NCBI RefSeq assembly: GCF_006345805.1
Contig: NC_043022.1
Span: 14,694,001-14,758,000 of the forward strand
Direction: 5' to 3'
DNA from: Octopus sinensis
Taxonomy: Eukaryota
DNA: 64,000 nucleotides
This document shows positions 1 to 64,000 of the stretch, in pieces (positions within the stretch are counted from its first letter, which is position 1; each line of letters opens with the position of its first letter). The notes under the pieces are model-generated. The model was not told the DNA's origin and ran no database searches. It saw only the letters and a program-made list of their open reading frames with translations. Position numbers and translations under genes: made by a program.

Positions 1-1012
1 AAGCACCAGAATTTTAAGAAAACAATTCCTGGGTTAGATTTGTCTAACTGAAGCCTTCAAGGCAATGCTACAGCATGGCCACAGTTCAATGACTGAAATA
101 ATTAAAGGAAGAGCAGAATGGAGTTTAATTTTGAGGATTAGGGTTTAGGGTTAGAACTGCTTTTGCCTAAATATCATCACCAAAGGTCTTTGTTTAACCC
201 TTTAACATTCAAACCAGTCGTATCCAGCCAAAAATATTCTCCCTGTTCCATGTTCAAACTGGCCATAAATTTTTATAAATATATAACTTATAAACTAGAT
301 CTCAAAAAGTTTAAACTGAATGATAAATATATAATATAAGAAGTATAAACACTACGTACGTCTCATGGCTAAAATTAAATTCAAATTAATGTCTGTATGT
401 ATGTATGCATATATATATCACCGTGATCACTGTGACCGACCAGGCTATCAGATGTTGTTACACATCGCTGGTCACAATGCGCTTCACATTGTTTTAGCCT
501 TCAAATGACACCACCCCACTGGCTAAGCGAGTAGGCCAACAGAAGAAAGAGTGATAGAAAGTTGTGGCGAAAGAGTACAGCAGGGTTCGCCACCACCCTC
601 TGCCAGAGCCTCGTGGAGCTTTAGGTGTTTTCGCTCAATAAACACTCACAACGCCCGGGCTGGGAATCGAAACCGCGATCCTACGACCGCGAGTCCGCTG
701 CCCTAACCACTAGGCCATTGCGCCTCCACATGTATATGTATATATATATATATATAATATATATACATACATACATACAGACACACACTGAGATTCCAAA
801 GTTTCTGTCTACAAGGCATCAGGCAACCCAGGGTTACAGTAGGAGACACTTGCCCAAGATGCTGTGCAATGAGACTGAACCCAAGGCCTCATGGTTGAGA
901 GGCAAGCTTCTCAACCACATAGCCATGCCCGTGAATAAAAAGGAAAAAGAAAAAAAAAAGAAGCAAAAAATGAAATCAGATGATATTTTGACAGGTGCCG
1001 AAACCAACTGAC

Positions 1013-1445
1013 CTTTGGTTGGTGAAATAGGGCGATTGCGACGAGGGCTCGGACTACGAGAACGAAACATGTTAATAGGATTGTTTGTATCTTGCTTAAA
1101 GCCAATAGTTCGGCGCAGAGAAGATACAATGCTGCTCATTTTGTATTCCACATCTCTCTTGGCCCCTTCAAGACGTGACAGTTGGGTTTCGAGAGCGTTT
1201 ACTCTGCCCTCGGCACCACTCAGCTTGAGACGAAGTTCTGATAATTCACTATTGGTGTTGTCAAGCACCACTTCGAGATTCTTCTTCTGGTCTTCCAGTT
1301 TCTTCTCAGTGTGGCTGCTGTCTTCGAGTGTTATAATGAAATTCTTCTCCTTCAGACGATATTCGTCCTGAATTTCCGCCATCTTTCTCTGGACGTTGGC
1401 CAATTCTTTACGGAGAGCCTCCCGACTGGCTTCAGTTTCCACAAC
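1013..1445 (-). CDS. CROCC: Rootletin exon (VVETEASRE...LKLSGAEGRVNALE...RSRSPSPRRNRPISPTK); gene continues beyond the window start
   Basis: gtacag acceptor, G|GTCAGT donor, 433 nt, phase 0/1; LS.AEGR...LE..L.R.E motif. Confidence 0.93.
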
Positions 1446-1740
1446 CTGTACAGCAAAATATTTAAAAGAAATATTTATCAAACTGCAACGAGATAAAAGC
1501 TTAAATATTCATTTATCGAACAACAATGAAATGTATGTAAAATACTTATCCAGCAAACAGAATTGAAATAAAATTAAAACACCTGTTTAACAAACTACAA
1601 TGAGATGAAATTAAAATAAATATTTAACGAATAAAATTGAAATAAAATTAAAATTATCATTTAACAAACTACAATGAAATTAAATTTAAATATTTATTTA
1701 TCAAACTACAATGAGATAAAATTAAAATATATATATATAT

Positions 1741-1784
<44 letters not shown>

Positions 1785-1861
1785 TATATATGTATATATA
1801 TATGTATATATATGTGTATATATATATCTGACACAACAGCCATATAAAATCTGGCTCTTAC

Positions 1862-2106
1862 CTTCTGTTTCAGATCAAAGGAAGCTTTCCTTGTTTCCTC
1901 TTCCCGCTCCTCATCACGGGAGACCCTGGCCTGAAGTTCGTTCACTTCTTTACCCAGTTTGCTGCGTTCACCGTCAAGTAACTTCACCTGGCGACGCAAC
2001 TCTTGCAATTCTCGACGTGCATCCAAACGAGCTTTTTCGACTTCACGCAGGTTATTGCGCAGTTCTCCAGCTTCCTTCTGGATGACCATTTTCTGTTCTT
2101 CAATCA
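1862..2106 (-). CDS. CROCC: Rootletin exon (IEEQK...KEAGELRNNLREVEKARLDARRELQELRRQVK...DLKQK)
   Basis: ccaccag acceptor, AAG|GTAAGA donor, 245 nt, phase 1/0; KEAGELR..L.EVE..RL.ARRELQELRRQ motif. Confidence 0.95.
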
Positions 2107-2182
2107 CTGGTGGAACAAAATGCAATACAATGAAAGAGGGTATTGGCACACACACACACACACACGCGTGTGCGTGTATGTG

Positions 2183-2215
<33 letters not shown>

Positions 2216-2531
2216 ATATATATATATATATACAAAATAAGAAAATGGAGAAATACATCTTGGTTTAATAAAGTATGTGATTGGGTATTATCTGATAGTT
2301 GATAAATGATTTAGATGTATTTCTCCATTTTCTTATTTTGTATTATTAATTTATGGTAAAAATAATTTTACCTTTGCCCATGTAATACAGTAAATGAATT
2401 AATTGCATCGCAATTCTTAACATTTATGTATTAACTTTGTTGGGTACTTCACTAACAGTATATTGGATATATGTTATCCCATGGAGGGTTGAATTTGAAA
2501 CCCCTATCTCAATTTATATATATATATATAT

Positions 2532-3300
2532 AAGGTATGATGGGTAAATTGTTGCCATTCTATATTAATAATTTCACACATGCACATTGTTTGTTTTGCA
2601 TTTAGTTGACTACTCAGTATAGTAGGGTCAGTTGGGCACCATCTGTGAGAAAAACAGTACCATGACACAATTCACTCTACCAGAAATTTAGAAACAACAT
2701 GCTGTACTGCTTGGCATTCACACTGGAAGCTCCAATATGAACATTTCAGAGTGTTTGGATGTCAATCTGAGGACATGTACCAAGAGTGAAAAAAAATCAA
2801 ACATCCAGTCAACATCATGGTGTTTGGAGTGATCACTAGTGATGGTGACGTTATGCCTCCATTCATCTTCCCACATGGCCTCAGACACAACAGGTAATCT
2901 GTAGGAAGTAGTGCTGCCCTGGGTGAAGAGGGTGGCTACTGGAAGACCCTATGTCTGGCAACAAGATTCTGCACCATGCCACACAAGCAGGAGAACCCAG
3001 TCATGGGTGTCAGACAATTTCTGCGACCACATCATCCCTAACATCTGGCCACCTAACTCCCTAGACTGCAACCCCCTTGATTATTATGTGTGGGGTGCAG
3101 TTGAGTAAGAGACTGACAAAACTCCTTGTAACACCAAAGATGAACTGAAGGCAAGGATTATGGCAGCATTCGCCAACTTAAACAAGGAGACTGTCCTGAA
3201 GAGTTGCAGGAGATTCCAAGGTCATCTGGAGACCATGGTTAAAGCCAATGACAATTTTAATAAATAAATTTACTCTTTAGTATTTGTAGATATCATCATG
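2532..3300 (+). mobile_element. Decayed IS630/Tc1/mariner transposon, DD37D (maT) type
   Basis: ORF 2911-3108 QQDSAPCH...WPPNSLDCNPLDYYVW with 37 residues between the second and third D; VMVFGVITSDG-like segment upstream; stops and deletions. Confidence 0.85.
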
Positions 3301-3371
3301 TGATTCTGTTGGCCCAGCATGGCCACAGTCCACTGACTGAAACAATTAAAAGATAAAACACTAACGAATAC

Positions 3372-3557
3372 CTCCATTCTTTTGCTGATATTCTTGCAAG
3401 TGCCGACTCAGTTCCATTTTCTCTCCCTCACACTTCTTGACGGAATTACGGAGTTCATCTGATGCCCGTTCCAAAGCTTCCTTCTCTCTGGTTTCATCAT
3501 AGATATTCCTCTTCAGTTCCATCGCATCTTTCCTCATCAATTCCTTTTGTTCTTCAA
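3372..3557 (-). CDS. CROCC: Rootletin exon (EEQKELMRKDAMELKR...ELRNSVKKCEGEK...QQKNG)
   Basis: tttccag acceptor, G|GTATTC donor, 186 nt, phase 1/1. Confidence 0.9.
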
Positions 3558-3966
3558 CTGGAAATTTCATTTAAAAAAAACACACAACTTTTATTTATTT
3601 ATGTATTTATTGTTTAATTAGCATTACATACAATGGTTGTTGCTGTTTTTCAATGTTGTATAGATTGAACAGGTGAAAGCACATGGCCTAGTGGACAGGG
3701 TGTCGCACTCAGGATTGTAAAGGAAAAATTACACACACACACACAACAAAACTTTTCTTTCCTTACTCTTTTTTTTTTTACTTGTTTCAGTCATTTGACT
3801 GTGGCCATGCTGGAGCACCGCCTTTTAGTCGAGCAAATCGACCCCGGGACTTATTCTTTGTAAGCCCAGTACTTATTCTATCGGTGTCTTTTGCCGAACC
3901 GCTAAGTGACGGGGACGTAAACACACTAGCATCAGTTGTCAAGCAATGCTAGGGGGACAAACACAG

Positions 3967-3997
<31 letters not shown>

Positions 3998-4953
3998 CAT
4001 ATATACGACAGGCTTCTTTCAGTTTCCGTCTACCAAATCCACTCATAAGGCATTGGTCAGCCCGGGGCTATAGCAGAAGACACTTGCCCAAGATGCCACG
4101 CAGTGGGACTGAACCTGGAACCATGTGGTTGGTTAGCAAGCTACTTACCACACAGCCAATCCTGCGCCTTCATTCATTTTCTGGCACATCCTTTCTTAAT
4201 ACAGAGCAAGATCATTAAAAATTGCCCTGGGGTGGATTTTATGCATCATATGAATGCCTTACTCCTCTCAACAATACTTCTTTAGAATTCACTACCTTTG
4301 ACTACCGTCCGTGGTACCATATTGAATCAACCTAGCTTTTCCAGATAAACTTTGACAAATGGTCACACCACCCTACACACTTCTCAAAAGTAAAAACAGA
4401 CAAAAATCCTACCCCCCATCAATTTCTCGGTAAGTCTTCTCCCACTGCACCTTCTTAGAATAAGTACAAAATTATTTATACGAAAATAAATTGAAATAAA
4501 ATAAAAATACTAATCAAGCTTCGTTACTATAATTACAATAAATTAAATAGATACATGGTTTATTTTAACGAAGTGCTGTCACTACAGTACACAGAGCCTG
4601 CTTTGATCTTATTACAATTAATTACACAGTAATGATTCGTCTTAAAGTGCTGTCATTAACAGAACACGCAGCTTACTTTGTTATTATTGCAATAAATTAC
4701 ACAACTGTCAGAAATTCAGTAGGGTACCCTGACTATGAATAGGGCTCTGGACAAATAAAATTGAATAATGAATGGTTTTTCTGAAGAAGACTAAGCTTGA
4801 TGAAATCTCATCAATGAATCCCAATTATGCTGTGCACACACATACATAAGATGCTTGGGGAGTGGGCACAAACGGTTCGTTAACATCTATGTATGCAGTT
4901 CATATAGCTTGCAAACTTTCATATCTTATATAGAAAATAATATTTCTTATATA

Positions 4954-5466
4954 CCGTAAATCCTCAAGTATAGTCCGCCCTTAAGTATAATACACAGGGG
5001 ATTTTTAGGGAGCTCTACCTCTGAAAAACCTAAACCTTGTGTATAATACACACCCCTTCTCTAACTTGAGTCAAGGAGGTCTATATAACACCCTTGGTTT
5101 GTAAAACTGTATACGGTAACGTCCTTTATTATTATTGTATATATAACATAATGCAAACGTGTAGCTTTTTTGTGCATTTTGTTTGCAGAAAATAAAGAAA
5201 TAACAGTAATAACGTTTAATAAATGTTGCTTACTGCAAGTTATGGATGATTCTTTTATGACTTCATTGCTTTCAGGCTTAGCTTAAGGTATTTTCGCGCC
5301 CAACATCACAAAATGCGTCTGAATAAACATTGCCGGACAGCAAATAGAGTCTCGGACATTGCTTAGAAAATATTTTTCATTTTTAACCTCGTATATATAA
5401 TACGCACTAGGGATTTTGACCTTTAAATTTTGGGGGAAAATGCGGATTATACTCGAGGATTTACGG
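4954..5466. mobile_element. pogo/Tigger-type MITE
   Basis: TIRs CCGTAAATCCTC(A/G)AGTATA(G/A)TCCGC, TA TSD. Confidence 0.8.
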
Positions 5467-5756
5467 TATTTTGCTAAAAACATAACTATGTACTGATTGA
5501 TAGAAACAAGACAAAGGGAGTGGAGACGCACACACACACACACACACATTTATGTATTTTGTTGTGCATTTGCTATTGATGGGTGGATAAATAAAACGTT
5601 ACATGCTTTTATGTGATGGTTGAGTGTAACTCAGAACAGATTATCCTTATTTATATATATTTGAATTACTCATATAACGAAGAATTTAGTTAACGAACAT
5701 GGTTCTGGAAAGCGTTACGTTCATATATATAAAGACTCCGCTATATATAAATTTGA

Positions 5757-5990
5757 AGGTGGCGAGCAGGCAGAAACGTAAGCATGCCAGGCGAAATGCT
5801 TAGCGGTATTTCACCTGCTGCTACGCTCTGAGTTCAAATCCCGCCGAGGTTGACTTTGCCTTTCATCCTTTCGGGGTCGATTAAATAAGTACCAGTTACG
5901 CACTGGGGTCGATATAATCGACTTAATCCGTTTGTCTGTCCTTGTTTGTCCGCTCTGTGTTTAGCCCCTTGTGGGCAATAAAGAAATAGA
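5757..5990 (+). mobile_element. Abundant tRNA-SINE with Meta-like central domain (copies ~7040-7268, 14050-14283, 17750-17980, 18982-19214, 20783-21195, 35290-35503, 38590-39118, 43766-44165)
   Basis: Repeated GCCTTTCATCCTTTCGGGGTCGAT..AAGTACCAG core with A/B-box head. Confidence 0.85.
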
Positions 5991-6057
5991 TATATATATA
6001 AATTTGATATGGTTTGTCTTAATGAAGTGATACCATAACAGCAGACACGCAGCATAC

Positions 6058-6233
6058 CTTGTCTTATTTTACGGTTGGCTTCAATCAGGTCCCGCCGTAC
6101 ACTGTCCCTGGCCTCTTCCACCAGTTTCAATTGGATCTTCAGTTCGGCAACTTCTTTCAGAGCCACTTCACGGTAACGCTGCAGCTCTTTTGTTCTGTTT
6201 GTCAGATCTTTAATCTCCTTCTCGTTTGCATTC
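6058..6233 (-). CDS. CROCC: Rootletin exon (NANEKEIKDL...QLKLVEEARDSVRRDLIEANRKIRQ)
   Basis: atttcag acceptor, G|GTATGC donor, 176 nt, phase 2/1. Confidence 0.93.
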
Positions 6234-6364
6234 CTGAAATAACAAGGATAAAATAAATAAAAGAAAATAAAAACAAAAATTAACATCAATCAGAAATAAA
6301 AATGAAAATTGATGAAATTAAAATGAGGAATCAAATTAAAATAAGATTGATTTTGTTATATACA

Positions 6365-6404
<40 letters not shown>

Positions 6405-7601
6405 TCTTCATTTACATATATACATTTCCAAAAATGAGTTTAGAAGGATACCTTACTTCGAGCTGTGTGAATAATACCGGATTGACTTGGTGCCTCAACT
6501 TAGGTACCGATTTCAACTGAATCTTTATTATATATATATATATTTAATGTAGGATGAAATTTTTTTCGAAAAAATTTTATCAATGGCTAGCATATTAAAA
6601 AATACCTTTAAAGGTTAAAATTATAAACAACTTATAAATAAGGGCAAACGAAAAAATTTCTAATGCCAAATATGCCGAAAATTGGACATATTGTTCATTA
6701 TGCTGGTGGAGAATGTTAGGTGGAGAATGTTTGAGAAGCGTTAATGCAGTTGTTACGTCAGACTTTCGGTAACTTACCACAATAAAAAGTCAGAACTAGT
6801 ATAAAATAGGGGTGGTGGTGGTGGTGGAGAAAAATGGTTAAGACAAAGATGTGGGTGAAGAAACAAGAATTTTAGGGGAAGATGAAAGAAATAAAGGAAC
6901 GAAGGAACAGAGTATGAAAAAATGGGGGGAGATTGTAACATTGAAAAATTAAAGGTAGGGTGTAGGTGCTATATATAAAAGGGGTCAAAATGGAAAAAAT
7001 GTCAGAGAGGAATATACATATATATATTATTTTTAAATTTTTTTTACTACCCACAAGGGGCTAAACATAGAGGGGACAAACAAGGACAGACAAACGGATT
7101 AAGTCGATTATATCGACCCCAGTGCGTAACTGGTACTTATTTAATCGACCCCGAAAGGATGAAAGGCAAAGTCGACCGCGGCGGAATTTGAACTCAGAAC
7201 GCAGCGGCGGACGAAATACCACAAAGCATTTCGCCCGGTGTGCCAACGTTTCTGCCAGCTTGCCGCCTTGAATATATATATATATATATAATGGTAGAAG
7301 TAAAAATTGTAGGTAATGTCTCAAATTATATAGAAATGAGTAAGAAATACCAGGTGGGTTTTGTTACAAATAAGATCTAAAGAAATAAAATGAAGAGAAT
7401 TAAGAATAAACATATATTTTTTTTTCTTCTTAAAAGCGGTGCAGGCATAGCCGTGTGGTTAAGGTACTTGTTTTGCAACCATGTGGTTTTGGGTTCAGTT
7501 CCATTGCATGGCACCTTGAGTGGTGTATTCTACTGTAGCCTCAGGCCAACAAATTCTTTGAGGATGAATTTACTTGACAAAAACTGTGTGGAAGCCCATC
7601 T

Positions 7602-8010
7602 TGTATGTATGTATGTATGTGTGTGTGTGTGTATGTATGTGTGTGCGTGTGTATGTATGTGTGTGCGTGTGTATGTATGTATGTATGTATGTGTGTGTGT
7701 ATGTATGTGTGTATGTATGTATGTATGTGTGTATGTATGTATGTATGTGTGTATGTGTGTGTGTATGTATGTATGTGTGTATGTATGTGTGTATGTATGT
7801 GTGTGTATGTATGTATGTATATGTGTGTATGTATGTGTGTGTATGTATGTATATGTATGTATGTGTGTATGTATGTATGTGTGTATGTATGTATGTATAT
7901 GTATGTGTGTATGTATGTATGTATGTGTGTGTATGTATGTGTGTATGTATGCATGTATGTATATATGTATGTGTGTGTGTGTGTGAGAGAGAGAGAGTGT
8001 GTGTGTGTGT
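7602..8010. repeat. (GT/ATGT)n microsatellite (similar arrays 33810-34352, 40815-41262)
   Basis: Direct reading. Confidence 0.95.
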
Positions 8011-8692
8011 CCTTGCCCCCACCAACACTTGACAACTGGTGATGGTTTGTTTATGTCTCCTGTAACTTAGTGGTTCGGCAAAAAAGACCAAAACAATAAG
8101 TATCTGAGTTGTACCCCTGCAGTTCAAAAGGGGTCAGCCTCGTCACATTCTGTGTCATGCTGAATCTCCCTGAGAACTACATTAAGGGTACATGGGTCTG
8201 TGGAGTACTCAGCCACTTGCATGTTAATTTTATGAGCAGGCTGTTCCATGGATCGGATCAACTGGAATGGTTATTGTTTTAATCGACCGGAGTGCCAGTA
8301 CAAATCCATGGTATTGTGTTAAACACGAGATCAATTGTAATAATGGAAGTCCTGGTTCAGTTTTGTGCTTTAATTTGGTCGTCATGTGACTTAATTTCAT
8401 ATAAAATATAAAAGTTATAAACATCTTTAATTTCAGAAAGCATAACCCAAAGCAACATGAAATATAATTTATAGTTTATGTCATAAGAAATTAGAAACTT
8501 TGAGAGAACGTGAAATATTTTGCTTTTTAATGACTGAACCTGAAAAAGTTTATTGACAATATTAGGTAAATATTGGGTTAAAAAAGGCCCCTGCTCTGGA
8601 AAAGCTGAAGGTTACCTGTGTTTAACTGAAACTCAAAATGTTAATGTTGCAGGGAGAGAGGAAGAGAGAGAGACAGGGAGAGAGAGAGAGAG

Positions 8693-8730
<38 letters not shown>

Positions 8731-11241
8731 TATTTTTGTAGAGAGAGATGGGGAGAGAGAATATCATTATTATTGTAGAGAGAGAGAGAGAAAGAATATC
8801 ATTATTATTGTAGATAGAGAGAGAGAGAATATTATTATTGAAGAGAGAGATGGGGAGAGAGAGAAAAGGAAGAGAGAGAGTGAGAGACAGGGAGAGATAG
8901 AGAGAGAGAATATCATTATTATTGTGTGACCTGCTAATAAAGTTGAAGCACAACATATAAGAATTCAACAAAAACATGAATGTGTAGACCTTATTTGTTG
9001 AGAGATGACGTGGCAGGAAACGATGCCACAGACCTTCTTGTCTACGTTTCTATTAGCCTGATCTCCAGTTGTCCATAAATGTCTTATCCCTGCACCAGAT
9101 TTCATTTAACAACTTTTATTTTGAAGCTAATGAATGCAGGAGTACCCAGGGAGCGGTCATGGGCACACTGTGGCCTGCATGGCTTTCTGAATGGCACATT
9201 AAAGAAAAGGATGTCTTGAATGTCTTTTTTTATAACTGTGCAGCTGGCTTTTAATAATGAACCATGTCTCATGAGGCCGGTTTCTTGAAAAATGTTGCCT
9301 GAGTTTGAGCTAGGGCATGAGGATGCTGTTGCTCTTAGTTTTAAAATAAAAGTTTCCTGGTTCAAATGCAGCCAGGGATTACATTCAGAGATCAAACTGA
9401 TCGTTACACAGTGTAGACGTAAATATATAAAGATGATGAGTTTAACAACCCAAAATAATTATAACCATTTCAAATATCTTAACCTCCTTCAATGCCCACT
9501 TCCTCTCTCAAAAATTACTTGTCTTGCAGGTTGCTTGGTGACCCTGCTGGTGCTGGTGCCATGTAAAAAGCATCCAGTCCACACTGTGAAGTGCTTGGCA
9601 TTAAGAAGGGCATCCAGCAGTAAAAACCAAGCCAAACCTGACCTTGCCTGTGCTGGTGCCACATAAAAAGCACCTCAGTCCACTTTGCTGGGTGGTTGGC
9701 ATTAGGAGGGGCATCCAGCTGTAAAAAACCATGTCAAAACAGACACGGAAGTCTGAGGTAGTCTTCTACCTGACCAACTCCAGTCAAACCATGCAACCCA
9801 TCCCAGCATGGAATGCAGACGTTAAATGATGATGATGATAATATATTCATCATCATCATCATCATTTAGCATCCGCTTTCCATGCTAGCACGGGTTGGAT
9901 GGTTCAACTGGGGTCTAGGAAGCCAGAAGGCTGCATCAGGCCCAGTTTGATCTGGCAATGTTTCTACGGCTGGATGCCCTTCCTAACGCCAACCACTCCG
10001 TGGGTGTAGTGGGTGCTTTTTATGTGCCACTGGCACAGGTGCCAGACGGAGCTGGCAAACGGCCACGGTCAGATGGTGCTTTTTACGTGCCACCGGCACG
10101 GGGGCCAGGCAAGGCTGGCATATTGCTTCGAATTAATCGTGCCTTGTCTTGTAGCTTTGAGATTTTGATGATGTGATCGTTTATTTTTAGAATGACATTG
10201 TAGGGTAGGTGAGAGAGGCCAGATCTGGTTGGTTTGAGCATAAAACAGACTATTGGACTGGATGTGGCTGCTTTAGATAGTAAAGGGTTAAATTATTCAG
10301 AGTATTAAACTCCTTTGATTCACAGGTGTAATGTTTCATCCTCACCATTAATAAACAGACACGGTCACACACAACCAAGTGGATTACACATTTTATGAAC
10401 AAGAACACGACAAACTAAGACATTCTAAGAGAATTGAAATTTCCACTATAAGCCAATTCCAAGGCACTTTTGGAAATCACAGGTTGTAGAGGAAATGCTT
10501 CATGGGGAATGATAAAGAGAGAAGACAAGAATTGAGATTCAAGCAATTTTATTGTAGAATTCCAAGAAAGGAATGCTTGGGAGTGGAAACTGCTCATAAT
10601 GTCAACAATTTAACCAGGGGACTGTCAACAGACATACAGTTCAATATTGATTCTAAAAGTTGTGTGTGTGTGCGTGTGTGAGAGTATTTTTGTCTTTTCA
10701 CCACATGATGGTTGTAAACGAGCATCACCTTCATACAAGCAGTGTTGTTTCTAATCTTCTATGGAAAAAAACGTATCTGGCCACAGGGAAATATTAACTT
10801 GCTTAGAAACAGGTGAGGGCAGGTGACAGAAAGGACATCCAATCACACAGAAAATCTGCCACAACAAATCCTGTTTGACCCACGCAAACATGGAAAAGTG
10901 GGTATTAAAGATGAAATATATATATGTATGTATAAATGCATATACAGGCACAAACACACATGCTCATACTTACATCCAAACACACAAATGTATATATATG
11001 ACTGTGAGAGAGAGAGAGGAAGACAAAGTTGGAGGCCAAAGCCAGACAATAATCAGGGCATATTTTACCCTAATACATAACTGGTATTTAAGTTACCAAC
11101 CTGTAAGAAATGAAATAATATGATACGAATAAATATATTACAGATTGGACTGCAATCGTCCCACGAATGCGGACTAAGGTCACAAAAAACACCTGATTTG
11201 TAAAAAAGCGTGTATTGATAGATTAAAATATTTACAAATTC

Positions 11242-11314
11242 CATCTCATGGCGCAATGAATAATGTACCTGACTAAGGATGAGAAGACTCCAGGTTCAAA
11301 TCCTAGTGAGCTCA
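11242..11314 (+). pseudogene. tRNA-Arg(ACG)-like pseudogene or SINE head
   Basis: TGGCGCAATGAATAATGTACCTGACTAAGGATGAGAAGACTCCAGGTTCAAATCCT closely resembles eukaryotic tRNA-Arg-ACG; anticodon and acceptor stem mutated. Confidence 0.6.
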
Positions 11315-11714
11315 CATTATATTTATAGGCATGGCTGTGTGGTTAAGTAGCTTGCTTTGCAACCACACACTCTCAAGTTCGATCCCAGTGCGTGGCACAT
11401 TGAGCAAGAGTCTTCTACTACAGACCAATGCCTTATGAATGAATTTGGTAGATAGAAATTGTGTGGAAATGTATGAATGTATGCATGTGTGTGTGTGTGT
11501 GTGTTTATCTTCCACCATGGCTTGACAACCGGTGTTGGTTTGTTTATGTTCCATAATTTAGCAGTTCAGCAAAAGAAACTGATAGAATAAGTAGCAGACT
11601 TTTAAAAAAAATAAATACTGGAGTCTGATTTGTGTGACTAAAAATCCTTCCAAGCAGTGCCCCAGCAGGGCCAGAGTCCAACATCTGAAACAAGTAAAAG
11701 ACAGGAATATTTAC

Positions 11715-11911
11715 GTTGATTCTTCAAACTGGTCTTGGAAGTTCTTCAGTTCTGACTGCAAACTGTTGGCAACATCACGGTCTTGTTCTTGCTTCAACAA
11801 AGCCTCTCTCTTCAGTTTGTTGTATTCCACTTGTAAACTGGTCAATTCCTGTTGAATCATGTTGTTTCTGTCCAGGAGGGAAGTTTTCTCTTGGTCCAAT
11901 AATGAGATCAC
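11715..11911 (-). CDS. CROCC: Rootletin exon (VISLLDQEKTSL...KQEQDRDVANSLQSELKNFQDQFEES)
   Basis: ttccacag acceptor, AC|GTAAAT donor, 197 nt, phase 0/2; QEQDR...N.L.SEL motif. Confidence 0.93.
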
Positions 11912-12478
11912 CTGTGGAAATTAAAGATAACACTGAGTTGTATTGATTTCATCATCATCATCTTCGTTTAGCGTCCGCTTTCCATGCTAGCATGGGTTGG
12001 ACGGTTCAACTGGGGTCTGGGAAGCCAGAAGGCTGCACCAGGCCAAGTCTGATCAGGCAATGTTTCTATGGCTGGATGCCCTTCCTAACGCCAACCACTC
12101 CGTGAGTGTAGTGGGTGCTTTTTACATGCCACTGGCACAGGTGCCAGACGAGGCTGGCAAACGGCCATGATCGGATGGTGCTTTTTACGTGCCACTGGCA
12201 TGGGGGCCAGGCGAGGCTGGCATCATCATCACTTAATGTCCGTTGTCCATGCTGGCATGGGTTGGACAGTTTCACAGAGCTGGCATGCTGGAAGGCTACA
12301 CCAGGCTCCAGTCTGATTTGTCATGGTTTACTGCAACTGGATACTCTTCCTATTTCAAACAAACACAACTGAAAACAATAACTCTGTCTTCGTTAAGGCA
12401 GAGGTAATGATATTGATGTAATATGTCCAAAAAAACAAAAAAATGTTGAGAAATTACCCCTAATTCCTCTTTACTCAC

Positions 12479-12658
12479 CTGTTGCTTTTCATTTTCTGCC
12501 AATAACAAAGATTCGTCCCGTTCTCGTTGAATGGCAGCTAATGCTTCCTCAAGTTGTGCTTTCTCCAAACCTAATTGGTTGCCAAGTTCTTCTCTCTCCA
12601 AATTATGTTGGTGTAACATCTGCTCACGTTGAGATTTGAAGTCCAAGCATTGGCTTTC
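12479..12658 (-). CDS. CROCC: Rootletin exon (ESQCLDFKSQRE...QRERDESLLLAENEKQQ)
   Basis: tctgtag acceptor, CAG|GTGAGT donor, 180 nt, phase 0/0; ERDE.LLLAE.EKQQ motif. Confidence 0.95.
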
Positions 12659-13721
12659 CTACAGAAAAATAACAAAACAAAATTATTTCTTTTGTCAACA
12701 TGTCATCAGCATCGTTTAACGTCCGCTTTCCATGCTGGGATGGGTTGGACAGCTTGACTGAGGACTGGCGAGCTAGATAGCCACACCAGGCTCCAATCTG
12801 ATCTGGCAAGGTTCCTACAGCTGGATGCCCTTCCTAACACCAACCACTCCGAGAATGTAGTGGGTGCTTTTTTTACATGCCACCAGCACAGGGGCCAGTC
12901 AGGCAGGATTGGCATCAACCATGCTTGAATGGTGCTTTTTACGTGACACCAGCATGGGAGCCAGTTAGGTGGCACTGGCATCGACTATGCTCGAATGGTG
13001 CCTTTTATGTGCCACCGGCACAGGAGCCAGTCAGGTGGCACTCTCTGTTAAAATACACTGCTTTGCTATCAGTTTTGAAAAATCTTTTACTTGTTTCAGT
13101 CATTTGACTGCGGCCATGCTGGGGCACCACCTTCAGTAATTTTAGTTGAATAAATCAACCCAAGTTTTTTTAAAACCCAGTACTTATACTGTTGGTCTCT
13201 TTTGCTGAACTGCTAGGCTACGTGGATGTAAATATACCAACAGCAGTTGTCACACGGTGGTGGGGGATAACCACAGGCACACACACACACACACACGTAT
13301 GATGGGCTTCTTTCAGTTTCCGACTACCAAATCCACATGCAAAGTTTTGGTTGGCCCAAGGCTATAGTAGAAGACATTTGCTCAAGATGCCGCACAGTGG
13401 GACTGAACCCAGAACCGTGTGGTTAAGAAGCATATTTCTTACCACCCAGCCACTCCTGTGCCAATATTCGGCTCAATTGCTAGATGTTACAATTACCACA
13501 AATCAAATGGGTTGATAATCAATCAAAAATTCTACCAGGATCCCAAATGCACACACCCCACAACCTTCCACAATGCTCAGAAAAAAATTGGCCCCGGTGG
13601 AGGGGGGGTCCACACAACAAAACCTATTTTTTCCTTATCACTGATTCATGGTGTGATTGTTTCTTTTTTTAACCAAACACCTGGAATAAACAAAGGTAGA
13701 TGTCCTAACAAAAATATTTAC

Positions 13722-13891
13722 CTTTTCTCTGTTAAGTCGCTCGACATCTTCTTCATGAGATTGCTGTTCCTGTTTTAAGGCCACTTGAAGATCTTTTTCG
13801 AGCTGCTGGAGACGAGTATTAAGCAATTCTTTCTGTCTTTCGAGACGTTCAGTGTCTATTTCCTTGTCTTTCAAGATCCTTTGGATTTCAG
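13722..13891 (-). CDS. CROCC: Rootletin exon (EIQRILKDKE...HEEDVERLNREK)
   Basis: tatacag acceptor, AAG|GTAAAT donor, 170 nt, phase 1/0; HEED..RL.REK motif. Confidence 0.93.
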
Positions 13892-14644
13892 CTGTATAAA
13901 AGCAAACAGGTTAAGAAAGTGAAGATTACATCATCATCACCAACCCCCACCATCACCATCACCATCATCACAAGTTTCAATGCCTACTCTTTCATGGGAT
14001 AGATGAAATTCATTGAGGAAGGTTTTCTACAGCTGGATGCCCTTACTGTCTATTTCTTTATTACCCACAAGGGGCTAAACATAGAGGGAACAAACAAGAA
14101 CAGACATAGGTATTAAGTCAATTACATCAACCCCAGTGTGTAACTGGTACTTAATTTATCGACCCCGAAAGGATGAAAGGCAAAGTCGACCTCGGCGGAA
14201 TTTGAACTCAGAACGTAACGGCAGACGAAATACCGCAAAGCATTTCTCCCGGCGTGCTAACGCTTCTACCAGCTCGCCGCCTTATGCCCTTATTGTCACC
14301 AACCATCACCTGTTTCCAAGAAGGTTATTTACCCTAGTCCTCTCAACATGAATTGCACAATGGACAGTCATGATTTCATGAAAAACTGCAAGTGACGGAG
14401 ACTGCTTATGTGATTGGTGACATTACGACTAACAAATGACGTTAATACAAAAGACACACATATACACATAGGAGCATTCTGTTCGTTATGACAACGAGGG
14501 TCCCAGCTGATAACTAAAGAATTAAAAAAGAACTGTTGAAAAGGCACAAGGGTATGGTTGCTCCTCTGTCAGCTATGATACTGATCTGTAGTATACCATA
14601 ACAACAACAGCAACAATACTAAACAGTTAAAGGATTCCTCTTTC

Positions 14645-14821
14645 AGTTCTATATTTAAGAGATGAGGAATTATTTACATTGTTTACATTTGACGGATATT
14701 TGTCCTCATCTTGTTTGTTGTTAACACAACATTTCGGCTGATGTACCCTACAGCCTTCATCTGGTGTCTTGGGGGAAATTTCCAACAAGAGTTCTCATTC
14801 CTAAGGCATTTTTTGATGTTG

Positions 14822-14868
<47 letters not shown>

Positions 14869-14922
14869 TTTATTATTCAGGCCACTGCCTGGAATCTAAC
14901 TCGGAATCTTGGGAGTTAGTAG
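14645..14922 (-). mobile_element. 5'-truncated hammerhead-SINE copy, inverted relative to 14964-15204
   Basis: Reverse complement contains GACAC-CAGATGA-A-GGCTG...CAGCC-GAAA-TG-TT-GTGTT (14723-14768). Confidence 0.75.
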
Positions 14923-14963
14923 GAAAATATTAGATTTATAAGCCCTAAAATTCACTCCAAATT

Positions 14964-15204
14964 GCCCACGGGCATATGGTGTAGTGGCTAAGAGCACATG
15001 CTACTAACCCCAAGATTCCGTGTTCGATTCCAGGCAGTGACCTGAACAGCAACAACAACAACATCGAAAAAATACCTTAGTAATGAGAACCCAGGTTCAA
15101 AATTTCCCCAAGATGAAGGCTGGAGGGTATATCAGCCGAAGCATTGTGTTAACAACAAACAAGATGAGGACAAATATCCGTCAAATGTAAATAATGTAAA
15201 TAAT
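14964..15204 (+). mobile_element. tRNA-headed hammerhead-SINE copy (core partly deleted)
   Basis: Same family as 37936-38335; A box TGGTGTAGTGG, B box GTTCGATTCC. Confidence 0.75.
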
Positions 15205-15223
15205 GGGGTCCGCTTTGTCTTAC

Positions 15224-15545
15224 CTTGAAGATTTTCTTTCCGAATAATCATATCTTGATTTTCTCCTTCGAGCTGTTCTTTCCTTGCTCGGAGCTGAGTA
15301 TTTTCCTGTTGGACCTCATACAAAGTGTTCTCTAAGCTGTCTTTGTCGGTTCTAATAGCAGCGATGACTTCGCTTTGCTGTCGGTTTTCCCTCTCCGTTG
15401 CTGTGACTTGAACAACCAGTTCTGCATTCTGTTGAGTCAGCTGTTCCTTGTCCTTGTTGATCTTCGAGATTATTGTTTTGTGACGTTCCAGTTCTTTGCG
15501 CAATGCCAGCAACTCTTCAGCCAGGGCCTGTTTCTGACGAGACAG
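15224..15545 (-). CDS. CROCC: Rootletin exon (LSRQKQALAEELLALRKE...IIRKENLQ)
   Basis: tttgtacag acceptor, G|GTAAGA donor, 322 nt, phase 0/1. Confidence 0.93.
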
Positions 15546-15621
15546 CTGTACAAAGGAACAAGAAACAATAATGAAACAATGCAGGTGATATTTCTATAAT
15601 AATAATAATAATAATAATAAT

Positions 15622-16180
15622 AAATGCCCTGATGCAGTACCAGGCAGTGGCTCTTATGGCTTCTGATCTTAACTGATTGGAAGAGTTATCGTGTACATTG
15701 TTTTGTCTTGGTATAAAAGATGGGCTACAGCAAATATTCTGCTCAATACCACAGATTTGCTTGTCAGCTGTTTGACCATAACCAGTTGACCATGTCCCTT
15801 GGTGGATGACGATATGTGCGTCTCTGATCACGAGCAGAAGTAGTGGGGGAGCATCATAGCTATGTGTTGAGAGGAATTCTTTGGAGTTTGAATAATTCAC
15901 CTCTGGAAACATGGGTGTTTCGTTCAACATCCTTAAACAACCCTTATTCAGGGACCTTTCGAGTGGGATGGGTTACTCGACCTGAAGAAAATTCTAACTG
16001 GGCCCCACCTGCAAGGTCATGTGCTGTTTATCTTGATATGAGATGACCATGTCCCGCACATATGGTTGTGAAGCATGTACCTAGTGTACCCTTATCAGAC
16101 GGGTAGTCATGATGGGTATATTGGGCTTCGTATATTTTACCCCAGTGTCACTTTGATGGCATGCACTGCTCTCTCACTCA
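15622..16180. mobile_element. (AAT)n-targeted non-coding retroelement fragment (second copy ~40040-40410)
   Basis: ~560-bp dispersed repeat flanked on both sides by (AAT)n. Confidence 0.6.
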
Positions 16181-16599
16181 ATAATAATAATAATAATAAT
16201 GGCTTCAAGCAGTTATGGGAGGAGGGGATGAGTCGATTACATCGACCCCAGTGTTCAACTGGTACTTAATTTATTTACCCCGAAAGGATGAAAGGCAAGG
16301 TCAACCTCAATGGAATTTGAACTCAGAACGTAGCCTCGGGTGAAATACTGCCAAGAATTTCATCCAATGTGCTAACTATTCTGCCAGCTTGCCACCCAAA
16401 ATAATAATAATCCTTTCTACTATAGGTACAAGGTTCCCAAAGTGGATAGTATCGCCCCTCCCTTCCTGAGGGGGTGGAAAATTCCAAGGGTGCGTTGAAG
16501 GAAAGTGGGGGTGATAATGAGGTAGTGATTCATGTAAAAACAAACAAATTAATTGGTTCATCAGGTTAAGTTTTATTTGTGAAATACAGTTGCTTTGAA

Positions 16600-17112
16600 T
16601 TTGCTTCAGAAGGAGGTCTATGACATGCATAAGATCTGGTCATCAAATCTAAGTAGAGACTTCAAACTTGAAATATTCAAAGCCACAGTCGAACCAATTC
16701 TGCTATATGGCTCAGAAACCTGGACGTTATCAAAGAAGCTTGAGAGGCAGTTGGATGGAACCTACACTCGCCTCCTTATGAGAGCTCAAAATCTCTCGTG
16801 GAGGCGCCATCCAACTAAAATGCAAATATATGGGAAACTACCACCTGTGTCATCTCTTGTGAAAGGTAGGAGAGTCCAGTTTGCTGGACATTGTTGTAGA
16901 GCTGAAAAAGAAGTAATTTCTACTCTTCTCCTCTGGAAGCCATCTACTCGCAATACCAGAGGGCGCACACTCTCCTACCCTGATGTAATCTCCAGGGATA
17001 CAGGCATCCAGCAACAGGACCTCCGTAATGCTATGATGGACCGTGAAGTCTGGCGTAACATAGTAAATTCCATTGTCTCGACCACGGTCGAACAATGATG
17101 ATGATGATGATG
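16600..17112 (+). mobile_element. 5'-truncated RTE-clade LINE (C-terminal part of RT ORF plus (TGA)n tail)
   Basis: FKATVEPILLYGSETWTL...FAGHCCRA...RGR..WR ORF ending in (TGA)n. Confidence 0.85.
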
Positions 17113-17498
17113 TTTGTGATGGTTAGTTGCGGGGTGGGGCACTAGGTATGTGACCTGGGTGTCAAGGAAGTGGCAACCCGAAAATGCTTGGGAACCACTG
17201 GTGTGATGCAATAACTCTTATGGTGTAGCTCACATGAAGGGACATAACTCTGCATGCATCCTCTTCCATTTTCCTTGACTAACGGTAAGCTTACATTTCT
17301 AGTTTGTGGTTGAGAGTATTTGCTGCTACAGAAAGGCTATTCAAGCGGAGAAGAAATTACTCTAAAATATGCAAAAAAAAAAAAATGAAAAAAGAATTAT
17401 TTCATGTTCTCTCGAACTTTCTAAATTTTTATAAAAGCAACAGTATATAATTCTCTCTAGTAAGAATCAAGTTTCTAAAACAGAAAGAGAAATTCTAA

Positions 17499-17570
17499 GG
17501 ATTGCTTTGGTCCAGTGGTAGAACGCCATCATGTTCACATCAGATGTGGGTTCAAATCCGACCAGCAGCC
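17499..17570 (+). pseudogene. tRNA-like sequence (pseudo-tRNA or solo SINE head)
   Basis: A box TGGTCCAGTGG, B box GGTTCAAATCC, imperfect GGATTGCT/AGCAGCC acceptor stem. Confidence 0.45.
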
Positions 17571-18152
17571 TTTGACTTTACCTATCCAAAGGGAATTTTA
17601 ACCCAATCACGTAAATAACACTCGTGCCGGTGCCACATGAAAAGTACCCAGTATACTCCGTAAAGTGGTTGGCATCAGACCAGAGGGACCACGTCAAAAC
17701 AGACATGGAGTCCAGGCTGCTTTGCAACTGGCCAGCACCTGTCATACCTATTTCTTTATTACCCACAAGGGGCTAAACATAGAGGGGACAAACAAAGACA
17801 GACATAGGTATTAAGTCGATTACATCGACCCCAGTGCGTAACTGGTACTTAATTTTTCGACCCCGAAAGGATGAAAGGCAAAGTCGACCTCGGCGGAATT
17901 TGAACTCAGAACGTAACAGCAGACAAAATACCGCTGAGCATTTTGCCCGGCGTGCTAACGATTCTGCCAGCTCGCCGCCTTGAGCTGTCATACCATCCAA
18001 CCCATGCCAGCATGGGCAATGGACGTTAAATGATGATGATTTATTTTCTATTGTTTATGGTTTTTCTACTTTGATTTCAACCATTAAAAAGAGAAAAACA
18101 AACAAACAAAAAAAGCTCATGCAAAAACGAAATAAAAGACTTATAATCCTAC

Positions 18153-18259
18153 CGTATTCAATTGTTCAATAACTTCAGCTTTCTCTAAGTTGACGGCGTG
18201 AATCTCTTCTTCGAGCTGTCTGTGTGTCATTTCACTCAGATTCAGTGTCTGGTTGAGAG
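18153..18259 (-). CDS. CROCC: Rootletin exon (LNQTLNLSEMTHRQLEEE...EQLNT)
   Basis: ttctctccag acceptor, ACG|GTAGGA donor, 107 nt, phase 1/0. Confidence 0.9.
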
Positions 18260-18307
18260 CTGGAGAGAAATACAGAATAGAAATAATATGGAAGGGAAAC
18301 AGGAAAA

Positions 18308-18498
18308 GGCGCAGGAGTGGCTGTGTGGTAAGTAGCTTGCTAACCAACCACATGGTTCCGGGTTCAGTCCCACTGCATGGCACCTTGGGCAAGTATCTTC
18401 TGCTATAGCCCCGGGCCGACCAATGCCTTGTGAGTGGATTTGGTAGACGGAAATTGAAAGAAGCTCATCGTATATATGTATATATATGTGTGTGTGTG

Positions 18499-18559
<61 letters not shown>

Positions 18560-18750
18560 TCCCCCTAGCATTGCTTGACAACCGATGCTGGTGTGTTTAC
18601 GTCCCCGTCACCTAGCGGTTCGGCAAAAGATACCGATAGAATAAGTACTGGGCTTACAAAGAATAAGTCCCGGGGTCGATTTGCTCGACTAAAGGCGGTG
18701 CTCCAGCATGGCCGCAGTCAAATGACTGAAACAAGTAAAAGAGTAAAGAG
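18308..18750 (+). mobile_element. Abundant tRNA-SINE with internal (TG/TA)n (copies ~3770-4168, 13085-13460, 31595-32000, 52195-52560, 54490-54905, 55650-56030)
   Basis: GGCGCAGGAGTGGCTGTGTGG...GGTTCAGTCCC head, CCTTGGGCAAGT body, AAGTAAAAGAG tail. Confidence 0.85.
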
Positions 18751-19682
18751 TAAAGAGGAAATATTCAAATATGAAATATGAACCATCACCATCATTTAAT
18801 GCTCAACCTCTATGCCGATGTGGGTCGGATAGTTTAATAGGATCCAATGGATCCAAGGACTGCATTGTGCTCAAATGATTAGTTTGGCATGGATTTTAGG
18901 GGCTAGTGGGGGTTTGTGACAAGAAAGTAAATTTGGCTGCTGAAAATCTACCTCAAAGAATTCTGTCTGAGCATGCTAAACCTATTTCTTTACTGCCCAC
19001 AAGGGGCTACACACAGAGGGGACAAACAAGGACAGACAAACGGATTAAGTTGATTACATCAACCCCAGTGTGTAACTGGTACTTATTTAATCGACCCCGA
19101 AAGGATGAAAGGCAAAGTCGACCTCAGCAGAACTTGAACTCAGAACGTAGCGGCAGACGAAATACCGCTACGCATTAAGCCCGGCGTGCTAACGATTCTG
19201 CCAGCTCGCCACCTTAAACCATCATCATTTTAATGTCCTCTTATCCATGCTTGCATGGGTTGGACAGGATTTGTTGAGGCAGATTTTTCTATGGCTGGAT
19301 GCTCATCCTGTCACCAACCCTTATGTTTCCAAGCAGGGGTAATATTTCCCCCATGGCCAGACAGGTTCTCACAGAATACTGGAAATGACCGACACTGCTT
19401 GTATGACAGTGACACTCATTTACGACTATTATATGAAATCAAGACAGACACAAAGACACACAAACGCACACACACGACAGGCTTCTTTCAGTTTCTCTCT
19501 TACAAAATACACTCATGAGGCTTTGGTCAGCTCGGGGCTACAATAGAAGATGCTTTGCTATGATGCTGTACAGTGGAACTGAACATGAGACCCTGTGATT
19601 GGGAAGCAAGCTTCTTACCACGTGGCAGCCATGCTTGCACTTGTAAAGTGGATGTCAAAATGATTATGATGATGTTGCTGCT

Positions 19683-20048
19683 TGTTTGTTGAGCGAAGTG
19701 GTCTTGATCCCAGTGGGAGAAGTCCGAAATGTGGTCCTTTGCTATTCGTAAGACCCACAGAAGAGAAAGCAGGTCAACCCCCGACACTGAGAGTATCAAT
19801 GGATGGCTGAATGCGCATCCAGGCTCAGCGGTTGCGTAGGAAGTCGGGGACAAGAAACAGGAAGAAAGAGTGAGAGAAAGTTGGAGCGAAAGAGTACAAC
19901 AGGGGTTGCCACCAACCCCTGCCGGAGCCTCGTGGAGCTTTTAGGTGTTTTCGCTCAATAAACACACACAACGCCCGGTCTGGGAATCGAAACCGTAGAT
20001 CCTCCGACTGTGAGTCCGCTGCCCTAACCACTGGGCCATTGCGCCTCC
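19683..20048 (-). mobile_element. tRNA-derived SINE (OR-like), 13-bp TSD; related heads at ~420-730 and ~22360-22735
   Basis: GGAGGCGCAATGGCCCAGTGG...GGTTTCGATTCCC head; TSD tgatgttgctgct. Confidence 0.8.
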
Positions 20049-20356
20049 TGATGTTGCTGCTGTTTGGACAGCAATGAGTTAGTTCTACAACCCATGGCAC
20101 ACATTTACAACAACGGCTAAGGTTGAGTGAAACCATTCGAAATTTAAGACTTCAAAAAAAAAAAAGAAAGAAAGCCCCCCACCTCCAAGAGCAGTATAAT
20201 TCAAATGATAAAATCTGAATTGTTAATCCTTCAGCATTTAGGTCAGCTCCCCCCACTCCACCCCATGCTGCTAACTCTGCCAGTTGGCACTTGTTAAAAA
20301 CCAATTATTTCAAGACAAAACAATACAAAACGCTGACAACTGAACTAAAAACTTAC

Positions 20357-20480
20357 ACATTTTCTCTGTATCCAAGTCCATTTTCTCCTGTTCCACCCTC
20401 ACCAGCTCCTCTTTAATGCCAAATTTCTCTTGCTCCAGGGACTGCTTTTCACCGCTTAGAGAAACCTTTTCGTTTTCAAG
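20357..20480 (-). CDS. CROCC: Rootletin exon (LENEKVSLSGEKQSLEQEK...DTEKM)
   Basis: ttttcag acceptor, T|GTAAGT donor, 124 nt, phase 0/1. Confidence 0.9.
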
Positions 20481-22757
20481 CTGAAAATAGAAATACAGTT
20501 GGTATATTCACCTATAAGTGCAGGGTATTTGTAAACCACCCTAGGCTTGATAATATTGCCAGAACTGAATCAGCCTGACCCCGTGGCGTATGGTGGGTGA
20601 TGTATTGGGTGTGTTTCTATACTCAATGTCCCTAAATTTCAAGCAGGAGTATAACAAAAGTTTTCCATTAAGATTTGTGATTAGATTAACGAGCAAGGTT
20701 AATTTATAATGAATTTGCCATTTTTGATGGGTGTGCTGCACATACCTAGCACACCCTGGATATTACATACATATACGTGTATGGCAGCGAGCTGGCAGAA
20801 TCGTTAGCATGCCAGGCAAAATGCTTAGCGGTATTTCGTCTGCGTTACGTTGTGAGTTCAAATTCCGCCGAGGTCGACTTTGCCTTTCATCCTTTCGGGG
20901 TTGATAAATTAAGTACCAGTTACGCACTGGGGTCAATATAATCGACTTAATACCTATGTCTGTCCTTGTTTGTTCCCTCTGTGTTTAGCCCCTTGTGGGT
21001 AATAAAGAAATAGGTATTTCATCTGCCGTTACATTTGGAGTTCAAATTCTGTCGAGGTCAACTTTGCCTTTCATCCTTTCGGGGTTGATTAAATAAGTAC
21101 CAGTTACGCACTGGGGTCGATGTAATCGACTTAATCCCTTTGTCTGTCCTTGTTTGTACCCGCTGTGCTTAGCCCCCTGCGGGCAATAAAGAAATATCTA
21201 TGTATGTATATTAAAAAGGAGGGGTTGGGTTTGCATTGTAGTAGCAAGGGGTCATTGAGAAGGAGCTAGCAAAAGGGAAGGGAAGATGACTTAAAAATGT
21301 TCGAAACGTACTGTGCCACAGATGCTCAAGGGAATTATAGTGGACCCTCAATTTACAAATTTAATTCATTCCTGAGGGCAATTCATCACCTGAAATGTTT
21401 GCAAACTGAAACTCTTTCTACCAAAGGAAATTCAAGAGAAAGCCCAGCAGATACAAGCAGGGCTGTCCACAGAGCGAAGGCCAGACAGCAACTGACGCTA
21501 ACCTGTTGATATTCCCAGTTTGTTGCCAACTGCCGTCGTTACTGGCCTGCGTGCTCTCGTTACTCAAGACGTCGTTTGTCACCTGAGACATTTTATGTTT
21601 GAAAAATTGCTTTGTAAACCAATTTGTTCTTAATGGGAGCCATTCATAGACAGAGGTTCTACTGTACAGGATTACCAATCGAAAGAGGTCAACAGTGGTT
21701 TTTGTATCAACAGTTATTTACTCAAAACAAACAACAACAACAAAAATGACATATGTTCCACGAAACTGTGTTGTATTTTAAGCCTCTTCTGTGAAGGAAC
21801 TGACATTCTCACATGCAAACGATCGTGTTGGTTCATGTTGCTCAGCTGATTAATTACACAAAGTCTTTCTTAATTAGCAGCCAATATCTATATTTTTTTA
21901 TCTTTTGCTTGGTTCAGTCATTGGCTTATGGCCATGCTGAAGCAATGCCTTAAAGGGATTTTGTTAAACAAATCAACCCTGGTACTAATGTTGTTCTTTT
22001 TTTTTTTTTAAATCTGATACTTATTTTATCAATTTCTTTTGCTGAACCACTAAGTTATAGGCAATGGAGATGTTAACAAAACAACACCTGTTGCCAAGCA
22101 GAAAGACGGAGACAATTACATATACAGACACACGATGAGCTTCCACACAATTCCTGTCTGCTAAATTCACACAGAAGGCATTGATCAGCTCGGGGCTATA
22201 GTAAAATAGACACTTGCTCAAGGTGCCACACAGTGAGACTGAACCCAAAACCACATGGTTGCAAAAGTGAGCTCCTTAACCACACAGCCATGCCTGTGTC
22301 AACACGGATTCCCCACGGGATTTTCCTTTCCCCTGTCCCTTGTCATTTATTTATGTACTGAAAGCACTCCGTCGGTTACGACGATGAGGGTTCCGGTTGA
22401 TCCGAATCAACGGAACAGCCTGCTCGTGAAATTAACGTGTAAGTGGCTGAGCACTCCACAGACATGTGTACCCTTAACGTAGTTCTCGCGGATATTCAGC
22501 GTGACACAGAGAGTGACAAGGCCGGCCCTTTGAAATACAGGTACAACAGAAACAGGAAGTAAGAGTGAGAGAAAGTTGTGGTGAAAGAGTACAGCAGGGA
22601 TCACCACCATCCCTGCCGGAGCCTCGTGGAGCTTTTAGGTGTTTTCGCTCAATAAACTCTCACAACGCCCGGTCTGGGAATTGAAACCGCGATCCTATGA
22701 CCGCGAGTCCGCTGCCCTAACCACTGGGCCATTGCGTACTAACCTTTATATACTAAC

Positions 22758-22921
22758 CTGCATAATAATCTTGTTCAGTTCTATTTTGTCCTGGCCGAGA
22801 CTTTCATTCAAGGACTGAAGTTTCAGTAAATTATCCTGCAAGCCAGCATTTTCAGCTTTCAGTTTGTTCACTTCCACCTCGGTTTCTGACTTTTTCAGCT
22901 CAGATTTGCCCAGAATGTCAG
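22758..22921 (-). CDS. CROCC: Rootletin exon (DILGKSELKK...LQSLNESLGQDKIELNKIIMQ)
   Basis: ttctcttttag acceptor, CAG|GTTAGT donor, 164 nt, phase 1/0; LNESL.QDK..LN motif. Confidence 0.93.
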
Positions 22922-24362
22922 CTAAAAGAGAAGAAAGAAAATTTTCATAAAATACTTATGCAAGTAAAATGCTCATTCTATTCTTACATCAGTGCTAGGG
23001 TGGTCTTCTCTATAGATTGGTGCTTATCAAATTATTGGTAAAGTTTCCAATCTTAAATTAGTAGAACACCTTGATTAGTCCATTACTTCTTAACCCTTAA
23101 GCATTCAGATTATTCTGTAAAATGTAAAGCTTATGTGTTCACACCATGTAAAATTAATCTTGTATCATTTCATGGCTTTGAGATTTCAATGATGGGATTG
23201 TTTATTTTTAAAATGACACAATAAGGTAGCTATGAATGACCATATCTGACTAGTTTGAACATAAGACAGGTAGAATATTTTGGGCATATCAGGCACAAAT
23301 ATTCCACCTTTTTTTGATGTTCAAACCAACCAGATCCGGCCCCCTCACACCTGTCCTACAATATCATTCTAAAAATATCCAATCACATCATCAAAATCTT
23401 GAAAATGCACAAAATGAATAAATTAGTGTTACATTTGACAGAGAAGTAAACTGAATGTTAAAGAATTCATCATCATCTAATGTCTGCATTCTATGCTGGC
23501 ATGGGTGGGACAGATTCACAAGAGCTGGCCAGGCAGAAACCGGCACCAGACTTCTGTGTCTGTTTTGGCAGGAGTTTTACACCAGCCACTCAACAGAGTG
23601 GACTTTGTGCTTTTTACGTGGCACAAGCACAGGTGAGGTCAGTTTTGGCAAGTTTTTTTTTTACAGCTGGATGCCCTTCAAAACACCAACCACTTTACAG
23701 TATGGCCATGCTTGAGCCTAGTTATAGATGCACCTTATTTCAGGCTTTGTGCCTATAGTAGAAAGGATTATAATAATGGTTTCTGATTTAAGCGCAAGGC
23801 CTGCAATTTTAGTGGAAAGTTGGGTCAGATGATACCATTGACCCCAGGATTTGACTGGTGCTTGATTTCCTTGACTCATAAAAAGACAAAAGAAAAAGTA
23901 ATATAGATCTTGGTGGGATTTGAACTCAGAATGTAAAGAGTCAGGAGAAAACCTGCAAGGCTTTCCCAACTCTCTAATGATTCTCCCACTCCATTGCTCT
24001 GTTGTAATAACTGCTCCAGACTTGGCACATGGCCAGCAATTTTAGGGAGAGAAGGATAGTTGATGGCACTGACCCCAGTACCTAACTGATCCTTTATTTT
24101 ATCAACCCCAAAAGGATGAAAGCTGACTTAGGCAGGATTTTTTTGGTGGTGGTGGTCGTGGTGGTGGTGGTGGGGAGGAGGCAAGTTGATTACATCAGCT
24201 CCAACAACTGACTGGTTCTTTATTTTGTTGGATCCGAAAGAATGAAAAATAAAGTTGACCTTGGTGAGATTTGAACTCAGATATGTAGAGCTGAAAGAAA
24301 TGCCACGAAGCAACTCTGCCAGCTCCGCCTCCTTACTCCACTTCGATCCCTCCAATACTTAC

Positions 24363-24490
24363 CCAACTCAAACGACTTGTGTTCCTGTACTTCTTTCTCA
24401 AGAAGTGTTTTGTTCAGCTGCTCTTTGTTAAAAACAATCTCTTCTTTCAGTGATGAAATCTTATTCTCAAGTTGTTCTATGACTTTGTGG
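24363..24490 (-). CDS. CROCC: Rootletin exon (HKVIEQLENKISSLKEE...SFEL)
   Basis: tttcag acceptor, G|GTAAGT donor, 128 nt, phase 2/1. Confidence 0.9.
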
Positions 24491-25023
24491 CTGAAACAAA
24501 TGAAAATTTGAGATAAGTGGTGCTTCTAGACACAAAGGTTGGCACCAATATGTATGAGGTTATCTATTATTAGACAAGCTTAGGCTTGTCAAATGTCAAA
24601 GACATTTCCATTCTTCCAGAGTGTTAAACTAATAAACCTATTTGTTGTTCTTTCACCTGTCTTCGTCTTTTGTTTTCTGTAAATTTGAACTATATATACA
24701 TAAACATATATGTTCTCAAGCAATCGATGTACGTGTGATCTTTCGTTATTTTTCCCTCTATACCTGTGTGAGTTATTTTCTAGAATACATTGTCTGGGAG
24801 ACTTTTCTTATAGTAGAGGAAATAGCTAAATTTTTTGGCTGCTATTTCTAAAAGTTTGGTGTGTGGTAAAGTAAATTTTTTTACTGAACCCTAATTATAT
24901 AACGTATTGTTTTAAATATACCGTAAATGGTCTTTTTATATACTGAACACTACTTGGTAAAATTATTAATTAATAATTAATTAATTTTACCCTTTTATTA
25001 TTGACATATACATATATATATAT

Positions 25024-25062
<39 letters not shown>

Positions 25063-25102
25063 CATCATCATCATCGTTTATATATATATATATATATAAT
25101 TA

Positions 25103-25331
25103 CAGGATTGGCCAAAAGTCCCCCGACAGTAAATCAAGATTCCCTAAATACTATCTGTAATTCTGTATTGACTCGAATGGAAAAAATGCGTCACAAAAGA
25201 AGGACTTCAGTTTGAACAATTTTCATGATGTTTCATATTTAGATGGTTTTATCAAATTCCTTCAGTTGTTAAACATAAATAAATCTTGGATTTGGTTTTT
25301 TTTACTGTCAGGTGACTTTTGGCCAATCCTG
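25103..25331. mobile_element. Mariner/Tc1-type MITE
   Basis: ~30-bp TIRs CAGGATTGGCCAAAAGTC...ACAGTAAA, TA TSD. Confidence 0.8.
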
Positions 25332-25354
25332 TATATATATATATGTGTGTGTAA

Positions 25355-25390
<36 letters not shown>

Positions 25391-25577
25391 AGGCACATGG
25401 CCTAGTGGTTAGAGCAGCAGACTTGTGGTCGAGGGAAAATAATTATGTAATCCAAACAAAATTAATGTCTTGCTAATTATCAGTTTCAGAACTAAGGTAA
25501 ATAAAAAAAAAAAAAGCCAAAACCCTTACCCACCCCACCCTAAAAATAAGGACCAAGAGATTAGGAATTTTACTGAC

Positions 25578-25829
25578 CATCTTTCGTTTTCTTTAATCTG
25601 CCTTTCTTTATCTTGTAGGATATCATCTTTCTCGTCTTCGAGATTATCTCGCTGGCGCTGGATTTCGGCATTTGCTGCCTGAAGCTTATCGTTCTCCACA
25701 CGGAATCCTTCGATTTGTTCGTTTAAGGATTCACGGATCTTTTCTAATTGAGAGCGTTCGTTACCCGTTAAATTAAGGACGTTTTTGATTCGATCTCTGT
25801 CACGGTTGGAATCAACATAATCTCGACGC
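25578..25829 (-). CDS. CROCC: Rootletin exon (RRDYVDSNRDRDRIK...QIKENER)
   Basis: catttag acceptor, TG|GTCAGT donor, 252 nt, phase 2/2; KLQAA..E..RQRD.LE.E motif. Confidence 0.92.
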
Positions 25830-26084
25830 CTAAATGAAAACAAATAAACAAAACAAAACAAAACAAATAAAAAATATTACGATTTTTAGGGGTCGGTGGT
25901 GTTCACAAGGCGAGTGTCTTTATTTGATTGAATCAAACCCAAAATATTATTCACAACTATGACCATTTTGTCTTCTATTCAGTCAGATAAAATGTACCTA
26001 GGAGTATGTTATTCAATGTGACTCTCCATCTGTAAAACGGCAGGGTGTGATTTCAAGGGAAATTTGGTGACTCTGTAGAACTGT

Positions 26085-26690
26085 GGCTCTGAACCATTCT
26101 TTTCTAATGGGCCTCTTTCATTACTATCTTACTCTGGTAGACCCCTTTTATTACTATTCTGCTCAGGTGGACCCCTTTCATAACTATTTTACTCTGGTGG
26201 ACCACTTTCAATACCGTTTTGCTCTGATAGACCCCTTTCATTACTGTTTTACTCTAATGGACCCCTTTCATTACTATTTTGCTCTGGTGGACCCCTTTCA
26301 TTAATGTTTTGCTCTAGTGGACCCCTTTCATTACTGTTTTGTTCTGATGGACCCCTTTCATTACTATTTTGCTCTGATGGACCCCTTTCATTATTGTTTT
26401 GTTCTGCTGGACCCCTTTTATTACTATTTTGCTCTGGTGGACCCTTTTCAATACCGTTTTGCTCTGATAGACCCCTTTCATTACTGTTTTGTTCCGGTGG
26501 ACCCCTTTCATTACTATTTTACTCTGATGGACCCCTCTTATTACTATTTTACTCTGATGGACCCCTCTTATTACTATTTTACTCTGGTGGACCCCTTTCA
26601 TTACTATTTTGCCCTGGTAGATCCCTTTCATTACTATTTTACTATGGTGGACCCGTTTCATTACTGTTTTGCTCTGGTGGACCCCTTAGC
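26085..26690. repeat. 30-bp minisatellite, ~20 units
   Basis: Unit GGACCCCTTTCATTACTATTTTGCTCTGGT. Confidence 0.95.
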
Positions 26691-26789
26691 CATCTGATGT
26701 TTAAAAACATAGTTAAATAGATACTTCTTTCAAAATTCCTATTTCATTTTTCACCCTTTCACTTGCAAAGGTCTGCAACAGAATTCTCT

Positions 26790-27015
26790 GAGAGAACATG
26801 CTTCAGGGGCCAGAAACATGTTTAGAAGAAAGGATAATAGATGGAATAGCAAATTGACTGAGTGGACACCGTGTCCAGAAGGAGGGGAAGACCATGCAGA
26901 AGTTGGAATGAAGGCTTTGTTAAAGACTTCGGCACCCAAACATGGATGGAGGAAAGTATGAGATCATGGTTGCTGGAGAGGACATGCTGAGGCTTTCATC
27001 CAGCAATGGACTGAA
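26790..27015 (+). mobile_element. Old RTE-like LINE 3' remnant
   Basis: Degenerate WTP/RRGRP..W and EAFIQQWT motifs. Confidence 0.45.
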
Positions 27016-27019
27016 CATC

Positions 27020-27465
27020 ATCATCATCATCATCATCGTTTAACGTCCGTTCTCCGTGCTAGCATGGGTTGGACGGTTCGACCGGGGATCTGGGAAGCCA
27101 GAAGGCTGCACCAGGCTCTAGTCTGATCTGGCAGTGTTTCTACAGCTGGATGCCCTTCCTAATGCCAACCACTCCGCGAGTGTAGTGGGTGCTTTTTACG
27201 TGCCACCTGCACTGGTGCCAGGCGAGGCTGGCATCTGCCACGGTCGGATTGGTGCATTTTATGCGCCACCGGCACGGAAGCCAGTCGAGGCAGCACTGGC
27301 TTCGGCCACGATTCGGATGGTGCTTTTCACGTGCCACCGACACGGAAGCCAGTCGAGGCAGCACTGGCTTCGGCCACGATTCGGATGGTGCTTTTTACGT
27401 GCCACCGACACGGAAGCCAGTCAAGGCAGCACCGGCTTCGGCCACAATTCAGATGGTGCTTTTTA
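27020..27465 (-). mobile_element. SINE with RTE-derived/Ceph-like domain and (TGA)n tail, internal tandem subrepeats (copies ~9850-10120, 11950-12310, 12705-13040, 29118-29335, 32430-32645)
   Basis: GGTTGGC.TTAGGAAGGGCATCCAGC and GGACGTTAAACGATGATG motifs. Confidence 0.75.
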
Positions 27466-27566
27466 TAATGGTGACATTTGACAGAATAATCAGAATACCA
27501 AAGTGTTAAAAGGAAAAGAACCATAACGAATATAATGAAGAATTAATTAGGAAATACGATACATAC

Positions 27567-28135
27567 ACATCTTCGATATCGTTTTCAATGATGTAATTGC
27601 CTGTTCTGATTTACGCCGGTCAGTGTCTGCAGATTCTAGAGACATTCGCAATGAGACAATGTGGTCCCGACTTGAACCCAATTTGGCTTTTAATTCCTGG
27701 ACTTGCATTTGTCGTTTGTTGAGTGCCGCTTGGACAGCCGAGAAAGTTGCGTCGGCAAATGCTGGAGATCGAGATCGGGTCAACGGCGACATGGAGCGGT
27801 TCCGTTTCTTGGGTGACATTGAGTGGCCGGGTGAGGTAGACCGAGGGCGGAATGAGGTTGAAGTCAACACTGGTTCGATTGTGTCGGGTTGGTCAGCCGA
27901 TGTAGCGTCTGCAGTGCAAGAGAGGTCGGCGTCGTTAATAACAGCCTGAGCGATATCCCTCAAGGCCAGGTGGAGTGCATCGGTTTCCATTCGAGACTGG
28001 TGGACAATTTCTTGCTCGTGATTGTTCTGCTGTTGCTCCACTTGTTCAAGTTTTAGCTGACCGACCTTAAGGAGTCGGTCCTTCTCTTCCACTTGCTGAA
28101 GCAGTTTATCATTCAGAAGAGTAAGGTCATTGATT
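27567..28135 (-). CDS. CROCC: Rootletin exon (INDLTLLNDK...LRDIAQAVINDAD...RSRSPAFADATFSAVQAALNKRQMQVQE...), apparent 1-bp deletion near its 3' end
   Basis: tacag acceptor (phase 2); LRD.AQAV..D and AL.KRQ.QVQ motifs; the best donor GT|GTATGT is one base out of phase with the next exon. Confidence 0.9.
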
Positions 28136-28138
28136 CTG

Positions 28139-28717
28139 TAAAATAAAATAAAATAAAATACAATAAAATAAAATAAAATAAAATAAAATACAATAAAATA
28201 AAATAAAATAAAATAAAATACAAAATAAAATACAATAAAATAAAATACAATAAAATACAATAAAATAAAATAAAATACAATAAAATAAAATACAATAAAA
28301 TAAAATACAATAAAATAAAATAAAATACAATAAAATAAAATAAAATAAAATACAATAAAATAAAATACAATAAAATAAAATAATACAATAAAATAAAATA
28401 CAATAAAATAAAATACATAAAATAAAATAAAATAAAATACAAATAAAATACAATAAAAAAAATAAAATAAAATACAATAAAATAAAATACAATAAAATAA
28501 AATAAAATACAATAAAATAAAATAAAATACAATAAAATAAAATACAATAAAATAAAATAAAATAAAATACAATAAAATAAAATACAATAAAATAAAATAC
28601 AATAAAATAAAATAAAATACAATAAAATAAAATACAATAAAATAAAATAAAATAAAATAAAATAAAATAAAATACAATAAAATAAAATAAAATAAAATAC
28701 AATAAAATAAAATAAAA
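28139..28717. repeat. (AAAAT/ACAAT)n pentanucleotide array directly upstream of an exon acceptor
   Basis: Direct reading. Confidence 0.95.
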
Positions 28718-29002
28718 TTGAATTTTAAAAAAAAGAAAATTTGAGAAAATATCAGAAAGCATAGGCACAATCATGGCTGTGTGGTCAGGGAATTTGCTTC
28801 GCTACTCCATAGTTTTCATTTTGGCCCCACTGCAAGGCTTTGATTGACCCGAAGCTATAGCAGAAGACATTTGTCCAAGGTGTCATGCAGTGGGACTGAA
28901 CCTGGAACCATGTGGTTGGGAAGCAAACTTCTTACCACACAACCACATTGCAAAATACCTCACAGAATCACTGGGGACGGTCACAGATGGAATTCCTTAG
29001 AT

Positions 29003-29479
29003 CAGTGGTTCTAAAATGGGGTTCAGATGAGATTTTGTCGTTGAAAATTATGTACAATATATCGCTTATACTTCTACAATACATAGAATATTTCAACAAT
29101 TTTTTATACAATTCATTATCATCATCATCGTTTAAGCCTGCTTTCCATGCTGGCATGGGTTGGACGATTTGATTGAGGACTGGTGAACCAGATGTCTGCA
29201 CCAGGCTCCAATCTGATCTGGCAGAGTTTCTACAGCTGGATGCCCTTCCTAATGCCAACCACTCTGAGAGTGTAGTGGGTGCTTTTACGTGCCACTGGCA
29301 TGAGGGCCAGTATGGCGGTACTGGCAGCGGCCACGGAAAAATCATGTTTTTTTTTTCTTAATAATAATTAACTATAGAAATATGGGAATTTTTAAAAACT
29401 TTAAATGGTTATGGCAGGTTCAGCAGATTAGAATAGGAGTCAAAGGGGCCCATGGGTAAAAACTAGTTGAGAACCACTG
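29003..29479. mobile_element. hAT (Charlie-like) MITE with nested SINE (~29118-29335)
   Basis: TIR CAGTGGTTCT; perfect 8-bp TSD ccttagat (28995-29002, 29480-29487). Confidence 0.85.
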
Positions 29480-29663
29480 CCTTAGATAACAGGTTTCTCT
29501 GTGTGTGTGTGAATGCATTATTTAAAACAAAAGTCTTCTTATGTCTTTCAATCATTACAGAAAACAGATGTGACAGTGTTTCTTTTTTTTTTCTTTTTCT
29601 TGTTTTATTTAAAAGAACAAAACAAAACAAAACAAAACAAAAAATCCATTGAATCCTTCTTAC

Positions 29664-29785
29664 TTTGTATTTAATTCTGTGGTGAGTGTATCGTAACGAG
29701 CCTGTAACTGGACATTATCACGAATCTTCTCCTTTAACTGGTTTTCAAGAGTTGTTCTTTCGGTCTTTTCTTTGTCTAAAGCAAC
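29664..29785 (-). CDS. CROCC: Rootletin exon (VALDKEKTERTTLENQLKEKIRDN...TELNT)
   Basis: ctctttag acceptor, AA|GTAAGA donor, 122 nt, phase 0/2; coiled-coil; not in the ORF track. Confidence 0.88.
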
Positions 29786-29794
29786 CTAAAGAGG

Positions 29795-29834
<40 letters not shown>

Positions 29835-29869
29835 TAATAATAATAATAATGATAACAATAATAATAATA

Positions 29870-30330
29870 TTATGAACAAAAATGTAGAAGCAATACCTTG
29901 ATCCTCAAAACTACACACTATTCAAAAAATTAGCCCAGCTAGGAACAGCCCACATCCTATGCAAGACACTATCAATTTAATAATACAACTTAAAGAAAAC
30001 AATCCGCTAACACAAGACCCACTCTATACAGTAATTATCCAACGAAATAAACTTCCACCAGCAATCTAGGTAACCAATGCATTTCACACTCAACACACAA
30101 TACAAGCAATAATACAACAAAAGACTGCTCTAAACCTCAGGAGGTAACAAAAAACAAAACAAAACAAAGGCTAACACAATACAATACTGGGAAGAGTTTG
30201 TGCACTCCCAACAACAGAAAAGAACACACAATGCTGCACACACCTCAGCACCATGGAGGTGTAGCAGGTGGGGCAGTAGAAATTTGGCTCAAACTACCAA
30301 ATGCTGAACAACAACAACAACAACAATAAT
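29870..30330 (+). mobile_element. 3' fragment of an R4/Dong-like (RLE-type) non-LTR retrotransposon in an (AAT)n tract
   Basis: IQK...LGTAHILCKTL* C-terminal motif; flanked by (AAT)n and (AAC)n. Confidence 0.55.
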
Positions 30331-31062
30331 AATTATAATTCTTTCTACTGAAGGCACTAGACCTGAAATTTTGGGGAAGGGTACTAGTTGATTATATTGA
30401 CCCCAGTGTTTCACTGGTACTTAATTTATTGATTCCAAAAGGATGAAAGGCATAGTTGACCTCGGCAGGATTTGAACTCAGAATGTATAAAGATGGATGA
30501 AATGTTGCTAAGTATTTTGCTCATTGTTCTAACGAGTCTGCCCAGCTCACCATCTTAAATCACTGGCACTCCGTCAGCTACGATGACGAGGGTTCCAGTT
30601 GATCCGATCAATGGAACAGCCTGCTTGTGAAATGAATGTGCAAGTGGCTGAGTACTCCACAGACACGTGTACATTTAAAGTAGTTCTGAGGGAGATTCAG
30701 CATGACACAGAATGTGACCAGGCTTCCCCCTTGTGAATTACAGGTACAACTCATTTTTGCCAGCCGAGTGGACTGGGGCAATGTGAAATGAAGTGTCTTG
30801 CTCAAGGACACAACACATCACAGGGAATCAAACTCACAACCTTACAATCATGAGCCAAATACCCTAACCCACAAGTATTACTGCTTGTATTGTGTGTTGA
30901 GTGTGAAATGCGTTGGTTAACTAGCTTGCTGGTGGAAGTTTATTTCACTGGATAATTACTGTATAGACATGTTGAACAATGTTAATGATACAGAATTCAG
31001 AAATCTCAAGACATTGTTTTCCTGTTTGTATTTTTATTTAAAAAAAATTGTCTTTAACCTAC

Positions 31063-31275
31063 CAGCGTTTGTGTGTCGACATGTCTTGCATTTGAACTGT
31101 AATTGAGAGCAGCAGAGTACATTCCTCGGGCAGTGCGGTTGATATCGGAGCGGACGTTGTGTAGGTCTCTCTCGGTTGCCGATTTCAAATCGTTGAATTC
31201 ACGACGAAATGTTATCACAGACTTCCACAGGTTGTGCAAACGGTTGTGTTCTTCATTGTAGAATTGATTGAAAGA
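31063..31275 (-). CDS. CROCC: Rootletin exon (SFNQFYNEEHNRLHNLWKSV...VDTQTL)
   Basis: tttcag acceptor, CTG|GTAGGT donor, 213 nt, phase 0/0; SFN.Y..EH.RL..LW and TERDL motifs. Confidence 0.93.
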
Positions 31276-31816
31276 CTGAAACATTTGCAAAGACAAATTA
31301 AATTCATTAGTTAAAAAAATTAATTAAAAGCGGAGAATGAGAAGGAAAACCCTCGGAGAAAAGAAGTAAGAAACAGATTAATTAGAATATTTCAATCATC
31401 GTTAGTAAAAAGAAAAGCAAACAAATGAAGCACAAAAAGTGTTTCCTTCTACATATTTCTTTAAAAGCTATGTTATTTTACTGACCATGGACACTGGGGA
31501 TGTGGTCAGAGCAGACGAAACCTTGAAGTTTTTGTAATGGATAATACCTATGCTGGTATTTGAGGATACAAAACCAAACACACATATATATATATATTCT
31601 TTTATTTGTTTCAGTCATTTGACTGTGGCCATGCTGGAACACCACCTTTTAGTTGAAGAAATCCCCCCCCCCACACCTGGACATTACTTTGTAAGCCTAG
31701 TACTTACTCTATCAGTCTCTTTTGCTGAACCACTAAGTTATGGGGACATAAACACACCAACATCAATTTTCAAATGATGGTTGGGGGACAAACACAGACA
31801 CACAAACATATACATA

Positions 31817-31847
<31 letters not shown>

Positions 31848-32649
31848 TCATATATACACACGACAGGCTTCTGTTTAACAAATCCACTCACAAGGCTTTG
31901 GTCAGCCTGAGGCTATAGTAGAAGACACTTGCCCAAGGTGCCACACTGCAGGACTGAACCTGGAACCATGTGGTTGGGAAGCAAGCTTCTTACCACACAG
32001 CCATGTAGCATAAAAATGTGGCACAGGGGACGTCAAAGGAACACAGGGAAAAACAGGAAAAAAATACACACAATGGATGTGGAGACATTCAGCCCCTCAT
32101 CAGTTGTCGACCAAATATCATTACTATTTCAACACCTGGTGATATTGCCCAGTTTGGCTGTGTCATCAACATAAGCTGCTGGTGTATAAATGAGCAGGCA
32201 TGGTAAGCAAACATGAACAGTAAAAATAAGACAAGTAGAATGACAAAAAAGCACAAGGTCTTGAGCTAGAACGGTAATAAAGTTATAAGAGAAAAAAAAG
32301 AAAGTAACAAATAAGCAAGGACAAGGTGGATGTTAAATGATGATGGTGATGATGATGATGAATAACAGAAAAACAAAATGACACAGATATTGGGATACAT
32401 AAAATTTCTTATATATATAAGCACCAATCGATTGTGGCTGTTGCCAGCCTCCTCTGGCCCCTGTGCCAGTGGCCTGTAAAAAGCACCCACTACGCTCTTG
32501 GAGTGGTTGGCATCAGGAAGGGCATCCAGCTGTAGAAATACTGCCAGATTAGACTGGAGCCTGGTGCAGCCTCCTGGCTTCCCAGACCCTGGTCGAACCG
32601 TCCAACCCATGCTAGCATGGAAAATGGACGTTAAACGATGATGATAATG

Positions 32650-32694
<45 letters not shown>

Positions 32695-33867
32695 CATACA
32701 TACAAACACATACCACACACATCCTTACACACATAAATGCATAGATACATACACCCCACACAAAATAGACAAACATGCACAAACACACACATGTAGATAC
32801 ATACCTACTAACACACACACACACACACAGATACATGCCCATGCACACACACACACACACACAGATACATGCCCATGCACACACACACACACACGCATGC
32901 ATACAAATGCACTCAAACTTCATTTATACTTCATACACAATTATAAATCACAGAAAACTCACATTGACATCTTTGACATGGAGAGAGAACTACAAATATA
33001 TTTCGCATACATCTACATTACACAATTCACATTATACTCCACTTATAAACACACACACACACACACTACATGCACACAAAACAATATAAAGATTATTACT
33101 TTTACATCACTGAATCTAAGCATATCTACAAATTTACAATCAGTAAATAAGGTGTTGCCCCATCAAGGCTTTAATCAAACTAACGAGTTAAAGAAAGAAA
33201 TGATTGCTTCTATATCTTACCTTTTATATCATAATTATATTATATACATATAACGAAATAAAGAATAGAGACCGTTTTTAAACTTACCAATGTTTACTAC
33301 CAAATTATTTCTCTTTTCAGTTGTGTCTTTTCTCCTTAGAATTAACAATATTTAAAAAGGTTTTGTCTAATTAACATGTATTAGACAGATGTTGTCACCA
33401 CCTAATTGATATTAATTATCTGTTTTTCTGTGTTTATTTGTATGGTTGGATAGATGGACAATAATTATTTGCCTGGCATCTCAGTATCTATCCTTCAAAG
33501 TCTCATTCAGGCGGAAATTTTCACTCTCTTTGATGTATAGGAGTCCCACCAAGAGTAAACATTATATTGTTTCTCAACAAATTGCAGAATAATACACACA
33601 TATATATACACATAATATATATTATCTCTCTCTCTATATATATATATGAATATGTATATAATTTACATATGCATATATGTGTGTATGTGTATGTATGTGT
33701 GTGTATATATGTATGTATATCATTATCGTTTAGCATCCGCTTTCCATGCTAGCATGGGTTGGACGGGTCAACTGGGGTCTGGGAAGCCAGAAGGCTGCAC
33801 CAGGCCCAGTGTATGTGTATAAATATATATGTATGTATCTGTGTATAAATATATATATATGTATGTT

Positions 33868-33914
<47 letters not shown>

Positions 33915-34029
33915 ATGTATAATGTATGTATGTATGCATGTATGTATGTATGTATGTAGGTATGTATGTATAATGTATGTATGTATGTATGTTTGTATGT
34001 TTGTATGTATATATGTATGTATGTATGTA

Positions 34030-34068
<39 letters not shown>

Positions 34069-34117
34069 TTGTATGTATGTATGTATGTGTGTGTATGTAT
34101 GTATGTATTTATGTTTG

Positions 34118-34196
<79 letters not shown>

Positions 34197-34272
34197 ATGT
34201 ATGTATGTTTGTGTGTATGTATGTATGTGTGTGTATGTATGTATAATGTATGTATGTATGTATTTATGTTTG

Positions 34273-34306
<34 letters not shown>

Positions 34307-35742
34307 TGTATGTATGTATGTATGTATATATATATATGTATATGTGTGTGTAGATATGTCCCAAAAGCACTGGTTAAGAAAATCCAATGCTGAAAAGGTT
34401 ATATAGAATGAATTGAAGTTCAGTACCGTTTCTTCCTCTCCTCTCCTCTTGCTCCCAGAACTCTTGAATGCTTTAAGAAACAGCAGCCTATCAACTCAAT
34501 GTGTCTTCAACAGCACACATTCCAGGTGGTTCTGTGAAGTTTTCAGTGGGCGAGGGTACGGGCGGGGGTCTCTGCTCGACACCCCCCACCTTTCAGCCAG
34601 CCTGTGTTTGTGTCGCCCACCCTAATGGATATACCTGCAATCAACGTTCATACCTGAGTGTGATTTATTCATTCCTTTGTTTCTGTCTCCATGGCACAGT
34701 GGGAGTTTTGGTTTTCAATTTGTGCTTATGTATATACCTTATATACCTATGTATATACCTATGTATATACCTATGTATATACCTATGTACCTACCTAAAT
34801 ACACACGAATACATACATACATACATACACATTCACACATATACAAACACACCCACAAATATATACATACACACACACACACACATAGACTGTGAGAGAA
34901 AAGGGGAACTATATAACAAAGGGATCAAAAGACAAATATACAAGCAGACAAAAAATAACACAAAAAACAATAAAATAAATATTAAAAAAAAAACACTGTT
35001 CAGAGAAAGAAAAGAGGGGGGAGAACAAGGAACTTAATTAAAATGTAACCCAACTGTAACCCAATCTAACTAAATACATTAATTAGATGATGTTGGTGGT
35101 GGTGGGGAGAAATGAATAATGAAAGAAGAAAGAAGAGTGGTAGACGTATTTTGATGAGGAAAGAATGTGTAGGAAAATATGAAGTAGCCTATAGGATGGC
35201 TGTGTGGTTAGGGACCCTGTTTTGCAACCATGTGGTTTTGGGTTCAGTTCCACTGTGCAGCACCTTGGGCAAGTGGCTTCTGCTATATATTACTTTACTA
35301 CCCACAAGGGGCTAAACAAGGAGAGACAAACGGATTAAGTTGATTACATCGACCCCAGTGCGAAACTGGTACTTTATTTATCGACCCCGAAAGGATGAAA
35401 GGCAAAGTCGACCTCGGCGGAATTTGAACTCAGAACGTAACGGCAGACGAAATACCGATGAGCATTTCGCCCGACGCGCTAACATTTCTACTAGCTCGCC
35501 ACCTTCAATTGGCTTCTGCTAAAGTCCAGCGGTCAGCCACAGCCTAGTGAGTGGATTTGATAAACAGAAAATGAAAGAAGCCTTATATATATATATATAT
35601 AAGGTGATGCTCCGGGATGGCCAACGTCAAATGACTGAAACAGATAAAAGATTAAAAGAATATATATATATATATATGTGTGTGTGTCTCCACCTTCTAT
35701 GAGCTTGCTACCTTCTACTAGCCCTAAAGCATTCATAATTAA

Positions 35743-35872
35743 CCTTTAGCATGCTGAAGGCAAATCATGTTGCCACACAAGTTTTCTCCCCTGTAACTGC
35801 AGGCACATTGTGTTGCATTGAGAGGGGAGAAAACTCATTTGGCGACATGATATGCCTTCAGCATGCTAAAGG
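35743..35872. mobile_element. piggyBac-like MITE, 130 bp
   Basis: TTAA TSD; 33-bp TIRs CCTTTAGCATGCTGAAGGCA.ATCATGT.GCCA with 2 mismatches. Confidence 0.8.
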
Positions 35873-35954
35873 TTAAAAAAAAATAAGAGAGAGAGAAATG
35901 GAGAGAAGACAGAGAGAGGGGGGGGAAGAAAAAGCACAGAGAAATAAGAGTTAC

Positions 35955-36120
35955 CTGTTCTTCTTCTCTCCACTCTTGTTCTTTGAGATCAAGATCTTCT
36001 CGAGCCATTTGCCAATCAGTGGTCAACTTCTGAATGTCGTTGGTGAGGCTTTGGTTTGCAGATGTTGCTTGGTCCAATTGTTCTCGTAACATTGCATTGA
36101 CGTGGGCAAGACCTGAACTC
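35955..36120 (-). CDS. CROCC: Rootletin exon (SSGLAHVNAMLREQLDQATSANQSL...WREEEQ)
   Basis: gacag acceptor, CAG|GTAACT donor, phase 2/0; VNAMLREQLDQA motif. Confidence 0.95.
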
Positions 36121-36232
36121 CTGTCAACAGAAAACATGGTCATACTGCTTTATGGCTGGTCAACTATAAACTCAGTACATAATCATCGTTTTAATGTCCA
36201 CATTTCTATGCCAGCATGGAATAGACAGAGTA

Positions 36233-36557
36233 CCGTATTTGATGGCCTATAAGAAGCACCCTTTTTTTTAACCGCAAAATGACTTTAAAAATCCCCCTAC
36301 GTCCATTGCACTCAATGTAGGCTCAAAACTTGCTCAAAATGTGTGCTGCCATCTATTGGTGAACAATCGTCTACGGAATGTTTATATCGAATGTGGATGC
36401 AATAAATTACTTTTATAATTACTGGTAATAACATCAAGTTATACAGGTAAGTGGAGGAATCAAAACATTATTTTGGTGGTGATTTATTTTACAAAAAGAT
36501 AGCCTAGGCTAGGGTGCGTCCTATACACTTGTGCATCTTATAGGCCATTAAATACGG
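36233..36557. mobile_element. pogo/Tigger-type MITE
   Basis: TIRs CCGTATTT(G/A)ATGGCCTATAAGA, TA TSD. Confidence 0.8.
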
Positions 36558-36704
36558 TAGTTACTGAGGCAGAATTTCTATAGCTGGATGCCCATCCTGT
36601 CACTAACCTTCATCTGTTTCCAGGTAAGCTAATATTTCCCCATGGCCAGAGATGTTTATCACAGAAGACTGGCAACAAAGCAATGTTGCCCATTACAACA
36701 ACTA

Positions 36705-37300
36705 TCAGTTATTCCTTCAACATACCCTCCATTCCCACAACACATTACCAGTCATTCATTCAATATACCTCCATTCCCACAACACATTAAGTCATTCCTT
36801 CAATATACCCCCCATTCCCACAACACATTAAGTCATTCCTTCAATATATCCCCCCCTCGTTCCCACAGCACATTACTAGCCATTCATTCAATATACCCCC
36901 CCATTCCCACAACACATTAAGTCATTCCTTCAATATACCTCCCCCGTTCCCACAGCACATTACCAGTTATTCATTCAATATACCCCCCCCCCGTTCCTAC
37001 AGCACATTACCAGCCATTCATTCAATATACCCCCCATTCCCACAACACATTAAGTCATTCTTTCAATATACCCCCCATTCCCACAACACATTAAGTCATT
37101 CCTTCAATATACCCCCCATTCCCACAACACATTGTCATTCCTTCAATATACCCCCCATTCCCACAACACATTGTCATTCATTCAATATACCCCCCATTCC
37201 CACAACACATTAAGTCATTCTTTCAATATACTTCCCATTCCCACAACACATTACCAGTCACTCTTTCAATCTACCCCCCCCACATTCCCACAACTCTCTA
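36705..37300. repeat. ~38-40-bp minisatellite
   Basis: Unit CCATTCCCACAACACATTAAGTCATTCCTTCAATATACC. Confidence 0.9.
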
Positions 37301-37408
37301 TCAGTTATTCAATCAACACATCCCATTCGTACATCAATTACAATTACCCTTATATTTCTTTGTTAAGGTTCCCACGAAGCTTCTAGGAAACAATGGAATG
37401 GAACTCAC

Positions 37409-37527
37409 CTCTGTTGCTCTTCCTCAAGCCGAATGAGGGCAGTTTGAAGGTCAAGAGTGGCTAGATTCAACTCCCCAGCTTGAGTCAAGTTAGCATTATC
37501 CAGGGGTTTAATGTAGGTGTCAGACAA
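37409..37527 (-). CDS. CROCC: Rootletin exon (LSDTYIKPLD...DLQTALIRLEEEQQR); NAGNAG acceptor, alternative start 37530
   Basis: cccccagcag acceptor, AG|GTGAGT donor, phase 0/2; DL..ALIRLEEEQQR rootletin motif. Confidence 0.92.
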
Positions 37528-37741
37528 CTGCTGGGGGATAGAAAATGGACGGAAATGATTAATAACACATACTTATACACACCAAAATCCTATTGTATCA
37601 TCATCCTCATCATTTAGCATCCATGTTTCGTGTCGGCAAGGGTGCCACGTATGTTCATGACATCACATGCTAAATATGCTCAACCATTCAATAAACCAAA
37701 GAAATACTTGTTTGCAAAAATATGTAGAAATTCCCCATATA

Positions 37742-38387
37742 CAGGGTTGGCCAAAAGTCAGCTGACAGTAAAGCAAAACCATTTAATTCCAAAATTTATT
37801 ATTTGTTTAATAAATAAATGAATTTAATAAAAGCATCGAAATATGAAACATCATGAAAATAGTTCAAACTGAACTACTTCTTGAGCGACTTCATAATTGG
37901 ATTGAATAAATAAAATTGAATATTAAGTATTTATGCCCACGGACACATGGCATAGTGGTTAAGAGCACAGGCTACTAACCCCAAGATTCCAAGTTCGATT
38001 CCAAGCAGTGATTTGAATAATAATAATAGCAATAATAACTTCGAAAAATACCTTAGGAATGAGAACCCAGGTTCGATATTTCCCCAAGACACCTGATGAA
38101 GGCGTAGTGCTTAAGAGCACATGCTACTAACCCCAAGATTCCGAGTTCGATTCCAAGCAGTGACCTGAATAATAATAATAATAACAATAATAACATTGAA
38201 AAATATCTTAGGAATGAGAACCCAGGTTTGAAATTTCCCCATGATACCTGATGAAGGCTGGAGGGTATATCAGCCGAAATGCTGTGTTAACAACAAACAA
38301 GATGAGGGACAAATATCCATCAAATGTGAATAATGAAGTATTTATGGAATTTTTGATTTACTGTTGGGTGACTTTTGGCTAACCATG
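37742..38387. mobile_element. Mariner/Tc1-type MITE hosting the hammerhead-SINE
   Basis: TA-flanked TIRs CAGGGTTGGCCAAAAGTCA...; same family as 25103-25331. Confidence 0.7.
37936..38335 (+). mobile_element. tRNA-headed SINE with a hammerhead-containing 3' part (internally duplicated), 11-bp TSD
   Basis: A/B boxes, (AAT)n, CTGATGA-A-GGCTG...CAGCC-GAAA at 38243-38288; TSD aagtatttatg at 37925-37935 and 38336-38346. Confidence 0.8.
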
Positions 38388-39589
38388 TATATTTCCAAAT
38401 TTGATTGACCTGCTCGTCTTTTTGACAACCTTGATGTTAAGGTCATTTCGAAACAGAGACCCACCTCAGTTTCCTACCAGCATGCACTAAACTTCCAAAT
38501 GGCTCCATAGATACACTCAGGATGGATGTCTTGTCTTCCTGTGTTTCTGATACTACGTATTTCCAAATTTAAATCATACCAATAAATTATTTATGTCTTT
38601 ATTGCCCACAGGGGGCTAAACATAGAGGGGACAAACAAGGACAGACAAAGGGATTAAGTCGATTACATCAACCCCAGTGTATAATTGGTACTTATTTAAT
38701 CGATCTCGAAAGAATGAAAGGCAAAGTCAACCTTGGCGAAATTTGAACTGAGAACGTAGTGACAGACGAAATACCTATTTCTTTACTACCCACAAGGGGC
38801 TAAACACAGAGGGGACAAACAAGGACAGAGAAACGGATTAAATGGATTATATCGACCCCAGTGTGTAACTGGAACTTATTTAATCGACCCCCTAAAAGAT
38901 GAAAGGCAAAGTCGACCTTGGCGGAATTTGAACTCAGGATGTAACGGCAGACGGAATACCTATTTCTTTACTACCCACAAGGGGTTGGTACTTAATTTAT
39001 CGACCCCAAAAAGATGAAAGGCAAAGTCGACCTCAGTGGAATTTGAACTCAGAACGTAACAGCAGACGAAATACCGCTAAGCATTTCACCCGGTGTGCTA
39101 ACATTTGTGCCAGCTCACCAATAATTATTCAAACAATCCTAGGATGGTAGAAGCTGTGTTGATATATTCTCAGATAATGTTATCGTCAGTTATTGTTATT
39201 TAACTGGCTCTCTTTGAAAGTGATCATAATAAGCAGCTTCCACTGAATGTATACATGTCTATATGTATGAAAACACGTGTGCGTATGTCTCTATACACAC
39301 ATATATCCATGTATATATGTGTAAGTGTGTGTGTGTATGACTGAGTGCATATGTTTCTAAGGGTGAAGCGTGGCATTATTTGGCTGGGGTCAGGTTATTT
39401 CAGAATGGAGGTGTTCAGGTGATAACTGTGTCTTCATGTAGCTACAGCTTTACCATTTACCTTTCAGATGCCATCATGGTTTGAACTGCTTCAATAGCAA
39501 ACTCAGTATTTGTTATTGAAACATTTGCCAACCAATAAAATATGGGAGGTTTTTTTTTGATGCACCACAAGTATATATTAACCCCATTA

Positions 39590-40040
39590 AGTCAGGTGTG
39601 GGACCACGTGCCATTGCAGTGCTTTGCTGCATTCACCATTTGTTGGTATATTCCCAGGTCCTCTTGGGTGACCCATCAAGCAGGATCTCAGTCAGTCCCC
39701 ATTTCTGTAAGACACCTCCTCATCTGCCATGACCATCTGACATGTGGTCAACCAACATGAGCTGCCAACCCAGCCAGATCCTGAATCAAGAGAACATGGT
39801 AAGTAGGGCCTCAGAAAATCGAGCAACATGGCCAACCAGTTGGAACTGGTGTTCCCAAACCAGACGAGTAAGGGGACGTATCCAAGTTTCTGAGTAGAGT
39901 CATTAGTTTGATATGACATCCAACCAATGGTGACCCTTAATCTTGAGAAGCATCCTGGAACCAAAAGGGTTCGGGTGGCTGCAAAGGGCCCTGGACAGTG
40001 TCTATTTCTCACAACTGAAGAGAAGGTTAGGGAGACCAGA
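39590..40040 (-). mobile_element. Degenerate RTE-like LINE 3' fragment
   Basis: Frameshifted LPNLLFSCEK*TLSR and GHVAR motifs. Confidence 0.6.
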
Positions 40041-40411
40041 GCATGTCTCTTGGTGGCTATGTGCATCTCTGATCATGAGCAGAAGTAGTGGGGTAGCATC
40101 ACAGCCATGTGTTGAGAGGAATTCTTTGGGGTTTGGATAATTCACCTTTGGAAACATGGGTGTTTTGTTCAACATCCTTATTCAGGGACCTTTTGAGCAG
40201 GATGGGCTACTCGACCTGAAGAAAATTCTAACTGGGCCCCACCTGCAAGGTCATGCACTGTTTATCTTGAGATCACCATGTCACACACATATGGTTGTGA
40301 TGCATGTGCCTGGTGTACCCTTATCAGACAGGTAGTCATGATGGATATACAGGGTTTTATATATTTGTACCCCAGCATCACTTTGATGGCATGCACTGCT
40401 CTCTCTCACTC

Positions 40412-40445
<34 letters not shown>

Positions 40446-40836
40446 GCTTCATTGACTTCACATTGAGCTGACGTCAGGAATCTAAATGAAATATTTCCTA
40501 TTAGACTTAGACTACATTATGAATTGATCCTATAATTATCATTTTATTCAAATTATGTAATATATTAACCGTATAAACCATTTATAAACGATATCCAATA
40601 ATTTTTTTTTGTATATATATATGTGTTTTTCTTCTTTTTCTAATGGACGGCAAGGAGTGAATGTAAATGTTGATATTTTCTTGGACCTGTCAAGACATGT
40701 TTCTGAATGAATAATTGATTCACACTTTGCTGCCACAAAAGACATTCCACTGCTGGAAACAACCACACAAGTACAAACAAGACGTTTTATAAGGATAACC
40801 ATAGCTGGAATAATATTATGTGTGCGTGTGTGTGTT

Positions 40837-40900
<64 letters not shown>

Positions 40901-40947
40901 CATACATACATATACATATTCATAAACATACGCACACATGCCTTCAC

Positions 40948-40978
<31 letters not shown>

Positions 40979-41125
40979 ATATATATATATATACACACAC
41001 ACATATATACACATAACATACATACACACATACCTTCACTATATATATATAATATATATATATATACATACATACATACATACATATTCACAAACATACA
41101 CACACATGCCTTCACTATATATATA

Positions 41126-41193
<68 letters not shown>

Positions 41194-41638
41194 CTCACTA
41201 TATATATATATATATACATATACATCTATACATACATACACAAACCTTCACTATATATATATAGTGAAGGCAGATGGAGCAGTGGTTAGAGCTTTGGGCT
41301 TATAATTGTGAGGTTGTGAGTTCGATTCCTCTACCAGGCGGTGTGTTGTGTTCTTGAGCAAGACCCTTTATTTCCTGTTGCTCCAGCTCACACAGTTGTG
41401 TAAATGAGCTGTGATATCACTGGTGCCAAGCTGGAGCAGCCTTTGCCTTTCCCTTGGACAACATTGGTGGCACAGGGGGACGAGACCGGTATGCATGGGC
41501 GACTGCTGGTCTTCCATAAAAAACAACCTTGCCTGGACTTGTATATTCTGGAGGGGAACTTTCTAGGTGCAATCCCACAGTCACTCATAACCGAAGAGGG
41601 TCTTCACCCTTTACCCCTTATCAATGTATATATAAAGA

Positions 41639-41870
41639 CTAGCAGTATCGCCCGGCGTTGCTTGGGTTTGTAAGGGAAATAACTATATAAGCATTTTTAG
41701 AGAGGAAAAAGTATAATAGCCATCTCAATATGGCTAACCACAAAGGGAGGGGGTGGGTGTTACTGTAGCTTTTTACATTCTGAGATTTAATAATACATTT
41801 TTAGAGAGTTACTTCCCTTATATATGCCAAAAATGCATTAAAAATGGGAAAAATTGATGGTAAATTTGTT
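41639..41870 (-). mobile_element. Helitron-like element 3' terminus
   Basis: Reverse complement CCCAAGCAACGCCGGG hairpin-like segment followed by CTAG|T. Confidence 0.5.
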
Positions 41871-42437
41871 TGACTAAAGGTGGTGCTCCAGCATGGCTGC
41901 AGTCAAATGACTGAAACAAGTAAAAGAGTAAAAGAATATATATGTGTATGTATGTGTGTGTGTGTCTATGCATGTGTATGTATGTGTGTGTATTTGTCCC
42001 CCCACCACATTTTGACATTGGTGTTTGTGTGTTTATGTCCCCCACCACCACCACCACCACCACCACCGTAACTCAGTCCTATGGCTTGAGTAAAAAAAAA
42101 AGAAAAGAAAGAAAAGGAAATTTTATGACTTTTAATAACGAGGAAACAGTAATTGGAAGTGTTGGAATTTTTATATCCTGAATAATCTCTGTAATGAGAC
42201 CAGATCTATTTGCCTTTTTCTTTTTTGTTGTTGTTTTTTTCCTTCTCCTTAATTTGTTTTTCCTTTGTGCCTTTATTTTGGGAAGAAGAATAAATAACAA
42301 CATTTGCAAGGCTCCCTGACAGCTCCAGGACCCAAAAAGGCACATTTTGGTTCTGGTGAAGACAACAAAGAGTTGCAAAGTTAAAATAATGCCAGATTGA
42401 TTTCAACTGGCAGCAGCCCAAGTTTCAAGGTTAACCT

Positions 42438-43050
42438 AGTAGTGGTAGTAGTAATAGTGGTGGTGGTGGTAGTAGTGATGGTAGTGAGTGGTAGTTGTAG
42501 TAGTAATAGTAGTAATAGTGGTGAGTGGTAGTTGTAGGAGTAATAGTAGTAATAGTGGTGAGTGGTAGTTGTAGTAGTAATAGTGGTGAGTGGTAGTTGT
42601 AGTAGTAATAGTAGTAATAGTGGTGAGTGGTAGTTGTAGGAGTAATAGTGGTGAGTGGTAGTTGTAGGAGTAATAGTGGTGAGTGGTAGTTGTAGTAGTA
42701 ATAGTAGTAATAGTGGTGAGTGGTAGTTGTAGGAGTAATAGTGGTGAGTGGTAGTTGTAGTAGTAATAGTGGTGAGTGGTAGTTGTAGTAGTAATAGTAG
42801 TAATAGTGGTGAGTGGTAGTTGTAGTAGTAATAGTGGTGAGTGGTAGTTGTAGGAGTAATAGTGGTGAGTGGTAGTTGTAGGAGTAATAGTGGTGAGTGG
42901 TAGTTGTAGTAGTAATAGTGGTGAGTGGTAGTTGTAGGAGTAATAGTGGTGAGTGGTAGTTGTAGGAGTAGTAGTGGTGGTGGTAGTAGTAATAGTGGTG
43001 GTGGTAGTAGAAGCAGCAGCAGCAGTAGTAGTAGTAGCAGTAGTAGTAGT
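42438..43050. repeat. Compound (TAG/TGG) repeat with 27/36-bp higher-order units
   Basis: GTAATAGTGGTGAGTGGTAGTTGTAG(G/T)A repeats. Confidence 0.9.
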
Positions 43051-44444
43051 AATTGGTGATATGAATCAAAGGATGGTGACTGGATAGGATTGACTGTGAA
43101 GCCATTTTGCAGAAATGTCAGAATTAAAAAAAAAAAATAAAATAAAATAAATAAAAATAAACATATATAAAAAAAAAAGACTTGTTGAAATCTGAGAATG
43201 TATTGTGTTAAGACAGTCAGAGATCAACAGGCGCGGGGGGGGGGGGGGGGATTTGGTTTGATGGCGCTTCAGAAGGGAAAAACGCTCTGCCAGGGTTTCA
43301 CAATCTAAACATTGTTATTTCTTTTTCTTTTGGCTGTGTGGTTAAAATGCTTGCTTCACAACTATGCAACCACGTGGTTTTTTCGTGTTCAGTTCCTCTG
43401 CACAGCACCACCTGGGGGTAAAATGTCTCCTATTATAGCCCTGGGCTGACCAATACCCTTTGAGTGAATTTGGTAGATGGAAACTGTGGAAGCCTGTCGT
43501 GTGTGTGTGTGTGTCTGTGCCAACCACCACCACTGCATCACCATTCGATAAGTGGTGTTGGTTTCTTTATGTCCCTCTAACTTAGCAATCTGGCAAAAGG
43601 GAACAACAGAATAAACATGGAATTTTGATGGAAGAAGGTTTTAATTTAGACCACTTTAACAGCTTTGTTATCATATTTCTCTTGAAATAGATTTGTTTCA
43701 ATTAATTTTGAAAAATAACGAAGAATTTAGTAAACTAATTTTGTCATTACTAAGCCGGTGTCAAAGGCAGCGAGCTGGCAGAATCGTTAGCATGCCGAGT
43801 AAAATGCTTAGCGGTATTTTGTCTGCCGCTACGTTGTAAGTCCAAATTCCGCCGAGGTCGACTTTGCCTTTCATCCTTTCGGGGTTGATAAATTAAGTAC
43901 CAGTTATGCACTGGGGTCGATGTAATTGACTTAATACCTATGTCTGTCCTTGTTTGTCCCCTCTGTGTTTAGCCCCTTGTGGGTAGTAAAGAAATAGGTA
44001 TTTCGTCTTCTGCTATGTTTGGAGCTAAAATTCTGCCGAGGTCGACTTTGCCTTTCATCCTTTCAAGGGGTCAGTGAAATAAGTACCAGTTACACACTGG
44101 GGTCGATGTAATCGACAAGCCCCCTTCCCCCCAAATTTTCATGGCCTTGTACCTAGAGTAGAAATAATTATTAAGTTGGTGTCTGGAACATAAATATGAA
44201 ATTTTGATGGAAGAAGGCTTAAATTTCGATCACTTTAAAACAGGAAGTTTGTACCAGAGAACCAACGGCCTTCTCATGTGAAATGGTAATAGAATGGTTA
44301 AGTAGTAACTAAATAGCAAACAGATACGAAAACAAATGATTCTATTTATGAAGACTTGTATATAAAAACCTTTAGAGGAAAATAAATGAGTGGAATATTA
44401 GCAGAATATAAACAAACAATAAATGGGGAAAAAATAATAAAAGA

Positions 44445-44839
<395 letters not shown>

Positions 44840-45390
44840 TCCAGATCAAAAGAAAATTTCAAATTCTAAAAGGTAAGAAAATATTAAAACATAAAATGTT
44901 TCCTGTACAAAATTTCAGATAATTTAGAAAATATTGTATTCCATGATTGTATGAGACATTGTTGGGGAAAATGTTGAGGGGAGGGGGATAGAATTATTTT
45001 AATGATGAACAAAACAGTATATACTGATGACAACTGAGAACAGTTTGTCCCCACACCAAACTACAAAGGATTTTATTCCATCACAATACATATTGTTGCC
45101 ATTATGCAAAAGTGTCGTAAGTCCAAAACATTGCTTTTTTTTCTTTTTTTTCAGAAAACGAAAAATTAGTTTCACCATTCCATAGCAAAACCGTTGTACA
45201 ACACTTTGACAAATTTTGAAGCAGCTGGAGATACGATAGTTTGACCAAAAGAACTGGCCATTGAAAGCAAAATTAAATATTGGGGGGTGAGGAACACATT
45301 TGGCCAAATTTGGACAAACAACAATTTAACATAATACCAATGATATATATGTGAGTGTGTGTGTATATATATATATGTGTGTGTGTGTGT

Positions 45391-45423
<33 letters not shown>

Positions 45424-46198
45424 TGTGTGTGTGTATATATGGGAAAATCAGCTGAAATGGAGATATAATGCTGTATTGTATAATTTTAACATAGTCACTC
45501 TCATACTTAGATGACTATATATATATAACTATATATATATGTATATATATATATATATATATATTGTTATATATATATATATATATAAACATTTTTTTTG
45601 TATTTCAGGATGGTCATTTTTTTTTCCTTGCCAAATAAGTTCTTCACTCATTCATTATTGTTATTTTATCTTATGTTCATTATCTGTAAATCTTTCGTCA
45701 CACACCTGTAACCTCTTCAGTGACTCTTCCATCCACGTGCTTCCTCCTGTCCTGTTTAGTCCATTCTATTTCTCTATGATGTGTATTCTGATCTGCACAT
45801 GTGTGTGTGTGTGTCTATATGTGTGTACACATGTCTATCTGTGCGTGTACATATGGGTTTGTTTACTATATCATTTGTATCCCTGCCCCCTCTATATAGC
45901 TTTTGTCTTTTGGACACAAGATAAAATAAGAACAATGATAAATGAGTGAAGAATGAATATATAGGGTTTGGGTTTTTATTTGGCCCCTAAAACAAAAGTG
46001 ACCATTCCGAAATATAACAAATTCTGTTTCAACAAATGATCTTACATCAGGAATTTTGCAAAAAAAATTCATAAACATATATATAATATATATATATATA
46101 ATATATGTGTATATATATATATATATACCGGAGTAAACACATAAATGTGAAACAAGGTGGAAAAAAGAGTACTCAAATACCAGTGGTAGAGTAATATG

Positions 46199-46355
46199 CT
46201 TTATTTAAAGCAGCAGAAAATTCAACAAAACCTGTTACTCTGAGTTTCCGTTGCCGTTCGTCGGACAGTTTTGGCTAGAACAAAACTGTCCGACGAACGG
46301 CAACGGGAAACTCAGAGTAACAGGTTTTGTTGAATTTTCTGCTGCTTTAAATAAA

Positions 46356-46356
<1 letters not shown>
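46199..46356. repeat. ~75-bp near-perfect inverted repeat (7-nt loop); each arm carries a hammerhead-like motif (Penelope-like terminus)
   Basis: Arms 46199-46273 and 46281-46356; CTGT-CCGACGA-A-CGGCAACG-(G)GAAA-CTCAGAG-TA-ACAG. Confidence 0.7.
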
Positions 46357-46402
<46 letters not shown>

Positions 46403-46584
46403 TATAATATATGTATATGTTTACATATGGCATGTGAAGTTAATACAATGAAAATAGTTGAGAACGTTGTGATGTCAGTGTTAGTATGAAAGGTATAAAG
46501 CTACAAGGACAACAGTGCTGAAAACTCAGAGTGCAGAAAACGGTGATTTAGGCGAAAAGAAAAGTGGCAGAATATATATTTGAA

Positions 46585-46882
46585 CATTACCACATGTGGT
46601 AAAGTTTTTTAGAGAACTCCTGCTACACCTGTGGTAATACTTTCCATATATCTGCTACGACATGTGGTAATGTTCTTCAAGGATCTATCACCACACATGT
46701 GATGAAGTTCTTCAAGGATCTATTACTACACATATGGTAAAATGTTTCAAGGATCTATCACCACTCATGTGGTAAAGTTTTGTAGGGAACTCCTTCTACA
46801 CCTGTGGTAATACTTTCCAGACATCTGCTATGACATGCAGTAAAGTTCTTCAAGGATCCATCATCACATGTGGTAAAGTTTT
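46585..46882. repeat. ~36-bp degenerate minisatellite
   Basis: Unit TGTGGTAAAGTTCTTCAAGGATCTATCACCACACA. Confidence 0.8.
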
Positions 46883-47259
46883 TTTTTTATTACTGTTAGT
46901 TTTTACCATTTTCTTTATCATTTCTACATTAAAGAGAGGGTGCATGGCTTAGTGGTTCAGGTATTTGGTTTATGATTGTATGGCATTGAGTTTGATTCCT
47001 GGAATCACACTGTGTCCTTGAGCAAGACACTTTATTTCATGTTATTCCAGTCCATTCAGTTGGCAAAAGTGAGTTGTATCTATATTTCAAAGGGCCCAGC
47101 CTTGTCACACTGAATCTCCCTGACAACTACGTTAAGGGTACACATGTCTGTGGAATGCTCAGCCACTTGCACATTAATTTCACAAGCAGTCTGTTCCATT
47201 GATCAGATCATCTGGATCTCTTCGTTGTTGTAATCGACAGAAAGCCAGGCCTACATTAA

Positions 47260-47478
47260 CCCTTTCGTATTTAAACCGGCCATATCCGGCCAAAATAGTT
47301 AATCTGTTTTATATTCAAACTGACCAGATCCAGGCCCTCACACCTACCCTACAATGTTATTCTACATTAAGTAATTGCACCATCAAGATCTTGAAGATAT
47401 GAGATAATGCATGATTAATTCAAATCAATGTGAATCAATAGGCATTATGTTTGATTGTATAATCTGAACACTAAAGGG
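47260..47478. mobile_element. piggyBac-like MITE family (other copies ~195-265, 10130-10290, 23090-23460, 50497-50905, 61213-61410)
   Basis: TTAA-CCCTT...AAGGG-TTAA; dispersed similar copies. Confidence 0.75.
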
Positions 47479-48935
47479 TTAAAGCAATATTTTGGTTGCT
47501 ATTTTCTCTTTTAAAGCTCATAACAACAACAATGTTCCCTGTTAAAGATGACCTCACATAACAGGAAATGGGTTTAACATCTAAAAGAAACTGACTTCAG
47601 TTAGCAGAGAGAGAGAGAGAGAGAGAGAGAGATGAGCAACAGAATTGTAAATTTGAATCCTGCATTGTAAACAAATTTAGTTATTTCCTTCTTCATGGAT
47701 CTACTTGAAGTAATCTAGTGGTAATTTAAACCATTAGACCTCAACTCTAGAAGATGAGGAGGACTCTCCTATTAAAGTAGAGGTGTGATGTGTTTTAAAT
47801 TACAAATATTTTATATAAACACAATTACTGTGTTAAATTGATAACGTAAGTTGTCTGGGTGTTTTTTGCCAACAAACTCAAGTATGGCCATACACTTTCA
47901 CAAATTTAGAAAGAAATATGAACCTCACCTAATTAATAATAATATGAAGATATTGTAAATTACACTTTTATCAACTTTTCTAATTTATAGTTAATTACCA
48001 TCTTCATGCCGATGTCACGTAAAACCACCCATTCTGGTGTTGCATAAAAATGCACCTATTCTAGTGCCATGTAAACAGAACCCATGACGGTGCCATGTAA
48101 ATAGCACCTGTGCTTGGTGTCACATTATCAGCACTTGTGATGGGGCCCACATGAACAACACCTGTGTTGGTGCCATGTAAACAGCACCCATGCTTATGTC
48201 ACGTAAAAAGCACTGCTACTGGTGTGGTCTCCTGGCTTGCCAGTCCCCAGTCAAACTGTCCAACACATGTCAGCAAGGAAAACGGATGTTAAATGATGAT
48301 GATGATGATGATGATGAGATGATGATAAGCTGCCGGACGAGATAGTGAAGATGCTGATGACTGCTCAGTTCAAAGTCTCTCTTGACCAGAAATGGCCTGA
48401 ACTCTTTGCATGAACACCCTCCCTGTACATAACTCCATGTCCCCCTACATGGCCTTGCTTTTTGCTTTTTGAGCCAAAAGATTAACTTAACTTATGACAC
48501 TGCTTCTGTTTTAATTAATTTTGAGAATAATGACGAATTTAGTAAAACGACTTTGTCGTTATTGAGCTGGTAATTAGAATCTAAATTAACATGGAATTTT
48601 TTGTATGGTTTTATTTTAGGTGACTTTAAAACATAAAGATTGTCTCAGAGAACCAAGGCCAGGGCAGATTGGTATTGAAAGGGTTAAAACAAATGAAAAA
48701 GAGAAATCAGTTCAGACTGTAAAACAATTGATTGAATCAGGGGAAGAATAAAAATAAGAAAATACAAATGAAAACACAAGAACTAAAAAAAAACAAAAAA
48801 CAACAATAATGATACGGAAATATGAAAAAATGGTTAGAATGCACCCAAAACTAAAGCAGATGTGCAGGGAAGCTCAACGAGACAACATGTAGATTTGAAC
48901 TCTTAGGCGTGTGAATTGCTTTTCCCACATCTTAC

Positions 48936-49007
48936 CAATTCCACATTCTTGAGACTCTGGCGATGGCTATGTTCAAGGTCTTCACATTTTTGCTTGTATT
49001 GTTTCAC
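48936..49007 (-). CDS. CROCC: Rootletin alternative exon b (VKQYKQKCEDLEHSHRQSLKNVEL)
   Basis: ttcccaatacag acceptor, TTG|GTAAGA donor, 72 nt, phase 0/0; paralogous to exon a. Confidence 0.85.
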
Positions 49008-49070
49008 CTGTATTGGGAATACAAATGATTGAATTGATTAACAGAAATAACAGCCATTGCCATTGTTTAC

Positions 49071-49151
49071 CTTAAACGAAGGACTGGATTTGATTTCGCT
49101 GCCTCGGAGTGTGTCTTCTAGATCCTGACACTTCTTCTTGTACTGCAGTAA
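49071..49151 (-). CDS. CROCC: Rootletin alternative exon a (LLQYKKKCQDLEDTLRGSEIKSSPSFK)
   Basis: ttttcgtctag acceptor, AAG|GTAAAC donor, 81 nt, phase 0/0; fits the rootletin ILQYKKRCSELE segment (recalled). Confidence 0.85.
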
Positions 49152-50914
49152 CTAGACGAAAATTGGCAGAAAGAATTATTTGTAGAATCTCATGTGAACC
49201 AGATTTAGTTTTGGTTGAAATGGATAAACAGGAATGGATGAGGGAACTACTAGCGTATGATAAAAAAAACCCAAATTTCCTTTGTGAGACTTGAGCCTCT
49301 CTGAGACTGTGATAGAAGATACTTATGCAAAGTGCAGCGCAGTGGGGCTGAACCTGTAACCACATGGTGAAATGATTGTGAAGCAAATGTTTTAACCACA
49401 TGACCATGTAATGTAGAAAAGTCATCATTATCATCATAGCTTTGAGATCTGCTTTTCCATGCTTGCATGGGTTGGATGGAATTCATTGAGGCACATTTTC
49501 TATGGCTGGGTGGGTGCCCTTCCTGCTACAAACCCTCAACTGTTTCACAGCAAGGTAATATTTTCTTATAGTCAGACAGGTTTTTCAGGGAAGATTGGAA
49601 ATAAAGGACCTCAATTGTATGATGATGATGATGATGATGATGTTCATTCTGAACTGTTGCATGTCAAGATAACAAGACACACACAGACACACACATATAT
49701 ATACGATGGGCTTCTTTCAGTTTCCGTCTACCAAATCCACTCACAAGGCTTCAGTCGGCCTGAAGCGATAGTAGAAGACACTTGCTCAAGGGGCCACGCA
49801 GTGGCACTGAACTTTGTGAGTTTGTGAGTTTGGATTATGGCAGGGAAATGAAAGAACTTACTTCAGAGGATGATGTCAGTCATCCATTTGGATGGAATGA
49901 ATTAAAAATAAATTCATTTACCTATCCTTCTAAATTAAATCTTTAATATTCTAAACAGATAAAATTCATTTCCAGTCCTTTTAATATTCTTCTTGTTACT
50001 TTTCTTTTTCTTAACCCTTACCGTTTGGGAACCAAATAATTCCCAGTTCTGTGCATGCGAGACACAAGAACCAAGTTAACTCATCTTTGACACTGGGATA
50101 GTTCCCAGATTTGTCCACATTTCATGACGTTGAACACACATTTTATTTTTACTGGTCAATAGGTTACGAGAACTGATTTGCATATGGTTAGTATGTTACA
50201 ACACAAGCAAAGTTTTAATCAGCACAGAGATGGTTAATTTCCACAAAAGTAAACTACCATATTTGATAACAAAAAAAAAAAAAAAAAACCCCTTAAAAAA
50301 ATCATCCTGGATTCTACATGCAAAGTTAGGCCCCTCACAAGCTTTGATGTACTAAAAGCGTTTTCCGGAATATACACTGCTAAAATGGTGGTGGTAGTGA
50401 GGGTCTAATATACCCATGTCATCTTTTATACCATCAAAGATGGTCCATGAAACAGAATGGGAAGGAAATATTGAGAATCCCTGTCAATTCCCTTCTTAAT
50501 CCTTCAGCGTTTAAACAGGTCATATTCAGCCCAAATATTCTCCTTGTTCTATGTTCCAACTGGCCAGATCCAGCATCTCACACCTACCCTACAATGTCAT
50601 TCTAAAAATAAACCAGCATATCACTGAATTCTCAAAGTTACAAAATAATGCATGATTAATTCAAAACAGTGAGAATAAATAAGCATTACATTTGACAGAG
50701 AAATCTGAATGCTAAAGAGTTAACCTTTAGCATTTAAACTGGCCATATCCGGCCCAAATATTCTACCTGATTTGTGCTTAGACCAGCCAGGCCTGGCCTC
50801 TCACACCTACCCTACAATACCTTTCTAAGAATAAATAATCACATCATCAAATTCTCAAAGTTATGAGATAATGCAGGATTAATTCAAGAGAATGTGGATA
50901 AATAATCTTTACAT

Positions 50915-51128
50915 TGTTCGACCTTGTTCGATGGGCTGACTTCACATTCTTTATTATTGAAAATGTTTGCTCACAGACATAAGTTGTTCCAAACACTGAT
51001 GCCATGCCAGAGGTAAAAATGAATTCTCGTTGCAGGTACTTACACAAAAGGTGCAGTGTGGCGGTGAGCTGGACGAACTGACCTCGCAGGCTGGATCCGG
51101 CCCACAGGCCGTAGTTGGGTGACCCCTG
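50915..51128 (-). mobile_element. Internally deleted hAT (SPIN/Charlie-like) element
   Basis: SVFGTTYVCEQTFSIIKNVKSAHRTR resembles the hAT C-terminal dimerisation motif; CAGGGGTCACCCAACTACGGCC terminus. Confidence 0.7.
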
Positions 51129-51698
51129 ACCTATACCATCACCACCACCTCATACAATCCTCAACATTATTAGCTTTATTACCACCAATACCGACTACAC
51201 TCATCAACATTACTAACCTCATCACCACTACCACCAGCACCACCTCCTACTGTCACTAACATTATATCACTCTCGCCAACATTGCCCACTACAATCATCA
51301 ACATTATTAGCTTCACCACTACATCACCACCACCATTACTATTGCCACTGCCACCACCACCACCACCACCATTACTATTGCCACTGCCACCACCACCACC
51401 ATTATTATTGCCGCTGCCACCACCACTGATATCTACAATGATTACCATTAGCCCTACCACTAACACCAACCATCAACACAAATAGTCTAACCACCACATC
51501 ATACCACCAACACTTACAATCAGCCTTACCAGCACCACCACCATTGATAGCCTTATCACTATCACCACCATGATTACACCTTCAACCATCAACACAGCCT
51601 TATCACCACCACTACCACCACCACCACACCAACATCCAATATATATATAAAAAAAGTACACCCCCCCCCCACAAAAAAAAGTGGCTAATTTCCTTTAC

Positions 51699-51881
51699 CT
51701 TTGCCTGTAACTTCTGAACAAGTTGCGCCTGCCTTTGCTGGCCCTCCTGGTAAGCTTGAAGCTTGCGCTTATAGTTGGCATGTTCATCTTCCAGCTTCTG
51801 CCGCATCTCTATGTTCTGCTGCATGAGTCGACGGGCTGGTTCGACAGCCTCGGACGCTTCTCCTTTCATCAATTGCTCCAG
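51699..51881 (-). CDS. CROCC: Rootletin exon (LEQLMKGE...YKRKLQAYQEGQQRQAQLVQKLQAK)
   Basis: tttag acceptor, AAG|GTAAAG donor, 183 nt, phase 0/0; contains the hallmark rootletin N-terminal motif Y.RKLQAYQEGQQRQAQLVQ.LQ.K. Confidence 0.95.
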
Positions 51882-53274
51882 CTAAATATAAACGGATTAA
51901 TTAGAACATCTGCTTATGTACTCCAGCTTACACATTTATACATACATTATATATACATAGAATGAGTGTGTGTGAGAAGAAGCATTTACCAAAGCCAATA
52001 CATTCATATATAATGACGAACTATTATATAATTTATACATTTGTACAACAAGTAGGCACTTGAACACAGTTATATAATACAGATGTATGCATACACCAAT
52101 AACATGTGTTCGTGTTGTGCTCCAGCATGGCCACAGCTCATCAGCTGAAACCAGTTCAATTCAGTTCAATGTGTCTATATATATTTATCTAGATTACCAA
52201 CCACATGGTTTCGGGTTCAGTCCCACTGCGTGGCATCTTGGGCAAGTGTCTTCTACTATAGTCTCGGGCCGACCAAAGCCTTGTGAGTGGATTTGGTAGA
52301 CGGAAGCTGAAAGAAGCCCGTCGTATATATGTGTGTGAGTGTGTGTTTGTGTGTCTGTGTTTGTCCCCTAGCATTGCTTGACAACCGATGCTGGTGTGTT
52401 TATGTCCTCGTCACTTAGCGGTTTGGCAAAAGAGACCGATAGAATAAGTACTGAGCTCACAAAGAATAAGTCCTGGGGTCGAGTTGCTCAATTAAAAAAA
52501 AGGCGGTGGTCCAGCATGGCCACAGTCAAATTACTGAAACAAGTAAAAGAGTAAAGAGTATATGAGATAAATAGTAACAGAAAGAGGAGAGAGAGAGGGA
52601 GGGAGAGAGAGAGATTTCTTCGTTAAGCACCTTGCTAATTTTGTGACAGTGAAGACACTAGACAGACCTCAAAATGCTGGGGCTCATGAAGGAAATGGGA
52701 AAGGACCATGGAGAATGGTGATATGTTGTGCCTGAGAAGAGCTGTCCATCTCAACAAAGCTGAGGTCCTGTCATAAAATCACATCCTTCAATATTATACT
52801 GTGAAAGTGCATAGCTTAGTGGTTAAGGTATTTGGGTTATGATCGTAAGGTCATGAGTTCCATTCCTGGCAATGTGTTGTGTCCTTGAGCAAGGATAGAT
52901 GATAGTTCTCCCTGAGAACTATGTAAAGGGTACACGTGTGTGTGGAGTACTCAGCCACTTGCCATGTTAATTTCACGAGCAGGCTGTTCCATTGATTGCA
53001 TCAACTGGAACCCTAGTTGTCGTAACTGACGTTGTGCCAGTTAATATTATACCCTGCTCAAGTGAGGAGGTCTTGTCTTGTGAGTACCTCCTGACCTTAC
53101 CAGTGGTGGTAACATGTAAAAAAACCCCCAAAACATTCAGTACACTCTGCAAAATGGTTTGCATTAGGAAGGGCATTCGGTTGCAGAAACTGTAATAAAG
53201 CAGACGTTGGCGCTCACTGCAACCCTAAGGCATGTGAGTTCCTGTCAAACCAACCAACCTATGTCAAGCATGGA

Positions 53275-53343
<69 letters not shown>

Positions 53344-53460
53344 TATATATATATACATATATATAGGGAATGTTTACGAAAATAAACAAAAGACGAAGGC
53401 AGGTGGAGTACAAACAAACAAATGTATTAGTATGGCGCTCAGGAATAGAAATAGAACAAG

Positions 53461-53498
53461 TCTTTTACATTTTGAGCCTACGCTCTTCGACAGAAAGA
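53461..53498 (-). ncRNA. Degenerate minimal hammerhead motif in a Penelope-like remnant (~53370-53562)
   Basis: TCTTT-CTGTCGA-A-GAGC-GTAG-GCTC-AAAA-TG-TA-AAAGA; stems I and II intact, core mutated; related tail at ~24585-24690. Confidence 0.55.
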
Positions 53499-53562
53499 TA
53501 CACAGAAAAGAAAACAAGGAGAGAAAAAAAATGCGTGTAGGAGCTAACGATCTAACATGGCG

Positions 53563-53611
<49 letters not shown>

Positions 53612-56600
53612 AATATATACATATAATTAAACGGAGGATATTTTATAAACAATTGATAATTATTTCTGAATATATATCAATGGCCAAACATGTTATCATA
53701 AAATACAAAGAAACACACACACAAAAACACACCAAATTTACTGATGCACAGAATATTATGTGTACTTCACATTTAAACACATCATTAATATTGATTTCAA
53801 ATTTTGGCACAAGGCCAGCAATTTCGGGGAGGGGGTAAGGTAAATTGATTACATTGACCACAGTGCTTGACTAGTACTTATTTTATTGAGCCCCAAAAGG
53901 ACGAAAGGCAAAGTTGACTCTGGTGGTATTTGAACTCAGGCCTTCAAGACGAAATGCCTCTACGCATCTGGCCTGGCGCACTAACGATTCTACCAGCTTG
54001 CTGCGTTACACATACATAATATTAACGAATTACACACACATACAAATTAAGATTTATTTAAGGTTTACAAATATGAAGCCTGAAGATGATCCTAGAAGAG
54101 ATGGAAAGTAATATAAATGGAAACAAGAAAAAAAACAATGAAACAGTAAAAAAAAAAAATGGTTGTTTCTATAATTAACCCAAGAATAATCTAGAGTGAG
54201 TCTGTAGTATCTTAATTATCATTTACTTAAAACCCAATTTCCCTATTACTCACCTAAGTCGGATGAGTCTTACACACCTGCACGTTTCTGTATATCCCTA
54301 TTATCTTATTATCCGTTGCTGTGTGGATAAGAGCCTCGTTTCCCAACCATGAGGTGTTAGGTTCAGTCCTGGTGCGGCAGCGCCTTGGGCAAGTGTCTTC
54401 TACTAAATCCCTCGGTCGAATATAGATTTGGGAGTGAATTTGGAAGATGGGAAATAGAAAAAAGCCCACCGTAGAAATATATCATACACAGGCACAGGAG
54501 AGGCTGTGTGGTAAGTAGCTTGCTTACCAACCAAATGGTTCTGGGTTCAGTCCCACTGCGTGGCACCTTGGGCAAGTGTCTTATACTATAACCTCGGGCC
54601 GACCAAAGCCTTGTGAGTGGATTTGGTAGACAGAAACTGAGAGACGCCTGTCGTATATATGTGTATATATATATATATGTATGTGTGTGTATGTATGTGT
54701 TTGTGTGTCTGTGTTTGTCCCTCTAGCATTGCTTGACAACCGATGCTGGTGTGTTTACGTCCCCGTAACTTAGCGGTTCGGCAAAAGAGACTGATAAAAT
54801 AAGTACTAGGCTTACAAAGAATAAGTCCTGGGGTCGATTTGCTCGACTAAAGGCGGTGCTCCAGCATGGCCACACTCAGATGACTGAAACAAGTAAAGAG
54901 AGTAAAAAAGACACCTCAAAAGTAAATTAACACCCCTAGTTGAACTGTTCTATCTCTGTGGCCATTACTCATTAGTGCAATAACCAAATGGGTAGAGTCA
55001 TTAGAAACTGCACGAGGCATGTCTACTAAATTCTAGATTAGGTATTTACATGTATCACACGACATTAAACAATGATGATGATGATGATATATAAAAATAT
55101 ATACATGCATATGTGTGTGTGTGTGTGTGTACATATACATATAAATACATGTATACACACACAAACACATACATACATGCATGTGTGTGTGTGGGGGTAT
55201 GTACCCAAGCCTTGATGGCCTGCGATAGTTGTAAATGAGCATCACAGTTACAAAAGCAATGTTGTTCATCTCCTGCGTTGTGTGGGTTCAAGGCACCAGG
55301 GTCAATGGGTGTATTTATCAGAGCCGAACCTGTTGCAAGCATTAAGGCTTGGTCACACTAGTCGGGGGATTACTTCCTTCCATCAGTCATCTTGCAGACT
55401 GTGAAAGAAAAAAAAAGAAAAGCCCTGAAAAAGTCAGAAGCACTTGTCCTTCCTGTTCTGACTAAGCCAGAAAATAAAAAAGGTCAAATTTTGTACAGGA
55501 GTGAGATACAGTGAGTGTATATAGTAGGCCTTCATCCTGCACCGTACGTTGCAACTTTTGAATCTTGAGATGAAATATCGTAAAGATTACAGTGGTGGGG
55601 CACAAAGTCCATTGCTACGAAAATTAATCTTAGACAAAAGAAATCAATAGGCGCAGGAGTGGCTGTGTGGTAAGTAGCTTGTTTACCAACCACATGGTTC
55701 CGGTTCAGTCCCACTGCGTGGCATCTTGGGCAAGTGTCTTCTGCTATAGCCCCGGGCCGACCAATGCCTTGTGAGTGGATTTGGTAGATGGAAACTGAAA
55801 GAAGCCTGTCGTATATATGTATATATATATATGTGTGTGTATGTGTTTGTCCCCCTAGCATTGCTTGACAACCGATGCTGGTGTGTTTACGTCCCCGTCT
55901 TTTAGCAGTTCAGCAAAAGAGACCGATAGAATAAGTACTGGGCTTACAAAGAATAAGTCCTGGGGTCGATTTGCTCGACTAAAAGGCGGTGCTCCATCAT
56001 GGCCGCAGTCAAATGACTGAAACAAGTAAATCGGTAAAACAAAGAGTAAACAGTAATAAAGGTTTGTAATTTAGCTTGTTGTCATGCCAGTGCCAGGTAA
56101 AAAATACCTGTGCCTGCACCATGTACAATGCATTCATGGTGGCACCACGTAAAGAGCTCCCTTGCCCGCGTCACATAGAAAAGTACTTGTGTTGGTGCCA
56201 TGTAAAAGCACCTGGTATATGTTGTAAAGTGATTAGGAAGGGCATCCAACTGTAGAAACAATGTCAAAACAGACGGCTGGGGCCTGGTGCAGCCCTCTGG
56301 CTTGCCGGCTCCTGTCAAACTGTCCAAACCATACCACCACGGAAAATAGATGTTGAATGATGACGATGATGAAGATGATTCTGCCAGCTTGTAACTTTAG
56401 TTTAATACAAATATTGGTTTCAAATTTTGGCACAAGGCCAGCAATTTAGGGCACAGGGGATAAGTCAATTACACTGACCCCAGTGTTTAACTGGTACATA
56501 TTTCATCAACCCTGAAAGGATGAAAGGCAAACTTAGCCTTGGTGGAATTTGAACTCAGAACATGAAGACAGATGAAGTGCTGCTAAGAATTTTCCCAGAA

Positions 56601-56833
56601 TGCTAATGTTTCTCCCAACTTGCCACCTTAGTTTTAATACAAATATTAAAAACAGGATTATGGAAACAATATATTGCCAACACACATGAGCTTGAGACAC
56701 GGCCGCTCTCATGCACTTATTATTAATTCTGGAAGGAGCTTCATGAAACCACTGCAGAGACACTTCCAGAAAAAAAAAAATTTCAGTAACCCTTAGAAAA
56801 CCGATAATAGCAGTGACTCGATCAATTCCTAGC

Positions 56834-56881
56834 GATATCTGAAGAAGGAATTTTTATATTCCGAAATAATATTATCATATC
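56834..56881 (+). ncRNA. Minimal type-I hammerhead ribozyme (Penelope-type), intact core
   Basis: GATAT-CTGAAGA-A-GGAAT...ATTCC-GAAA-TAATATTA-TC-ATATC: stem I, core, stem II, palindromic stem III, AUC cleavage triplet. Confidence 0.8.
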
Positions 56882-57427
56882 AGACTGTGGATAATTAAAT
56901 TATAAAAGTTATTATAGTCCAGTGTTGTTATTAAGGTGCACTGTTGTGCCATTCAAGACACATTATATTTTATAATAAATAATTATTTCTACCCTAGACA
57001 CAGGGCCTTGAAAATTTTGTGGGGAAGGGGTCTAAGCTTGCCGCCCTTTTGCAAACAATAAATAATAAAAACAAAAACTCCTTTATTAACATCCTACATC
57101 ATACACTTGCATTCTTATGTTTGTTCCGAAAATATATAAAAATTTGTGAATTTCATGTAAGGTGTGAAAATGCAAATACCTGTCAACACAATTGTAATAT
57201 TCTTTTTTTTTTGTTTTGCATATTTTTTGACTTAATTTACATTTTTCAGCCATTGGATTGCAGCTATTGTGGGGGTACTGTCTTGAAGGGGTTAGTTGAA
57301 CGAATCAACTCCAGTATTTACAGGGTCATAAATATTACTTCCCCTTTGTTTGAGCCTTCTCTACTACCACCTATGCGGTGACAATATTTACAAATATTCA
57401 AATATTTCGAAAATTGTTTAAGAAAAG

Positions 57428-57450
57428 AATATATTATATATATATATATA

Positions 57451-57481
<31 letters not shown>

Positions 57482-57729
57482 CTATATATATATAAGATAT
57501 ATATATAGATAATATATATATATATAATATATATATATATAATATATAAATATATATATATTATATATAATATATATATATATATAATATATATATATAT
57601 ATAATATATATATATATATAATATAATATATATAATATATATATATATATATTATATAATATATATATATTATATATATATATATATATATATTATATTA
57701 TATAAATAATATATATATTATATATAATA

Positions 57730-57783
<54 letters not shown>

Positions 57784-57791
57784 TAATATAT

Positions 57792-57825
<34 letters not shown>

Positions 57826-57911
57826 TATCTATATATATATAATATATAATATATATATATATATAATCTAATATATATATATATATATATATAATATAAT
57901 ATATCTATATA

Positions 57912-57944
<33 letters not shown>

Positions 57945-57964
57945 AATATATATAATATATATAT
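57428..57964. repeat. (AT)n array
   Basis: Direct reading. Confidence 0.95.
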
Positions 57965-58932
57965 GCTACACTCTCGGAGTGGTTGGCATTAGAAAGGGCT
58001 CTAGCTGTAGAAACTCTGCCAGATCAGATTGGAGTGGAGTCTGGTGCAGCCATCTGGTTCGCCAGACCTCAGTCAAATTTGCCAACCCATGCTAGCATGG
58101 AAAGCGGATGTTGAACGATGATGAAGATGATGAAGCTGATGATGATGATGATGATATATATATATATATGTATGTATATAAAGATATTAAGGATTCCTTT
58201 CCTCTCAAAGAGAGGGGGAAAAAGAAGTTCCACATCCTTTATGTAATGGGTCCATACATACACAGAAAGAATATTCAATTTGTAAAGTAATTCAATATTT
58301 TTTGGGAAATTCAAACAACTTGCAAGACACATCTATTGAAGATTGCCATGCTTCTTAGACATGTTACCAAAAATCATAGAGACAATAAAAAAAAAGGTAC
58401 CAAAATGTAAAATCTTTTTCTTCTCCAAACAGGGGGAAACTCCCAAGAATACACTTGTGACTTATCTTAGTAATGAGTTCACATAAACATGACAAAAAAC
58501 AAAAGTAATCCAAAATTTTCCAAAAATTCATGAACTCATAAAACATATCAACCATAGATAGCTCAAGTAACAATGATTGCTGATGATGATGATGGTGATG
58601 ATGGTGATGATATTTTCTTTAATTGGCCACAAGGTACATTGGCCCATGTTTATTGGGGACATGGTATATAGTCAACTAAAATAACTGATATTTGCGTCCT
58701 CATTGGTCCCATGGAGATGAAAGGCAAAGAAGATCAAGTTGAGATTTGAACTCACACACACAACCACCCCTCCAAAAAAAAAAAGCAAAACAAAAAGAAT
58801 GTAACTAAATACCACAACACATTTTGTTTGGTTCACTAACACCAATTAATTAACCAAATAACATCAAAGAAATTTTTTTAACGAATTAAATTAAATGAAA
58901 CTAACATTATAAATAATTTGATTAATACTTGC

Positions 58933-59142
58933 TTTTGAAATTCTTTGTTTGACAAATCCTTCGGAAACTACTCCAGCCTGCGGAGGCTTTTCTGAGAGGG
59001 GCTCCGTAGCAAAAGCAGCGGATTCTGTAGCAGCAGAGGAGATTTCACCTCTCGGGGACTCAGTAATATTCGGTGTCTTCCGATGAGTAGAACTTGGTGA
59101 GCTTTTTGTGGAACACTGACTGTTTTGGTTAGATGTACTCAT
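58933..59142 (-). CDS. CROCC: Rootletin-like gene, putative first coding exon (MSTSNQNSQ...GFVKQRISK), ending at a GC donor
   Basis: ATG at 59142 in GCAATGA context; 210 nt (70 codons) open to AAA|GCAAGT; phase 0 matches the next exon and gives RISK|LEQLM. S/T/P-rich, no recognisable homology. Confidence 0.55.
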
Positions 59143-60060
59143 TGCCACCCTTAAGTGTATCTATGACGATTAATTTGCAAATGGACTTTTCTTTTTCAAC
59201 AAGAAAATAATAATAATAATAATAATAATAACGATACTAAAATGTCTAATTTATTTCTCATTTCAGTGACAAATGCACTAAAATGAAATCATAATGATGA
59301 CGACGATGATGATGATGACAAAAACTAACAATAACCAATAATAACTGCTATGGAATTACAGAATTCCTCAGTGTAGACTTAAGCCACTGTCTTAAATTTT
59401 TAAGACATATTCCTGTATATCTTCAAGGCTTGAGTAGCAGAATGATATTATATTATATTTGGAAGAGTATATCTTGAGGCAGACACAAAGTTATATATAA
59501 TGGCAGTAGATAAATATTAAGTTGAAGACCCCTTTTGGATAAAAAAAAAGTTGAAGGCTGCCTGAAGGGATTGAACTTGTGTCTCCTTGAGCTGAGATAA
59601 CTAAATGATTTTGATGCTTCCAATCTTTGGATTTGGACAATATTTCTCAGAAATATATATATCCACTTTGTAAAGCTCTCAGCTGGTTAAAAAATAAAAT
59701 TACACAACCCCAAAACAAACTAAAAACTGGTTCAAACAACGAACGGTTCCAATCAAAGATGTTTTGACGTGTGAATGAGTTCTTATTTATGTAAGAATCC
59801 ACCAAGAAAACAAATGGTTCAATCAGATCAAAATACTGAATTGAATAGCGTTGCACTCAGTAAATTTCGATCCAACCATCAATGAATTTATTACTAAACC
59901 TTTAAAAAAAAAAAAAGCAAATCTACTTATTATTAAAGTACATCATTATCATCGTCATCAACTATATATATTATATTATATTATATATATTATATATATG
60001 TAATACTATGGAGGATTAAGCATCATATGTGAAAGTGTCACAGCTTACAATCAAGCTCTG

Positions 60061-60160
60061 AAACATCGTTGCTATGTTATCAGTCAACAGAACAAAGTAC
60101 AAGCTCTGCTGACTCCACGAGTGCCCAGTTACCATAGATATATATAGGACCAATGGACAG
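60061..60160. promoter_or_regulatory. Candidate ciliary-gene promoter module: RFX X-box (60128-60141), weaker X-box-like site (60068-60081), forkhead-like GTCAACA (60083-60089), CCAAT
   Basis: Reverse complement ATATCTATGGTAAC fits RTHNYYWTRRNRAC; about 1 kb upstream of the putative ATG in non-repetitive sequence. Confidence 0.4.
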
Positions 60161-60331
60161 CAATCATGTATAGACTAATATCTGGAAGCACGTAAGATAA
60201 AGGTCTTTGATTTTTTGCTTTAATAAATAAGTGATATAATCCCTCACAACTTAACATCGATGCAAAAATATATATTTATTCACTACACAAAAATTAGAGC
60301 ACATCTATGTCTATCTATGTAACTCACCATT

Positions 60332-60363
<32 letters not shown>

Positions 60364-60602
60364 GTTTGTATATTTATCTATATCTCTCTTTAGCACTCTG
60401 TATCCCTATCTACTTACCTACCTATCTATCCACATGAATGTGTGTGTATGTGTGTGTTTGGATATTTATCCATATCTCTCTTTATCAATCTGCATCTCTC
60501 TCTCTCTCTCTCTCTCTTATATATATATATATATAAATATATATATATATATCAATCTATATATGTTTGTCTGTCTATATCTATCTATCTATATATAAAT
60601 AT

Positions 60603-60634
<32 letters not shown>

Positions 60635-60748
60635 TATATATATATATATATATATCAATCTATATGTCTGTCTGTCTATATCTATCTATATATAAATATA
60701 TACACACACACACACATATATATATATATGTATATATCAATCTATATA

Positions 60749-60779
<31 letters not shown>

Positions 60780-62064
60780 ATATAAATATATATACACACA
60801 CACACATATATATATATATATCAATCTATATATGTCTGTCTATATCTATCTATATATATATATATATATAAATACCACACACACACACATATAGTTTTAG
60901 AGCAAAATGAAAGCTGTGATAGCCAATAGACCATGGCTACTACAGGTAGTAAAAATTCTAACAGTATCTGTGAACTGCTCAAGCAAACATAACAACAGAA
61001 GTCCAGAATGCTGAATTGTTTTGCTTCCATTCCCTGCTTACCATGCCCCCACCCGTATGCTGAATCAGTACAATACACTTAATAAGGCAGAAACAAGACA
61101 CTACATTGATTAAAAAGAGTAAAATTAATCAAAGACTGGTGTGTAACGCCTGACCTTACTCCTTTGCAGAAACTAACTACAAGGATAATATCTAGAGTGG
61201 AAAATGGTCCTTTTAACCCCTTAGCATTCAGACTGCTCTGTTGGATGTGATGGTTTATTTATTTACAGTATTTTTTAATTAATCATGGTTTATCTCGTAG
61301 CTTTGAGATTCCAGTAATGTGATTGTTCTTTTTAGAATGACATGGTAGGGTAGGCGTGAAAGGCCAAATCTGGGTAGTTTGAACATAAAGCAGTTGGAAT
61401 ATTTAAGCTCTAGGGCTGGTGCCACTTAGAAAACACTGGTGATGGTGTCATATAAAAAGCATCTGGTACACTCTGCATGGCTCAGAGTCATGAAGTAGTG
61501 AGTTCGATTCCAGGACGGGCTGTGTGTTGTGTTCTTTGTATGCCAGGGTGACTGCTGGTCTTCCATAAACAGCCTTGTCCAGACTTCTGCCTCAGAGGGC
61601 AACTTTCTGGGTGCAATCCCATGGTCATTCATGACCGATGAGGGAGCCCTTATCCTTTACACTCTGTGGAGTGGTTCACATTAGGAAGGGCAGGCATCCA
61701 GCTGTAGAAACCAAGCCAAAACAGACTACGGAACCTTGTGCGGCCCCTGGGCTTACAGGCTCCTGTCAAGCTGTTCAACCCACGCCAGCAAATGATGATG
61801 ATGATGACGCCCGCCGGTTTCAAGGGTTAAACCCAGATACAGAACTGGTGCTAGACTGAGCATGTCCTGAACAGAGTTGAAGTCACACTCCAGTGAACTA
61901 AGAGGAGATGAAAAAGCTTCAACTTTTCATCATCTCTACACAGTGAGGACATTTAATGAGAGGAACATTCCCTATTGATCGATCCCTTCCATACTTATTG
62001 CTCCTATCTATCAATCAATCTATCCATGTCTGTATGTGCGTATGCATATATAACACACGTATAT

Positions 62065-62108
<44 letters not shown>

Positions 62109-63530
62109 ACATTACTCTTTATGTACATTCCTTTATGTACACTGATTTGTTCTGCTTTTTTATGTTTAACCCTACAGTCTCTTATGTGGTGGTTTAATAA
62201 AGTATGTGATTGAGTATTATCTGGTAATTGATATTTGATTTAGATGTATTTCTCCATTTTCTTATCTTGTATATATATATATAATTATAAACATATAGAA
62301 ATGTATATAAATATATAAATATAAATATATATAAATATATAAATAAATAAATATATACATATATATAAATATATACAGGAGTGGCTGTGTAGTAAGTAGC
62401 TTGCTAACGAACCACATGGTTCCGGGTTCAGTCCCACTGCTTGGCATCTTGGGCAAGTGTCTTCTACTATGCCTTGTGAGTGGATTTGGTAGACGGAAAC
62501 TGAAAGAAGCCCGTCGTATATATGTATGTGTGTCTGAAACAAGTAAAAGAATAAAAGACTATCCTAATGTTTTGCATTCTATTTTCCTGTTTGTGTCACT
62601 AAACTTATTTTGTATAACCACAACATCCTCAAAACTAGTAGAACTGCAGTCCTTTATTTTGGTATTTAGGAGAAAAATTAGCAATTTTTAACGGATTATA
62701 ATTTAGTTAAGGCCAGGGGATAAAAATAAAACAAATGTTTGCTTATAAATTATGTTTAATTTGCTAAAAACTAAAAATAATTGCAACGCATACAAAATTT
62801 GTTGTATTGTATTTTGGAAGAGTCATTATGCTAATAAACACATGCACTGGTTCTATTTTACTTCTTTTATTGTTACTAGTCAATTTGTTAACATTTATCG
62901 ATTGTTTGTTTAGTTGTTCAAACACTTGCTAAATCAGCTGGGTTTGTCCTCATCAATAACAGATCTGATTGATTGATTGACTAAATGATTAGTCAAACAA
63001 CCAATAAATTGATTGATTAACCAATTGACAAACAATAATAAAGAAGTGAAAGAGAACCAGTGCATGTTTAATATTGGCATTATGACCCTCCCAAGAGACA
63101 ACAAAATCTGCTTCAACACAAGAGTTCACATGCAAACCAAACACGAAAATAAATAATTTCTTATGTGGTTCTTGAAAAAGTTGAAGTAAAATTGAGAAAG
63201 GAAGTACCCATCACTTCATACAGTACATTTTATTCTCCGCTTTCTGATTTGTGGGTAGGTTACCAAATGAGATTAAAACATTTAATTAATTATAAGCATC
63301 AATAATTATATAAGATGTTGAAAATCATTGTCTTTTTGTGACATAAGAGTATTTAACTGAATAAATATTCTTAACGAACACTATTTTCATTTTCTTGAAA
63401 TCTAAATACCAAACCAGTTATGGGATTGTATACGCTACACAACAAGACGAACAAAACAATTACATAATCAGAGAGGCAAATGTTATAACGATGATGATGA
63501 TGATGATGATAACAATGACACACATACATA

Positions 63531-63615
63531 CAAGGGCTGTGGAATCGGAGTCATGGAGTCGGAGGTGCCAATAGTAGAGGAGTCAAAGTTTTTTTGTTTC
63601 GAATCCACAGCCCTG
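63531..63615. mobile_element. Short hAT-like MITE
   Basis: Termini CA(A)GGGCTGTGGA.TC / GAATCCACAGCCCTG, internal GGAGTC repeats. Confidence 0.55.
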
Positions 63616-64000
63616 ATACATACATACATACAAAAAAGGTATGCTCTTTTGAATAGGGTGCCATAAAGTTTTGTCCAACTATGTGCCCCTTTCAGACTAT
63701 TCTTTTCCTTACAGGTGCCATTTCCGTGACACTGGGGTGCTTTTACATGCCACTGGCACAGGTACCAATTTGGGTGACACCGATATTTGCCATAACTGCG
63801 ATTTTGCTCAGCTTGATGGGTCTTCTTCTCAAGCACAATATAATGCCAAAGGTCTTGGTCATTGTCTCTGTGAGGCCCAACACTCAAAAGGAACTCAGCC
63901 ACTTTGCCTCCATGAGGACCAACGCTTAGAAAGGTGTTCTTTATGTACCACCAGCACAGGTGCCAGTTAACACGGCTATGATTTCACTTGGCTTGATGGT

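What the first reader, a model, noticed from the sequence alone, without database searches (positions are those of the whole stretch)
37925..38346. tRNA-headed SINE family carrying a Penelope-type hammerhead ribozyme (ribozyme-SINE chimera)
Seen: three loci (37936-38335 +, 14964-15204 +, 14645-14922 -) share a Pol III tRNA-like head (A/B boxes), an (AAT/AAC)n spacer, and a 3' module. The module's cross-copy consensus is GACAC-CTGATGA-A-GGCTG(loop)CAGCC-GAAA-CG-TT-GTGTT, a minimal type-I hammerhead with 5-bp stems I and II and almost no stem III. Copies show TG, TG and CA at the CG position, consistent with CpG decay. The 37.9-kb copy has an 11-bp TSD (aagtatttatg) and sits inside a mariner MITE, so it retrotransposed as a unit. 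Its first internal unit breaks off just after the ribozyme core and restarts in the tRNA head. Established: minimal hammerheads of this form occur in Penelope-like element termini and retrozymes, whereas SINE tails normally derive from LINEs. Inference: a SINE that took its tail from a Penelope-like element and may use ribozyme cleavage to process its RNA and Penelope RT to move. I do not know whether this family has been described. Each copy here has at least one core mutation.
Basis: partly seen in the sequence, partly recalled or inferred. Interest (0 to 1): 0.8.

Follow-up and report, generated by a model that had tools for sequence, protein, structure and literature searches.

The report
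Penelope retrotransposon with a tRNA-derived head
The short repeat is the terminal repeat of a protein-coding Penelope-type jumping gene that carries a tRNA-like head and a hammerhead ribozyme motif; its RNA likely starts at that head, which would explain why thousands of copies look like SINEs and suggests a promoter type not expected for such an element.

Summary
In detail: tRNA-like head, (AAT)n spacer, minimal hammerhead with intact family consensus (2,887 exact core matches genome-wide, control 0). It is not simply a SINE with a borrowed tail. The whole unit, head included, is the pseudo-LTR of an autonomous Penelope/Poseidon-type element: 25 of 30 endonuclease-bearing loci carry the head just after the ORF stop, and tandem copies read from the unit in frame into the RT ORF. 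Insertions show Penelope anatomy: 43 of 90 are head-to-head inverted pairs, 41 of 43 have the tail on one arm only, 32 of 43 share one target-site duplication. 5' ends pile up at the head (49 of 62 arms reaching it), marking a likely RNA start at tRNA-promoter distance. Short and ORF-linked copies have the same age and variants. The unit lacks TTTT, but so does one control family, so Pol III transcription is unproven. A deletion at the cleavage site (30 of 213 arms) may record in vivo cutting. Precedents: Schistosoma Sm-alpha, Cassandra/Helenus. New variant; interest 0.62.

The parts
37925..37935 (+). Left target-site duplication (11 bp)
37936..38011 (+). tRNA-like head of unit 1 (A box 37948-37958, B box 37991-38002); starts at the family's 5'-end hotspot
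38037..38103 (+). Partial body of unit 1: ATG of the Penelope ORF (38059-38061) and first half of the hammerhead; ends at a GGC microhomology (likely template switch)
38101..38167 (+). tRNA-like head of unit 2 (5'-truncated in the A box; B box 38143-38154)
38168..38191 (+). (AAT/AAC)n spacer, 5' UTR of the element
38192..38335 (+). Body = pLTR part that encodes the ORF N-terminus (ATG 38214-38216); ends at the tail-less 3' end class
38243..38288 (+). Minimal type I hammerhead: stem I 38243-47/38284-88, core 38248-54, extra A 38255, stem II 38256-60/38271-75, GAAA 38276-79, predicted cut 38283|38284; this copy is mutated at U16.1 and at the CpG
38336..38346 (+). Right target-site duplication
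37742..38387 (.). Host MITE, TA-flanked, about 33-bp terminal inverted repeats
14644..14922 (-). Tail-bearing arm of one inverted insertion (body 14644-14820 with 25-nt tail at 14644-14668; partial head 14878-14922)
14920..14963 (+). 3' end of the Penelope ORF region (97.7% to ORF-bearing copies) leading into the head
14965..15204 (+). Tail-less arm of the same inverted insertion (head 14965-15044, body 15060-15204); possible decayed TSD 14632-14643 / 15205-15216 (9 of 12)

Best explanation
The repeat is the terminal repeat (pseudo-LTR) of a Penelope-type retrotransposon with an RT and GIY-YIG ORF, and it contains a tRNA-like head and a minimal hammerhead motif; the element's RNA likely starts at that head, and the SINE-sized copies are likely made when the element's own enzyme primes near the first pLTR-ORF junction and runs off the RNA's 5' end. 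Shown: the unit sits at both ends of an ORF (827 codons on the column-majority yardstick; a 401-residue open frame across the junction in natural copy L335), the hammerhead overlaps the first codons, and insertions are inverted, one-side-tailed and bounded by mostly 10-13 bp duplications. Inferred from Poseidon biochemistry (PMC11167929): the enzyme nicks both target strands and starts at two internal sites, giving a tailed and a tail-less arm joined head to head. Inferred: an ancestor captured a tRNA-derived SINE or tRNA gene after its stop codon and now uses its A/B boxes to set the RNA start. Whether Pol III makes the whole ~2.9-kb RNA is open (about 0.3). The ribozyme likely cuts only occasionally, as a dimer, and is likely not needed for movement.
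For: 25 of 30 EN loci have the head downstream, 3 only the body, 2 neither. L278/L335 and L291/L336 show pLTR followed in frame by the ORF; ADKG, YVDD and YKGET motifs in one frame; RVT_1 above cut-off. 111 relatives with E<=1e-10; the closest (P0001, 47-53%) keeps the ribozyme-encoded peptide at its N-terminus. First 90 pattern loci of C1: 43 inverted, tail on exactly one arm in 41, both 0, TSD in 32; shuffled flanks 2.3%; tail-to-tail 0. 5' ends: 49 of 91 heads end in a 12-nt zone, 9.6% per nt against 0.8% inside the head and 0.3% in the ORF; ORF breakpoints are not enriched at equally strong hairpins, 7 of 53 against 12% coverage. Short vs ORF-linked copies: 4.6-4.7% vs 4.3-4.5% non-CpG divergence and the same minor variants; 19 of 55 tails run on >=3 nt into ORF letters against 4.9% in flanks. 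The head aligns to the genome's own tRNAs (27 sequences, z 1.7-7.7; best raw score Arg-TCT, 49 identities).
Against: No RNA start was observed: two RNA-seq runs of a related or same-label organism gave equal strands, 77% run-on reads and no end pile-ups. A -13 kcal hairpin spans the ORF-end/head boundary, and the palindrome at the head start inflates counts at inverted junctions. Only one ORF-bearing copy with a nearly complete 5' head was seen (L335, begins at head position 9). Pfam GIY-YIG did not match the two EN segments tried; the EN rests on motifs, weak tblastn to other PLE ENs and relatives' annotation. ARAGORN and Rfam do not call the head a tRNA, and the isotype is unresolved (Ala-TGC has the top z). 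No copy with an unbroken full ORF was found among the loci fetched.
Confidence: 0.75

Rival explanations
1. One reading: solo pLTRs are themselves transcribed by Pol III and amplify in trans as a true Penelope-dependent SINE.
For: A and B boxes at tRNA spacing, 5'-end pile-up at the head, no TTTT in the unit, short copies far outnumber ORF copies (13 of 91 heads continue upstream).
Against: No separate age or variant spectrum for short copies; letters beyond the tail match the ORF more than chance. In Poseidon PAc the RNA needs ORF sequence beyond the RT start sites (PMC11167929 passages), which a solo copy may lack. Samples are small (40 ORF-linked and 92 short head matches), so a SINE-like contribution is not excluded.
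Confidence: 0.2
2. The tRNA head is a passenger in the UTR: Pol II transcribes the element from upstream, and short copies are ordinary 5' truncations concentrated by the boundary hairpin and palindrome.
For: Hairpin of -13.1 kcal/mol across the boundary; many junctions use the palindrome; D. virilis Penelope uses an internal LINE-like promoter (PMC2377424); a Nematis-like family is also TTTT-free.
Against: Equally strong hairpins in the ORF do not attract breakpoints (7 of 53 against 12%); ends not at an inverted junction also cluster at the head, including the TSD-bounded 37.9-kb copy; 30-fold higher break rate than in the ORF.
Confidence: 0.2
3. A non-LTR retrozyme that is cut to monomers and circularised by its hammerhead.
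For: Intact type I core with palindromic helix III in the consensus; animal retrozymes are proposed to derive from PLE pLTRs (bioRxiv 10.64898/2026.07.22.740005).
Against: Direct repeats in only 3 of 90 loci; unit ends do not lie at the cut site; no end pile-ups in reads.
Confidence: 0.04

Closest known systems
Penelope/Poseidon PLEs (Poseidon PAc of Anolis, PMC11167929; D. virilis Penelope, PMC2377424; structure in PMC8557442)
   Same: One RT + C-terminal GIY-YIG ORF, pLTR from partial tandem, inverted 5'-truncated arm, one-sided tail, hammerhead overlapping the ORF start.
   Different: The pLTR begins with a tRNA-derived A/B-box head and an (AAT)n spacer; most copies stop at that head. None of the passages read mentions a tRNA head in a PLE.
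Schistosoma Sm-alpha / Sj-alpha (via PMC2770079 and PMC6765202 passages; primary papers not held)
   Same: tRNA-related SINE-like repeat with a type I hammerhead, tens of thousands of copies.
   Different: Sm-alpha has a canonical ribozyme and tandem arrays processed by cleavage; here the ribozyme is the minimal PLE type, copies are inverted pairs, and the unit is the end of a coding element. Sequence homology not tested.
Cassandra, Helenus, Ajax (TRIMp3; PMC10886601 passages)
   Same: Small-RNA-derived Pol III-type promoter inside a terminal repeat, probably from a SINE insertion.
   Different: Those are non-autonomous LTR elements; that paper argues autonomous partners must use Pol II. Here the head sits in an autonomous non-LTR PLE.
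Animal non-LTR retrozymes (PMC7229834 passages; bioRxiv 10.64898/2026.07.22.740005 parts 1-2)
   Same: Short non-coding hammerhead repeats related to PLE pLTRs.
   Different: No head-to-tail arrays here (3 of 90), and ends are set by RT start sites and the head, not by cleavage.
Octopus tRNA SINEs OK/OR1/OR2 (Ohshima and Okada 1994; only the citation was seen)
   Same: tRNA-derived short repeats in what is probably the same animal group (host identity is my recalled impression from the repeats, untested).
   Different: Could not compare sequences; OR2 is described as a CORE SINE (PMC4758252 passage), and I recognised no such core here (by eye, not tested).

Membership tests
Penelope-like element, EN+ | Single ORF with PLE-type RT and C-terminal GIY-YIG endonuclease | tested here: met
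   827-codon majority frame with ADKG/YVDD/YKGET; RVT_1 34.9 bits over cut-off 29.6; Pfam GIY-YIG itself not matched; 111 RT relatives, 4 annotated PF01541
Penelope-like element, EN+ | Pseudo-LTR from partial tandem arrangement | tested here: met
   L335/L278 and L336/L291; head after ORF in 25 of 30
Penelope-like element, EN+ | Inverted 5'-truncated copy at the 5' end | tested here: met
   43 of 90 unbiased, 78 of 142 overall; TSD spans the pair in 56 of 78
Penelope-like element, EN+ | Tail extension at one end only | tested here: met
   one arm 70, both 0, neither 8 of 78; tail is about 25-34 nt and continues into the ORF
Penelope/Poseidon clade | Placement by RT phylogeny; no Zn-finger-like linker between RT and EN | tested here: inconclusive
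   No CxxC linker in translations, unlike the genome's Neptune-type families; no tree with named references was built
Penelope-like element | Spliceosomal intron near the RNA start (some members) | not tested
   not examined
Minimal type I hammerhead (PMC4209133) | CUGANGA / GAAA / UH core, extra base after A9, G10.1-C11.1, palindromic 15.2-16.2, helix I 4-5 bp | tested here: met
   positions 16.1/17 are TT in 139 of the 170 matches listed (six commonest classes)
Minimal type I hammerhead | Stem covariation | tested here: inconclusive
Minimal type I hammerhead | Self-cleavage as a dimer | not testable with these tools
   Dimer geometry -20.7 against 2 x -11.2 kcal/mol is uninformative; deletion hotspot at the cut site is indirect
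SINE (tRNA-derived) | tRNA-derived head with A and B boxes | tested here: met
   Alignments to genomic tRNAs, z up to 7.7; no ARAGORN or Rfam call
SINE (tRNA-derived) | Pol III transcription | not testable with these tools
   Indirect only: 5'-end pile-up, no TTTT
SINE (tRNA-derived) | Lineage distinct from its autonomous partner, sharing only the 3' tail | tested here: not met
   The whole unit is shared with the PLE; same age and variants
Non-LTR retrozyme | Head-to-tail tandem units each with a hammerhead | tested here: not met
   Direct repeats in 3 of 90 loci

The most novel reading that the evidence does not exclude
An autonomous, protein-coding retrotransposon whose ~2.9-kb messenger is made by RNA polymerase III from a captured tRNA promoter (no TTTT anywhere on the 2.67-kb sense strand), which sheds SINE-like copies in cis and whose copies carry deletion scars where reverse transcriptase jumped a ribozyme cut.
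Probability: 0.3. Interest if true: 0.85.

Novelty: new variant of a known kind. Interest (0 to 1): 0.62.

Why it matters
It shows a route to SINE-like repeats without a separate SINE lineage: a Penelope that captured a tRNA head produces them from its own RNA, so repeat libraries would split one element into a 'SINE' and a 'PLE'. If Pol III makes the coding RNA, it contradicts the stated expectation that autonomous elements need Pol II (PMC10886601) and raises the question of how an uncapped RNA is translated. The role of PLE hammerheads in vivo is open (PMC4209133, PMC11167929). A deletion hotspot exactly at the predicted cut, in a family with thousands of intact ribozymes, makes that question testable from genomes and in vitro.

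Tried and rejected
Rfam and ARAGORN: no tRNA or hammerhead call. Partner search by Pfam GIY-YIG (50 loci examined) and by a Nematis-like EN (30 loci) found other PLE families with no match to the unit; the partner appeared only by tblastn in the repeat's own flanks. My first reading that the ORF stop lies inside the A box came from one mutated copy and was rejected. A tight pattern for a parent tRNA found nothing. A homolog search with the Nematis-like EN found nothing. Metagenome relatives (8 loci, 34-42%) were too distant and partial for covariation; they have ordinary TTTT counts, 5-23 per locus. Sequencing runs: no RNA holder listed by the index; two raw RNA runs gave passenger-type reads. 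Dimer folding energy was uninformative. A subfamily origin for the cut-site deletion found no support: no linkage, p 0.78. Earlier scan notes: nothing. L004 and L020 were dropped as duplicates of L003 and L005; L026 was also left out. Three key papers were not held (Ohshima and Okada 1994; Ferbeyre 1998; Lunse 2016). Repbase and Dfam could not be searched and no supplements were read, so the family may already have a library entry.

Full report
Observation. The three segments exist as described. The 37.9-kb copy has an 11-bp TSD and lies in a TA-flanked MITE. Each window copy has a core defect. In G000 (2.72 Gb) an exact core + stem II pattern has 2,887 matches, reversed control 0; an 11-nt-loop variant has 24. 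The majority of 44 near-full copies is an intact minimal hammerhead of the form described for PLEs: extra base after A9, G-C first pair of stem II, palindromic helix III (PMC4209133, parts 1-2 of 4 read). Four of 43 arms not picked by the pattern match it, giving roughly 31,000 arms (95% range about 13,000-111,000). Copies are 4-5% diverged at non-CpG sites and about 20-33% at CpG, with no extra conservation of the core, as expected for dead copies.

Insertion anatomy. I examined 142 loci: 28 by similarity, 24 by the variant pattern and 90 of the first pattern hits on C1. In the last, least biased set, 43 of 90 are head-to-head inverted pairs, none tail-to-tail, and 3 hold direct repeats. A 25-nt tail is on exactly one arm in 41 of 43 and never on both. 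A TSD spans the whole pair in 32 of 43; shuffled flanks give 2.3%; lengths are mostly 10-13 bp. Arms of a pair share private variants 31 times against a null mean of 9.6 (max 20 in 500). These are the PLE hallmarks described in PMC8557442 (passages). The window's 14.6-15.2 kb segments are one such event.

The partner. Neptune-type and Nematis-like PLE families of this genome do not share the unit. tblastn of their proteins against the repeat's own flanks revealed a third family directly upstream of the head. Of 30 loci found with its endonuclease, 25 carry the head about 25-30 bp after the stop codon, 3 only the body and 2 neither. Walking 5' gave copies in which the same unit precedes the ORF and reads into it in frame (L278/L335, 401 open residues; L291/L336, whole ORF region). 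The column-majority frame is 827 codons, starts at an ATG inside the unit and holds RT and GIY-YIG-type motifs. Pfam confirms RT but not GIY-YIG. The closest of 111 relatives keeps the ribozyme-encoded peptide at its N-terminus, so the body is native PLE sequence. The window's + arm itself starts with 44 bp of the ORF end. No unbroken full ORF was seen in a single fetched copy.

How the short copies arise. Of 91 heads in the 90-locus set, 49 end within head positions 0-11, 29 further inside and 13 continue into the ORF; break rates are 9.6%, 0.8% and 0.3% per nt. A boundary hairpin and a palindrome could contribute, but equally strong ORF hairpins attract no excess (7 of 53 against 12%). Short and ORF-linked copies have equal divergence and the same minor variants, and 19 of 55 tails continue 3 or more bases into ORF letters against 4.9% by chance. 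Poseidon PAc nicks and extends both strands, starts at two internal sites that bound the tail, has its ORF starting in the hammerhead and does not need the ribozyme in vitro (PMC11167929, passages). Inference: the RNA starts at the head; priming at the first pLTR-ORF junction yields head-to-tail short copies, priming at the distal one yields ORF copies, and two primings give the inverted pair.

The head and the polymerase. The head aligns to the genome's own tRNAs (27 sequences from 30 loci, z 1.7-7.7; Arg-TCT best by score, Ala-TGC by z), with the A box 13 nt after the break peak and the B box 43 nt further. ARAGORN and Rfam do not call it. The 2.67-kb sense strand has no TTTT: expected 4.9 (mononucleotide shuffle, P 0.004), 2.7 (dinucleotide, P 0.054), 2.9 in the ORF (synonymous shuffle, P 0.035). 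Natural copies have 0.34 per kb against 1.2-3.4 in four Neptune-type families, but the Nematis-like family has 0.44 and none in its majority. So support for Pol III read-through is modest. RNA-seq reads (8,040 and 5,827 laid from two runs) are strand-balanced, mostly run on into unlike sequence and show no end pile-ups; such libraries cannot settle it.

The ribozyme. A deletion of up to 10 nt, mostly 3, touches the predicted cut site in 30 of 213 arms; the best window away from it has 11, and comparable microhomology sites in the ORF lose 3 nt at most 0.3% of the time. It shows no linkage to other variants (p 0.78) and no age difference, and of 19 scored pairs that have it, 18 have it on one arm only. 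It appears in 259 of 3,869 and 154 of 2,914 reads. The product is what a jump by a 2-nt microhomology across the cut would give. DNA slippage at this spot, or mixing of templates, is not excluded, and the deletion also keeps the reading frame. I put the scar reading at about 0.5. The break in unit 1 of the window copy is a microhomology switch well before the cut site, not a ribozyme product.

Comparison and novelty. It works like a Penelope/Poseidon element and meets the structural tests; clade placement was not tested with named references. It resembles a SINE in head and size but fails the test of being a lineage distinct from its partner. tRNA + hammerhead repeats are known from schistosomes (PMC2770079, PMC6765202, passages). 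Small-RNA promoters in terminal repeats are known from non-autonomous LTR elements (PMC10886601, passages). PLE-derived retrozymes are described (PMC7229834 passages; bioRxiv 10.64898/2026.07.22.740005 parts 1-2 of 5). Ten full-text searches listed no paper on a PLE with a tRNA-derived head; a recent octopus repeat annotation (PMC13282606, part 1 of 3 and passages) has no mention of ribozymes in its main text. I also saw PMC2377424 (abstract, discussion), PMC4758252 and PMC6962438 (passages). Repbase, Dfam, supplements and subscription papers were not seen and may hold the family.

Verdict. Real, and clearer than first read: a Penelope-type element with a captured tRNA head whose terminal repeat makes up a large SINE-like family. 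New variant of a known kind. Interest 0.62; 0.85 if the coding RNA is a Pol III product (probability 0.3).

Noticed in passing
window 15224-15500 (minus strand): Coiled-coil coding exon ending at a GT donor about 19 nt from the inverted insertion; Atlas hits are generic coiled-coil clusters; it recalls rootletin to me, untested.
   Followed up: partly
window 7036-7290, 14050-14304, 16165-16419, 17748-18002, 18982-19236, 35272-35526, 38591-38845: Another abundant ~255-nt interspersed repeat, probably a different SINE; a 184-bp tandem form at 20830-21196 and 38592-38984.
   Followed up: no
L148 about 1130, L162 about 567: A second dispersed repeat with a minimal hammerhead of the same style but a different stem II; partner unknown.
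   Followed up: no
L115, L120, L122, L123, L058, L133, L063: Hammerhead-like motifs beside Neptune-type PLE endonucleases, each family with its own stems.
   Followed up: no
L061, L062, L129 and others: Neptune-type PLE families with long open frames (775-883 codons), suggesting recent activity in this genome.
   Followed up: partly
L135-L164: Nematis-like PLE family whose ORF is also nearly free of TTTT on the sense strand; no A/B-box pair found in these loci by a strict pattern.
   Followed up: partly
L270, L271: Inverted units of this family repeated within larger ~4-4.6 kb segmental duplications, with another insertion inside the RT.
   Followed up: no
L338 2165-2311: An arm that extends 101 nt into the ORF beyond the usual tail end, suggesting an occasional downstream RT start.
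   Followed up: no
family body, after the hammerhead: Variable number of a 9-nt repeat before the tail (insertions in about 30 of 213 arms), frame-preserving, inside a stem-loop whose arms flank the tail-less end.
   Followed up: partly
window 26108-26687, 27188-27465, 28139-28718, 36707-37279, 42437-43051: Minisatellite arrays with periods 30, 68, 5, 41 and 28/93.
   Followed up: no
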